A stretch of 64,000 nucleotides of DNA from Mantamonas sphyraenae STR306 (GCA_026936335.1 JAPMXV010000009.1:186001-250000); one strand, 5' to 3'. Shown: positions 1 to 64,000, numbered from the stretch's first letter. Notes: generated from the sequence alone by a model not told the origin. Numbers and translations are program-made.

Positions 1-948
1 CTGCTGGCGCTGCTGAAGAAGCGGGATGCAAGCAACGAGCTGATCAGCGGATGCCTGGCGGAGGTGGCTCTGTTGTCGCAGAAGCCGAGCGAACACAACA
101 ACCTGGTGGACAAGGGCACGGTGAACGTGCTGCTGCGCCTGCTGAAGGACGAGGTGAACAAGGAGGGGGACCGGGACGAGCTGAAGCTGCTGTCCGTGGG
201 CAAGGCCCTTGTAAATATCTCTGCGGGCAACGCAGAGGCCAAGTCGGTGATCATTGCGCAGGACGCAACGGTGTTTATCCGCAAGTTGCTGAACTACAGC
301 AACGAGGAGCTTGCACGCACCTACGCAGCGCTGATCAAAAACTGCACCAACACGCCCGAGCATCGCAAGAAGATTGCGGAACAGGGGGCCATCTCCGACC
401 TGGTGGGTCTGCTCAAGACGACCTCCCTTCCCAGTGGCCGCTCGTCGGACCCGGTGATCATTGCGGCCGCGAGTGCACTGTGGAACCTGGCCACCACCGA
501 GTCCAACGTGCGCTTCATTGTCATTGCCGACGGCCTCACACGCCTGGTGTCGCTGGTGCGGCGCAACAAGAACGAAGAGGTGCTGGCCAAGTGCTGCGGT
601 GCCCTCATGGTGTTGTGCAAACCCAACAACAAGGAGGAGTTTCAGGAGTACAAGCTCAAGCGCTCCATTGGATGCCCCACGCCCCCTGGCGTGGTGGACG
701 ACGAGTATCGCGAGGTGGAGGACACCGGTGTGGTGGGCACCCTGTGTGCCCTGTTGCGCAAGAGCAAGAACGTGACCCTGCTGCGCAACATTTGCGGTCT
801 GTTTGCCTTTTTGTGCTCCGACCCAGACATTCAGAAGCTCATGAAGCAGAACCAGATTGCAGAGGGTCTCGAGTACTGCAAACGTGCGCGTGAGAAGCGC
901 ATGGAGGCCTTTGTCGGCCAGATTGAGCTGCGTTTGGGTTTGGATTGA
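1..948 (+). CDS. Armadillo-repeat protein, 5'-truncated by the window edge
   Basis: Frame is open from base 1. ARM-like repeats: 'LVDKGTVNVLLRLL', 'IAEQGAISDLVGLL', 'AAASALWNLA', 'CCGALMVLC'. Confidence 0.75.
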   Translation: MLALLKKRDASNELISGCLAEVALLSQKPSEHNNLVDKGTVNVLLRLLKDEVNKEGDRDELKLLSVGKALVNISAGNAEAKSVIIAQDATVFIRKLLNYSNEELARTYAALIKNCTNTPEHRKKIAEQGAISDLVGLLKTTSLPSGRSSDPVIIAAASALWNLATTESNVRFIVIADGLTRLVSLVRRNKNEEVLAKCCGALMVLCKPNNKEEFQEYKLKRSIGCPTPPGVVDDEYREVEDTGVVGTLCALLRKSKNVTLLRNICGLFAFLCSDPDIQKLMKQNQIAEGLEYCKRAREKRMEAFVGQIELRLGLD

Positions 949-997
949 AAAATGGAATGCACCATCCAAGCCACTGCCTTTGTTTTCCTTCGTTGGC

Positions 998-1996
998 TCA
1001 CAACTTGGCCTGCATCCATGAGGAAAACTCGTCGGGTGAGGCAACGCCTTCACGTCCATCGTCGTCGTTGAGGGGTGGTCGGTCGAGTTCGTCCCAATGA
1101 TCGATGAGCCAGTATCGGAACCAGGCGACACAGTGACGCACCATGCGTGGGGTCACGCGATGACCGACGCCGTCGTATTCCACCAGCTGCAAACGGCGCT
1201 GGTCGCTGTAAAACACGCGTGCTGCGTCCATAAAGGTGAGGTTGCACACGGTGGGCACCAGGGTGTCCTCCTTGCCCGAGCAGATGAGCAGCGGCCGGTC
1301 TGCAAACGCACTGGCGTGGAAGATGGGATCGTGCTTGCGAATGAGTTGAAGCAGAGGCTGTGAGTAAGGCGCAAACGGAGGCTCGTCCACCTCTTCCAGG
1401 CCTCCGCCGCCGCTGGTGTTGTTGCCATTCGACGACGATGCAACCACACTGCTGTCGTTGCTCCCGCCTGTGCCCACACTGCCTGACTTGTCCTTGTCCT
1501 TGCCTGTGCCCTTGCCCCCCTTGTTCTTCTTCTTGGTACGTCTGCCGCCGCTGCCGCCGTTGTTCATCATCCGCTCCTGCTTGGCCGTCGCTTCCAGCTG
1601 CTTCTTCTCCAGCCTCCTGCGGAAATTGTACACGCGGATCTCCATCATGAGTTTGTAGTTGGCCGATCCGATGATGGGACAGGCGACGGCGACGCGCGAG
1701 TCCATGGCCATGCTGAGGAAGGCAATGTGGCCGCCCAGCGACACTCCCGTCACACCCACCCGCTCCAGAGACAGGTTGGGGAAGCGGCAGGGCAGAAAGT
1801 CCAGCACTGTGCTGATGTCCATTGCCGTACCCAGCTGCATGCTGTACATGTCACTCTCGTGCAGCGGGTTGCGGTTCCAACCGTGGTTTGCGCTGTGGGT
1901 TCCCGCGAAATCAAAGCAGCAGCAGCGTCCCGTGTTTTTTTGTGGTGGTGGGCCTGGTCAGCCTCGTTGCCAGACACCATTTTCCAGGTGAACGGG

Positions 1997-2039
<43 letters not shown>

Positions 2040-2377
2040 CACACATGCCCATCCAAGAAGACCTACATTTCATCCACCAGGCGTTCGCCGTGGTTTCGCG
2101 CTTCGATGGCAATGGCCACCATGTCGTTGCGAGCCAGAAGCAAACAGATGGGCACGATTTTGGCCACCGTCTGCAGGCGGCCATGCGACACAAACACCAC
2201 TGGTTTGGGTGCCGTTGCGTTGCCACTGCTCTTGGTCCGTTTGGAGGGACCCCCCCTGGTGTCGTCGTCTTGCTTCGGGTGCAGTGCTAGCGACTCTTGT
2301 TCCGCACCAAAGATCCGGATTTTGATGCCGGCCACACACACGACCACAGCCTGAGTACGCTGCAGTGATTGAGACAT
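998..2377 (-). CDS. Alpha/beta-hydrolase (esterase) with C-terminal PTS1 (-AKL); 2 exons
   Basis: Nucleophile motif GVSLGG, Asp in 'EDTLVP', His in 'GVGH'. Intron 2066-1893 (GTAGGT...CACAG) joins 'RNHGERLVDE' to 'IANHGWN' in frame. Confidence 0.85.
1998..2034. repeat. (CA)n microsatellite in an intron
   Basis: Perfect CA run. Similar runs lie at ~4174-4220, ~15150-15180, ~35280-35293 and ~58588-58615, all intronic. Confidence 0.95.
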
Positions 2378-2479
2378 GGCCAGCCGTAGCTTGCAAAGAG
2401 TAGATTCGAGGGAGGGGGAGGGGTGGAGGAAGGAGGGGTGGAGGAGGAAGGGGAGAGGTGTGGGGGTTTTGGATTGGCA

Positions 2480-4169
2480 TCACTCGCGCACAGTGTCCAT
2501 CAATGCATGCTCGTGGACAATTTCGCCTCCAACGACAGTCATGAGGACGTGTGTGCGATCGACCGTCTCTGGATCGACAGTGAGGATGTCCCTGTCGAGG
2601 ATGACAAAGTCACCCAGGAAGCCTGGACGGAGGGAACCCTTCTTGTGGTCGTCAAAGGCAGCGTAGGCGGCATCGACCGTGTGTGCTTTGAGGGCTTCCT
2701 CCACGGAAATGGCTTGGCGGGGCACAAAGTGGATGGGAGGGCGTGCGGATTCGTCGCTGCTGCTGCTCTGTTGTTCGGCCTGTACGAGACGATTGGCAGC
2801 TGCGTGGATGCTCTGCATGGGCACCGGTTCGGCCACAAACCAATCCGAGCCAAAGGCAAGTCGCACGCCTGCGTCGAGCAAGTCGCGATGGACAAATTGG
2901 CGCGCGATGCGGTTGCCGATGCTGCGGTGCAACCAACGGCCGTCGTCGAGCATGTGCGAAGGTTGCATGCTGGCAATGATTTGTTCCTGGGCCATGCGTT
3001 GTACGTCGCTCTCTGACACCGCCTGTGCGTGTTCGATGCGCATGCGACGGTCACGTGGGCCGTTGCGTGCACGCACACGTGCGGCAATGTCCAACAAATC
3101 GGACACCGCCTGGTCGCCGAGTGCATGTATGGAAAGGTGCAAACCACGACGATCGGCATCCAGTGCCAATTGGGTCATGTCTGCCTTGGTGATGATGCGC
3201 AGGCCGTGGTTGTTGGCAGGGCCGTCCTCGTAGGCCTCCTTCATCAGGGCGGACCGTGAGCCAAAGGAGCCGTCCATGAAGCCCTTGAGATTGCCAATCT
3301 TGAACCAATCGTCGTCCAGCAGCTCTGGTCGTTCCGACTTGACTTGCAGCAGTTTGGGCCACTCGGTGATGGGCATGGCATAGTAGATGCGCACACGAAG
3401 GGTGCCCTCCTCACGTGCGTGGTTGAACACGTCAAAGTCGTCGTCGGCGGCAATGTCCAATGCCATGTGGTGCACCGAGGTGACACCGTTTTCGTGCAGG
3501 TACCGTGTGCCACGCGCCAACGCACGCTGGTTCGACTTCATACTGTGTGCCGGCAGGTGGTTGCTCACCAATTGGATGGCATTGTCACGCAACAATCCCG
3601 TGGGATGACCCTGTTCGTCGCGTACAATGACCCCTCCGTCGGGTTCCACCGTGTCCCGTGTGACCCCAGCCACCTGCAACGCACGCGTGTTGGCCAAACA
3701 CGTGTGCCCATCCATCTGACACAGAAACGCAGGCGAATCCATTGTCACCGGATCGATCCATGTGCGCGTGGGCAACTCACCACCCCACGACTCTGGGTTG
3801 AAACTGCCTCCCAGGATCCAATGATCACCGACTCGTTCAGCCACGCACGGTGCTGCAACACCCACGTGCGCAACACACGTTGGAATTCTGGCGGTGTGCG
3901 CACGTGTCGAAGGTCCACCTCATGCAAACGGTGCGACGCAAGCAGCAGGTGCACGTGGGAATCCACAAACCCGGGTGTCACCAGCCAGCCCTTGCCCGCA
4001 CCGTCAATCACCTGAGTGTGTTCCCCAACAAACGCCTCTGCTTCTGCATTGCTTCCCACTGCCAACAACCGTTGCTTCAGGTCGCAGCATGCCAACGCTT
4101 CGGCGTACGGTGCCTCTGTGTTTCCTGTCCAGATCCGGGTGTTCTTGACCACCACCGTTGCCACCCTGT

Positions 4170-4210
<41 letters not shown>

Positions 4211-4633
4211 GTGTGTGTGCATGCAACAACACAACCATGCATCCGCATCCGTGTGCAAACAGCATCCCCAGATGTAACCGTGTGTCTCTGTGTCAGCCCA
4301 ACGCTTTGACGTGTGGACGCGCGGGTCCGTCGTCTGCCCAAATGGAAGGAATCGGCACCCCGGTGCCGACCACGTGCACTTACTATACGCCTCCTGCGCC
4401 TGTGCACTCAGTGACCCAATGGCCATGTATACGAGTGCCACCACAGCCAGACCCAACACCACGTATTTGGGCAGTTCCACTGCCACTTGTCGTGCCTTTT
4501 GCGACTGCAACGCTTCCGCTCTCCGCCTCAGCTCCGGCTGTGATGCCACACCGGGGGTGGGTGGAGTGTGTGTTGAAAGGATGTCAGAACCACAACAGGG
4601 GAAACCGGTGGTGAGGGGACTCACGTTTGCCAT
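2480..4633 (-). CDS. Amidohydrolase-3 family (YtcJ/LAF3-like) with N-terminal membrane anchor; 3 exons, one apparent frameshift at ~3828
   Basis: Metal motifs 'PGFVDSHVH', 'KGFMDGSFGSRSA', 'HALGD', 'RIEHAQ', 'FGSDW'. Introns 4624-4538 and 4383-4173. Hydrophobic segment 'YVVLGLAVVALVYMAIG'. Confidence 0.85.
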
Positions 4634-4693
4634 TGCAAGGTTCTGCTGGCGCCGCCGTCGCCAGAATAACCTTTATTTTTACCAAGAGACAGG

Positions 4694-7600
4694 ATGTCGA
4701 CGTGCATTGTGGATGTGGATGGGAGCACGCGACCGGGCTGTTCGTGTTGCTCGGTGGTGTTTGGACACAACGTCAAGGCGTTCCTGCTGCCGTGTGGGCA
4801 CACGCTGTCCGGCCGCTGTTTACACCGACTCAAGTCGCACTCGCAAGGACGCAAGTTCATGTGTCCCGACTCGGACTGTACGGCCTACATCGACTGGCAC
4901 CAGTGCGAACGTGCCTTTGATCTCGAATCCAGACACGAGTGGCCCCAGCTGAAGGATCTGGAAGCCCAACGGGGTGGCGACGACGGCAACGATGACGCAA
5001 ACCCTGTGGCCTGCCCGCGATGTGGCCGCAACTTTACAAACGACAAATGCCGTGCCTTCAAGATGCCGTGCGACCATGTGTTGTGCGGCTCCTGCATCTA
5101 TCAGGTAAGTGGCGATGGGCATTGTGCCTTGCGGAGGTGGCGAACCTGAGCGAACCCAACAGCGGAATTTCCGCCCAAGAGCCCCCCCGCACCCGCAGCG
5201 GGTTTTGTGTGCGTCTAGGTGCGTGGCTGGTTGGCCATGCGAACCACAAGTGCGCACTCGGACGCGTGTGTGGATATAGATGTGACCGTTGTGTGTGTAC
5301 AACGCTTCATGTGGCCCAGGGAAGGGTGCATGGGGCACGGGGCATGATGGGCGGAAAGCGCCGCAGGAGCCAAGGAGCCGTTTCGTTTTTGCACGGTAGG
5401 CTGACACACAGGCGACGGGATGGGGTTGGACGGTGGACACACAGGTGAGAAAGAACTTTGCACATTTTGTGTGCCCTGCAGACGGGATCCGAGTGGACTT
5501 TCGTGCTGTGGAGCGTCAAAAGCAACTGGAGGAGCAGGTGAGCGGCGGGGAGAAACGCAGCGGAAAACACAACTACCCACCCATGCCGAAACTGAGGTGG
5601 AAGGGCCCCACGGTGACCGAATGTCCAAACTGTGACGCTCGGTTCAACGGCAGGTCGTCCAAGGCGATGCTGCAGGGGTGCGGTTGCTTGATGTGCGGGT
5701 CGTGCATCTTTCACCTCCGCAAGGGGTTCGACACGTACACATGCCCCCAGTGCAACTCGGAAAACAACTGGAAGGTGAACCAGAGACAGAGGGCGCTGGA
5801 GGAGGCGGCAAGCAAACTGGACGAGGAGGAGCAGCAGCTGGAGGAGGCCATGATGATGGCCAACAACGACGAAGACTCGGAAGCGTCGGATTCGTCGTCG
5901 TCCTCCAGCACACGCTCGTCCAGTCGCACGAGCGGAGGAAGCAGTAGAAGCAGCCACAGCCAACGGTATGGCAGCACACCGCCACGTGCCATGTCCATTT
6001 CGTCTGTGGGCGACTCGACGTCTTTGCAACGACGCGGCGAACGCACGCTGAGCAGCTCATCGACGGCGTCGAATGCAAGCAATGGGAGCATTGGTGGTGG
6101 TGGTGGCGGTGGCGGTGGCGGTGGGTCGTATGCATTGATTGACTCGTCGGTGGCGGCAGGGGAACGCAGTGTAAACTATCACATGTGCGACCTGTGTCAA
6201 CGGGTGTTTGACTCGCACACGCTGCCGTCGTTCCGTCAGAACTGTGGGTGTGTGGTGTGCCACCAGTGTATGCATGCACACGCAGACAGCGAGCAAAAGG
6301 ACAGCTTCAGCTGCCCTGTTCACTCGGGCAGCCTGACGCCGTTCAACCAGAGTGCACACAAGTATGCGCTGGAGATGGCCAACTGGGAGACTTGGGTCAA
6401 CGGACTCCACCAACGCCTGGAGTCGCTGAAAGAAGTGACCCTGGACACCAGCGGGGCAGGAACGGCCAGCAGCAGCAGCCACAGTGGACGGGGCAAAGGT
6501 GAACGTGGCCTGCTGCAAAACCTGACTGGCAGGGGCAACGAGAGTGCAGACGTGATGATGACAGGGAGCGGTTCAGGCGACGGGGCAAGACGATTCTACC
6601 CGGTGGCCGAGCTGAACACAAGCTCGCCAGCGACGCAAGGGGAAGGGACGCTGCAGGCCATTGCAGACGAGGTGTTGGAATGGGGAGTGGATTCGCGCAG
6701 GCGGCTGGAGGTGGTGGTGGACTTTGTGTTTGACCTGTCCAAGGTGCATCACGGGGAAAAGAGCGTGGAGAGCGTGCAGCTGCTGGTGGAACTGGACAAC
6801 AAGCGCAAAACACACAAGCGCATCTACGGGACACACGCACGTGCGGGCCACCACATGGGCAACGTGCAGCAGGATGACACGCTGCTGGACAGCGACACTG
6901 CGTTCTGCGACCGCATGCGTGGCGTGTGCGCCAACGCGTTTCGAAATTATTTGGAGGAGAACGAGGAATGCCACAGCTTTGTGAGCAAGGAGGACGCGGA
7001 GTGTCTGGTGAACACGGTGGCTCAGTTGCACTTGGGTGCAAACATGCATCCGGAGGATGTGTGCGAGTACCTGGACACGCTGATTGAGGAACTGCCACGA
7101 GAGAACAAGAACGGCGTCGACATTGCCATGCTGGACACCATGATGCAAACCAGCAGTGCCCAGATGTGGCAAAAGTATCCCAAGTTTATGCGGGAGCAGT
7201 TTGCACGCTTGTCGGAACAGCTCACCGGCAGGCGGGAACAACTCACCGCGGGTCAGATGCTCAAGTTGTCGCAAATCATTGCCAACTATGGTCCCAGTTC
7301 CGATGCTGCTGGCGGGAGTGGTCCCCTGTACGGCACCACCAGCTTCCGATTCAGCGCCGTGTACTCCACGCGGCCGCACAGCAATGAGTACACGATGACG
7401 GTGACCAGCAGCTCGTCGGTGATGTTCCACCGTGGCGAACACAGCAGTGGTGGAGGTGGTGGCGACGATGGTGTTCGTAGTGGTGGTGCTGGTGCTGGTG
7501 CTGGTGCTGGTGGTGGCAGTGCAGAGGACAACGAGTCGAGTGAGGGTGTGGGTGAGAAGAAGACTGCCACAACGGGGGCCGGAGCAAGTGGTGGTGGTGG

Positions 7601-8270
7601 CGGCGATGGCATGGGCGATCTGGCGTGCGAGAGGCATCACATGTGGGGCACACACGAGGAGCGTGTGGGCAAAGTGTCGCTGTCGCCCAACGCCAAACCG
7701 TACACCCCCAAGTTTACGCGCAAACTGCCGCAGCCTCAACAGGTGGAGTACGAGGCTGGGAACACGAGCTACAGCCGGGATCAACAGGACGAGTTGAACG
7801 ATGAGGACCAAGAAGGTTTGGTGGTGGAGGAGTTGGACGAGGGCCACACGTCATCGATGGACAGTGTTGGGTTGTGGGGCGATCCGGTCATCCAACTTGT
7901 GGAACGCAGCGAGACGTCGTTGGGAGACGAGGAGGACGAGGTGATGGACGGCGGACGTGACAAACATGCCATTGTGCACCGTCGCAACCACGGCGTGACG
8001 ACACGCACCAGCACAAGCACAAGCACGGCGTCGTACGGGTCGTCGTTTTGGAACGCAACCAGCGGCCTGTGGAGCAGCAGCACAACCACGTACACCGGCA
8101 CACTGAGTGGATGGAGCGCTTCCACACCAGCCTCTGATCTGCCTGGCAGTGGAGACATGCAGGGCCAGGAATCGGGAGAGACAAGCCCTGGAAGAGGCAA
8201 CGGAGGCGGAGCCAAGGACACGGCGATGGACGATTTGATTGCGTCGCTGCTGGCAGAAATCGACACGTGA
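4694..8270 (+). CDS. Protein with four RING-like zinc fingers, a MIF4G-like domain and a PAM2-like motif; intron 5105-5444
   Basis: Four C-x2-C...C-x-[HC]-x2-C-x2-C...CP units (the first has Ser at one ligand position). A helical region at ~6650-7290 follows the MIF4G pattern. 'LSPNAKPYTP' at ~7680-7710. Confidence 0.75.
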
Positions 8271-8370
8271 GACACACGATGGAAGGATGAATGACCACAC
8301 ACACACACCACACACCACACACAAACAAAAACAAACGCTTCCCCCCCACAAAACCCAACGGAAAACTCCA

Positions 8371-11300
8371 ATGCAGGTGGCCAACGATTCGGGAGTAACG
8401 TCTGCATTGACGTCGGAAACATCGTTTGTGTACGAACCACCGGAAGTGAAGCGGGTGTTTGAGGACGTGGAGGCGCTGCAGGTGGACTCTTCGTTTGCCA
8501 ACAACTACGACCCGTTTGCGGTGGACACAAGCAAGGACGAGGCTGCCACACACTTTCAGCGACTGTATCGAGGACATGTGACACGCACACAGATGCAGCA
8601 GCGCGAGCAGGAGGCCAAGGCTGCGTACGAGGCGGAGCCGCTGCCGGAGCCGTTGGTCAAGTACGCCGACAAAAGGGCCCGCGAGTGCACGGAACCGCCT
8701 CTGGCAGACATTGTGGTGGCCGAATACAAGGGCGACAAAGAAGGTGACATGTATCATGGTCACGGTGTTGCCGTGTTTGCCAACGGAAACCGCTACGAGG
8801 GCGAGTTTGAGGTGAGTTGGGCGGAGGGCGGACAACGGTCGGGACCACCACGCTCGCTTGCGGCTGACACTGACCACACACGTGGTTCCATTCACGCGTG
8901 CACACACACACACATACAGTATGGGAAAATGCACGGACGTGGTACGTACACGTGGCATGGTGAACAGGTGGTGTACGAGGGTGATTTCGTGGAGAACACA
9001 CTGGACGGCACGGGCGAATACCGATGGTAGGTTGCTTCAGGAGAGTGGTGGTGGATGAATTGGAAATGGCAGCAGGAAGCCAAAGTAGCAGCAAGGAACA
9101 CGTGATGGGTAAAGGGGGGGGGTGTCAACTGGGATGTGTGTGACTGACGCAGGAGGGGAAACCAGGGTGTCGAAAGGGATGCGGTACGAGGGAGAGATCA
9201 AGGAGGGCCTGCGACACGGTGAGGGCCGGTTCGAGTACGGCGACACGTGTGTGTATGTGGGAGAATGGAAGGAGGGCAAGAGGGAGGGTCAAGGGACGCT
9301 GCATTTTGGAGAGGAATACCAGTACAGCGGGTCGTGGAAGGAGAACGTCAAGAGCGGACGGGGACTGATGGCGTACGCGTCGGGCAATGTGTATGACGGA
9401 GAGTGGCTGGCAGATGAGAAACATGGCCAGGGGACAATGCATTGGTACAACAGCAACGAAAGGTACCAGGGAGAGTGGAGGGAGGGGAAACCGCACGGGC
9501 ACGGGGTGTACTCCTGGTTCAGCGGACATGGGCCGGCGGCACAGTTTGTGGCACACAATTACTACGAAGGAAATTGGGAGGAGGGACAGCGCAGTGGCTA
9601 TGGTGTGTTTCATTATGCCAACGGGGCCCGGTACGAAGGGGAGTGGGCGGAGAACCTGAAGCACGGCACGGGCGTGTTTTACTTTGAGGATGGCAACACG
9701 TTCAGTGGGAGGTTTGTGAAGGACCGCATGCAGGGGTTTGACAAGGAACACTCGCAGGCGGACCGGTCGTTGGGTGTGCAGCTGGACGCAGTGCTGGCGC
9801 AGGACGGGTTCAGTGCCACGCAGATTCGGGTGATCAAACGCCAGGTGAACGACCTGCTGACGAGGCACATGAGCGACCTGAAGCGCATCTACAAACACTA
9901 CACGGGGATCACAGAGGCACTGAACATGAACGACCGCGAGGAGCAATTTGGCATCATGAACCGCATGGGTCTGTGGCTGTGTCTGCACGCGTCACGCATT
10001 GCGGCCATCGACGAGAGCGGCCTGGTGACACTGGTGCAACTGGACCGGGTGGTGGCCGAGTACATGGGCGAGGTGGACGCACAGTCAAAGGAGGTGCGCA
10101 ACAAGCTGGCATCGTCGATGGGCAAGGCGGCAGGCGAGGACACCGAGGAGGAGGAGGAGACGGAGGCGGCGGAAGAGGACACGATGGAGGAGGGTTCGCA
10201 GACATCGTTGCCATTCCACAGGCGCATGGAGGCGTGGAAGGCAGAGAAGAAGGAGGCAGCGCATGCGGTGGACACACGCTTCCTGCTGCGGGACTTTTTC
10301 AATGTGCTGGTGCGTGTGGCACGGCATTTGTGGCAGGTGGAAAGGCACAGCGTGGACTACGCGGTGGCGGCGAGCAAACACAGCCACGAGGAGGCGCAAA
10401 AGGGATCGAGCAAGGTGGTGAGCAAGTACGGCCTGGTGCGTACGCTTGACAGGATGATCAACGCCCACCTGCTGGCATACGCAGGGATGGAGAGTGACGA
10501 TGACATGCTGATGATGCGTGTGATGGTGGATCTGTTTTGCGATGCACGGGAAGAGTTGCAGGCTCTGTACGCAGCACAGGCGCCGCAAGACGGCAGCGAC
10601 AAACAGATGACAGTGCGTGACTTTGTGGCCATGGCGGACAAGTTGGGTGTGTTGTGGACGAGTGCCAGGGAGGAGGCGCTGATGGGTGGCGGCGGTCAGC
10701 AAGCGGACAACAAGAGGAAGACGTCCAAGGGGAAGAGAGCCAACAACAAGAACAACCACAACAACAGAGCCAAACCCAAGAAACCGCAGATTTCGCTGGC
10801 AACGGCTGCGCTGCGCACCCTGGATGCGTCGCGTGTGTTGTCCCTGTTTGGACTGGTGGACGGCGCTGCGTTGGATGCTGCGGCGAGTGAGAAGGAGGCA
10901 GCGTACCAAGCAGAGCTGCGTCAACGTTTGCAGGCGCGAGGTGAGCGATTGGCAGCCAAGGCGGCCAAAGAGGAGGAGGCGGAACAGAGAGAGAGAGAAG
11001 ACATGGAGCGCAGGCAACGGGAGGAGGGAGACGGGGCCGCCGATGAGAGTGGAGGCGGTGATGGAGGCATGCATGGGATGAGTGTGGATGTGCGTCCCAA
11101 GTCTTCCGGGTCCCACCGTAGCTGGGTGTCTCAGGGAGGTGTGGAGGAGGGTGGGTCGCCGTCGTCGACAAGTAGCAGCGGGGGAGTGAACAAGCGCAGT
11201 GGAGGCGGAGGAGGAGGGAGCACCAAACGGGGAGCAGGTGACAAGGGGGCAAAGGGAAAGGGTGGTGGTGGTGGTACAGGTACAGGCACAGGTGGTACGG

Positions 11301-11917
11301 GTGGACGTGGCACAGGAGCCAAGGGTGGGGGCAGACGTGAGAGCAGCAAGGCAGTGACAATCCACGTGGAGGAGGAGAGTGAGGAGGAGGCGGCGGCGGC
11401 AGCGGCAGCGCGCAAGGCGGAAGAGGAGGCAGCTCGAAAGGCGGCCGAGGCTGAAGCATTGGCAGAGCGGAGGCGAAAGCACGTGGATGTGAATGTGGCC
11501 AAGGCAATCGAGTGTGAGATCAGCCTGCTGGAGTTTCTGCAGGCGTTGTGTCACATGGCCGTGTTTCTGGAACGGCAGAAGCGGTTGATCCAGCACCAAT
11601 TGGCGCAGCGCAAGCACATCATTGACACGTTTGTGTACCAGGCACCCAAAGAGGTGGTGAAGATTGAGGTGGATGGGGAAGAGGAGAAGGAGGAGACCCA
11701 GGTGGAAGAGGAGGTGAAGGAGGATCAGCAGGTGGAGGAACAAGATCAACAGACGGGGGACAATGGTGATGAAGATGGTGAGAAAGAGGAAGGAGAGGAA
11801 GGAGAGGAAGGGGAGGAAGAGGAGGAGGAGGCGTCGACGATGATGATCCCTGTTGACGAAGAGCCCATTGAGCTGGACACTCTCCTGCAGGAGTTTCTTC
11901 ATTCGATTCTGCAGTGA
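8371..11917 (+). CDS. RSPH10B: Radial spoke head 10 homolog B (MORN repeats) with N-terminal IQ-like motif; introns 8812-8919 and 9027-9165
   Basis: 'EPPLADIVVAEYKGDK' followed by about 10 MORN repeats (YEGEW..GKRHG.G). The 'YSWFS...QFVAHNYYEGNW' insertion is typical of RSPH10B. Confidence 0.8.
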
Positions 11918-12006
11918 CAATACACGCGTGGATGCCATTGGTTCCAGTCAAAGCAATGCGAGGCATCCATCCATGCGCTGGAGCCACCAACAGAGACGAA
12001 GCAGCA

Positions 12007-12564
12007 ATGGGAAACTGCCTGCGTTCCAATCGGAACCGTGGTCAGGGAAACCGCGTGGGGGGCAATGGATACGACGAGAGCAGTTCACTGGCAAGCGGGG
12101 GTTCAAGCCGAGGCAAAGCAGAGCCCACCGAGGAAGAAAGGGAACGAATTCGCCAGCAGCAAGCAGACGCTGCGGAGAGACGGTACGTATGATTTGCGTC
12201 TCATGGCACAGCATGGAGCAAACAGCCCAACTGACACGTGGTGTGTTCCCATTCATTGGCCATGCGCTGATTTTGGTGGGCCCCCCTTAATTGCACGCAC
12301 ACGGCGTCGCAGAATGAAGCAGCAGCAGCAGCGGGGCGTTCAGAACGGAGGCGGTCGCCTTGCACGCCAAGCATCCAAGGGGGTTGAGAAGGACAAGCAC
12401 GAGATGGGTGGTGACAACAAGCCATTGCAGGTAAGAGGCGTCTCCGCGTGTCCAAGCAACACCAACAGCAAGGGCGGGCTTGTTTCTTGGTCCCAGCGCC
12501 GTTTTTCGGTGCCGCAAACTCACCGCGCGTGTGTTCCCCCCTTTCACAGTGGCGAATGGGATGA
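12007..12564 (+). CDS. SVIP: Small VCP/p97-interacting protein (SVIP-like); introns 12183-12312 and 12431-12549
   Basis: MGNC N-terminus (myristoylation/palmitoylation), VIM motif 'RQQQADAAERR', then 'QQRGV' and C-terminal 'LQWRMG*'. Confidence 0.8.
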
Positions 12565-12617
12565 GCTGGATCTGTTTGTTTTTGTTTCTTTCACAGTGCT
12601 GCTGTACATATCAACTG

Positions 12618-14319
12618 TCACTGGAACCCTATCTCCAAATCCGAATCGCTGTGCTCTCCTGCAGCGACGTCTGCACGTGTCTTGAGACCCATGTCGACTT
12701 CGCGGACGCCTCCTCCGCCGCCTCCGCCGCCCCCACGCCTTGCGGCATTCCCTTGTCGCCGTTGCCTTTGTCTCACGCGAGTGCTGCTGTGTGAGGTGGC
12801 GTAGTCATCGTCTCCCGGATCCTCCATGTCGTTGTCACCGTACTCCAGGTCCTCGCTGAACATCCCCGTGTCGTCGATGCTCTCCATGCGTGTGTGCAAA
12901 CGTGCCCCGTGCGCTCGTGATGCCTTTCCCGTCGTCCTCCTGCGTCCCATGGTCCCAGAGTCGTCCAGGTCCACCTCGTCGTCGTAGCGCACGTCGGACA
13001 AGGCTCCCGCCGCGGCCGCTGCCGATTCTTCGCTGTCTGCCGGTGATGCCAATCCCGATTGGTCGTAACTTGTGTTGTATCCTGTGCCTCCTCCAGCCCC
13101 GGAGGATGACAGGGCGTTTGCTCTGTTCTTGCTTCGTCCCTGTTTGCCTCCGTGCTTGCGATGTTGTTGTCGCTTTCCCTGCTTCTGCCTCCGCCCTGCT
13201 CCGCCTCCACCCAATGCCAGCCTGTCATCCATTCCATCGTCCATGTCGTCATCGTCATCCTCCTCCTCATCATCATCGTCATCATCATCGTCGTCGTCAT
13301 CATCGTCGTCGTCATCACCACGACGTCTTCCCCGCTTCTTCCGGTTGCTATCATCGTGATCATCATCATCATTGTCATCGTCATCGTCGCCCTCTCTCTT
13401 TCCTCCTCCTCCTCCTCCTCCTCCTTTCTTCTTCTTCTTTTTCTTCTTCTTCTTCACCACACCCGATTCGACCAGTGCGTCTTGCAGCGTGTTGCTCACC
13501 ACCTCCATCACATGTGACACGGACTCTGTTCGCATGCGTTCACGCACCGCTTGTTGCAGGTCACTGAACGACTTGATCCGTTGGTACCCAGACAGCTTGC
13601 CATCGCCATCGTTGCCTGCTCCTGCTCCTGCTGTGTTCTTTTGTGCCTGCCTGGCTGCTGCAAGCACAGACACTTGGCTCTCGCTGGCCCCGGCTGGTTC
13701 CAGCGAATCGCCACTGCCCCACCGGTACACAGTGCCACCACCGCCCATGCTAATGCTGTTGGAGCGTCTGGTCTCACTTCCACCCAACTCCTTGACCCGT
13801 CGCAGCGACTTGGGTGCCGGAGGCGTGGCTCCCGGCGGCCCCATCATCGCTGCCTCCAACCCAGGACTCTTCTTGCCCTTCTTTGGCGACGATGGACTGG
13901 ACGACGCCACAGTGGCGGTGGCGTTCGATGGCGACGTCGATGCCGCAGCAGTGCGTTGCTGTTCGTACGCCACCAGATTCGGCATGGAGGTGGTGTGGTG
14001 CATCCCACCCTGCTCTCCATCTTTGTTGTTGCCCGCCTTGGATTTCGCTTTGCCAGCGGCACCGTCCTTGGTTCGATCCAAAAACAGCGGCGACGTCGAC
14101 GCGTCGCCTGCCACCGCGCTTGCGTCACCCACACCGGCTCCATGCTCGCGAGCCAACACATCCAACACAAGCTGGGCCGGACTCTCGCCTCCCAGTGCCG
14201 TTCCGTTGCGCATGGCAGTGGTGCTGAGTGTCCCCGCGCCGGTCCCACCTGTGTTGTTTCTGTTGGTTGTCGTGTTGTGGTGGTTGCCCATTGTCGCTGC
14301 CTGTGTGTCTGTACCTGTA

Positions 14320-14354
<35 letters not shown>

Positions 14355-15146
14355 CCCCGATGCCACACCCCTGCGTCCCTTGCGCAGGTAGTCCTGGATG
14401 GCCAACCGTTGCAGTTCCACCTTTTCCACCAGCAATTTCTGCCGCTGCCGTTCCGCCTCCACACGTGCCACCGTCTCTTCCAACTTGTCATTGATGTGTT
14501 TGTGCACCACCCCCTCGCTGACACTCATCTGCCTCTCCACCGCCTCCAGGGTCAACGTCGCCCCCGTCCCCTGTCCCTGTCCGTCGGACATCAGAGCATG
14601 CTGCCGTCGCACTCGCTCCATGTGTGCCAGCTTCTCCTGTGCCTCAATGCCCTCCTGGAGCAGCTTCTCCATTTCGTCAAACAGCAGCAGCATCGTCACT
14701 TCCGCGTCGCTGAAGAACCCATTGCTGTTCAGCATCGCCTTCTTCTCGTGTTTGATCTCATTATACACCTGCTGCCATCGTCCTTCAAACTTCCCATGCA
14801 GTTGCTCAAACCGCGTGTTCACCAGCGTTTGCATGCTAAGTCCCAAACAAACCGGTGTGAGTTTCCTTTGGGGTGGGGGGGGCTGCACACTTTCATGTCT
14901 CTCTCCTCACAGCCACCCAACGCAGCTGCAGCCTGTCCACGCAAAACAACCCACCGTTCCATGGCATTCTTATACTCGTTGCGTTCCAGCTTCAGGTCGA
15001 GGATGTCTCCAAACATGCCTTGCATGCGTCGATCGACGTCTTTGCGGTGTGCAAGTTCAATCTCCAGCTTGGCCTGCGCCTCCTGTGACCTCGCACGCAG
15101 TGAGTGCCGTGTCAGACGGGTGTGTTGCGGGGGCATGTTCATGCAT

Positions 15147-15183
<37 letters not shown>

Positions 15184-15777
15184 TTCACACAGCAGCCAAC
15201 CATCACATGGAATGTGTGTGCGAAGCGAGGCAAAAAGGTTGCGTGCGGGTGATGCTGGTGATGAACCCTCCGACGACGACGAGGGACGACTTACCTGAGC
15301 CTGTCGCCTGAGCTGGACACCCCACCAGACCACGACAACGAGGGAAGTGCCTGCTGTGCTGATGCCCAACTGCATGAGCAAATCCCAGTGTTGGTTGCAC
15401 CAGGCCAGCACGTACGAGCCCCAGTGCTGGAGGTGACCCACGGCCTGCATCATCAGCTCCTCCAGCCCGAAACGACGCAGGAATTGCCGAATGTTACGCA
15501 GCAGAAGTGGCGAGATGCGTTTGAACAGGTCACTGATCCACTTGCGCAACACCTGGTCTGGTCGCCATCGGCTCGCCTGTGCGTTGAGGCTGGCTTCCAC
15601 CTTTGCACTTTGTCGCAGGTGCTGCACCACCGCTTGCTGCACTCGCGCCGCCCTTTTTGCCGTCTCACGCTTCGTCAGAGCCTTGGTGGCCCCTCCGCCC
15701 GCTCCACCTCCTCCGCCTCCACCACGGCTCTCGCCACCGTCCACCTCCGATGGCACTTGGATCGGTATGTCGCGCAT
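12618..15777 (-). CDS. Hypothetical protein: one predicted TM segment, coiled coil, long low-complexity tail; introns 15294-15083 and 14954-14836
   Basis: Three ORFs join in frame through canonical GT-AG introns. TM-like 'LGISTAGTSLVVVVWWGV'. Start codon uncertain. Confidence 0.6.
14308..14354. repeat. Hexanucleotide repeat encoding (Gly-Thr)n
   Basis: (cctgtg/cctgta)n inside the 12618-15777 gene. Confidence 0.9.
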
Positions 15778-15842
15778 TGGTGCGTGCGGCGCCACCTCGC
15801 CCAAACCACGACGAAGGAACACACACACACACACAGTCACGC

Positions 15843-18437
15843 ATGGATTCGTCAGTGTCGTTGGGGACATCGAATCGGGCGGCCAGCAGTGTGCCTGCGT
15901 TGTCCAAGTCGACCAACAGCATGCAGACGCGTGTGTACTGGCCACGTCACTGTGCCAACTCGCCTTCGGGCTTCATTGTCGGCTGGAACCCACGCAAGTT
16001 CAACGCCTGCGTGGCCACCATTGTGCCAGGTGTGGACTACACCCTTCTCCACAGAGTCTTGGCCTCCTTTGCCAAGCAGCCAAAGTACGCCACCCTCTTT
16101 GGCTTTGTCGGAGGGCCCCCCGAGATCATCGGCAAATGGACCAACCGCTCTGGCGGCGCGGCAAACAACACCACCTCTGGTTCCTCGTCACCATCCTCCT
16201 CCTCCTCATCATCATCATCATCATCACCATCCTCCTCATCATCATCATCATCCTCCTCTTTCTCATCCTCCTCCTCCAGTCACATGGATACGGCAGGGAT
16301 GGTGGATAGCAAGGTGAAGCAAGCAGCCGACCTGTGGCTGAATCTCAACGCATCGGCAAGCGGCCCACGGCTCACCGAAGTTTACTGCTGCGGGTACCGA
16401 TATCGTACTGCGTTGCATCTTGTGTATTACGATCAGCCACACACGGAGGATTGGTTTGCGGCTCGGCAGGCGTCACTGGACCCCACAGACTACCGGGAAG
16501 ATGGGAGCATGGTGGTGCACGCACACTCGGAGGGCACACACATGGGATTGAGTGCAGTGAACGTCATTACACGGAGGGATGACGACGACGCATTGCCAGG
16601 CATGTCATCGTCACGACCTGTACAACGGACAAGTGACCTCGAGTGGACGTTGCGTCAGATCAACCTCAGCCAACCCATCGAAGAGTGCATTCTCCATGCC
16701 GTGCGTTCGCTCATGGACAATGACGACGATGGCGTCAACGAAGCCGGCGTGCACAATAGCAACAGTGACTCGCACGCGTTGTCAGTGTCATCGTCACACG
16801 TCGAACGAGAGGCGCAGCGGGACAACGATTCCAGCGCCGTCTCGTCCACCACCACCACCACCACCACCACCTCTTTGTCCACAGGACACAGCAGCAGTGC
16901 CACCCCGTTGGCAGACAGGGAACCACAGTGGCTCACCAACAAGGTGGCCGTGGATGGAAGCGAGTTGGAAAGCCGGGTATGGCAACAGGAGCAACGTGCA
17001 GCGAGGCATGAGGGCACCGTGTGGCAAACAGTGGACAACGCTCGCCGGTTGTTGTCTGAAGCCACCATTCTGGTGTTGGTCATGTACCGTGCCTTTCTTC
17101 AGGTCATCCTGTACCTGTTGCACGCCGAGTTGCCGCTGTGGCTGGGGGGCGGCCGACTGTCCGATCGTACGGGATTCACCGCACAGCTGGAGATCCGAGT
17201 GGCGGAAATGTCCACCTGGCCGCGACGATGGATGGATTACAAACGGCGGTGGAAGTTTACGCACGGCAACCGTGCGGTGCGTCTGGCCTTCTACAACAGT
17301 GTGGCCGTGGTTGTGTTGGATGTGCTCATCGGCATGCTCCTGGGCTACCTGCTGTGGATGCACATCGACGCATGCGAGGATCACATGTACACGTTGCAGT
17401 CCAGGTACAACGCATGGCTTACAGATTGGATCACATGGCTCATGGGATGGCCTGCCGGTCTCAAACTCAACGACCACCTCGACAGCTTCTATGGCAATGT
17501 TTGCAAAACATGCATTGCCCTCTGGCAGGCGTTGATCGTGTACATGCGCCCTGCGGTGCGTATGCTGTTGCAGGCGCTGTCCATGTGTGGCATGCTGGGT
17601 GCGTGTGCCATCTTTGGGTTGACCTCGGATATTCTGGCGTTTCTCACCGCACACGTGTTTGCCTTTTACAACACCGTGGCGCTGTTGTACAGCGTGCAAT
17701 TGGGTGTTATCATGGCGTTGTACCGATTGTTTATGGGCAAGAAGAAGAATGTGCTGCGCAACCGGGTGGACAACTGTGAATACGACCTGGAACAGACGCT
17801 GCTTGGCACCCTGCTGTTTGTGGTCAACTTCTTCCTGTTTCCCACCACCACTGTCTACTACCTGTTTTTCATCAGCTCCCGCGTGGTCATCCTCGGCCTC
17901 CACAGCATCCTCACCACGCTGGTCATCCTCCTCAGCCACGCCCCCATTGCAACCCTCCTCATCTGGATCTTCAAACCCTACCGCCTCCCCGGTGGCATTT
18001 ACGTCGCCATCCACAAGCGCACCAACAGCAACAGCAGCAAGACAAGCGCTGCCGACGCTCCCGTCATCACCGAGCCTCCTCCCAACAGCCTTGGCACTGC
18101 AATTGCAGGCAACCAGGAGCTGCCGGCCAAGGGTAAAGGTCGATGGAAGGCCATGATGCGCTCGCGTGCCACCTACCTCCGCCTGTGTCAACGCAGACTG
18201 CCTCTCCACCACATTTTCTTTCAATACGCAGCCTTGTGGCGCATTTGCACCGACCACTACCGACCGTCGCAGCTCGTGTCGTCGGGCCTCACGGGTCAGC
18301 CTGTACCCACGTCGCCTCCGCTTGTGTATCCCAAGTTTGAGATCCGTGCGGTGTCGTCTCTGGTGGACTTTTGGCTGTTTCTCAAGTTGCACGTGTCGCC
18401 TGTGCCCTTCCACGTGGAGAAAACAAAGCTCGATTGA
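15843..18437 (+). CDS. PIGQ: GPI-GlcNAc transferase subunit PIG-Q/Gpi1
   Basis: 'WLMGWPAGLKLNDHL', 'LYRLFMGKKKNVLRNRVDNCEYDLEQTLLGTLLF', 'FLFPTT'. Confidence 0.93.
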   Translation: MDSSVSLGTSNRAASSVPALSKSTNSMQTRVYWPRHCANSPSGFIVGWNPRKFNACVATIVPGVDYTLLHRVLASFAKQPKYATLFGFVGGPPEIIGKWTNRSGGAANNTTSGSSSPSSSSSSSSSSSPSSSSSSSSSSFSSSSSSHMDTAGMVDSKVKQAADLWLNLNASASGPRLTEVYCCGYRYRTALHLVYYDQPHTEDWFAARQASLDPTDYREDGSMVVHAHSEGTHMGLSAVNVITRRDDDDALPGMSSSRPVQRTSDLEWTLRQINLSQPIEECILHAVRSLMDNDDDGVNEAGVHNSNSDSHALSVSSSHVEREAQRDNDSSAVSSTTTTTTTTSLSTGHSSSATPLADREPQWLTNKVAVDGSELESRVWQQEQRAARHEGTVWQTVDNARRLLSEATILVLVMYRAFLQVILYLLHAELPLWLGGGRLSDRTGFTAQLEIRVAEMSTWPRRWMDYKRRWKFTHGNRAVRLAFYNSVAVVVLDVLIGMLLGYLLWMHIDACEDHMYTLQSRYNAWLTDWITWLMGWPAGLKLNDHLDSFYGNVCKTCIALWQALIVYMRPAVRMLLQALSMCGMLGACAIFGLTSDILAFLTAHVFAFYNTVALLYSVQLGVIMALYRLFMGKKKNVLRNRVDNCEYDLEQTLLGTLLFVVNFFLFPTTTVYYLFFISSRVVILGLHSILTTLVILLSHAPIATLLIWIFKPYRLPGGIYVAIHKRTNSNSSKTSAADAPVITEPPPNSLGTAIAGNQELPAKGKGRWKAMMRSRATYLRLCQRRLPLHHIFFQYAALWRICTDHYRPSQLVSSGLTGQPVPTSPPLVYPKFEIRAVSSLVDFWLFLKLHVSPVPFHVEKTKLD

Positions 18438-18523
18438 TGCCATTTTTGTTGTGGTGGTGGTGGTCGTGGATGAGCCTCATTCCCTCTTCCCTTCCCCTCT
18501 CCGCCGCCCCTCCTTCTTGTCCA

Positions 18524-20679
18524 TCAGCCATCGACTTCCAACTCCACCTGCATTTGCGGCAATTGCGCCTGACTCGATCGCAGCGGGGAGCGTGGCGAAC
18601 TGCGTGGTGATCGTGAGCGCACCGTCTTCTTTGCAAACAGAAACGGCGACTCTTGCATCACGTCCCGAAAGGGCAAGTAGACCATGTCTTCCGCCTGTGT
18701 GTGTTTCAACGCCTCATATGCGCTCTCATCTGCACCCATTCCGCCACCTCCTGCACCACCGCCTCCGCCTCCACCGCTTCGACCTCCTCGGCGTGCCGTT
18801 GTCAACCGTGACGACGATCCACTGCCGTCGTCCCCCTCATCTCCTGCGTCGATGGTGGGCAACGAGCCCAGGCTGCCATACCCGCTGCCCAGGCGTCCCA
18901 AACTGCCGCCGCTCCCGCTTGGTGTCATCCCACCCTTGGCAGACGATGATGACGATGAGGAGGATGATGATGATGTGTTCGCGTTGTTGTTGTTGTTGTT
19001 GGTCGTGCTGCCGCTGCTGGTCGTCGTCGTCGTCGTCGTCGTCATCTTACCCGTCTCCACGTTGAGCGTCTGTGAGAGCATCTTGGAGCTGGAGGAGGAT
19101 ACGGAGCCGCGAGATCGCAGGGTGGAGCGCCTGCGGGCGGTCTTTTTGGACATTGCCTGACTGGCATACAGGTGTGTGATGAGGGGCGACTGGGCACGTA
19201 CGGCGGCATGGATGGTGCTCTTGTGCTTGTTGGTGACCTTTTTCGTCGCGAACGGCGCACCTTGCCCTTGCCCTTGACCTTGCCTTGGATGCCACGGTAG
19301 CCACCGACGCCATGCAGGGAGTAGCTAAAGTCGTCGGCGTCCTCCTCTTCATCCGAGCTCACGTACTCGTCTGTGTTTTGTTTGCGGTTGACCACCAGGT
19401 TCACCTTGGGGATGTCGTCCGTGCCGTGGTAGCGACGGATGTACAACTCCTTCAGCGTGGGCATCTTTTCCTTGGCGTGGTACTTTCGCTTCTCCAGGTT
19501 GAAGAAGCGTGTCCTGTACATGCGTCCCATCTCCGACTCAATCAGCCGGTAGTACTTGCCGTTGAACAGGATGAACAGCAGCTTGATCGTAAACTCACAC
19601 ATGGTTTCGTAGAACACCTCTTCACGCAGTGGCTTCTTGGCCAGCAAGCGTGCATAGTCCATCAGAATGGACGAGTAGGCAGAAGCCATCGACGCCAGGC
19701 AACCCTTCATGTCTTCCTGTGCCTGGTCCAACTCCTCCTCCAATTCGGCCCTGCTCTTGCTCGATTGGCCCTCTGTGTCATTGCCTCCGCCTCCACCTCC
19801 GCTTCCACCCCCATTGCTTGTGTTGCCCGATGTGCCATTGTGGCTGTGACTGTGGCTGAGACCGGAGGTGTCCTTCTCCTCTTCCAGCTCCTTGAGGGCA
19901 TCTGCTGCTTGTCGCTTGCGGAAGAAGCATCCAAAGTAAAAGATGGTGGCCATCAGGTAGCGATTGAACACATCGCTGTCGTACAGCTTCATGAACAGGG
20001 TGTGTGGTCCTGTGACGTCGCCCACCACCATGTTCATCTTTCGCAGCTCGTTGCACGTCACTTTGGTCAATGCCAAATCTGCCACGGGGGGGGAGGGGAG
20101 GGTCCATCAGTGCCATTGTCAGTGTCATTGACCAGGGTGTGGTGTGACGCATCGCCACCCCCGCAATGAGCTCTGTGCAAACTCGACACTTACCCTTTGC
20201 CTCACGAAACTTGAACACCGCCGGCGCCCGTCGCTCAGCTTCAACCTCCGCTTCCGTGCGCTTGCCGAATGACGACACCCCCAACAGACCTGTGCTCCCG
20301 TACCGACTGTGTGCATCCAGCCAGCGACAGCAGGCGTGGCTGTGAGTTTGCTTCCTTTCCTTCCAAATGAACCGTTGGCCCTACCACAGGTAAACACGCC
20401 ACAGGACGCATGCAACGTCCCACACAGACAAGCAAACACATGGAGGAGGCACATTTCATGCATGCATGCAAGGTGGGTGGACACACACGCGGGCGAACCC
20501 TACCTGGATCGGTCATCGCTACTGGCAAACGAAGTGATGGAATCCTGACGGATGCGCAGCTTGCCGGGGACGCTGGAGCGGTCGAGGTCTGAGCCCAGGC
20601 GGTTTGAAGCGGCAATGGACAGGCGCCGTGGCGTGGCTGGTTCGACCACTGTGTTTGGAACCCCGGCAGAGTTGTCCAT
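18524..20679 (-). CDS. PPP1R36: PPP1R36-like PP1 regulatory subunit; 3 exons, apparent frameshift at the T5 run 19239-19243
   Basis: 'EEVFYETMCEF...IESEMGRMYRTRFFN' and, after frame correction, 'STIHAAVRAQSPLITHLY' resemble the PPP1R36 conserved blocks. Confidence 0.65.
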
Positions 20680-20797
20680 GCGCGGTGTTGGCGTTGGCTG
20701 AGCCACAGCAAACAGCCCCTCGCACACACATACCCGCGCACATTCAACCCGTGTCTGTGTCGAATTATATCGAGACATTTGTCGAGACACACACAGC

Positions 20798-23588
20798 ATG
20801 TTTAGTTTCGAGTATGGCGAGGAGGAGGAGGAGTATGAGGAAGAGCTCTTCTTCTACGACAACCTGACGCCCATCGAGAGGCTGACCGAGTTTGTCATCC
20901 ACTCGGACATCCCCGTGCAAAGGTAGGTCACGCGTGGGGTGTGAAATGTGTGTGTGTGCGAGAGAGAGAGAGAGAGGGTGTGAGTGTGCAGAGCCGAAGA
21001 AGCGGGAAACGGAGTTGAAGATCCTGACGCGCGCGCACCGCAATTGGCATGGTTGCCTCGTGCGGACCTTGGCGCAAACAGGGTGAGCACACTGCAGCGG
21101 TTGAGTTCGATTGCGCGTGAGGTGGGCTTCAACGACACATGCGACCAAATCCTGCCCATTATGGAACAGCTGAGCACAGACCAAGGTGGGTTGGAGCATT
21201 CCGTTTTCGGCGGCTTGATGTTCAGCAGCCGCGCACGGCTCGCCATGACCCGCATTCCACACACACGTCGCACCCGATCGCATCACATGGGCACACATTG
21301 TGCAAGGGCGAATCAACAGGCTTTCAGCGTGTCTGTGTGGTTCATGCGAGGGCGTTGAACCGTGCCGCAGAAGGAATCGACCCTCTTGGGGCCTCTGACA
21401 CAGCGTGTCAACACATCACACCCTCGCACACACGATCACATACACACCATGATGCACACCCACAGAGTTCTCCATTCGCATGGTGACAGCAGAGCAGCTG
21501 GTGCCGATAGCCGAGTTTCTGCAAGAGGTGAGTGGGGAGAGGGCGAAGGAATGCAGAGGCGAGAGCCGCGCGCGACCGGGAAGTGGGCCGAGGCACCGAC
21601 GAGGCCAAAACGGGGACCCGTGGCAGGCGTGCACATGACACGGAAACAATGCAATGAGATACTAACAGGGCAAGTGGGGGGTTGGCGGCTCACAGTATGA
21701 CGACCAGGGAATCTCGTATGTGGAGAATCGTGTGATTCCGCTGTGCATTGATCTTGCGCAGGACAACACGACGGAGGTGCGTGAGGCAGCTGTGCACTCG
21801 TTCATTGTGTGTGTGAAAATGCTACCGTTGCACCAACTGGAAGGGGCGGTGTTGCCCGTGCTGTCGCAGTTTGCGTCGTCGAGCATCGACGAAGACTTGC
21901 GCTCGCTGTCGATGACAATCGTGGACCAGCTGGCAGAGAGTTTGGACGCCGATGTGTTGCTTCACAACTGTCTGCCCCATGTGTTGGATCTGGCGGACGA
22001 CCCCATCTTCCGTGTGCGCAAGGCGGTGGTGGGCAACCTGCAGGGGTTGTCGCGGCACATTGCGCCCGTGGACGCCGAGGCGCAGGTGCTGCCTCTGTTT
22101 CAAGCGTTGGCACAGGACGAGATTTGGGGAGTGCGCAAGGCTGCGTGTGAGGCCATTGTGGGACTGTGCGAATGCTACCCGGTGGAGGTGCGCACGGCCC
22201 AGCTGCAGGCCATCTTTGTGGACTTTCTCAACGACCAGTCGCGGTGGGTGCGCAGTTCGGCACACGAACACTTGGGTCACTTCATTTCCTTGCTGGCTGA
22301 GGACAAGCACAGCATTGATGCGCGACTGGTGAAGCAGTTTCTGGACATGGCCGGCAGTGGGGCCACCCTGCACACGGACGCAGACACGCCGGTGATGTGT
22401 GCCTTCAACTTCCCCGCCGTGTTGTGGTCGTTGGGTGCAGAGCGGTGGGAGGAGTTGCGTCCCAGCTACGAAGCGTTGTGCAAGGACATGCAGTGGAAGG
22501 TCAGGCGCACTCTTGCCTTTTCCATCCACGAATTTGCAGGCATTCTGGGACCCGAAATCAGTGAGAAGCAGCTGTTGCCTGCGTTTGACATGTTCATTCG
22601 CGACCTCGACGAGGTGCGCGTGGGCTGTGTCACCCACCTGGCCGACTTTGTCTCCAAACTCAATGGCAGTGCACGCGAAGAGGTCATTCCACTTATCCAG
22701 GGTGTGGAGGAGGACAGTGCCAACAACTGGCGCATGCGTGAGCTTCTGGCCAAACAGATTGCCGCCTTTTGCGTGCAGTTTGCGGCTCCATCCCTTGCCG
22801 AGGTCATTGTGCCCATGTGGCGTCGACTGCTCCAGGATCCCGTCAGCAGTGTGCGTGTGGCCGCCTGTGCCGCCACAGCCACCGTGCTCACTGTTGTGGA
22901 CCGCGATGCACTCGTGAGCGAGCTTGCCATGCTCGCCAACAGCTCTGCCCACCGTCAGCGCCAGGTGTATCTTGCCTGTGCGCCTGCCTTTGTACATGTG
23001 CTCAACGCAGCCAAGTTTGAGGAAGCCGTGTTGCCTGTGCTGTCCACTCTGGCTCAGGACCCCGTGGCCAACGTGCGTCTCAAGCTTGCCCAACTCCTGG
23101 CTGGATGGGCAACCGCAGGCGCTGCCACAGCGGCCTCCCAGATCAAGGAGATGCTCGAGTTGCTGTCACGCGACACAGACAGCGATGTGCAGTACAACGC
23201 CCTCGTGGGGCTGGAGAGTGTCAAGGAGCACCTGCAGGCGGCCGGACAAGGAAGCAGCCACGGGAACAACGAGAACAACGGGCCTTCGTCCTCGTCCTCG
23301 TCATCCTCGTCGTCGGATGACCCAGTGGTGCCTGCCCTCAAGGTGAATACGCGTAAGGAGGATACCGTTGCTGGTCATGTACAGAGTCCCAGGACAGCGG
23401 AGCTTGCCAACCAAGAGGATCAGACGAACCACCGCTCACCCAGGGAGGCCCTCCTGGCTGCAGGAGACGCCGGCGGCACGGGCAGTGTGGATAGCGACGC
23501 AGAGTCGGAAGCCACTCTGAGTGATTACGATGAGGATGAGGACAGTGACGAGGCAGAGGCAGTGTTCAGCGACGAAGAAAACCACTGA
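20798..23588 (+). CDS. PPP4R1: Protein phosphatase 4 regulatory subunit 1 (HEAT repeats); 4 exons
   Basis: 'DNLTPIERL', 'CAFNFPAVLWSLG', 'DMQWKVRRTLAFSIHE', 'DLDEVRVG', 'NWRMRELLA'. Confidence 0.88.
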
Positions 23589-23599
23589 GTGCAAGTTGT

Positions 23600-24175
23600 T
23601 CAGCTTTCCGTTGTTTCCTGCTCCCTTGCATGCATGACCTCGTGCAGCACGCCACTTTCGATCCCCCGGCGCATGTTGATCACGTTTGCATCTGCTTCTG
23701 CTTCCAGAAGGGTGGTGACGTCGGCGAGGGAGCGATTCTGTGCGGCCAGATGGAGGGCGGTGGTTCTCCCGTCGTGCGCCACAGCATGCACGTCTGCACC
23801 TGCATCCAGGAGCATGCTTACCAGCTCGTCGTCACAATGATCTTGGCTCACTGCCTTGAGGAGAGCTGGCCAGGCGGTGTCAACGTTTGGGTCTGCGTCG
23901 CGGGAGAGCAGGAACCGAACCATGTCCACATTTTCAGTGTGGATGGAGCAGAAAAGTGGAGTGTGGTTCATGGAATCAGTGCAGTTGATATCCACACCGT
24001 GGTCGAGGAGCACTTGGGCGAGTGGAATCGATTCGGCACGGATGGCCGCAAAAAGCGCCCACTTCCCAACTCCACCTTCCAGCCTCTCCGATCCGTGCTC
24101 CTCCAGCAACGTGGCCACAGTGTCAATGTCCCCTTTCTGCACGAAAAACGCAATGTTGGGTCTGAATGTGCTCAT
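23600..24175 (-). CDS. Ankyrin-repeat protein
   Basis: 'LLDHGVDIN', 'HTPLF', 'LLDAGADVH', 'TALHLAA'. Confidence 0.85.
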   Translation of the reverse strand: MSTFRPNIAFFVQKGDIDTVATLLEEHGSERLEGGVGKWALFAAIRAESIPLAQVLLDHGVDINCTDSMNHTPLFCSIHTENVDMVRFLLSRDADPNVDTAWPALLKAVSQDHCDDELVSMLLDAGADVHAVAHDGRTTALHLAAQNRSLADVTTLLEAEADANVINMRRGIESGVLHEVMHAREQETTES

Positions 24176-24377
24176 TTTGATTGGTTTTGTGCGCGCCCTT
24201 CCCTACTACGCGCCATGGAGCACGGAGCGCACGTACCGTGCCTCTCGCAGTGTCATGTCCCCCAGATTGGGATCAGCACGGCTCGTTTGACGCAAGGGCT
24301 TCATTCAAATCGGATTCAACGTGTTCCATTTTGCTTTTCTTTTGGTCCCCTTCTCGCAGTTCCCCATCATCCGCACA

Positions 24378-26159
24378 TCATCCGTACTTGGAGACAAAGT
24401 CGAGGATAGATGCCTGAAGATCGGTGTAGGGCGGATACAGGAGACCAAAGAGGTCAAAGTAGGTGGGCTTCTTCATGATGGCCTTCTTGTGAGAAAAGTC
24501 GTCGATGCTCCACTTGCCATGGTAGGCACCCATGCCGGACTCACCGACGCCACCAAAGGGCAATGCGTTGTTGCCATTCTGCACCACGCAGTGGTTGACA
24601 ACAAGGGAGCCGCTGGTGGTGCGGTCAATGATGGTGTCCTGCACCTTGGTGTTGGTGGAGAAGACATACAGGGCCAAGGGCTTGTCATGGTCGTTGATGT
24701 ACTCAATGGCCCAGTCCAGATCGTCGTAGGGCACAATGGGCAGAATGGGCCCAAACAGCTCGTCCTTCATGGCCTCGCTCTCGTCCGGGTTCTCCACAAG
24801 CACCAATGTCGGTTCCACATACTTGTCCTCCACCGAGTAGCCACCTCCATGCACAATTGTCCCGGCCGCCTCTTCTGCATCCATGATCTTGGCCAGTCGG
24901 CGTGTGTGCCGCTCGTTGATGATCCTCGAGTACGACTTGCTCTCCTTGGGTTTGCTGGTGTAATACTCCTCCAACTTGGCCACCAGTCCCTCAATCACCT
25001 CATCCACGTGGGATCGATGCACCAAAAGGTAATCTGGCGCCACACACGTCTGCCCACAGTTCTGAAACTTGCCCCACGCAATGCGGTTCATCATCGTGTC
25101 AAAGTGCGGCATGTCTTTGTCCACAATGCATGGACTCTTGCCTCCCAGCTCCAATGACACCGGCGTCAGGTGCTTGGCGGCTGCCTGCATCACAATGCGT
25201 CCCACAAACCCGTTGCCAGTGTAGAAAATCTTGTCCCATTTGCACTCCAGCAACGCCGTCGTTTCTGCCACCGCTCCTTCCACCACCTGCACCACCTCTG
25301 GATCCAAATACTCCTCCACCAGCTTGGCAAGTGCAGCAGACGACGCAGGCGCCACCTCGCTCGGCTTCACCAGCACGCAGTTGCCTGCAGCCAGCGCCCC
25401 AATCAGCGGCACCAGCGTCAACTGGATGGGATAGTTCCACGGCGCAATCACCAGCACCACCCCAAGCGGCTCTGGACGCACATAGCACGTCGACGGCATC
25501 AGAGGCAGCTGCAGCATGGATGTGTGTGCGTGGGTATGGTGAGCGTGTGCGTGTGTGTGCGTGTTTTCGTGGCACGTGTCAGCCTTTGAGAGAGGGGAAT
25601 TTGTGGCCGTTGTTGACACGCAAAAAGGGTCACTGGCCGTAGCCGTCCAGGTGGCTGGGTGGGACAGTGTACAACATAGCATAGTAACGTAACGTACGGG
25701 AGTAGCTACACTCTCGGGTTCCATGAGCTTCTTCAGGTTGCCCATGTAGAACTTGAGCTCCTCGAGGATGGGGAACTTGGCGACAATCTGCTCGGCTCGG
25801 CACTTGCCCAGGTCCGCCTCCAAGGCAGCATTGAGGTTGTCTGCCTCCGCTGTGTAGCCTCGCATCAAGTCCTTCAGCATGCGCATGCGTGAGTCGTAGT
25901 CCAGCGTGCGTCCTGTCTTGAAGGTGGCCCGCAGCTTCTCCACTCGGTCGGTGTAGTCGATGCGGCGACGGGCTCGCTTCGGCGTCCCGCTGCTGCTGGA
26001 CGAGGAAGAAGATGACGACGATGACGAAGATGACGACGATGACGACGATGAAGAGGTGGTCTCTTCAACGTCAATCTTGTCCTCCTGCGTCTCCTCCTGG
26101 GGCTCCTCGGTCTGCTTTCGCTTGCGTGTCGTTCGGGAAGTGCGTCGCTTGGCCGGCAT
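24378..26159 (-). CDS. Aldehyde dehydrogenase, ALDH3/fatty-aldehyde type; in-frame intron 25697-25509
   Basis: 'EPLGVVLVIAPWNYP', 'KPSE', 'LELGGKSP', catalytic 'GQTCVAPDY', 'ELFGPILP', 'PFGGVGESG'. Confidence 0.93.
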   Translation of the reverse strand: MPAKRRTSRTTRKRKQTEEPQEETQEDKIDVEETTSSSSSSSSSSSSSSSSSSSSSSGTPKRARRRIDYTDRVEKLRATFKTGRTLDYDSRMRMLKDLMRGYTAEADNLNAALEADLGKCRAEQIVAKFPILEELKFYMGNLKKLMEPESVATPVRYVTMLCCTLSHPATWTATASDPFCVSTTATNSPLSKADTCHENTHTHAHAHHTHAHTSMLQLPLMPSTCYVRPEPLGVVLVIAPWNYPIQLTLVPLIGALAAGNCVLVKPSEVAPASSAALAKLVEEYLDPEVVQVVEGAVAETTALLECKWDKIFYTGNGFVGRIVMQAAAKHLTPVSLELGGKSPCIVDKDMPHFDTMMNRIAWGKFQNCGQTCVAPDYLLVHRSHVDEVIEGLVAKLEEYYTSKPKESKSYSRIINERHTRRLAKIMDAEEAAGTIVHGGGYSVEDKYVEPTLVLVENPDESEAMKDELFGPILPIVPYDDLDWAIEYINDHDKPLALYVFSTNTKVQDTIIDRTTSGSLVVNHCVVQNGNNALPFGGVGESGMGAYHGKWSIDDFSHKKAIMKKPTYFDLFGLLYPPYTDLQASILDFVSKYG

Positions 26160-26407
26160 TTCTCGGTTTGGGGTGGCCCGCCATGGGCATCGTCCATCAC
26201 ATGGACATTGAGATTGGGAGGATGGGCGTTATGGGAAGGGTGGTGGTGAGTCAAAAGAGATTGGCATGGTGCGCTTGAAGAGCGATTCAAAACAACTCTG
26301 AAATCAAACACAGTGTTCGGGGAGGGTGTGTTGGATGCGGGCGAATGAAACTCCCTCTTTTCATTTTTCAGTGCATTGCAGGAGCAGGGCACTTCTCTGC
26401 CACCGCA

Positions 26408-29400
26408 TCACGTGAGGCGCTTGAAGCCAGTCTGGGCGACAGGACCCAGGAGGTGGTCGCGGACAGTGCCAGCTTTGACATAGCCAGCCAGCTCTGCAAA
26501 GACCTCGTGGCATGCGTCGATGTACTTGTTGATGTGTTCCTCCTTGTGTGCAAACGACGAGTAGAACGAGGCGCCCGCAAGGAAGCCGCGGTCCAGCATG
26601 AGTTGCGTAAACAGAGTGCGCACAGCCAAGGCGTCATCGACCTCAAAGTCAAAGTGAGCCAGCGGTGGGATGCCACTGGTGTGGATGCTCAGACCAGCTT
26701 TGTCTGCAGCCGCCTGCCAGCCGTCCAGCACCATTTGGCCAATCTTCATCATGTGGTCGCCCACGTTCTCATCGCGGTACTTCTTGATGGTGGCCAGCGC
26801 TGCGGTGAGACCGATGCCCTCGGTCCAGTACGTGGAGCTGATGAATGTGCTCTGAGACGACTGCATGATCGCCTCCTTGCCAATGATGGCCGACATTGGG
26901 TAGCCGTTGCTCATGCCCTTGGCAAACACAGCCATGTCCGGGTTGACGCCAAACTTCAGGTGCACGCCGCCCGCATTCATGCGGAACGCAGAGGTGATTT
27001 CGTCAAAGATCAGCACTGCACCCGTCGAGTCTGCAAGCTTGCGCACTCCCTCCAGAAACCCTTCCTCGGGCATCATGTTGCGCACAGGCTCCATCACAAT
27101 CGCCGCCAGCTGGTCGCCGTGCTTATCCACAATCTCCTGCAATTGGTCCAGTTTGTTGTAGTAAAACGGCAGCGCAGTGCCAGCCAGGCCCTGCGGCACG
27201 CCCGTGGGATCCAGCCCGCCAATCAGATGGCCAGCAAGCGCATCCTGTGCGTCTGCCCCCTCGCTGCTGCTGCTGCTGTTGCTGCTGCTGTTGGCCTGTT
27301 CAGGAACCACCTCGGCCAGGTTGGCGCTGAGGTACCAGTCATGCCAGCCGTGGTAGCCGCAAAACGCGACAATGGGCCGCTTTGTGTGTGCGCGCGCGAT
27401 GCGCACAGCAATGGACATTGCCTCGCCGCCAGTTTTGCAGAAGCGTGCCATGTCCGCCCACGGGTGCAGCTCACAAAGCAGGTCGGCCAGGTCGACCTCC
27501 TCGCGGCGGTTCAGCGTGGCCATGGAGCCCAAGTCGACCATGTGATGCACCGCCCGGTTCACGTCCGGGTCGTTGTGACCCAGCGTGCACGCCCCGATGC
27601 CGTTGTACGTCATCTCCAGGTACTTGTTGCCGTCCAAGTCGTACACGTAGGGTCCGTTCGTCTTGAGGTAGTACGCAGGCCAGTTGTCCGGCAGGAACAT
27701 TTCTGGGCGCTTGCTGAGCAGCTGCGTGCCTCCGGGCAGCCGGTTCTTCTTCGCGTACGCATACAGCTTCTGACCGGTTTCGCTCTTGCTCAGCATGCCC
27801 TTGCTGTACCATTCGGACCCTTCGACGAGGTGTGCGTTGATGGCACGCACCTCTGGGTTCTCTTTCAGGTACGCAATGATGGCCGCCTTGTCAAAGTATG
27901 GATCGGCGTCGTACAGGGCGTCAAACAAGGCCGTGATCAGCTCCAAGTCCTTGGGGTAGTCCAGCGTCCATCGCTGGTCACCCTGCGGGTCGTCGTGGTC
28001 GTTGAGCACCTCCACCTTGAAGTTGCCCGACAGGCGAGTGTACAGCGTCACATGCTCTCGGTTGTCCTTGCCCTCGGCCTCCAACCAGGCGCGGCGCAGG
28101 CTGTCGTACGTGAACGCCTCGATGTCCAGCCCGTCGGGCGACGTGCGTCCCACGGCCTCCACGTTGGAGCAGTAGTCCAGCGAGGCGTGCGTGAGCAGGT
28201 GGGTGACCACCGTGTCAATTTCCACCGGATCCATCACGGGACAGTCGGCCGTGATGCGCACCACCACATCGGGCTGCATCAGGCGTGCGCACTGGTAGAA
28301 GCGGTCCAGCACGTCGTCCAACGAGCCGCGCGACACGGCCACGTCATTCTTGGAGCACCACTGTGCAATGTGGTCGTCGGCTGCGTCTGTGGACGTGGCC
28401 ACCACCACATCAGTCACTGTGGCTGCTCGTTGCACACGCTCCACCACATGCTGCAACACAGGCTTGCCGTGCAGATCCATCAGACTCTTGCCTGGCAGGC
28501 GGCTGGAGCTCATGCGAGCCTGGATGATGGCCACCACACGCTCGCGGGAAAAGAACGCCGCCACCTTGTTCACTGCGGCAATGACATCCTGCACATCCGC
28601 GTCCTCCATCAGCGGGAACACTGGGAGGGTGATGATGCGCTCGTAGGCATCCTCGGCCACGGGAAGCATGCCTTCACGCGTGCCGTGGTTCTCCTTGTAG
28701 TACGGGTGCAGATGGATGGGCATGTAGTGCAGGTTCACCCCGATGCCCTCCTCGCGCAGCGCACGGAAAAACGTGTCGCGATCACAGGTCAACCTCTCGT
28801 GATTGACCTTGATCAGAAAGATGTGCCATGCGCCCTCAAGGTTGCGCTGGCCGGGCCACACGCTGTCTACGTAGGGGCAGTCGGCAAATGCGGCCTCGTA
28901 CATGGCTGTGATTTCGCGGCGGCGCGCAATGAACGCGTCGAGCTTGGCCATCTGGGTGATACCCATGGCGCAATGGACGTCGGACAGGCGGTAGTTGAAG
29001 CCCAGCTTGACCATCTCGTAGTAGTAGGTGCCCTTCTGTTCACGGGCCTTGTAGTCCACACTGATCCCGTGCGTGCGAAACACACGCATGCTCTCTGCGT
29101 ACTCCTCCGAGTTGGTCACCACCATGCCTCCTTCGCACGTGGTCACCGTTTTGACCGGGTGGAACGAGAAGCAGGTCATGTCTGCAAACGAGCCCACCTT
29201 GGCGCCTTGATAGGTTGCCCCGATAGCGTGCGCGGCATCCTCGATCAGCACCAGGTTGTGCTCCTTGGCAATCGCAGAGATCTGCTCATAGTCGCATGGC
29301 GTGCCACACAGGTCCACCGAGACGATGGCCTTTGTGTGCGGCGTGATCTTTGCGCGCAGATCTTCGGGATCCATGTTCAGGGTTTCTGGCAGCAGGTCAC

Positions 29401-29788
29401 AGAAGACAGGTGTGCCACCACAGTACACGACAGCGTTGGCGGAAGCCACAAAGCTGATGCCCGAGACAATGACCTCGTCGCCTGGTCCCACGCCCGCTGC
29501 GTGGACGGCCAGGTGGAGGGCAGCGGTGCCCGAGTTGACAGCGATGCCAAACTTGGCTCCGCTGTACTCGGCCACACACTGCTCAAACTCGGCCACCTTG
29601 GGGCCTGTGGTGAGAAAGTCGGACTTCATGGTGTCGACCACGGCCTGGATGTCGGCCTCGTCGATGCTCTGCTTTCCGTACGGGAGCATGGCGTCGCGTA
29701 CGGGGGCGCCTCCGTTGAGAGCCAAATGCGACCTGGCCACAGACACGTTGCTGCTGCTGCTCTGAGTCTCGGATGCGGAACTGGACAT
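26408..29788 (-). CDS. Intronless triple fusion: PseC/DegT-family sugar aminotransferase + SpsF-like cytidylyltransferase + class III (GSA-aminomutase-like) aminotransferase
   Basis: Domain 1 (~29730-28560): 'LPYGKQSIDEADIQAV..SDFLTTGPKV', 'IEDAAHAIGA', 'SFHPVKTVTTCEGG', 'GFNYRLSD'. Domain 2 (~28545-27850): 'IIQARMSSSRLPGK', 'DVLDRFY', 'VRITADCP', 'REHVT', 'RWTLDYPKD'. Domain 3 (~27790-26408): 'GGTQLLSKRPEMF', 'CGYHGWHDW', 'IFDEITSAFR', 'FAKGMSNGYP'. Confidence 0.9.
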   Translation of the reverse strand: MSSSASETQSSSSNVSVARSHLALNGGAPVRDAMLPYGKQSIDEADIQAVVDTMKSDFLTTGPKVAEFEQCVAEYSGAKFGIAVNSGTAALHLAVHAAGVGPGDEVIVSGISFVASANAVVYCGGTPVFCDLLPETLNMDPEDLRAKITPHTKAIVSVDLCGTPCDYEQISAIAKEHNLVLIEDAAHAIGATYQGAKVGSFADMTCFSFHPVKTVTTCEGGMVVTNSEEYAESMRVFRTHGISVDYKAREQKGTYYYEMVKLGFNYRLSDVHCAMGITQMAKLDAFIARRREITAMYEAAFADCPYVDSVWPGQRNLEGAWHIFLIKVNHERLTCDRDTFFRALREEGIGVNLHYMPIHLHPYYKENHGTREGMLPVAEDAYERIITLPVFPLMEDADVQDVIAAVNKVAAFFSRERVVAIIQARMSSSRLPGKSLMDLHGKPVLQHVVERVQRAATVTDVVVATSTDAADDHIAQWCSKNDVAVSRGSLDDVLDRFYQCARLMQPDVVVRITADCPVMDPVEIDTVVTHLLTHASLDYCSNVEAVGRTSPDGLDIEAFTYDSLRRAWLEAEGKDNREHVTLYTRLSGNFKVEVLNDHDDPQGDQRWTLDYPKDLELITALFDALYDADPYFDKAAIIAYLKENPEVRAINAHLVEGSEWYSKGMLSKSETGQKLYAYAKKNRLPGGTQLLSKRPEMFLPDNWPAYYLKTNGPYVYDLDGNKYLEMTYNGIGACTLGHNDPDVNRAVHHMVDLGSMATLNRREEVDLADLLCELHPWADMARFCKTGGEAMSIAVRIARAHTKRPIVAFCGYHGWHDWYLSANLAEVVPEQANSSSNSSSSSEGADAQDALAGHLIGGLDPTGVPQGLAGTALPFYYNKLDQLQEIVDKHGDQLAAIVMEPVRNMMPEEGFLEGVRKLADSTGAVLIFDEITSAFRMNAGGVHLKFGVNPDMAVFAKGMSNGYPMSAIIGKEAIMQSSQSTFISSTYWTEGIGLTAALATIKKYRDENVGDHMMKIGQMVLDGWQAAADKAGLSIHTSGIPPLAHFDFEVDDALAVRTLFTQLMLDRGFLAGASFYSSFAHKEEHINKYIDACHEVFAELAGYVKAGTVRDHLLGPVAQTGFKRLT

Positions 29789-30313
29789 TGTGAGGGTTGG
29801 GTTGTGTTGATGCCTAAACGAGACGGTAGGATACCGTGCAGGGGACGTTGCGTGTGTGAGCGAAGTGGCAGAGCAGGGAAAAGAACGTCGGGGACGCGAG
29901 GAAAAAGAAACGGAAATCGGGGAAGCCGGAACCCCGAGCAACGGGTGCTTGGGGTCGGTCAGGACCCAGGGAAGAGGCCCATGCGAGTGGTACACGAGCT
30001 GACAGGACGCCCAATCCCTGCGCAGAGACAGTCGGCGGACGTTTGGCGGTGTAGCTGGATTGGAAGGACATGCCAAGGGGCGCAGACAGATGTGCGTGGC
30101 CGGGAACTCGGCGAAATCTGGACGGGAGAATCTGAAGCGCCGTCGGAGAAGGAACAGGGCCGTGGGGAAGGGGGGCGGATGTGCATGCAACACAGTGGCG
30201 CAACAAGGGAGGATGGAAGGGAATCTGGAGCCGGGATGTGGATTGTACACACACTCACTCACAGTCTCGCAGAAAGAGTTGGCAAAGGCAGCGCATCTGC
30301 TGTCTTGCACACT

Positions 30314-33300
30314 TTACAGAGTTGGCAAGGTGACGTCCATGGCACAGAGACGCTCGAGCACCTCTGGGTGAAGATGGTCGGTGGAGGAGGCATCGAGGAG
30401 CTGGGAGAGGGTGGTGGCCGTTCGCATGGAGTGGGAAAGCTGAACCAGGTCGGCGTCCGGGTCGGTGTAGTGGAGCAGATGGACGAGCAAAACACGAGAG
30501 GCACGTGCACACAGAGTGTCTATGAGGGTGGCCACTTGCCATTGGGAAAGGGGAGTGTCTTTCGAAGGAACGAGGAGGTTGCGTGCCAGGTGGTGCAACG
30601 CTGCGCGGTAGAGGACAGTGCTGTGGCCTCGACTGAGCAAAATGTGTTTGGTTGGGTCGCACAACTGGTCGAGGAGCAGTTGGATGAGGGAAAGGTCAGA
30701 CTCGACGGGTTCAAACAGGGCCATCTTGTCAAAGGGCAGCCGGTCCATGATTTGACCAAAATAGCGCATCATCTCCACTGTGTGGTTCCACATGGTGGTG
30801 CGGTACGCCAGGGGCATATCCGTTCGCAGAAAGAAGCTGAGGGCACGACACATGGCTGCGTGGCCATACGATTCGCTGACAAACTCGTCGAGCACATCCA
30901 TAAGCAATTGTCGCATGTTCACGTGCACCTGTGTGACAGCAATGTCCAATGGCATCGCCTTTGACCCCAGCATGTCGATCCACTCTTCCAGTGCCTCTTC
31001 CACGTCCTCGTCGCGGTAGTAGTCCGCGCCAAGCTGAAAGACACGCAGCATGTCGACAAGCTGGCGCGACGGTGGCACCATGGACGCATACAATGCGTCG
31101 TGGTGGAGATGATGGAGCATCAGCCGGATGGCAGAAGAGACTTCGAGGGTGGTGGGCAACACCTGCGGGCTGCCTGGCACGTGGCCTGCACCGACGTCAA
31201 AGTGGCACACGAGGGGCAACAGCAACCAGTCGCTCAGCAGGGGCATTTGTGTAAACAGAGAAGGACGCGGCGCCGGCAGGAAAGCGCCTGTGTTGAGGCG
31301 GAGGCTGTCTCGCAGGGTGTTGTGCTGCGAGTGGACCAGAGCCTGGCGGGTGAAGGCAAGGGAGGGGTAAAAGTCGAAAAGGTGGGCACGGAGCATGTCT
31401 GCGGTGTCTTGGGACATGCCCAGGTGGTTGGTGAACAAGTGTAGGTCCAGCACAAAGACATCGAGGAGATCGACAGCCAGGTACTCGTCGCCCGGAAGGA
31501 GCACCGAGAGCAGAACGCAGCCAATGTCCATGAGGGCAATGTCGTGGTCGTGCCGTGTGGGCAGATGGGCCACCGACTTGAGCAGATGGTACGCCGTGTG
31601 TGCAAAGGGCCGGTTGAGGAAGCGACGTTGGATGTCCTGGGCGGTGCGTTCGACCACGGGGCCACGTTGTGCCAAGTGAGCGCACAGAGTGGTGGCACAG
31701 TGAACCATGCGAGATGCAGTGGCATCATCGTCGTCCCACTGGTCGACAAGAGACGGGTTGGCACGGAGGATGTGGTGAAGTACGCGTGCAAAGCCCGCCA
31801 GACTGTTGGCCATCGGCACACGCGTGTCAAGCTGCCGCTCCGTGTCTTTGTCTGCGTCGAAACAAAGCATGAGCTGGGTGGGTGCCATGCCGTGTTGCGG
31901 TGCTGCGTGCGTGTCGACGATTCCACCTGCGCGTTCCACGTCATCCAGCCATCCCAGCGACCACAGGGGACGAAGCACCGAGTCGTTGAACTGCTGCATT
32001 TCGGTGACAATCGACTCGTTGTCCAGTAGCACGTCCCGGTGCAGGACTATGCGTTGGAAGTACGAGGCCACAAAGTGCAATGCGGCGCCAGCCAGACGAT
32101 GCAGCAGCACCGGGAGGGTTTGCAGCTGTTCTCCTCCTCCTTCTCCTCCTCTCCTCCTCCTTGCTGCTGCTGCTGTGGCAATGTATCCACAAGAGTGGCC
32201 AACAGAGTGTGGGGCAGTTCGTACATGGCCGAGACCACGGACCAATGAATCCCTCCACGCGGACGAGACAACGCCTCAGCCTCGGTGTCGTCGTCACCCT
32301 GTGCAGACTTGGCCTTGTTGGCTGATGAAGGTGCCACTTTGGCCAGCATCTGTGCCGCTTGGTCCTCTTGGCTGGCCGTCTTGTCGTCGCCATCTGTGGC
32401 TGCGCCGCTTTTTTGTGCGTCGACGCTTGTCAAGTGGCACATCTGTTCAAACAGAGCCAGCAGTTCACAGATGAGGTGGACGTGTGCGCGGTGAGCGTGA
32501 TGGGTGTCATCATCGCAGGTGGTGAGATCGTCCTGGGCCTGCAACCAGGTGGAGACCCAGCCAAAGTGGCTGAGCAGGTCTGGGTACAGCAAGGCAAAGG
32601 CGTCTGCGTTGAGGCCGTAGCTGAGGCAGGCTCGCCAGGCACGGATGGCCTGAACGCTCATGGCGTGGTGCAAGGCCTGCTTCCACCCTTGGCTTGCGTC
32701 GTCCCAATCGCCCGGCTCGTATGACGCAGCCATGACTATGTACATCTTGGCACTCTCGATGTGTCCAGCCTTGACGAGGGTGGCGGCACACTTGAGGGAG
32801 CTCTGGCAGAGCACGCGAACGATGCGCATGGCAATGGGGTTGGGCAGGCCGTACACCTGCGCCGCGTGTGCCTGGCTGCCCAGCGGGAAGTTGACCTGCA
32901 CAAAATCGTTCACAATGGTGTCCACCAGCCGTGGGGTGTCCGCCACGGCCTGTGCCGCCACGCCGCTGTGCCGTGCACACTGCAACACAATCTCCAGGAT
33001 GTGCTGTGCGGCGTCGGCCAGCCGCAACACCTCCAAAATGTAGCGCAGCCTGTGCAACATGTTTGTTTTCAACATGCACTGCACCAAATCCACCTCCATC
33101 AGTTGCAACTCGTCAAAGTTGCTCAGCGAACGATCGGCGACTGCCTGCGCCACCGCATCCCCATTCTCCACCATGCCCTGCAGACGCAACAATTCGGCTG
33201 TCTCTGCGTGCGACACGTCGTCAAACTGGCCTGCAAGCGGAGCCAACGGCAGTGGGGCAAGGCCACGATCGAACCCAGAAGCAAGGGACTCGAAACAGGC

Positions 33301-34874
33301 CTCCGTGGGGGCGTGGACAATCAGAGCATGGACCGCATGGACCGCATGCAGCACTACGTTGGGATTGGCGTCGTCGAGGGCCATGCGAAGGACCAAAGGC
33401 AGCTGCAACTCGGAGAGAAGCACCTGGAGCAGGTTGACTCGCACTCCGTCACGCTGCACAACGCCTCGCTTGCCGCGTCGCACAAGGTTGGTCAGCATGC
33501 GCAGGAACATGGCACGTTGGGAAGGCACGGTGGAGCGCACAAGGAGCAACACCTCGCTGAGAGTGTACCCTGGCTTTTGCGGCTCAAGGCCGTGGTGGTA
33601 GAGAGCCGAGTCGTACGCCTGTTGCTCCTCCTCGCGCATTTCATCCACCAAATTGCCCTCAAAGTCAAAGCGCCAACTCTCGAGCACGGCCGTGCGTGTG
33701 CCAGCCATTGTTTCGTCCAGCTGCACGTTGTCCTCTTGTCCGTCGTCCAGCATCCAGTCAAGCTTATCGTACTCGATATCCGGCACCAACAGCGTGTCTT
33801 TGTCCAATGATGCCAACTGAACTGATGCTTGGTTTGGATTCGGGGTGTCCACGTGCTGCTCAGGCTGTGTGATGGCCGTCGTGGTGGACAACGACGAAGA
33901 AGAAGAGGAACCAACGCTGCCACTGCTGCTGCTACTGCTTGCGTTCATGCCCTTGTCGCTGGAGTTGTGTTTGCTGCTTGACCCGTGTGTCAGGGCGTCC
34001 ACCGACTCTGGGCGCAGCTGTTTGAGGAGCTGGGCACGCAGTTTGAGGATCTCGGCCTCGCTCATGCCAGCCAGCAGCTGTGTGTTTTCCTTGTCAATCA
34101 CCTGCTTCTCGCGTCGGATAAACTCCTGGTCGGCCGCTTTGGATGGCACAGGACCACTGGCGGCTTGGACGGTGTCGTCGTCGTCGTCGTCGTCGTCGTT
34201 CTGCGCTGGCTTTCCGCCCTGGAAATGCACCTTGGCGGCATTGCCCACAAAGTCGGCCAACAGCTTCTGAGTGTCCAGGGTGGGTTTGTACTCGGCCGTG
34301 TCCAGCTTTCCGTCGTCCTGTTTGGCCGGCGTCGACCAGTGCACACGTTTGCCCAGGGGTCGATCACGACGGTTGAACACTGTGGGAAACCCGCGTGCAG
34401 ACGGAGCCACAGGCGGTTGGAATGCGCTCGGCCCTTGTTTGACATCGCGCTCCACAATGTTGCTGATCACGGATGTGATGTGTGTGTCGTACTCTGGCAG
34501 AATACGAGCGTGTCAGCGACTCTGGAACGCACCCACGGACACACACGAGGGACACGCACGAGGGACCTTCGTGCGGCTATGCACTCACTTTCCATGCGCT
34601 CCTGCGGATCCATGCGCTCCTGGACATCGCCAACGTCATCCGAATCCTCCACCAGACCCTCCTGGGCACGCGCACGAGCCATCTGTGCGGCGAAGCGGGA
34701 AGGTTTTGCCCCGGACGATGACGATGACGATGATGATGACGACGATGACGATGGATTCAACTGCACCACGTCTCGCTGTACACGTGCAGACGGCTGTGCC
34801 GAAGCCAGAAAGCGTTGCTGTTCCTGCAGCAACGCCTCCTCATCCAGGTCCAGCTGCTGGCGCCGCGGGTGCAT
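30314..34874 (-). CDS. RPAP1: RNA polymerase II-associated protein 1 (RPAP1/Rba50/MINIYO); one intron near 34500-34587, apparent frameshift at ~32130-32165
   Basis: 'IDKENTQLLAGMSEAEI' and 'WRFDFEG...LYHHGLEPQKPGYTLSEVLLLVRSTVPSQR' match the RPAP1 N and C domains. 'LLSDWLLLPL' lies in the C-terminal part. Confidence 0.85.
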
Positions 34875-34958
34875 GTTGTGGTGGGTGGGTTGGGGCGGTT
34901 GTCGCATGCAACACATCTTTATGTACATTCTCTCGTCTGTGTTGCATGTTCAATGGGG

Positions 34959-35625
34959 TCACATGGTGGAGCGAAGCCAATCGAGGACACTGGTGAGTCC
35001 TAGGCCCGTCTGGGCACTGCACTCGAGCAGTTGGATGGTCTGTGTGGCGTCTTCGATGACGCTCTGCAGTTCCAGGATGTTGTCTATGAGGCCCGAGGGC
35101 AGGCTAGCATCCAGATCCTGTTTGTTGAGTAGGACGAGGCATTCTTTGTTCTCGTTCTCCTCGGCGAGCAGGACGTTTGCCAGCTCCACGGCGCACTCGC
35201 TCATCTGCTGCGCATTGCTGCTGTCAATCACAAACTGCGCACCGTGTGTACACATGCATCCAGGCGTGTGAGCGTGAGTGTGTGTGTGTGTGTGATAGAG
35301 AGGCAGAGAGAGAGGGAGAGAGAGAGCCAGGGTATGGGAAGGAAGGGGAAACGGTTACCATCAGCGCCACCGAGTCCTTGTACCACTTGGGCCACACGGC
35401 AGTGAGGGCACCCCCGAGCTCACGCAGCTCCACGCGCATGTCTGCGTCCTCCAGGGACAGTTTTGTGAGTTCCGAGCCGACTGTGCTGCGTGTGTTGATG
35501 TCCTCAAAGTCGCTGTTGCCCTTGCTGAGCTCCCGTAGCCGTTTGGCCATCAGGGTCTTGCCACTGCCCTGGCAACCCAGCAGGAGAACCTTGTGCAGAG
35601 GCTCCTTCTGCTTTTTCTTCGACAT
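34959..35625 (-). CDS. ARL16: ADP-ribosylation factor-like 16 GTPase; intron 35358-35235
   Basis: P-loop GCQGSGKT, 'STVG', the ARL16-type 'RELGG' in place of WDxGG, and NKQD. Confidence 0.85.
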
Positions 35626-35694
35626 GGCACACAGTGGGGGCTAAATGTGGGCTGGCGCCAACCGCGCAAAAGGAACGGGGCACCTCTTGCGGCC

Positions 35695-36870
35695 ATGGAC
35701 GACTTTGCCATCGACATCTCTGCAGGCGCTGTGGATGCTCTGGGCAGAGAGTTGGATCCAGACACGCTTCTAGCCATGCTGCTTCAGCAAGAGGAATACG
35801 CCCTGGCGCGGAAACAACAGTTGTCGTCGTCCTCGTCCTCGTCCTCGTCGTCTTCGTCCAGTGCGTACAAGGGTCCCGTGGACGTGCAAGCCTTGTTGCA
35901 AAAGGCCACCCCTGACGGAGAAGTGTTTCCAGACGTGTTCCGCCTGCACGACCTGTTCATCGAGGCGTTTTGGGAGGAAGGGGATCTCGGGAACGCGATG
36001 CGTTCGGTGGAGCTGAAATGGAGCACAGACCGCATGACGCTGTGCGGAGGTGTCACAAAGCTGCAAAAGGGGAAGATTAGCATTGTGCTGAGCAAGCCTC
36101 TGTTGACACTTCGTCCCCTGAGTGACCTGTGCAACACCCTGGCGCACGAGCAGATCCACGCGGCAATGTTCTGCATGGGCATCCGAGACGACGAACCAAG
36201 TGGCCACGGAACGTTTTTCAAGCACCACATGCGTCGCATCAACGCACTGGCGGGCACAGAAATCACTGTGTTCCACACATTCAACGACGAGGTGTCGATC
36301 CATCGCAAGCATGCCTGGCGCTGCCAAAAGTGCCGCAAGGTGCTTCGCCGTGCAGCCAACAGGGAGCCAGACGAGGCTTGCTACACCTGTGGTGGCTTTT
36401 GGATCAAGATTGAACAGCCAGACGGGTATGTGGACAAACGGAAGAGCAAAAAGCGCTCCAGGTTCGTTGTCGGCAGCATTGTGCAGCAGACGACAGGCGA
36501 AGGGGGCGACACCAAGCGTGCACGAGTGCAAGTGGGCAAACAAAAGGCCACCCCAACCACAGTGGGAGGAAACCAAGGAGAGGACAAGCAGGCGACGTTC
36601 ATGAAGGGATGGCTCCAGCGAGCGTCAACGAGTGGCGAAGTGCACACGGAAGCAGAGGCAACTCAATCAGATGCCGTGGAACCTGTCCATCGCACGACGG
36701 CCGTGGAACCTGTCCATAGCACGACAGCCGACTCGGAAATCCTGGAAGGATCAAGCTCCACATGCAGCAGCTCACCCGCACCTGCGGAATCGCAGTCCTC
36801 CAAATCAGCCATGACAAGCGAACAGGTCGCACGCATGCGTGAAGCCCGGCTGAAGCGCTTTGGGTCATGA
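35695..36870 (+). CDS. SPRTN: Spartan/SprT-like DNA-protein crosslink metalloprotease
   Basis: 'MTLCGG', 'LSKPLLTLRP', HEQIH, 'GHGTFFKHHMRRIN', 'ITVFHTFNDEV', 'HAWRC', 'CGGFWIKI'. Confidence 0.85.
   Translation: MDDFAIDISAGAVDALGRELDPDTLLAMLLQQEEYALARKQQLSSSSSSSSSSSSSAYKGPVDVQALLQKATPDGEVFPDVFRLHDLFIEAFWEEGDLGNAMRSVELKWSTDRMTLCGGVTKLQKGKISIVLSKPLLTLRPLSDLCNTLAHEQIHAAMFCMGIRDDEPSGHGTFFKHHMRRINALAGTEITVFHTFNDEVSIHRKHAWRCQKCRKVLRRAANREPDEACYTCGGFWIKIEQPDGYVDKRKSKKRSRFVVGSIVQQTTGEGGDTKRARVQVGKQKATPTTVGGNQGEDKQATFMKGWLQRASTSGEVHTEAEATQSDAVEPVHRTTAVEPVHSTTADSEILEGSSSTCSSSPAPAESQSSKSAMTSEQVARMREARLKRFGS
36673..36726 (+). repeat. 27-nt tandem duplication inside SPRTN (AVEPVHRTT/AVEPVHSTT)
   Basis: gccgtggaacctgtccatcgcacgacg is followed directly by gccgtggaacctgtccatagcacgaca. 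Confidence 0.9.
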
Positions 36871-38028
36871 ATCTGAGTCCTGGATGCCCTGTTTGGCAAA
36901 AATCCAGTCGACCGCATCGAGGACTCCATGCACAACGACATCTGCGGGGAATTCAGAGTCGTTTGCGTCTGTGCCTCCCTCATAAACTCCTGTACATACA
37001 AGCACCGAGGTCCATCCGGCATTGTTTGCACCTTGGATGTCACTGACCGGGTTGTCCCCGACGCCGTAAACTATGCCCGAGAATGGGCTGTCTGTGGCAT
37101 CCCATTGGCCTTGCAACACAGTATGGCAACATTGATAGGTGAGTGCTTCTGGTTTGCCAATCATGGTGCTCTGCAGGGTTCGCCCGCAGGTGTATGTAAA
37201 GAGTGCCTGAAGGGCGTGGTGGAAAGCACCGGTGGTGAAGCGTGGGCGTGAATACACGGCACTGTACGTCATGTCTGGGTTGCACACAAACAGCTGTACG
37301 TATTGTGTGTCGATTCCAGCACTGTCCATCGGCACGGAGGGGCGTCCATCCTTGCTGGTCAAGAGATCGACACCCAGCTGCATGCAGGTTCGCCAATCAT
37401 CGGGCTCGTTCAACACAAAGATGGCATCCACGGGTGTCTCTGTTTGCAACTGGCCCTCGTCGGTGTAGCTGTCCTCGTCGTCCAGCTTGAGCCACGGGAA
37501 CAGCACCGGGTGCTGCTCCTGGTACTGCCTGGACGTGATCACGTTCTCGTAGCCATAATCCTGCGCAACAGCAATGAGGGTTTCATCGTCGTCGTTGCCC
37601 ATGAGAAGGACACGAGCGCTGGTGTCGAGCTGGTCGTGCACCTCGCGCAGCGGCGAATGCGCCATGACGAGCTTGTCGTCAAACGAGTCTGTGGTGCCTT
37701 TGGCCTCGCCCAGCAGCGCCTCCAACTTGGCCACCTTGGCTTCCTCTCGCCCGCCGCCGCCATTGGTCATGAAGCAGTACGGCACGCCAGCTCGAAGCAC
37801 TTTGGCCAGTGCTTCCGAAGCTCCTGGAAGCAGGCGTTTGCCGCCCCGCGTCAGTACGCCATCAACGTCAAAGGCAATGCCAAAGTTGAACTGGGATCCT
37901 TGGGTGTGGGTCGTTGTCATGCTGTTCCACCGTGTATGCGTGCGTGGGGTCGCCAGTGCAGGTCTTTGTGTGGGTGCCGAAGCGCTTGCGACGCCAACAT
38001 TCCAATCGGCAAGGTCTTGATCACCCAT
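36865..38028 (-). CDS. HAD hydrolase subfamily IIA, CECR5/HDHD5-like (start may be the ATG at 37920)
   Basis: 'FDVDGVL', 'MTNGGG', 'NPD', 'GKP', 'GDNPVSDIQGA', 'VLVCTGVY'. Confidence 0.88.
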   Translation of the reverse strand: MGDQDLADWNVGVASASAPTQRPALATPRTHTRWNSMTTTHTQGSQFNFGIAFDVDGVLTRGGKRLLPGASEALAKVLRAGVPYCFMTNGGGGREEAKVAKLEALLGEAKGTTDSFDDKLVMAHSPLREVHDQLDTSARVLLMGNDDDETLIAVAQDYGYENVITSRQYQEQHPVLFPWLKLDDEDSYTDEGQLQTETPVDAIFVLNEPDDWRTCMQLGVDLLTSKDGRPSVPMDSAGIDTQYVQLFVCNPDMTYSAVYSRPRFTTGAFHHALQALFTYTCGRTLQSTMIGKPEALTYQCCHTVLQGQWDATDSPFSGIVYGVGDNPVSDIQGANNAGWTSVLVCTGVYEGGTDANDSEFPADVVVHGVLDAVDWIFAKQGIQDSDS

Positions 38029-38212
38029 TTGGATTTGTCAGCCTCTCCCGGCACAAAGACACAAGGACAATCCGCCATGAGTGCACACAATCGCTTGATG
38101 CGGCTTTGGTAGGTTGGTCCGGGTCGAAAGGCGTTTTCGTGTCCCGACACGTGACCCTTGTTCGCTTGAAACTTTTTCCCCGTTTCGGGTGCACACACCC
38201 AGAAAAACGTGT

Positions 38213-40226
38213 ATGGAATGGGTACGGGTGTCGCCGTTAGTAGCACTGTCATGGTGCACGCAGTGGCCGGCGCGAGATGTGCTTGCCTAGTGCGGTGTGT
38301 CGGCCTGTCTGCTCGTGGCGTCTGTGGACATGAGTTGCACAGATGCGGTCAAAAAACACGCCGGTATCGCGCTCGATGCCTGAGCGAACAACGTGTGCAA
38401 CCAGTCCCACATCGTTTGTGTGGACCATACACACGTGTTGGTTGGGTTCTTGTTGCATGTTCCTTCCTCTGCTGGCCGTACAGCCGTTTGTGAAGTTCGC
38501 TCTCCATGGTCCTCGTCGCTGACTTTCCACCCTTGCAACACACACACACAACACAGTCTGCCCGTGCGTGAAGGGGAACCCAATTGTGACTACTACATGC
38601 GCACAGGAAACTGTGCGTATGGACTCAGTTGCATCTACAACCATCCACCGCGTGACAACGACGCCGAGACAATCCAGTCCGCAACCGGCAAAAAGAAGCA
38701 ACGCCAGCGGCCGCTATACACAGAGTAAGTGCAAGAGCGGCAAGCGGTCCCAGTGCATACAGAGGCATAGAGATCAATGCCGTGCAGTGATCTCCCAGCC
38801 CATGGGGCGTGTTCATGCGACAGTCCATGATGGACACGCGGGTTGTCGCAAAGTTCGTGAAGGAACCATTTTGCTCACGCCAGCTCGCTCGAAAATTGCT
38901 TCTACACCGAATCACAGTAACCTTCCCGTACGCGAAGACCAAGAGCCGTGCACTTTCTATATGAAGACGGGCAAGTGTGCATACGGAACCAACTGCAAAT
39001 TCAACCACCCTCCCGAACGTATCAAGGAGCTGGAGCTGGAGCTGCTGCAGGCGGTGGCGTCGTCCATGGGCTTGGCCGACACGGACACCCTGAGCACCAG
39101 CACGCCCAGGAGCGGCGACAATAGTGCCGCCAGCAGCGTGCAGAGCAGCCCTGCATCCAGCCGCAAGAGCTCACTGGATGCGGCGACCCCGTCTGCAGCC
39201 AGTGATGACCTGTGGTCGGCTGTGGCGACAAAGCGCGGTCGCTCGGCGTCTAGCAACTCACTTCAGATGTCCACCCGGCAGCAACGTTCGCAAGGACGCA
39301 AACACAGACACAACCGCAGTAGCAACAACCTTGTGCACAGTACCATCACGGAGGAGGACGAGGATGTCGACCAGGAATTGAGCCGGCAGCGTCAACAACA
39401 ACAACAGCACAACTCCTCCGGCAGTAGCCTCTACCGACTTGCTGGTGGGAACAACAACAACACCAACACGGCCACCAACCGAAGCACAAACAACACCATG
39501 TTTGCACGCAGTGGGTCCATGGACTCTCTGGCCATCGGCCGAAGCCCCAGTGCCACGTCCGAAAGCAGCGTGTCTGCGGATGAGCTGCTTGCATACAAGG
39601 AGTTTGCCGCCAGTGCCGTGTCGGCCAACGGAGTCAACAACTCGACGCTGTTTGGTGCTGTGCTGAAACGCCAGGGCAGCGACGGAAGCAACGCAAGCCA
39701 CACGAGCACTTCCAGCTCGGTGTCGCTGTTTGCCCATCCCCCTGGCATGCCCTCGCGCCCGCAAAGCAACTCCAGATCGCGGTCCAGCTCCACACTGCGT
39801 CACAGTTCAAGCGAATCCAACAGCACCGATGTCAAGAGCCGCCGCCGTCGCTCGGAGCAAATGTTGCCCATGACCAGCAGTCTGTTCAGCGGTTTTTCCA
39901 ACCTCCCGCTGAGCCAAGCCGGCAGCACATCGCCTCGCTCCACCAGCAGCGCACGCAGCTCTCCGCAGTCGCCTTACTTCCTGACCAGCGACCTGTTTGA
40001 CAACAACGACGACGAGGGCGACGGCAACGCGTGGAACAACAATCGTCCCACCCTGGCCAAACGAGCCACCTCGAAAGAGTACTCCGTATCAGAGCTACTC
40101 TCTGGCCTGGATTTCATCCACACCGAGCAGACAAAGGCGTACAGTCCCGCCCTGGCCAATATCCTGGGCGACATCGGTCTCAACGACGACGACGACGACG
40201 ATCCGTCCGATGAAGACGAGGACTGA
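38213..40226 (+). CDS. CCCH zinc-finger RNA-binding protein (two C-x8-C-x5-C-x3-H fingers) with Ser-rich tail; 5' exons uncertain, intron 38725-38917
   Basis: 'LPVREGEPNCDYYMRTGNCAYGLSCIYNHPP' and 'LPVREDQEPCTFYMKTGKCAYGTNCKFNHPP'. Confidence 0.75.
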
Positions 40227-40376
40227 TGCTGCCAACATGGAGGACACAAAAGCACAGCAAAAGTGAGCAAAGGTTGTTTGTTTGCGTGAGCGTGTGCGAG
40301 TGTGTGGGAATCCAATCATGTGTGCGCTCATCTGAAAATACAGATCGCTCGCACTGCTTCAAAACATTGCCTTCAT

Positions 40377-41159
40377 TCACCCGCTGCTGCTCGACTGCTC
40401 CTCTTGCTGCCCCTCTGCTTCACTTTGCGACATGCGCTCGCGGGTGATCTCGCAACCCACATAACCGGCCAGCTTGACTGCACGGGTCTTTTTGATGCAC
40501 ACGGTCGCCTTTGCGGCGTTAAAGTCCTCCAGGCACATGCCTACGTAGTCGGCTGCCAGCTTCTCCACCGTCTTGTACACGTTTGCATCGAGATGGGCTT
40601 CAAACGCTGACGAGACAGCCGCATAGTCGATGCTGCCGGCCACGTCGTCGTCGGCGCAGGTCGAGCTCACGTCGTCCCACAGGGTAACGTCCACCACAAT
40701 GGGCTGTGTGGTCAGACGCTCGTCGTCCGGCACGCCGATTTTCCCCACCAAATGCAGGTTGCTAATGAGCACCTGGTCCAGGATGCCCGTGGCGCCGTCC
40801 GCAAGCTGAGCCGCCGTCCGTGTGATTTCGCAGCCCACGTAGTCGGCCAGTTTCACAGCGCGCGTCTTTTTGATTCGCACAGAGGCCTTTTGCGCGCCAA
40901 AGTCGTTGACGCAGATGCACACGTACTCCATGGCCAGCTTCTCCACTGTTTTGTACACGTGTTCGTCCAGGAAGGCCTCCAGAGCAGAGGACACCGCAGC
41001 GTAGTCGATGCTCGTCGAAACGTCGTCGCTACTACCGGTCTCACGCGTGTCTGTCCACATCATCACGTCCACCACAATGGGCTGTGTCGTCAGCCGCTCC
41101 TCGTCCGGCACACCAATCTTGCCCACCAGGTGAAGGTCGCGAATCACAATGATATCCAT
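40377..41159 (-). CDS. folB: Dihydroneopterin aldolase with two tandem FolB domains
   Basis: Two copies of 'IGVPD[ED]ER...Q', 'SIDYAAV', 'TVEKLA', 'IKK..A...VGCEITR'. Confidence 0.88.
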   Translation of the reverse strand: MDIIVIRDLHLVGKIGVPDEERLTTQPIVVDVMMWTDTRETGSSDDVSTSIDYAAVSSALEAFLDEHVYKTVEKLAMEYVCICVNDFGAQKASVRIKKTRAVKLADYVGCEITRTAAQLADGATGILDQVLISNLHLVGKIGVPDDERLTTQPIVVDVTLWDDVSSTCADDDVAGSIDYAAVSSAFEAHLDANVYKTVEKLAADYVGMCLEDFNAAKATVCIKKTRAVKLAGYVGCEITRERMSQSEAEGQQEEQSSSSG

Positions 41160-41328
41160 TCCGTTTCAACTGCACCCACCCGTGCACACAGCACACAGCA
41201 CACAGCCATTTCCAACACACAACGCCTGTCCATTCCTTGTTTCAATTTTCTTCTCACGACTGTCCCCTTCCTGAATGTGTCAATTGCCCCCGCACGCTCC
41301 CCACCCCCCCCCCCCCTTCCACACCATG

Positions 41329-43033
41329 CTACACGTCGCCGAGGAAGCTCTCCAACCACTCGGAACCGAGATACGTGGCCACGGGTGCACTGAAGCGCAT
41401 GACGTCCTGTAGGTCCAGGCGGAGGGCGCGTGCACGACGAGCCTGAAACACCTCGTGGGACTTGCGCACCCTGGCGAGAGCATCGGGCACGCTGCCAAAC
41501 TTGCACACGTCCAACAGGATGGACTCCATGGCCACCACCATTTCCTCCAACTTTGCAACGTCCAACTCTCGATTGGCGCCCTGGTGTCCTCGTTTCGGCG
41601 TGTTGTTCGGCAGCCATTGCTCGTACGCGCCGGCCTGCTTGATGGCCGCATTCACCTGTGCGGCGCCAAAGCTGCCCAGCAGGTTGATGTATGCAATCAA
41701 CGTTGTCACTGCACTGCGTCCCGTCCGCAGTTGGCTTTCCAGCATGCGTTGCAAGATCTGCACCTGTCCACACTCCCGGATGCGCTTCTCCTGGCCATCC
41801 TCACCTCCACCCGCTGTCCCTGTCGATCCTGCAAGCAGGTCGTTGAGCACCCCGACGTCCATCTCGTCTCGTTCGCCACCCAGAATGTCCAACGTGTCGC
41901 TGCCGTCGTCCGTTGCCACACGGATCACCGTGCGCAGCAGCATGTAGTGTTCGCCAAGCATGTCCAACACCTCGTCTCGCTCCTCCTCTGCCTCGACCTC
42001 CATGTTGGCGTGTCTGCTGCGCTCCACAGGCACATGTGCCAATTGGAATCGCTCCAACAGCACGCTGTGGTGCCGCGCCATGCGCAGGAACCCGTCCAGG
42101 TTCACGCAACCCGACGGTGTCTCCTTGCGTGAACTGTCTGCTGCCAACACATACGCCGCCTGCAATCGCTCTTCCGGCAGGTTTGGGATCAACGAGTGCA
42201 GCAAAGCTGCCAGCTCGCTACGCTCCAGATACCCTCGCATCTCTGTGTCTGCCTCTGCAAACAGAGCCGCCAGGTGTTTGTCGTACGCAATGGCCAGACT
42301 CTGCACCTCTTCACACAATGCCTCTGCAAACCTGTTGAAATCCAGCTTGCGGATGCTCTTCCAGTCCACCATGTCCCGTTGCACCATCTGTGCGGCCACA
42401 AACGCCTTGTCGTCCTCATCCAACTCCTCCGAGATCTCGTCCAGGACCACGTTGAACGCTTCTTCAGCCGGCTGCGTCCGGTCTCCCAGCAGCGAGCGAG
42501 CCAACGCGGCCGCACGCACAATGTCGATCGTCTTTTCGATGCCCAGGATGTTGATGGCCGGCGGCGGATAGTTGTATCCAATGCGAAAGTCGTCGATTTG
42601 GTGGAGGGCACTCAGGTATGTGCCCAGGACACGCTCATCCCAGGTTTCCTGCAAAAAGTACGAAAACATGCGGATGGCCGCACAGTTGCCTTCCCACTCG
42701 CGCACAGACACAACCAGCACCGCTGTGTTCATGTCCACCAGTTTGCGCGACCCAAATCGCTTCTGCAGCCATGCAAACACAAACTCGGGCAGCGTTTGCC
42801 GCTCGCTCATGTCTCCATCCTCCAGCGCCGCCTCTTCCTCGTATTTGGCCCGGTACACCTCTCGGATCGTCCGACGCGTCCAGCCCAGGGTCTTTGCATT
42901 GACTTTGAGTCCGTGTTGAAGCAGCACTGCAACCAGACGTGCGTTGCGCAGTCGAAACGGTTGTTTGGAACGACGTGTCAAGTCCTGCACCCCATCGCCT
43001 CCATCTTTGTCGTCTCTGCTACTACTGCTGCTG

Positions 43034-43072
<39 letters not shown>

Positions 43073-46071
43073 CTGGTGTTTCCACCGCTGGCAAGGAGTG
43101 CCGAGAGTGCGTTTGTAGACAGGGGCCCTTGCGACTCCTCCGCGCCATCCGTGTCCCTGCGCACGTTGCGTCGCTTGTGCAACAGATCCTCCATCAGCTG
43201 CTTTCGCAACTGCAATCCGTGGTAATCCAGCTCCACGGTGTCCACCTGCACCTCTGCGTCGACGCCGCTGCTCTTCCCTCCCTTGCGTGCCTTTGAGCTC
43301 GTGCGACCTCGCTTCTGCCTCGACGACAGCTTCTTCCTGGCCCCCGATACAGCCGACATCGTATTGGCACCCGACGATGACGATGCACTCGCTTCATGCA
43401 CCTCCCTGCCGTCCTCCTCGTCCTCCACGGCAACCACCTCGGGTGACGCCGCACGTGACTCCATCTCCGACGCCGTCCCGTCTGTAGTTGTTGTCGTCGT
43501 CGCTGTCGACAGCATCCCGTCCACAGTGTCATCGGAAACCCCTTCCTGAGGTTGCACAGGCTGCTCAGAACCCGTTGCGGTACCCTCAGCCTGCAATTTC
43601 GTTGAGAGCGTCTGTGCGGATATCATCTTGCTTGCAGTGCGCTTTCGCTTGCGTCGCCTCGATGCACGTCCACTGCTGCTCTTGCGTGCCGATGTGCTGC
43701 TGCCACCCTCGTCATCCTGGCTTTCCGCTGTCTCTTCGCCTGCGCTACCGTCTGTGCCCTCGGCCTGGGCTCCCACGTCCGAGTGCACCACGTGACCCAA
43801 CGCAATCGATGCGTCTGCGTCGCTCAGTGCGTCCAAAGTCAACACGTCGCTGCCCAGAACAGCCACCGTGTCTTCCCCCTCTTCAGACACAACCACGGGC
43901 ACATCCATGCTCTCATTCATGTCCAAGTGTCGCGGGATGCCCTCTGCGTCAACCGTAAGGTCGGTTTGGAATCCGTTGGACTCCAGATGGATGCCCTTGC
44001 GCACTCGCCTGGCTGTTTCTTCCTTCCGCGTTTTGGCGTCGTCCTGCTGCCGCTTGTTCATCGCCTGCTGCACATAGTCCTTCCATCGCATGGTCCACTT
44101 GACGACATCGTTGCCACGTCCACGCAGACAGGCGTCGTGCACTTCCTCTGGGCTGAGCTGCGGAAGCGTGCGACGCCGCATCATCGCAGGCATGTCTCCC
44201 GATCCGCCGTCCACTTGGTAGTATTTGAAGCGCAGCTCCCAGTGCACCACGTCGATGTCTTTGGTCGATTTGATGCTGCGTAGTTCCTGCAGCGACTCCT
44301 GATCCAGGTACTCGTACCGCAGATGCGGTGCCCCTTCGGCACTCTGCTCGGCCAGCGCAAACGCCTGCTCGTCCAGCGTGTCTGTGACGTCGTGTGCCGC
44401 ACGTGTGCTGTCAATCAGCTCCTGCATGTCAAAGCCCTCCTTCAGAGTGCGCAGGAACGTCAGCGTATTGCTGCTACCCGGGTACAGCTCGTCGTTCTCT
44501 CGCGCCGCCTCTTTGGCCTGGTTGCGCACCTTGAGCTCGTACGAACGCAACACTTTGCGATTCTCCGCCACTTCTCGCTCTAATTCGTTCACTTTGGCCT
44601 TGAGCAGCTGCTCCGTGGTGAACCGGAAGGCCGCGTTCTCCCGCTCCGCCGCAGACAGCGAGTTGATCGACGTCCAAATGTCCGTTTCGCCCGTGCTTAC
44701 GTGTGCATCAATGGTGGCGTAGGCCTCGTCCAGTTTCTTTTGCATCTCTGCCAGCTGCGTGTTGAGTGTCTCGATGTGTGCATCTGCTCGTGCCAGCACC
44801 TTGTTTACATCCCCAAACACCTCGTTCAGGCCCGCGCGCACCTTGTCCAGGATCAGACCCCGTTCTGCCGTGTGGTGAAACACCTGACGCACGATTTCGT
44901 GCAACACCAGGTCCCACAGCGCAAACGGTTCCTGCAACAGCTCGATGCGATCGATGTCGGGAAATGCCATGCTGTCCACATCCTGCGGCTGCTGCGATCG
45001 CTGCTGCTTCTGCTGCGCGCGTTCATCCAGCATCTTTTGGAGCACCTGACCCAAGATGATTGCTTCGGAGCGAGACGAGGGTGTGTTTGTGGGGAAACGC
45101 AACACTCGCCACAAACCCGTGTCTGGGCACTGGCTGATCTGCTCCGTCTCCGACGACAACATGGCGGGCAACACAGCCGTTTCGTACTCGTGGAAGCGGT
45201 CGGGCATGCGCGTTTTGGGCATGGCAAGCTCACGTCCCACGCCTCCCACAAGCTGATTCAAGAGCGCCATGTTGTGCGTGTCCTGCGCCTCTCGTGCTTC
45301 TTCCTCCCCATCTGTCTGCTTCTCACCGCCCGTGTGTCGTGTCGCCCCCGATGCTTTGTGTGTGTGTCTTCCCGACGCCGACGAACGTGTGTTGCGCACG
45401 CGTTCCGAAGCAGAGAAGCGTCGCGACACCAGATCCGCCTCCACCTGCTTCCGCCGCTTCTCGCGGTCGTACCTCGCACTCTTGCTCATATCCTGCTGCT
45501 GCTGTGATGGTTGGGTGCCTTTCTTGGGCGTGTAGGGTGTGTCGAGAATCCCTTGGCTTGTGCTGGTGCTGCCGGTGTGGTGGGGATTATTCAACAAAGG
45601 CGCCCCGTCCTGCAAATTGCGTGCTGCCATGGAGCCCCGTTCATGCTTGCGACGTGCACCTGTTCCTCGCTTGCGTGTGTTGCCGCCTCCTGTGCGTCCA
45701 TGTGACCCTCCGCCTGTTCCTCCTCCTCCGAAGCGATTGCTCACATCCAGCCGAGGCGACAGGTTGCTGTCGGCAATAATACGAAACACCTGATCAAACG
45801 CATCCTTGAGAGGCATCTCGCTTGAGCTTGTCAGCGATGCCTGCAGCTCGGAGATGGACTGACGGATCTCATAGTCCGTTTTCAGACCCTCGAGTTTGCT
45901 CAACGGCGACACCTGCTCCTCAGCCTCTCTTTCCTCTTCCAGCTCCTTGCGCCGTGCTTCACGACGTGCAAGCTCCGCCTCCTCCTCTGCCATCACCTGC
46001 TCCTCCATCATCTGTCGCCACATCCTACTCTGCTGCTCGATGCTCAGCTCCTCGTGCCCTGGGCGGTGCAT
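41329..46071 (-). CDS. Axonemal dynein light chain domain protein (AXDND1-like) with C-terminal TSNAXIP1-like region and degenerate EF-hand
   Basis: 'FPTNTPSSRSEAIILGQVLQKML...LHEIVRQVFHHTAERGLILDKVR', 'LPEFVFAWLQKRFG...IRMFSYFL', 'LFAEADTEMRGYLERSEL'. Confidence 0.65.
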
Positions 46072-46170
46072 CTTGCGTGTGAGCTCGGGTAACGGCACGT
46101 CCGTCCGCGTGTTTCGCGGGCCTCTACACACACATGCACATCCCCCGTCCCTGGCAATCCCTCTCTTTGC

Positions 46171-49100
46171 ATGGACACGAGTGCATTTGTTCCAGCATCA
46201 CTGGTCATGACTCACCTGCAGCCTGCACGTGGTGGCCAGAGCCCGATATCTCGGGCAGCCTGGTGCCGCTCATCGTTTCTGTTGGCTGGGCGGGTGACAT
46301 GGACCTGTTTTCGCGACGAGGACGATATGCTCAGAGTCGGCAAGGAAGAGCGTGTGCAGTGGGATGTGCTGAAACCGGATGGGGTGAACGCAACAAAGTG
46401 CGCGAGCCCGGCCAAGACGACGACGATGTTCCACCTGGGCAGCGACGAACTGGACAAGGTCAAGAAGCAGCTGCAGCAAAAGACGCTGAAGCTGGACAGT
46501 GCCGATGCAGCCATCAAGAAGTATGAGATCACAGTGGCGGAGAAAAAGGCAGAGAATGAGCGCATGCGACGTCAGGTGAGTGGCGACGGCTCTCGCGCGC
46601 CAAAACAAGAATCCGCAGCGCGGTCAAATCGGCTCACACAGTTGAACACACTGCAGTTGAGTGAACTGGCTGACAAGCATGAGGCACTCATGGTGCGCTT
46701 CGAGTCTCAGGAAAAGGTATGTGTGCTGGGGCAGGCCCTAGCTGGCATACGGCCCGTGAGCAGTTTGAACGTGGAAATCCGTTGGTGAACACGGATTTTG
46801 GCGGGCGCACACGTCAACCCCGCCGCCGCAGCCCGCATCACCGTACCATGGACACAAACTGACTCCCCCCGGGTGTGTGTGTGATCTGTTCAGGAAACAC
46901 GAAGCAAGACTGAGCAATGCGAGCTGCTGAACTGCCAGCTGGCGCGCTCAAAGGACAAGTTGAGCAAGGCGGAGGCAGAGTGCGAGCGACTGTCGCATGC
47001 TCTGGACTCGATGCACGCAGACTCAAGCGACTTTGTGGAATTTAAGCGACGCAGCGAGCGGCAGGTGTCTTCCTTGAAGGATGCACTGAGCCGTGTGGAG
47101 GCGTCGCTGAAGGCCGAGAAAGCCAAGAACGCGGAGCAAGCGGACAAGGTGGATGAGCTGACGTTCAAGCTGGGTCAGCAACAGCATGCGCTGGTGGAGG
47201 GCGACCAAAAGACGGCGGCACTGGTGCAGAGCGAGACGTACAAGTTGCAGAACGTGATCCAGGACCTGAAGGGCAAGCTGGAGCGTGCGGAGCGCAGCAG
47301 TGGCAGCGAGAGCGGGGAGCTGAAAGAGCGTGTGCAGCACCTGAGCACGGCTTTGCAAGAGGCACGAGAGGAGGTGAAGACGTGGAAGGCGCAGTACTCG
47401 CACATGCAGGGAGAGGTGATGGGCCGCGAGGACGCATGGGCCAAGGAGCGCAAGGCGCTGCAGCAGGAGGTGGAAGTGTGCCGTGAGAGGCTGGGAATGC
47501 TGGAAATGGGCAGCGAGGAGAGTGCAGCGTCGCTCAAGTCGCGTCTGTTGGGCGTGCAGGCGCAGTACGCGCAGGCGAAGCAGCAAATCGAGGCATTGCA
47601 GGCGCAGGTGGAGGAGGAGCAACGTGAGGCATCGCAGCTGCAGGCCAGCGACACGAGTGGACGTGCAGAGCTGCAGGATGCAAGCGCACAGGTGGCTCGT
47701 CTGACGCGTGAGCTGCGTGCGGCGCGTGCGTCGGAGGCAAACCAAAGGGCGACGGTGGACGAGCTGACGGCGCGGGTGGCACGTGCTGAAGCGGCGCAGG
47801 CGGCGGTGGAAGAGGCGGCGCACAGCGGATCGGCCACACAGGGCCAGGCGTTGGCACACGCAACGGCGGCACAGCGAGAGGCGGCGAGCGAGGCTCGCGA
47901 TGCGGCGGCGATGGTGGCCCACCTGCGGGAGGCGGCGGCGACACGAGAGGCAGAATGGACGCAGGAACGGGACGAGTTGCGTGGGCAGCGGGATGCGGCG
48001 GCACGCGAGGCTGAGGCGGCACGCGAGGCAGCCGCACGAGACGTGGCAGAGGCCAAGCGGGCAACCGGAGAGGCGGAGCTGCTCAAACAGGCGCTGGACA
48101 AGACACGCAGCAAGTTGGAGGCGTCCAAGGCCGAGTTGGCCGAGGTGCAGGAGGGTGCCAGTGCACACGTGGCTTCGCTGGAGGAAACGGTGGCATCGCT
48201 CGAGGCGCAGCTGCAGGCAGCCAACGCCGCAGCAGAGGCAGCCAACGCTGCGCAAGCTTCCATCCAGGCGCGTGTGGCACGCGTGCAGGCGCAGGCCAAG
48301 GAGGCCACCGAGGCACGCGATGCTCTGGCGGCGCAGCTGGACGAGGCTCTGGCCCAGGTGGAGAATCTGCGTGGTGCCCAGGAGGCGGCTGAGGCTGCAC
48401 GTGGCGCCCACGAAGCCAGTGCGGCCAAGTGTGCACGTCTGCAGGCGGCATTGGACGAAGCCACGGCGGCGGCAGAGGCCGATGCGGTGGCGGTCGAGGC
48501 ACGTGAAGCCGACGCAACAGCGCGTGCCGAGGCATTGCAGCGCGCGGCGGCCGACGGGGCCACACACGCAGCCAATGCAGCCGAGGTGTTGGCCATGCGC
48601 GAGACGCAGGTTGCATCGCTGCAGGCAGAGCTGGCCGAAGCCCAAGCAGCGGCGGCGGCGGCGACGGAAAAGGCAAGTGAGGCCGAGGCTGCGGCGCGGG
48701 GAGCGACGGCGGAACTGGCTGAAGCGCGCGAGGCGGCGGCGGCGCAGGAAGAGTCGTTGCGTGCCGCGTTGGCCGAGGCACAACGCGAAGCGAGCGAATA
48801 CAAGGAGGCGATGGCTCAGACGGGCGCAGAGGCGGACGAGTTTGCCGCGTTGTACGAGGAGGCATCGACGAAGCTTGCTGCGGCAGGTTTGGATCTGGCC
48901 AACGCAGGGCTGAGTGCCGAGGCGGCAGCGAGCACAAGGGCACGCATGGAAGGGGCTCTGGATGAGGCTCAGACGAAGCTGGAACAGCGTGCGCAGGTGT
49001 GGGCAGAACGTGAAACGGCACTGAGCGAGTCGCTGGCGGAGGCGCAGGCACGTGTGGCCGAGTTGGAAAACACCGTGCGTGGCCTGCAGCGCCGCTTGTC

Positions 49101-51879
49101 GGTGGACGGCCACGCGTTGGACGAGGCGAGCGCAGACGTGGCGGCGCTGAGTGCGAGTGCGGCACATGCAGAAGCCGAGGGCAGTTCGCTTGCGACGCAG
49201 CTGAAGGAGGCGCAGGAAAAGGCAGAGGCAGCCGAGGGAGCTGCACAGGAGGCCACACGCGAGGCTGAGTCGTTGCGTCACGCGCTGGCAGAAGCACAGG
49301 CAGAGGCGGCAGAGGCCGAGGCACGTGCGGCAGAGGCGATGGCAGCGGCTGAGGAGGCGCAGGCCGAGGCGGGGGCGGCACGTGTGGACAACGCCAATCT
49401 GGCGGAAGGGACGCGTGCGTTGCGTGCGCAGGTGGAGTCGGTGCGTGGCGACGGAGCGGATGCGGCGGCGGCGGCGGCGGCCAAGGCGACGGCGGCCAAG
49501 GAGGAGCTGGCGGCCATGCAGGCAGCATTGGAGGCGGCGCAGGAAATGGCAGCGGCCAAGGAGGAGGAGGCCACACACGTGGCACAGGCGTTGGCAGAGG
49601 CACAGGCAGAGACGCAGGAGGTGCGCGAGGAGATGGTGGCCTTGAAGGGAGCGCTGCAGGCCAAGCTGGACCGTGCCGAGGGCGAGCACAGCGCACGGGG
49701 ACAGGCCGAAGAGGCGCTGGCAAAGGCGCAGAACGAAGCAACCGTGGCGGAAACGGCGCTGGCACAGGCACAGGCGGCACTGGAGGAGGTCACGACCAAG
49801 GCGGCGTTGGAGGCACAGCGAGCGCAGGAGGAGGTGGCAGAGCTGCGCAGTGCGGCGCAAGAAGCGCAGGCGCAGGCGAAGCAAGCGCAGGACGAGGTGG
49901 CAGCGGCCGAATTGCGTGTGGCGGAGGCGGAAGAGGCGGCAGCGCAGGCTGTCGAGGAAGCGGAACGGGAGGTGGAACACGCGCGTGCAGCCCAGCGTGT
50001 GGCCGAGGCCAAGGCGGACGAGGCAACGGCTCTGTGGGAGGAGGAGGCACAGCGTGTGCGCGCTCTCACGGAAGAGGCAGACACACTGCGCGGCGAGGCG
50101 GATGCGGCGCGGGCGGCAGCGGACGACGCGGATGCACGCGCCAAGGCGGCGGAGGAGGCGGCGGCGCAGGCACAGGCGGCAGCCACCGCGGCCAGTGAGG
50201 CAGAGGCAAAGGCACAGGCGGCGCGTGTGGAAAGCGACCGTGCGTTGGTGGCCGCGGAGGATCGGGAGCGACGTGCGGCGGCGGCGGAGGCGAAGCGTGC
50301 GGCGACGGCGCAGGGACAGGTGGGAGACATGGAAGCCGAGGTGGGACGGATGCGCGACGCACGTGCGGCCACAGAGGAGGAGAATGGGGTGTTGCGCACG
50401 CTGAACGAGGGATTGGAGGCACGGGTGGAGGCGGCGGAGGCACAGGCACGCGAGGCACAGGCGCACGCACGCGAGAGTCGCGAGGCACTGGCGCAGGCGG
50501 AGCGACGTGCGATTGACGCCGGGGCACGTGCGGACGTGGCGGCGGAGCAGGCGCGTGTGGCGCTGGAAACGGCCGAGGGCCGTGCAGAGGCGGCGGAGAA
50601 GGCGATGCGTGAGTGGCGCAGCAAGTACAACACGCTGCACGACGCACACACGCAGGCGGAAACCAGGCTGGCGGAACAGACGGCACTGCGCGCGGATGCA
50701 CAGGCCATGACGGAGAACGCAGGACTGCGCATTGCACAGTTGCAGGAACGTGTGCGCAGTCTGCAGTCGCGTCTGGGCAGCGAGGCACGCGCGGCAGATG
50801 AGGCGGCGCAGCTGGCGGAAGACGAGGGTTTGGACGAGGCGTTGAACCAGGCGCTGTTGGACAGCAGCGCAAGCAGTGGCGAGCAGTCGCTGGACGGCAG
50901 CACGGAGGATGCGACGGCGGCGGCGGCCGCGGCGACAGAGGAGGTTGTGTCGACGCGTGCGGTGCGTCTGTTGCAACGCAAGCTGGTGCGTGAGGAGGAG
51001 AAGCGTGTGGCGGCGGAGGCACAGATTCGACAGCAGCGAGACGAGGCACGCAAGATGCGCGGTTGCTTGGAGTCGTCCGAGGCGGCCATGCAGGCGCTGC
51101 GTGAGGAGCTGGAGGAGTTGAAGGAGTCGATGGAGGAGGAGCGACGTGCACGTCAGAGCCACCTGATGGCCATGCGCACTCAGAGTGCCAAGAAGACACG
51201 TATGACGCGGTCGCGGCTGGCCGAGCTGGAACAGAGTGCCAGCAAGGCAGCGGGACGCCGGGTGTCGTTTGGAGAGGAGGTGAAGGAGCTGATTGAGGAG
51301 AGCACCAAGGACGCAGAGGCGTACGTGCAGCAGTACGAACAGGTGCTTGCTGCCAACGAGGACACCACCGCACGCTTGGCCGAGCTGGGTCAGCGTGTCG
51401 AGGAGCAGCAGGCGGCCACTCGCCGTCCGCGACGCCGCAAGCGCTCCTCGGACGAGATGCGCCGTGCGTCGCTGGACGAGGAGGTGGACGAGCAGGCGTC
51501 TCCGTCCACACCTGTGACAGAGCAAGAGCAGCAGAAGCAGAAGCAGGAGCAGGAAGAGGAGGAGGAAGCTGCTGACAGCGCTCAGATCAAGCTCAGCTTT
51601 GGGGACGACGAGGAAGAGGAGCACAACGAGGAAGTGCGTGCCACGAGCGAAATGGCGGCCAAGAAGCGCAAGGTGGATGGCAACGAGAAGCACGTGGTGA
51701 TTGTGGAGCAGGAGACCGAAGACAAGGAGAACAGCACCGAGAATCAACAACAGGCGTCGGCCAAGAAGCCGCGTCGCAGCTCGCGTCGTCGCAAGACCGT
51801 GCAGGGCTTGGGCATGGCCGAGACGGCGCCGCGTCGCGTCACGCGCAGCCGAGCCGCACGAGGTGCAGAGCGTGTGTAG
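46171..51879 (+). CDS. Very long Ala/Glu-rich coiled-coil protein with basic tail (RVSF, KEN, NLS-like motifs); two 5' introns, start uncertain
   Basis: A 1639-codon heptad-rich ORF is joined in frame to upstream exons by introns at ~46576-46656 and ~46717-46893. Confidence 0.7.
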
Positions 51880-51924
51880 GTGACGCAATGAATGGCGAAA
51901 TGAAGGATGCATTTTGACAAATGA

Positions 51925-54422
51925 TCAACCCGACTGCATGCGGAAGCCCAGGGACCTGTCGACGCCAGAGACAGGGACATTGGAGCGCACCTTTGTGCCC
52001 ACGGTGGTGGTGGACATGCGCTCGCTGGGATGCACGTACACAGGTTCCTTGTGCGATGTCTGCAGGCTGCGTCCTGGGCTCATGGTCTTGATGAGATTCG
52101 GTGGCAAAACCATGACGGGCTCCCTGTCTGTGACCACCTCCTTGCCAAACTTGGCGCTGCGATACTCGCTGTCACTGTCATCGTCGTCCAACAACACTTC
52201 ATCTGTGTCTTCGCCATCGCTGTTGCTGCTGCTGCTGCCGCTGCTGCTGCCATCCATGTAGCGTGGCGACGGCCCCACCGTGTTGCGGAACGCAGGGGTG
52301 TAGCGTGGCGCAGACGACAGCAGACTGTCCTCACCCAGGTTGACCTTTTTCGTGCTGTACTCGTTGCGCCGGTTGCAAATCTGCATGAGGAGCTGATAAA
52401 AGTTGAAGAAGCCGCGTGCCAGCTCCTGCCACACCTCAAACAGCTTCTGTTCGTCGCTGTACTCCACCGACGTGCTCTTCCAGTCGCGTTTGATCCGCAG
52501 GGACGGCGGAAGCGCCACGCCGCCGTCGCTGCTGCGTGCCATGCGGTCGCGCAGCAGGAACAGTCGGTCGCCCACCATTTCCACCTGGTCCAGCATGCCG
52601 TGCATGTGCTCGTTGAACACGTCCATCGACGGCATGTTGTACTTGGACACGTCGCCCAGTCGCACGTCAAACAGATGCTGTGCCTGCGCGCGAGAGATGG
52701 CCGCAGGGATGGCCGCTGTCGACGCAATGCAGGCGTCCATCGAATGCGGCATCCCGGATCCGTCCAGCTTGTTCACAGCCAACTCCTGGAAAATGCTGCG
52801 GATGACGTCGCTCGTCATCACAAACAGCCTCTGCAGATCCTGCATGATGTGTGGCAGCCTCGCTCGCTTGGCCTCCACATTGCCCTGCATCTCTTGCAGA
52901 AACTCCTGCAGCAGCAACAGTTGCTGGTCCATCAATTCGTCCTCCCAGGCCTCGCCGCCTCCACGTCCGCCATCCTGCGGCGCAAAGTACGCATCGAGCG
53001 AGTTCATCGAATCGACCAGCCGCTGCCACGCCGCCCCAATCCCAATGTCTGAATCCAGCGTGTCCACCATCTCCGTCCAAATCTTTGCCGCCTGCGACTT
53101 GCGATCATCCAGCAGCAACGCTTGCTTTCGGATCTCTTCGGCCCTCCTTCGCGCACGCTCCTCCTTCTTCCGCTGACGCAACATTGCCATTTCCCGCTCC
53201 TCAATCTCACGCCGCAAGCGCGCCGCCTCCTCGTCGCTCGCCTCTGACTCTGCACCTCCAAGCTTGCCCATGTTTTCCAGAAGCCCCTGCCAGATCGTGC
53301 CCGCATGCTTCTGCACCTCCATCACCTCCCGTGCCGCCGCGCGCATGCTTCCAAACTGCCGCTTCTGCGCATTGCCACCGGCCCTTGGCCCACGCCTGGG
53401 CACGTGCGGTCCTTCCAGCTCCTCTTCGTACTCCTCTTCCTCTTCATCCCCTTCGTCCTCTTCGCCGTAGCCTCCTCCGCCGTACCTGCTGCTGCGCGTG
53501 TGCAGCATGCCCTTGGTCAACCCGGTATCCACCTGCTGCGATCCCACGCGCAGGAAGCCACTGCCTGCCGTCTGTGCTTCTGCGTCGACCACGTTGAATG
53601 CACTCAGTGTCGTCTGTGTCGACATGCTCACTCCAGACGCAAACGCAACCGCATCGCCACGGTACGCTTCCAGATCGAATCCGGCCCCATGCTTCTCTTC
53701 CGCGTACTGAGGCATCGGCATGGCCGCCGCACGGCGCAATTCGTTGATGGAGACACGTCGCCGCGGCGCAATGTTGACAGGTTCCGTTTGTGTGCTCTGG
53801 TGCAGGCGCACACGAGACTCGGGCAGCGCTGCCATGCTGTTGCTGTCCTCCAGATCCAACCTGTCGATGGCCTCCAGAATCATGTCGGTGTCGCTCACGC
53901 TAATCGATGACTTGCGCTTCACGTGCTCCGACAGCAGCGTCAGGCCACCCACCGTGTTGATCTTGATCCCTGCGCTCGCCGGCCGCTCGCGACTGCCCGA
54001 GTTCTCGCCCTGCTTTGCCTTCATCTTGTGGATCAGATTCTTGTAAATCTCGCACTTTTGCTTCTGCCTCTCGATTTCGTGCTCCAGATACCGTTCGCGG
54101 ATAAGCATGGAGCGCACGTCGAACCCGGTCGAACACAGACGCTCCAGCAGGTCTTTCGAGCGCAGATTGTTCAGGATGGCGTCCTTCATGTGTGCAATGC
54201 CTCCGTGGTAAAGTGCTGCCAGGATGCGCACCACTTCTCTCTCCTTGGTTGGCAGTTGGCTGCCCATGCGCGCCGCCTTGTCGATCGCACTCTGCTGGAA
54301 GCCCACAAACTGCCCGTCCTCCGCACTTGTCTCTGTCTGCAGCTTGGCATACTGCAATTCAGCAGACAGCAACACGTTTCCGTCCTGATCATACTCCTCC
54401 TCCTCCTCCTCTGTCGTCCCTC

Positions 54423-54465
<43 letters not shown>

Positions 54466-56627
54466 GCTGCTCGTCGACATGGTCGGGTCCGCCGCCGATG
54501 TTGACCTGCTCAGACGCATCTGATTCAACAGTTCGTGGTTGAGACGCGCCAGCTCACCCTCGAGTGTGTCCAGCTTGTGGAATAGCACGGTGGCCAGCTG
54601 CTCCTCCACACGCCGGAAAGCGTCGTTGTCTGTTTGCAGCTTTCGCTGCTCCTGTACAGTAAGTTTCGACAGTGTGCCTTTGCTCTTTGAACCTCCGCCG
54701 CCGCCACCCTTCTTCTTGCCCCCCTTGGACGAAGATGAGCTCGTGGAAGAGCCATCGCGAATCGACGCCACCGCCGATCGGCCCGTGAACTCGCCCTGGT
54801 TGCGCAGAAAGGCAATCTGTTCTTCGTAGTGTTCCACCATGGCATCCATGCGCTCGTGCAACCGGTTTGACAACGCCTTCATCTCCCTCTCGTGGCGTTC
54901 CTCCACTGTTTCCTCCTCGTTTGCGCCCTCTTGTTTGTCTCCTGCCTCCTGTTCGTCCTGCATGCTTTTCATCTGCTCTGTCAGCTTGCGGTTCTGCGCT
55001 TCCATGGTGCTCACTGCATTCTGCAGATCCTTCTGCGCCTGTGTTTGCTCCCCGAGGTGTTCCTGGAACTTGGCTTCCCACTCCTCAATCTTTGCGTTGG
55101 CCAGGTCCAGCTCATTCTTGACCCGAATGGCCTCTTTGCGCAGCGACTTTTCCCGATCGGAAGTGCTGCTCTTCTTCATCTGTGCTTCAGCCTCTGCCGT
55201 CAGTCGCTTCTGCTTGGCCAGCTCCCGCTTGAGCCGGTCAATCTCCGCCAGGCGCCGGTCCAGGATGGCACCCATCCGCGCTGATTTCCCTGACAACTCT
55301 TCGATTTTGTTGTCCCGCATTTCGATGCCTGCGGTGAGTCGCTCGATGGAGTGGGAGTCGTTCATCATCTTGAGACGCACGTCGCGGAGTTCCTTGTGCC
55401 TGCGCACGTGCATGCGGTTGTAGTCGTCCACCAGAACGGCAAACTTGTGCAGGATGCCCTGAAGGTGTTGGAGCAGCGTTCGCTTGTGGTCGTCTTGATA
55501 CTGCAGGTCCTGGAATGCTTTCTCTGCGGTTTGCATCGTGTACAGGTCTTCCAGGTTTTCGGCCGCAAGCAACGAGTCGATCAGCGGCTTGTTGTCCACA
55601 AACCACTTGTTCAACTCCTTCAGTGAGCTCGTTTGGTAGTGTTTGCGCTCCTTCATGTAGTCAAAGAGGAAGCGCACCTTGCTCTTGGAGCGACCAAACA
55701 CAGACTCGACGTCCACTTGCTCTCCCAGAGCCTCCCGCTCCAGATTCTCCTCGTAGAAGCGGTTCTCCCATTGCATGGCCCACTCCTCTTCCAGTGCCTC
55801 CATCTGGGCGTCGTCTTCCAGCAAGGCCTCTGTGTGCGGTGGCGTACGGGCGGCTTGTGAGCGGGGCGGGAACAGGCTAACGGTTGTGGGTTGGGTTTCC
55901 GCAAGCAAAGGGGCACGCGTAGGCGCCTTTCACGAGGCCACAACAGCCTCCACTTACGCAAAAGCTTCTCTTCGTTGGATTTGAGGACGTCGTGAAAGTC
56001 GTCAAAGACCTTGTTGACGTGCTGCGCTGTGTTTTGTACCCGCTTGGAATGGTCGTTGAGGAGCTTGACCCCCTGCACGACCTTGTTCTGCGTCTGGAAC
56101 GGACTCTGGTTATGTACAAGCATGAGATTGCGGAGTCCCGGGTGTCCATTGGGGGCGTCGCCGTCGCCTGCACCATCGTTCTGCGATTGTTGGCGTTGAC
56201 TCGGGGCCACCCATTTGCTGTCGCGGATAATGCTGGGCAGCTTGTCCTGGACATCCTCAGGGACGTGAATGTGGCCCCTGTGGCTGCTAATGTCGGGCAG
56301 CGCCATGTCGGAGCTGTAAGTGCGCGTGAGCGTGGTGAAGCCCGACGTGTGCTCTCCCATGGTGCGCAGGAGCTCCTCTTCCTCGCGAGACATGGAAGTG
56401 CGGCCGGACGCACGCGAACGTGCAGAGCGAGGACCCGCAGAGAACATGGACGAGGAGCTGGTGGTGCTTGTCGAGCTGGTGGTTGGCCGTATCGAGTCGT
56501 AGTCCGCTGCCGTACTCCAGCTGCCCGCGGACGCCTCCGACCCCGACGTGGGTGGCCTGGGCGTCGCTGAGTACAACGACTTGTTGCCATTGGGATAGGC
56601 CGCCGTCTGGGAGCCCGACTTGTGCAT
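51925..56627 (-). CDS. Large hypothetical coiled-coil protein; one intron at ~55957-55831
   Basis: Two long ORFs joined by GTAAGT...CACAG, giving 'EKLLQALLEDD'. No family recognised. Confidence 0.65.
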
Positions 56628-56866
56628 GCGGGAGTATCGGACGGATTTTTGTTTGGCGGACAGCCGCGCGGTCGACACCAACCATCGACATTCACCCACG
56701 GGGAGCACCCCACGCACAAACGCACACACACGCGCACGCGCAGCAAAGAACACTCTTTACTTCGCACACACACACACACACTCTCTCTCTGTATCAGCAG
56801 CTTTGGAACGATTGCATCCGAACCAAACCTCATCGACGACAAACACACACACACACTCACTCTACG

Positions 56867-58197
56867 ATGGAAGAACTTAGCCAGGGAATGAGCAGCATGT
56901 CGCTGAACACAGGCGCACAGGCAAACGCCAACGTGGGCAAGGCCGCACCAAAGGACAAGGAGAACGCCAGCGAAAACGTCAAGGTGAGGTTTTTAAACGA
57001 TCGGCGCGAGTTTGCGCGCGCAGACCGTTGACAAGGGCAGGAAAACGCCCTGGGAGGGCGATAGCGAGCCAGAGAGGATACGCTGACACCAGTATGCGGA
57101 CACTTGTTCACAATCTTGCGATGGGATTGCGATTTCACATGCGACACGGACGCAGGCCCAGAGCCAGGCGCAGGGAATGAAAAGCCACGGGATGAGCGGG
57201 GCGCAGCGCATGGTTGTCAAGAAGAGCAAGAAGCAGACGGGAAACGACGAAACGAGTGGAAGTAACTCAGCTGGAGCAGGCAGCAGCAAGGTGGGCAAGA
57301 ACAAGATGGAGAGCAACAGCAGCAAGGGAAGCAACGGCAGCACAAGCAGCGTGAGCAGCGGCGGAAGCATGACTCAGCTCAAGAAGAAATCGAACAAGCC
57401 GCGTTGGAGTCTGAGCGACTTTGACATCGGCAAGCCACTGGGCAGGGGCAAATTCGGACAGGTGTTTCTGGGCCGCGAGAAGAAGAGCAAGTTCATTGTG
57501 GCTTTGAAGGTGCTGTTCAAACACCAGCTGAGCAAAGCAGGCGTGGAACACCAGTTGAGGCGGGAGATTGAGATCCAGTCGCATCTGCGCCACCCGAACA
57601 TCCTGCGCCTGTATGCATACTTTTACGACCAGAAGCGGGTGTACCTCATTCTGGAATACGCTGCTCAGGGTGAGCTGTACAAGGAGCTGAAGCGATGCGA
57701 GCGCTTCGACGAGAAGCGAGCGGCCGGGTACATCAAGGAGCTCAGTGGGGCGCTGGCGTACTGCCACAAGAAACACGTCATCCACAGGGACATCAAGCCC
57801 GAGAACTTGCTGCTGGGCCTGAACGGCGAGCTGAAGATTGCCGACTTTGGTTGGAGTGTTCATGCACCCAATAGCAGGCGCAAGACGCTGTGCGGCACAC
57901 TGGACTACCTGCCCCCCGAGATGATTGAGGGAGCAGACCACGACCGAACCGTGGATGTGTGGAGCCTGGGTGTGCTCCTCTACGAGTTTCTGGTGGGCAA
58001 CCCGCCGTTTGAGGCCGAGGGCCACACAGAGACGTACCGACGCATCTCGCGTGTCGATCTGCGCTTCCCGGACCACGTGAGCGAAAACGCACGCGATCTC
58101 ATCAAGAAGTTGTTGGTGCACGATCCCAAGAAGCGCCTGTCACTGGACAAGGTCGTGGAGCATCCGTGGATTGTGGAGCACTGCGGCAGCGACGACG

Positions 58198-58228
<31 letters not shown>

Positions 58229-58253
58229 CAGTAGCAGCAGCAGCAAAAAGTAA
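56867..58253 (+). CDS. AURK: Aurora kinase; intron 56984-57155
   Basis: '[18 protein letters not shown]', '[19 protein letters not shown]', '[26 protein letters not shown]', and an N-terminal KEN box. Confidence 0.96.
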
Positions 58254-58288
58254 ATGTGCACACATGTTTATCCCACTTGGGTTCCTTC

Positions 58289-59146
58289 TTATCCCATGCG
58301 TTCGTGCTCAGACAGCTTCAGGTTGTTGTCCAGGTCGCGGAAAACGGTGACCTGGTGCTCCTGGCGGCTGTTGTCGCTGTTGTCGTCGACCTCCAGCTGC
58401 ATGATGTAGTTTGTGCCTGCGACCACCTGCGTGCGCACGTGCACAATGCGGCGCAGACTGAGCGGCTTGAGGCCGTTGTTGGCCTTTGCCTCCTGCTCGT
58501 TCAGCTGCTCCACGGCAAACTCGGCTGCCTGTCGCACACCTGCGTTGTTCGTGTCTGCACGCACTGGTGCACCCACCACAGAGCCCCTGTGTGTGTGCGT
58601 GTGTGTGTGTGTGTGCATGCGCATATGATGGTGGCGTCAGCGGTGGTTCGGTGGGCGCTACGACGCAGACGGAAAACACAAGACTCACAGATTCTGGTGC
58701 GCCGTCACACGCGCATCCGAATTGAACGGCTTGTAGATGGTCAGCTTGTGCTCCTGCACGTGACCATTGATGTCAAACGTGGCCTTCAGGTGGTAGTTCA
58801 GACCAGACACCAACTGTGAGGAACGGCAACACGGGTGTCAGACGTCATTCCGAAACCCCCCTTTTTTGTTTCGCGTTTCCACACTCCCTTCGCTCTGCAG
58901 GCATACTCTGCGTGCCGTACTGCTCTCCAAACGCACCTGCTTCCTAATCTTGATGACGCTCTCAACGGTGACAGGCGAGTTTGTGTTGTATTTGGCCTCC
59001 AGATACTTTGTTGCCACCTCGAGCACGTCGTTGATCTCCTCCGCGTCCTTCTGCGGATCCATGTCCTTGGGCGAACCCATCATGCCGAATGCAAAGCTCA
59101 TGCTCACCATGGCCAACAGGGTCAAAGCCACAGTCGTTGTCTTCAT
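58289..59146 (-). CDS. Secreted two-domain cystatin; introns 58936-58814 and 58688-58587
   Basis: Signal peptide 'MKTTTVALTLLAMVSMSFA'. Motifs QLVSGLNY (created by splicing) and QVVAGTNY. Confidence 0.85.
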
Positions 59147-59205
59147 GGTTCTCGTCCCTTGTTGCGTTTTTCCTTGTTGCTGCCGGCGCATCAAGACGCA
59201 ACGCA

Positions 59206-60072
59206 ATGAGCTCGGGTCCAAGCACAGGGCGCACAACCACGTCATCATCTTCAGGACACCGTGTGGGTGGCACATCCAGAAGCAAGGGAGGCACAACAGG
59301 CACTCGCAGCGGCAGGGTCGGCCAAACCCATCGCAGCAAACGTCCTTCGCAAGCGTCGAGTGGAAACACCGAGAAGAAGAAGACGTCCAAATCCACAAAC
59401 ACCAATTGGGATGCCATTCACAGCGCCCGCACAAAGGCGTACTCTTCTGCTGAAGCCGAGTTTCGGGACACCGTGAAAAGCACGAATTCTCCTCAGAAAA
59501 CGGCTGGCACGAGCACGAAGAAGGTGGAGAAGGAAGAGAAACAGGCACAGGGGTTCCGAATGATCGTTCCAGACCGTACCAAACATGCACAGCTGCAGCA
59601 ACGCGCTCAGGAGGCCGAACAATTGGCCTCCAAACCAAAGAAGAAACCCAGCAAGGCTGTGCATGGCGGCGGAGGCAAAATAGGCACCTCGATGTCGTCC
59701 ACAAGCACTGGAAGCACAAAAAATTTTGTCTCTGGTGGCAAAACCATGCGTGCAAAGCGCGTGGAGGCGCTGACGCGTGCCGGGATGGACAAGAAGCTGC
59801 AGAGCAAGAGCTCAAGCGGCACCTCGCTGCGCGAACGCAAGAAGCAAGAAGAGGAGGCAGAATTGGCGTTGAAGAAGAAGCAACAGCGCGCCAAGGCCAT
59901 TCAGCTGCGCAAGAGGACGGAGAAGAAGCAGCACGATCAGATGATCGAGGCAAGGCTTGCCCGCCTGGAAAAGTTTGACAATCACGGGACACAGAGCAGT
60001 AGCACGACCACAACCACAACCAAGTCCACGTCGACCACCGCCGTCAAGTCGACCACGTCTGCAAAAAAGTGA
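59206..60072 (+). CDS. Basic hypothetical protein, possibly NuSAP-like
   Basis: Lys/Ser/Thr-rich ORF with 'NWDAIHSARTKAYSS' and a charged C-terminal helix. Confidence 0.55.
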   Translation: MSSGPSTGRTTTSSSSGHRVGGTSRSKGGTTGTRSGRVGQTHRSKRPSQASSGNTEKKKTSKSTNTNWDAIHSARTKAYSSAEAEFRDTVKSTNSPQKTAGTSTKKVEKEEKQAQGFRMIVPDRTKHAQLQQRAQEAEQLASKPKKKPSKAVHGGGGKIGTSMSSTSTGSTKNFVSGGKTMRAKRVEALTRAGMDKKLQSKSSSGTSLRERKKQEEEAELALKKKQQRAKAIQLRKRTEKKQHDQMIEARLARLEKFDNHGTQSSSTTTTTTKSTSTTAVKSTTSAKK

Positions 60073-60128
60073 CCGATGGAGCTGCGCATCCCAAAGCAAC
60101 AAAACTCACCTCATTCACTGCCCTCTCC

Positions 60129-62876
60129 ATGGAAGTCACGGACGCTCCGGTGTACAAACCGACGTGGGAGGAGTTCCAAGACCCAATTAAAGTGCTGGCA
60201 AACATTGCGGAACTGGTAGGCTGGTTGCCGAGTGTTTGCTGACGCTCGCTTTGTGCAAATTCACACTGCCCTGCATACGATACGACACCGGCACGTTGGC
60301 ACTCACACGCACATGCTCACCAGGGATTTGCCAATGGCATTGTACGCATACGCCCTCCGAGGGAGTTCCGCCCTCCATTTGCCTTGAACAAGTCGATGCG
60401 GGTCCTGACCAAGCGTCAACCCCTCCATCACCTCATGCACAAAGACCAAATTGTCCGCGAATCGTTCTACAAGTCGCTGGATGAATATTGCAAGGGTCAC
60501 CAGGGTCGAGTTGTGTATGTGACTGCGCATGTCTATTGTGGGGCGCTTTCTTGATTGCACGTGGTGTGGACCCCACTCATCACTTACGCTCTGTGCCCTT
60601 CTTTTGCCCGTGCGCTGTGTCCCGCAGTCGTTCCATCATGGTGGTCGAGCGAGAAATAGACCTGTTCAAGCTGTACACGGCCGTCACCATGCACGGGGGT
60701 TTCGACCAGGTGTGCAAGGACCAGTGCTGGACCCAGATTGCCGGCCAGCTCGGTGCAGGCTTTTGCAACCGCCGCGTGGCCCAGGGTGTCTGTTGGACCT
60801 ACCGTCTCTTCCTGCTCGACTATGAGCGCTACCAACATCCGGACGGCATCTACAAGCACGAGAAAGGCCGCAGCGAGTTGGATCAAGTTCAGCTGAGCAA
60901 CAAGCGCAAACTGATCTCCGGAAGGATGCAAAACGCAAAACGACGCCGCATGTCAGAGGGCGAATCAGCCTCCTCTGGACGCATGTCTTCTGCCTCCGAC
61001 AACGGGTGGCATGTGCCCGAGGAAGAGTCGTCCTTTGACCAGCCTGTGGGCTATGCACACTCCAAACTGGGCTTTGCTGAGGGCGTCTCCACCTCGGTCC
61101 TCGAATACGCTCGCACCGCCTGCCGCTTTGAGAAGTACGTTGACCATATCTGCGTGTGTCCGTATTGCCTTCTGTTGTGCCTTGCCCCACCTCTCCAATC
61201 CCTTCTTCTGCCCTGCCCTCCCTCCGTCCAGACGCTCACATAACCCGCTGTCGCTCTCGCCCTCGTCGGTCGCCTTTTGCTTTTTTTCCCACCTTCCGTG
61301 CTGCCTTTCCACGCCATCCGTATTCTCCAGCTCCATTTACGAGTCGAGCAAGTCCGACGACATCGAAGCTCTGGAGCACGACTTTTGGGATGTGGTCAAC
61401 ATCGGTTGCCGCGAGCTCTACGTGGACTACGGTTCCGATATCAGCACCGCGAAGCAAGGCTCGGGCTTTCACGAGCCCGCTGAACTGCTCGAACACCCGG
61501 ACAAGTACAACATCTTCCACGTCCAAAAGGCCAACCAGGACCCGTCCAACCCAGTTCCCTACACCTCCCCCGGCCTTTGGGACCTTACCAAGTTGCCCCT
61601 GCATCCGCAGACCATCTTTGGGTGAGTTGTCGTTGTTTCCTCCCTCTGTGGCCCCCGGTTCCGTCCCTCGATGCCCATTCCTTCCCTTTCTGCACTCCAC
61701 ACGACACACTGCATGCCTACCTGCCCGGACGCACGCCCGTCAGAACCAAATGCGTGCACACAGGCCGAACGGCGTCCAAGAACTCCCGCGCTGACCTTTT
61801 TGGCGCGCATTTCCCGCTGCGTTTCCCTTTTTTTCCCACCCCACTTTTTTCGCAGCTCTCTGGAGACCAAGATCGACGGCGTGACCACTCCTTACCTGTA
61901 CATCGGCATGTTATTTTCGAGTTTCTGCTGGCACGCCGAGGACAACTTTCTGTACAGCATCAGCTACCTGCACACGGGCGCGCCAAAGATTTGGTACGGT
62001 GTGCCCACCCACTCGGCCGACAAGCTGGAAAACGCCCTCAAGACCCTTTTCCCAAGCATGTTTGAGCACGAGCCCGACGCCATGTACCATCTCACGACGC
62101 TTGTCGACCCGCTTGTTCTCATCGACATGGGTGTGCCCGTTGTGCGGACCGTCCAGGAGGCCGGCGATTTTGTCGTCACATTTCCTCGTGGCTTCCACGC
62201 CGGCTTCAACACAGGCTTCAACGTCGCCGAGGCCGTCAATTTCGCCCTGCCCAACTGGATGCGTTTTGGCCAGCAGGCCATCAACAAGTACGCCTACGTG
62301 CGCTTCGCCATTTTCTCCCACTCGGAAATGGCTCTCAAGCTCGCCATCCACAATAACTCCAAGGACATGGCCAAGGAGATCCTGCACAGCTTTGGACCCA
62401 TCTGGACCAAGTTTTGCAAGACCTCGCAAGAGCTCATCAACAACGGAATCCGCCGCGAGCGCATTGTAGACGATGTCATGGACGTTGTCGACCTCGTCTG
62501 CAGCAAGGAGTGCTGCGTCTGCCTCAGCTACTGCCTCCTCGGCTACGTCACGTGCACTTGCACTCCCGACATGGTTGTCTGTGTCCACGACGTCGACAGT
62601 CTCTGCGCATGCCACGTCGCAGACAAAACCCTCCACCTTCGCTTCAACTTTCCTCACATCACGCTCCTGCTGCGAGTCCTCCAGCGACGAGCCTCGGGCC
62701 AGTTCCAAGAGCCTCCGTCGACCACAAGGCCATCAGTGCTCTCTACGACAATCGCTGGACGCGCAATGGCAAGCGAAAGGTTGTTACATATTTTCCGGAC
62801 GAGATCGACCTTCAGGGCGGCCTCAGCTACAGGTGACCAGTGCTTGCAACCCCCAACCCCCAATCCCCCCCAATGA
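60129..62876 (+). CDS. KDM5/JARID1-like histone demethylase (JmjN-ARID-JmjC-C5HC2); 5 exons
   Basis: JmjN 'APVYKPTWEEFQDP'; ARID 'IDLFKLYTAVTMHGGF..W'; JmjC 'FCWHAED...FPRGFHAGFNTGFNVAEAVNFA'; C5HC2 finger. Four GT-AG introns restore the frame. Confidence 0.9.
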
Positions 62877-62924
62877 ATTGCACGATGTGCACAGAGTCCC
62901 TTCGTCTGTCTGCTCCACACACAA

Positions 62925-64000
62925 TCAGTTCCATTCGTTGCCACTCTGATTCCTCCTCCACGCACGCACTGCTTCCATGTCCTCTTGCGTCGCAAACCCT
63001 GCGGCTGCGCTGTGCTCGTCGTCGCTACTCTCCTCTGCCCCGTCCTGTCCGTCTTCCTCGCCTCCCTCGGCGCCGCCCTCAAACACATTGCTCACAATTG
63101 AAAACAGCTTCGTCTGCAGCTCGTGCTGGTGCGCCGTCAGCAGCTTCAGGTCCGTTAACAGCGTCACCACGTTCTGCGTTTCGATCTCTGCCGCATCCGG
63201 AAGCATCTGGATCTGGAAGCGGCGTGTGCCCTGGATGGCCTGCGCCTGCGCCTTGGCCGTCTGCGATGATGCGTCCAGCAGGTGAGCCGTCATGCCTTCG
63301 CCGTTGCGTACCTTGGCCAGGTGAGCCTGCGCCATCCCTAGATCCTCGCTCATTTCGCTGTAGCTTCGCAGCAGCGGCTCCACCAGGTACCCAAAGTTGG
63401 CTTGCATCGACTTGTTCTCCAGCAAGCGACCCACATCCTCCAGCTCCAAGCCAAACGCTGCCAGCTGCTCCTGCATGTTTGCGTAGAGGCTCTCCTTGAC
63501 CGTCACCACCGCCTTCAGTGCCTCCTGCAGGTCCATGATCTGCGACTTTTCCGCACTGACCCCCAGCGAAAAGTACGCGCTGTCGATGATAGACTGCACA
63601 TAGCCCTCCAGCGGAAAGTACAAGTGTCGGTTCAACTTGCTCAGCATCCCGTTAAGGTTGGTGGCAAACCGTTCGATGGCCGTGTCCTCTCCGTACAGCG
63701 CCGCAAAGTTCACCGTGTTCACGTGCGGAAGCGTTGTCTCGATGTACGCACGCAGCTCCTGGAACTCGTCGTGAATCTGCATCCGGTGTGCTACCAGCGT
63801 CTCCTTCCAGCTGCCCAGATACTCCAGCAGCCGAGTGTCCTGAGCACTGAGCACAGGGTGTGTGCGCACCTCGGCTCCCCCCTCCTCTTTTTTGTCCTCA
63901 AACTGCCGGATGCGTTTGTCCAGCTCCACCAACTCCATCCCCTGCTGTCTCACCAGCGATCGGATCATGGCCAGCAGCGCCTCCTCCTCCTCGTCTTCCT
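62925..64000 (-). CDS. Hypothetical helical protein, 5'-truncated by the window edge
   Basis: Open frame with host-like codon usage runs to the window end and converges on the KDM5-like gene. Confidence 0.6.
   Translation of the reverse strand, partial: EDEEEEALLAMIRSLVRQQGMELVELDKRIRQFEDKKEEGGAEVRTHPVLSAQDTRLLEYLGSWKETLVAHRMQIHDEFQELRAYIETTLPHVNTVNFAALYGEDTAIERFATNLNGMLSKLNRHLYFPLEGYVQSIIDSAYFSLGVSAEKSQIMDLQEALKAVVTVKESLYANMQEQLAAFGLELEDVGRLLENKSMQANFGYLVEPLLRSYSEMSEDLGMAQAHLAKVRNGEGMTAHLLDASSQTAKAQAQAIQGTRRFQIQMLPDAAEIETQNVVTLLTDLKLLTAHQHELQTKLFSIVSNVFEGGAEGGEEDGQDGAEESSDDEHSAAAGFATQEDMEAVRAWRRNQSGNEWN

Follow-up and report, generated by a model that had tools for sequence, protein, structure and literature searches.

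A three-domain fusion gene in the protist Mantamonas sphyraenae with relatives in prokaryotic pseudaminic acid clusters

Gene structure and domains of the fusion

The locus lies in a 64,000-nt window of the Mantamonas sphyraenae genome, and all coordinates given here count from the first base of that window. On the minus strand, a reading frame is open from 30310 to 26408; translation from its first ATG at 29788 gives a protein of 1126 amino acids (aa) that ends at a stop codon at 26408–26410. This coding sequence (26408–29788, minus strand) has no intron and encodes a PseC domain, an SpsF-type cytidylyltransferase domain and a class-III aminotransferase (ATIII) domain in one polypeptide. It stands in a eukaryotic context, with an aldehyde dehydrogenase (Aldedh) gene downstream (24378–26159, minus strand; PF00171, E 8.9e-87) and the eukaryote-specific gene of RPAP1 (RNA polymerase II-associated protein 1) upstream (30314–32245, minus strand; PF25766 TPR_RPAP1, E 6e-15), which agrees with the initial annotation of an intronless ORF of about 1126 aa flanked by eukaryotic genes. 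The GC3 of the fusion gene is 0.80, the same as that of host genes. A plus-strand antisense ORF of 1539 aa (26345–30964), whose translation is of low complexity, was taken as a by-product because the real gene has a high GC3.

The N-terminal domain (residues 34–409; 28562–29689, minus strand) scores 474.8 bits with the NCBIfam PseC model TIGR03588, over model positions 1–379 of 380, and passes the equivalog cutoff of 423.5. By this cutoff it is assigned as PseC, with a predicted activity of UDP-4-amino-4,6-dideoxy-N-acetyl-beta-L-altrosamine transaminase. Pfam DegT_DnrJ_EryC1 (PF01041) covers residues 41–406 (E 1.6e-130), and identity to bacterial PseC is 54–59%. The PLP lysine, K213 within SFHPVK, is kept in the sister species Mantamonas plastica. 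The models for ArnB, LegC, WecE and DesI all score far under their cutoffs.

The middle domain (residues ~418–647; 27848–28537, minus strand) is matched by CTP_transf_3 (PF02348) at residues 419–587 (E 5e-28; 98.8 bits against a Pfam gathering threshold of 22.6) and, over its whole length, by the solved structure PDB 6oew, ‘Cytidylyltransferase’ (E 7.5e-26). The nucleotide-binding motif QARMSSSRLPGK is N-terminal in the domain (residues 423–434), and S14, R16, K20 and D101 (region numbering) are invariant in alignment A1. The PseF model TIGR03584 gives 27.4 bits (cutoff 205.7), over the N-terminal 55 positions only; because this equivalog cutoff is missed, we regard the domain as a functional analogue of PseF and not as PseF itself.

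The C-terminal part (residues 666–1125; 26414–27793, minus strand) resembles glutamate-1-semialdehyde aminomutase (GSAM) over its whole length. Aminotran_3 (PF00202) matches residues 704–1031 (E 5.5e-41; 141 bits, cutoff 30.5), and the GSAM structure PDB 5i92 matches the ATIII domain with E 7e-43. Neither HemL (TIGR00713; 189 bits, cutoff 527.3) nor PRK06209 (NF004856; 257 bits, cutoff 486) reaches its cutoff. The domain is GSAM-like in fold and sequence, yet it is no HemL. An alignment of 31 orthologues shows no variation at the catalytic lysine (K957 in FAKG) or at about 100 further columns, and the invariant columns of this 31-sequence alignment are all kept in all three fusion domains. The three complete domains with their SFHPVK, nucleotide-binding and FAKG motifs, as first described from the DNA, are indeed present.

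A transcript of M. plastica codes for the whole of this fusion. Its product (P0123) aligns across 1117 residues at 74% identity, with 71–80% in each of the three domains, and the sole sizeable gap stems from a Ser-rich stretch of 17 residues that only M. sphyraenae has inserted in its ATIII domain (residues ~828–844; 27257–27307, minus strand). By extension from this sister species, the locus is probably also transcribed in M. sphyraenae. PseI is likewise encoded by M. plastica transcripts.

Partner genes in the Mantamonas genome

The genome that was searched for further pathway genes comprises 78 contigs and 25,061,354 bases (~59% GC); according to the genome paper, most contigs are telomere-capped at both ends. 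PseB is encoded by an intact ORF at C56:328860–329837 (510–512 bits, equivalog cutoff 407.75). PseI is encoded by an intact ORF on contig C49 (439.8 bits, equivalog cutoff 340.25), which scores under the cutoff of the NeuB/NnaB model; the gene holds a 213-nt GT..AG intron that is absent from the M. plastica transcript. A third intact ORF, on contig C31, encodes a GFO/IDH/MocA oxidoreductase that matches the profile from prokaryotic clusters with E 1e-108. The initial annotation had proposed a pathway of pseudaminic or legionaminic type. Since PseB, PseC and PseI pass their equivalog cutoffs, the LegB and LegC models score far under theirs and no NeuC/LegG was found in the genome, we assign the pathway to the pseudaminic type and set the legionaminic option aside.

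A search of the genome with TIGR03585 gave no canonical PseH. Two candidates for this role were identified: a 226-aa Acetyltransf_3 GNAT protein on contig C20, which hhalign aligns to the cluster PseH profile with 98% probability and which carries W-x-N-D and RGKGVG motifs, and the C-terminal tail of PseI, which has a GNAT fold (AlphaFold and Foldseek) with no recognisable acetyl-CoA-binding motif and no detectable sequence similarity to PseH. PseG was not found in the genome with TIGR03590, with a PseG-like protein from locus L012 or with the five-sequence profile A3, so the reconstructed pathway is short of one obligatory step. The SpsF-type domain of the fusion is the sole PF02348 match in the genome; no second NeuB-family or CTP_transf_3 gene and no other CMP-ulosonate synthetase was found there, nor was a NANS/CMAS-type gene or GNE/NeuC. 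The genome encodes one GT29 sialyltransferase-like protein and at least five SLC35A-type nucleotide-sugar transporters. Among the partners that had been named for such a pathway, PseB, a NeuB/PseI-type synthase, an oxidoreductase, a sugar transporter and a candidate transferase were recovered, PseG was not, and PseH was recovered as candidates in place of the canonical enzyme. The absence of PseB and of a NeuB/PseI-type synthase from the genome, named at the outset as speaking against the proposal, is therefore not what was observed.

Prokaryotic clusters and acquisition by the host

SpsF-like and ATIII genes had been said to occur adjacent or fused in bacterial surface-glycan clusters, and 599 or more species of bacteria and archaea were found to have this module, usually within PseB-PseC-oxidoreductase-SpsF-ATIII-PseG-PseI clusters. 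We counted 47 loci that hold SpsF and ATIII with at least 3.5 kb of flank on either side; 44 of them include an oxidoreductase (36 AKR-type, 8 GFO-type), 40 PseC, 39 PseB, 34 PseI and 31 PseG. Natural fusions of the GFO-ATIII, AKR-ATIII and GFO-SpsF-ATIII kinds were seen, and amidohydrolase-ATIII fusions also occur. The prokaryotic SpsF/ATIII proteins (~690 aa) align over their full length with residues 415–1126 of the Mantamonas protein at 45–59% identity, share all invariant columns with it, the nucleotide-binding motif and the PLP lysine among them, and have the same oxidoreductase partner. Compared with them, Mantamonas adds PseC in front, has the oxidoreductase on another contig, and carries the gene in the nucleus of a eukaryote, with the codon bias of the host. 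The labels given to these proteins are ‘glutamate-1-semialdehyde 2,1-aminomutase’, ‘glutamate-1-semialdehyde aminotransferase/spore coat polysaccharide biosynthesis protein SpsF’ and ‘aminotransferase class III-fold pyridoxal phosphate-dependent enzyme’.

In the closest clusters the gene order is PseB-PseC-GFO oxidoreductase-SpsF-ATIII-PseG/PseH-PseI, and SpsF and ATIII are neighbouring ORFs that are not joined, whereas in Mantamonas they are fused. The fusion keeps this order, with the oxidoreductase relocated to another contig. PseC, the oxidoreductase and ATIII have their best matches in the same few loci (L026, L048, L049 and L057), and in phylogeny the ATIII domain nests within a prokaryotic clade. 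The cluster organisation speaks for an operon that was first acquired and then fused in part and dispersed, and the original suggestion that a bacterial operon segment was acquired and fused is supported. Outside Mantamonas, no second PseC-SpsF-ATIII triple fusion was found in two very large protein libraries; by this measure the fusion is not widespread. Linkage to eukaryotic genes, host-like composition, an orthologue in a sister species and nesting in a prokaryotic clade all point to host-integrated horizontal acquisition, which is further backed by the intron in the partner gene PseI.

Proposed pathway and alternatives

The findings above concern the structure of the gene, the identity of its domains, its surroundings in the genome, its conservation in M. 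plastica and its association with prokaryotic operons; from them we infer the enzymatic steps, the substrate and direction of the oxidoreductase/ATIII pair and the link to GT29. The fusion is a genuine nuclear gene of prokaryotic origin, and we consider it reasonably probable that it unites three enzymes of a pseudaminic acid (Pse) pathway variant in one polypeptide, with the following scheme. PseB (C56) would convert UDP-GlcNAc to a 4-keto-6-deoxy sugar, which the N-terminal PseC domain would then aminate at C4. A GNAT, for which the C20 protein and the PseI tail are candidates, may N-acetylate this product, and some hydrolase would next free the sugar from its nucleotide. PseI (C49) would join the free sugar with PEP to form the nonulosonate, and the middle SpsF-type domain, the only CMP-ulosonate-synthetase-like sequence of the genome, would activate it with CTP; with the substrate assigned from context, this domain is the predicted CMP-nonulosonate synthetase of its pathway. 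The ATIII domain and the C31 GFO/IDH/MocA oxidoreductase would most likely replace one hydroxyl group of the (CMP-)sugar by an amine, with a ketone in between; the favoured site is C8, where oxidation would yield a methyl ketone. The product would be CMP-pseudaminic acid, which may bear one further amino group, and an SLC35A-type carrier would move the CMP-sugar to the single GT29 sialyltransferase-like enzyme. The genes would have arrived together, in an operon of the PseB-PseC-oxidoreductase-SpsF-ATIII-PseG/H-PseI type. Three of them that were adjacent, or nearly so, would have fused, the remaining genes would have been scattered over different contigs, and one of these genes would have gained an intron.

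Oxidoreductase/aminotransferase couples that act on (nucleotide) sugars include WbpB/WbpE, GnnA/GnnB, NtdC/NtdA and the aminoglycoside 6'-dehydrogenase with its class-III transaminase; in the present module, too, a GFO/IDH/MocA (or AKR) enzyme is genetically coupled to a PLP transaminase, in some cases by fusion. The C3 couples WbpB/WbpE, GnnA/GnnB and NtdC/NtdA use DegT-type transaminases, not class III, and among the class-III relatives the C-6' aminotransferases and the neamine transaminase NeoN work at aminoglycoside 6'-positions. Relatives of ATIII with solved structures include class-III transaminases on sugar 6'-aldehydes and the aminopentol aminotransferase 6hbs, which acts on an amine adjoining a terminal methyl. 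In AKR enzymes reduction is commoner than oxidation, and the oxidoreductase/ATIII pair could therefore work in the direction from amine to hydroxyl. We found no published account of what this pair does in any organism and no experimental functional study of the SpsF/class-III aminotransferase two-domain family, and no triamino nonulosonate was found in the searchable literature.

The Mantamonas set follows the same logic from UDP-GlcNAc to a CMP-nonulosonate as the canonical PseB-PseC-PseH-PseG-PseI-PseF pathway of Helicobacter and Campylobacter, with PseB, PseC and PseI at equivalog level. It differs from that pathway in its SpsF-type enzyme in place of PseF, in PseG, which was not found, in a PseH present as candidates only, in the extra pair of oxidoreductase and class-III aminotransferase, and in the eukaryotic host. 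Like eukaryotic sialylation (NANS, CMAS, CMP-Sia transporter and GT29) and algal Kdn, Mantamonas has GT29, SLC35A-family transporters, a NeuB-family synthase and a predicted CMP-activating enzyme; its synthase is PseI-type and its putative activator SpsF-type, both of prokaryotic ancestry, and the sugar is predicted to be a nonulosonate of the 5,7-diamino-9-deoxy kind, in contrast to Neu5Ac and Kdn.

The 50–59% identity of the fusion domains to prokaryotic proteins could suggest contamination or a chimeric assembly, in which the ORF of a co-cultured bacterium was misjoined to eukaryotic DNA. This explanation is close to refuted: the closest prokaryotic protein is only ~59% identical, ALDH and RPAP1 lie within a few hundred bases on a long-read contig, the GC3 is host-like against 41–53% GC in the closest prokaryotic loci, and the transcriptome of a different Mantamonas species holds the orthologue. 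The intron in PseI is spliceosomal, and the partner genes are spread across five different contigs. It is unlikely that the gene is real and the pathway incomplete or a relic, with no nonulosonate made without PseG and a fusion that makes, for example, only a UDP-4-amino-6-deoxy sugar or is being lost. The failed searches for PseG and canonical PseH would fit such a relic, but 16 of the 47 prokaryotic clusters are likewise without a recognisable PseG, and the retention of every invariant column, the conservation of the domains between the two Mantamonas species, the transcribed PseI of M. plastica and the intact ORFs of PseB, PseI and the oxidoreductase indicate purifying selection on the whole set.

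We regard it as quite unlikely that SpsF, ATIII and the oxidoreductase form a trio that does not act on Pse but makes a separate decoration of the glycan, a CMP- or CDP-activated amino-alcohol or amino-alditol phosphate, with Pse activated otherwise or not at all. Fusions of a reductase and a cytidylyltransferase that make CDP-alditols are known (TarI/TarJ, Bcs1), and this alternative is modelled on such pairs making CDP-ribitol. The missed PseF equivalog, 12 loci with a standalone ATIII orthologue and no Pse gene nearby, and the amidohydrolase-ATIII fusions agree with it, as does a Vibrio cluster with SpsF-AKR fusions, in the description of which a class-III aminotransferase goes unmentioned (PMC7371886). 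Yet the trio is placed between PseC and PseG in most clusters, and SpsF is the sole CTP_transf_3 member in Mantamonas. It is also the sole substantial match, besides a gene of ~260–300 aa (134–218 bits) taken as KdsB, in three of five bacterial genomes with full Pse clusters, where the SpsF-ATIII gene is otherwise accompanied by a weak ORF only (~455 aa, 27–34 bits). In one complete Pse cluster, the only cytidylyltransferase is part of an SpsF-PseC fusion, and ATIII and the oxidoreductase are absent. Genetics and reconstitution in other bacteria further favour CMP-nonulosonate activation: Caulobacter FlmC, described as a cytidylyltransferase-like protein without PseF homology, completes a reconstituted Pse pathway (PMC7591256), and B. 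subtilis needs spsF to transfer legionaminic acid but not to synthesise it (PMC7439481). Neither of these stand-alone, non-PseF proteins has an aminotransferase or an oxidoreductase as partner. The Mantamonas domain is SpsF-like (PF02348/COG1861-like), and CMP activation in a nonulosonate pathway is its predicted role.

Within the reading that we prefer, a host-integrated Pse pathway variant, we advance only tentatively that Mantamonas uses the GFO oxidoreductase and ATIII to make Pse with an extra amino group and transfers it to its own surface glycoconjugates via the eukaryotic GT29. To our knowledge, pseudaminic-type sugars are regarded as prokaryote-only; despite this view, a free-living protist holds a bacterial-derived fusion of Pse enzymes and most other pathway genes. 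If the proposal is true, the sialic acid supply that eukaryotes had ancestrally would have given way to an acquired prokaryotic operon while the eukaryotic transferase was retained, and the oxidoreductase-SpsF-aminotransferase module would define a so far uncharacterised branch for aminated Pse in 599 or more species of bacteria and archaea.

A three-domain gene in the Mantamonas genome

On the minus strand of the window, positions 30310 to 26408 form an open frame, in which ORF listing and translation place the first ATG at 29788, giving a protein of 1126 aa (26408–29788). Three complete domains were identified in this protein by Pfam and NCBIfam searches: a DegT-family aminotransferase (residues 34–409) that passes the PseC equivalog cutoff (474.8 vs 423.5 bits), an SpsF-type CTP_transf_3 cytidylyltransferase (residues 419 to about 647), and a class-III aminotransferase (ATIII, residues 666–1125) that is glutamate-1-semialdehyde aminomutase-like, yet scores well under every equivalog cutoff. 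In window coordinates the domains join near 28,540 and 27,800, and the linker at the first of these junctions, PseC–SpsF, is about six residues at most. The motifs quoted in the initial annotation are all there (K213 in SFHPVK, QARMSSSRLPGK at 423–434 and K957 in FAKG), and its description of a 1126-aa three-domain ORF lying between eukaryotic genes was borne out by the ORF, domain and neighbour analyses. The fusion gene is flanked by an aldehyde dehydrogenase gene and by the eukaryote-specific RPAP1. On the plus strand, antisense to it, there is an ORF of 1539 aa (26345–30964) whose low-complexity translation has many V, A, R, H and G residues; this ORF most likely arises from the high GC3 (0.80) of the sense gene and is not itself a gene.

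The top database match of the fusion was to Trinity transcripts of Mantamonas plastica (EukProt). The longest M. plastica product, P0123 (1113 aa), is 74% identical to residues 11–1126 of the window protein, with 71–80% identity within each of the three domains, and the sole sizeable gap in the alignment is a 17-residue Ser-rich insert of M. sphyraenae. The fusion is transcribed as one ORF in M. plastica and all three of its parts are conserved alike. Since these transcripts encode the same fusion end to end, it is older than the split of the two Mantamonas species. It is on the transcripts of this sister species that the apparent transcription of the fusion gene rests. No second protein spanning all three domains was seen in a word-indexed search of 5.8 billion proteins, and an exhaustive phmmer search of 1.84 billion representatives gave no second PseC–SpsF–ATIII protein.

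Bacterial contamination or a chimera was considered as a source of the gene and rejected as very unlikely, because the M. plastica transcripts share the fusion and because its GC3 resembles that of the host genes checked (0.63–0.76), as against an overall GC of 41–53% in the closest prokaryotic loci. The technical validation in the Mantamonas sphyraenae genome paper (PMC10492846) states that predicted proteins were dropped if their best match was a GTDB protein at no less than 50% identity and 50% coverage, a filter that might have removed bacterial-derived genes like the fusion from the released protein sets. Where that paper speaks of bacteria it treats them solely as contaminants, and horizontal transfer is named there only in the screening of markers for phylogenomics.

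Partner genes of a proposed pseudaminic acid-type pathway

The search for pathway partners covered the whole M. sphyraenae assembly (25,061,354 bases in 78 contigs, about 59% GC). The partner set expected in the initial annotation was found in part: PseB, PseI, an oxidoreductase, nucleotide-sugar transporters and a candidate transferase are encoded, and no match was obtained for PseG with three different queries of the genome or for PseH with TIGR03585. One PseB above the equivalog cutoff lies on contig C56. A single NeuB-family gene, on contig C49, passed the PseI equivalog and failed the NeuB/NnaB equivalog. Contig C31 encodes a 343-aa GFO/IDH/MocA oxidoreductase (GFO) that matches a profile of the oxidoreductases from the closest prokaryotic clusters with an E value of 1e-108. 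One bacterial aldo-keto reductase (AKR) query found no match in the genome, because the closest prokaryotic clade carries the GFO type without an AKR. At least five SLC35A-type transporters are present, together with a single GT29 sialyltransferase-like gene (G000:C40:31227–31880 of the assembly; ORF 1453–3462 of its locus L104; minus strand; 101 bits). Genome searches for a Maf/MptE-type flagellin nonulosonate transferase, for NeuC/GNE and for NANS/CMAS-type genes found none, and the genome holds no CTP_transf_3 member or CMP-Kdo synthetase-like gene beyond the SpsF domain of the fusion. The pathway had been proposed as pseudaminic- or legionaminic-like. The pseudaminic (Pse) half of this proposal stands on the PseB, PseC and PseI equivalogs, and the legionaminic half was rejected, as the LegB and LegC models score far below cutoff and NeuC is absent. 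The near-complete Pse-type gene set of Mantamonas is apparently under purifying selection.

The canonical Pse pathway needs a UDP-sugar hydrolase to run. A non-homologous enzyme, a divergent undetected one or an incomplete pathway are all possible for the PseG step in Mantamonas; a recognisable PseG is also missing nearby in 16 of 47 prokaryotic loci. For the PseH step there are two candidates. The first is a 226-aa Acetyltransf_3 protein on contig C20, which aligns to a profile of cluster-encoded PseH-like GNATs with an hhalign probability of 98% and retains intact W-x-N-D and RGKGVG motifs. The other is the C-terminal tail of PseI, about 130 residues long (604–1011 of the PseI locus L001, minus strand) and 43% identical between the two Mantamonas species. 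This tail gave no signal against Pfam (E up to 10) or the PseH profile, and the usual acetyl-CoA-binding motif is not evident in it; its predicted structure (pLDDT 81) has GNAT topology, and the top 50 Foldseek matches are all GNAT acetyltransferases, which supports a GNAT reading at the fold level only.

The genomic ORF of PseI has 71 in-frame codons with no counterpart in P0247, the product of the M. plastica PseI transcript. Alignment to this protein, together with GT..AG boundaries in the genomic sequence, delimits an in-frame intron of 213 nt (G000:C49:456179–456391; L001 1289–1501; minus strand), excision of which would restore the conserved PGPD-SS-FSLEPQEF junction. PseI, a gene of bacterial ancestry, thus appears to hold a spliceosomal intron. 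The PseB ORF has about 165 codons upstream of its conserved domain (2479–3045 of the PseB locus L002, minus strand), rich in proline, cysteine and arginine and without a match in the domain search. Its composition and an internal Met suggest that this extension is probably in-frame 5' leader read-through and not coding; the internal Met, about 25 residues ahead of the domain, is the likelier start.

The SpsF domain is not PseF by sequence (27 bits vs a cutoff of 205.7), and several lines of evidence point to it as the CMP-activating enzyme for the nonulosonate. As there is no other CTP_transf_3 gene in the genome, nothing else in Mantamonas could serve as a CMP-ulosonate synthetase. In three of five cluster-bearing bacterial genomes the only substantial PF02348 matches were the SpsF–ATIII gene and a gene of about 260–300 aa, taken to be KdsB; a third match in those three, an ORF of about 455 aa, reached 27–34 bits only. 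One bacterial locus with PseB, a GNAT, a PseG-like gene and PseI has an SpsF–PseC fusion as its sole cytidylyltransferase. Caulobacter FlmC, a possible SpsF-type enzyme that is described as cytidylyltransferase-like and as having no PseF homology, completes a six-enzyme Pse pathway reconstituted in E. coli (PMC7591256). B. subtilis spsF mutants make legionaminic acid but fail to transfer it (PMC7439481), and a Vibrio/Moritella study takes the same view, CMP activation of a nonulosonate, of an SpsF–AKR fusion (PMC7371886).

The prokaryotic module and the origin of the eukaryotic genes

Along their whole length, residues 415–1126 show homology to a two-domain SpsF/ATIII protein (about 690 aa; 45–59% identity) that is very common in genomes and metagenomes. 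A scan of one genome per species yielded at least 599 confirmed matches in Bacteria and Archaea, and the matches listed include Gammaproteobacteria, marine Synechococcus, Prochlorococcus, SAR11 and SAR116 as well as CPR, DPANN and Methanoregula. Relatives of Marinobacter, Neptuniibacter and Synechococcus are among them. Mapping by tblastn of Mantamonas and bacterial reference proteins against 80 loci revealed a stereotyped operon order: PseB – PseC – (GNAT) – oxidoreductase – SpsF – ATIII – PseG(-GNAT) – PseI. Partners were counted in the 47 loci that contain SpsF and ATIII and have no less than 3.5 kb of flanking sequence on each side. An oxidoreductase accompanies ATIII in 44 of them (36 of AKR type, 8 of GFO type), PseC is present in 40, PseB in 39, PseI in 34 and a PseG-like gene in 31. 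Among the matches listed, the clade nearest Mantamonas carries an oxidoreductase of the GFO type and no AKR; it comprises Bipolaricaulota (L026), Binatia (L048), Sumerlaeota (L057), Syntrophales (L049) and Methanoregula (L068 and L076). SpsF and ATIII are adjacent separate ORFs in this clade, whereas in Mantamonas they form one polypeptide with PseC.

The Bipolaricaulota locus, the closest bacterial Pse cluster among the matches listed, also encodes, between its PseH and PseI genes, a short-chain dehydrogenase together with a thiolase (L026 14035–15970), which would suit synthesis of a 3-hydroxybutyryl N-acyl group. The ATIII subfamily also exists outside Pse clusters, as orthologues of 53–59% identity stand alone, with no Pse gene within 10 kb, at L033, L037, L051, L060–L062, L064, L065, L073, L078, L082, L084, L091, L094 and L096, and Amidohydro_2–ATIII fusions occur in the representative library (P0375, P0494 and P0378).

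A maximum-likelihood tree built on the ATIII domain nests both Mantamonas sequences in the GFO-type prokaryotic clade. In tblastn, PseC, the oxidoreductase and ATIII of Mantamonas find their best matches at a shared set of loci, L026, L048, L049 and L057, which fits one operon-sized acquisition. The Mantamonas lineage would have acquired such a prokaryotic segment, after which PseC, SpsF and ATIII would have fused and the remaining operon genes dispersed to other contigs; intron gain would complete the conversion of the operon into a eukaryotic gene set.

A second eukaryote also carries the module. A 1036-aa GFO–SpsF–ATIII fusion, P0064, is encoded at 295–3405 of L013 (ENA metagenome contig k141_356472, 8219 b), a contig that is eukaryotic as judged by the PI4K, RabGAP-TBC and split galactokinase genes alongside. 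The ATIII tree makes P0064 the sister of Mantamonas (SH-aLRT 94), on a long branch that leaves the placement insecure. By a narrow margin, its N-terminal GFO domain is what the Mantamonas oxidoreductase matches best (42% identity; 276 bits vs 268 bits for the best bacterium), and together these comparisons appear to link the two loosely. A eukaryotic invention of the GFO–SpsF–ATIII fusion was rejected, since the bacterial P0392, of the same architecture, lies in a tight operon.

Possible chemistry and biological meaning

The obvious reading of the PseC domain is that it would perform the standard PseC step, as it belongs to the equivalog and the genome also encodes PseB and PseI. The oxidoreductase and ATIII are joined in natural fusions of several kinds: GFO–ATIII (P0455), AKR–ATIII (P0429 and P0471) and GFO–SpsF–ATIII (P0064 and P0392). 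Because two unrelated oxidoreductase families occupy the same slot, a generic alcohol/carbonyl redox step is indicated. A GFO-family dehydrogenase with a transaminase converts a sugar hydroxyl to a keto group and then to an amine in WbpB/WbpE, GnnA/GnnB and NtdC/NtdA. Class-III transaminases for the aminoglycoside C-6' position are among the structurally solved relatives of ATIII, as is an aminopentol aminotransferase, which acts on an amine beside a terminal methyl. Pse has free hydroxyls at C4 and C8 only and its oxidation at C8 gives a methyl ketone, so that our best guess is that the oxidoreductase and ATIII would aminate C8 of Pse or CMP-Pse, in line with the possible extra amination suggested in the initial annotation. 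Alternatively, the pair may run the opposite way, from amine to hydroxyl, or may act on a separate small substrate. Our literature search found no function assigned to the pair and no description of a triamino nonulosonate; for the whole oxidoreductase, SpsF and class-III aminotransferase module it found no experimental description of the chemistry. By hypothesis, if the GT29 protein is active, the CMP-ulosonate of the Pse-type pathway would be the only one that the cell could supply to it, as NANS/CMAS-type and CMP-Kdo synthetase-like genes are lacking.

Mantamonas belongs to the CRuMs group and is a free-living eukaryote that branches deeply. Each of the domains is of a known family, and two-domain SpsF–ATIII proteins abound in prokaryotes. 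The three-way PseC–SpsF–ATIII fusion is new, and so is its residence in a eukaryotic nucleus alongside PseB, an intron-bearing PseI, a partner oxidoreductase and a GT29 gene; no account of such a pathway came up in literature searches that paired pseudaminic acid with eukaryotes, protists, microalgae or giant viruses. It has been stated that pseudaminic, legionaminic and acinetaminic acids are exclusive to prokaryotes, and in a mass-spectrometric survey whose samples included animal cells, plants, fungi and algae these sugars turned up in prokaryotes only (PMC8157484). The genes described here carry the new implication that a protist may make a sugar of this class, and Mantamonas is a concrete organism in which eukaryotic synthesis of Pse-type sugars can be tested. 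They offer a clear case of an operon that was transferred and then made into a eukaryotic gene set via fusion, dispersal over contigs and intron gain, and they draw attention to a module that is very widespread in prokaryotic Pse clusters. A genome with one GT29 gene and a Pse-type pathway as its only candidate source of a CMP-ulosonate donor also bears on the evolution of eukaryotic sialylation and on the donor flexibility of GT29.
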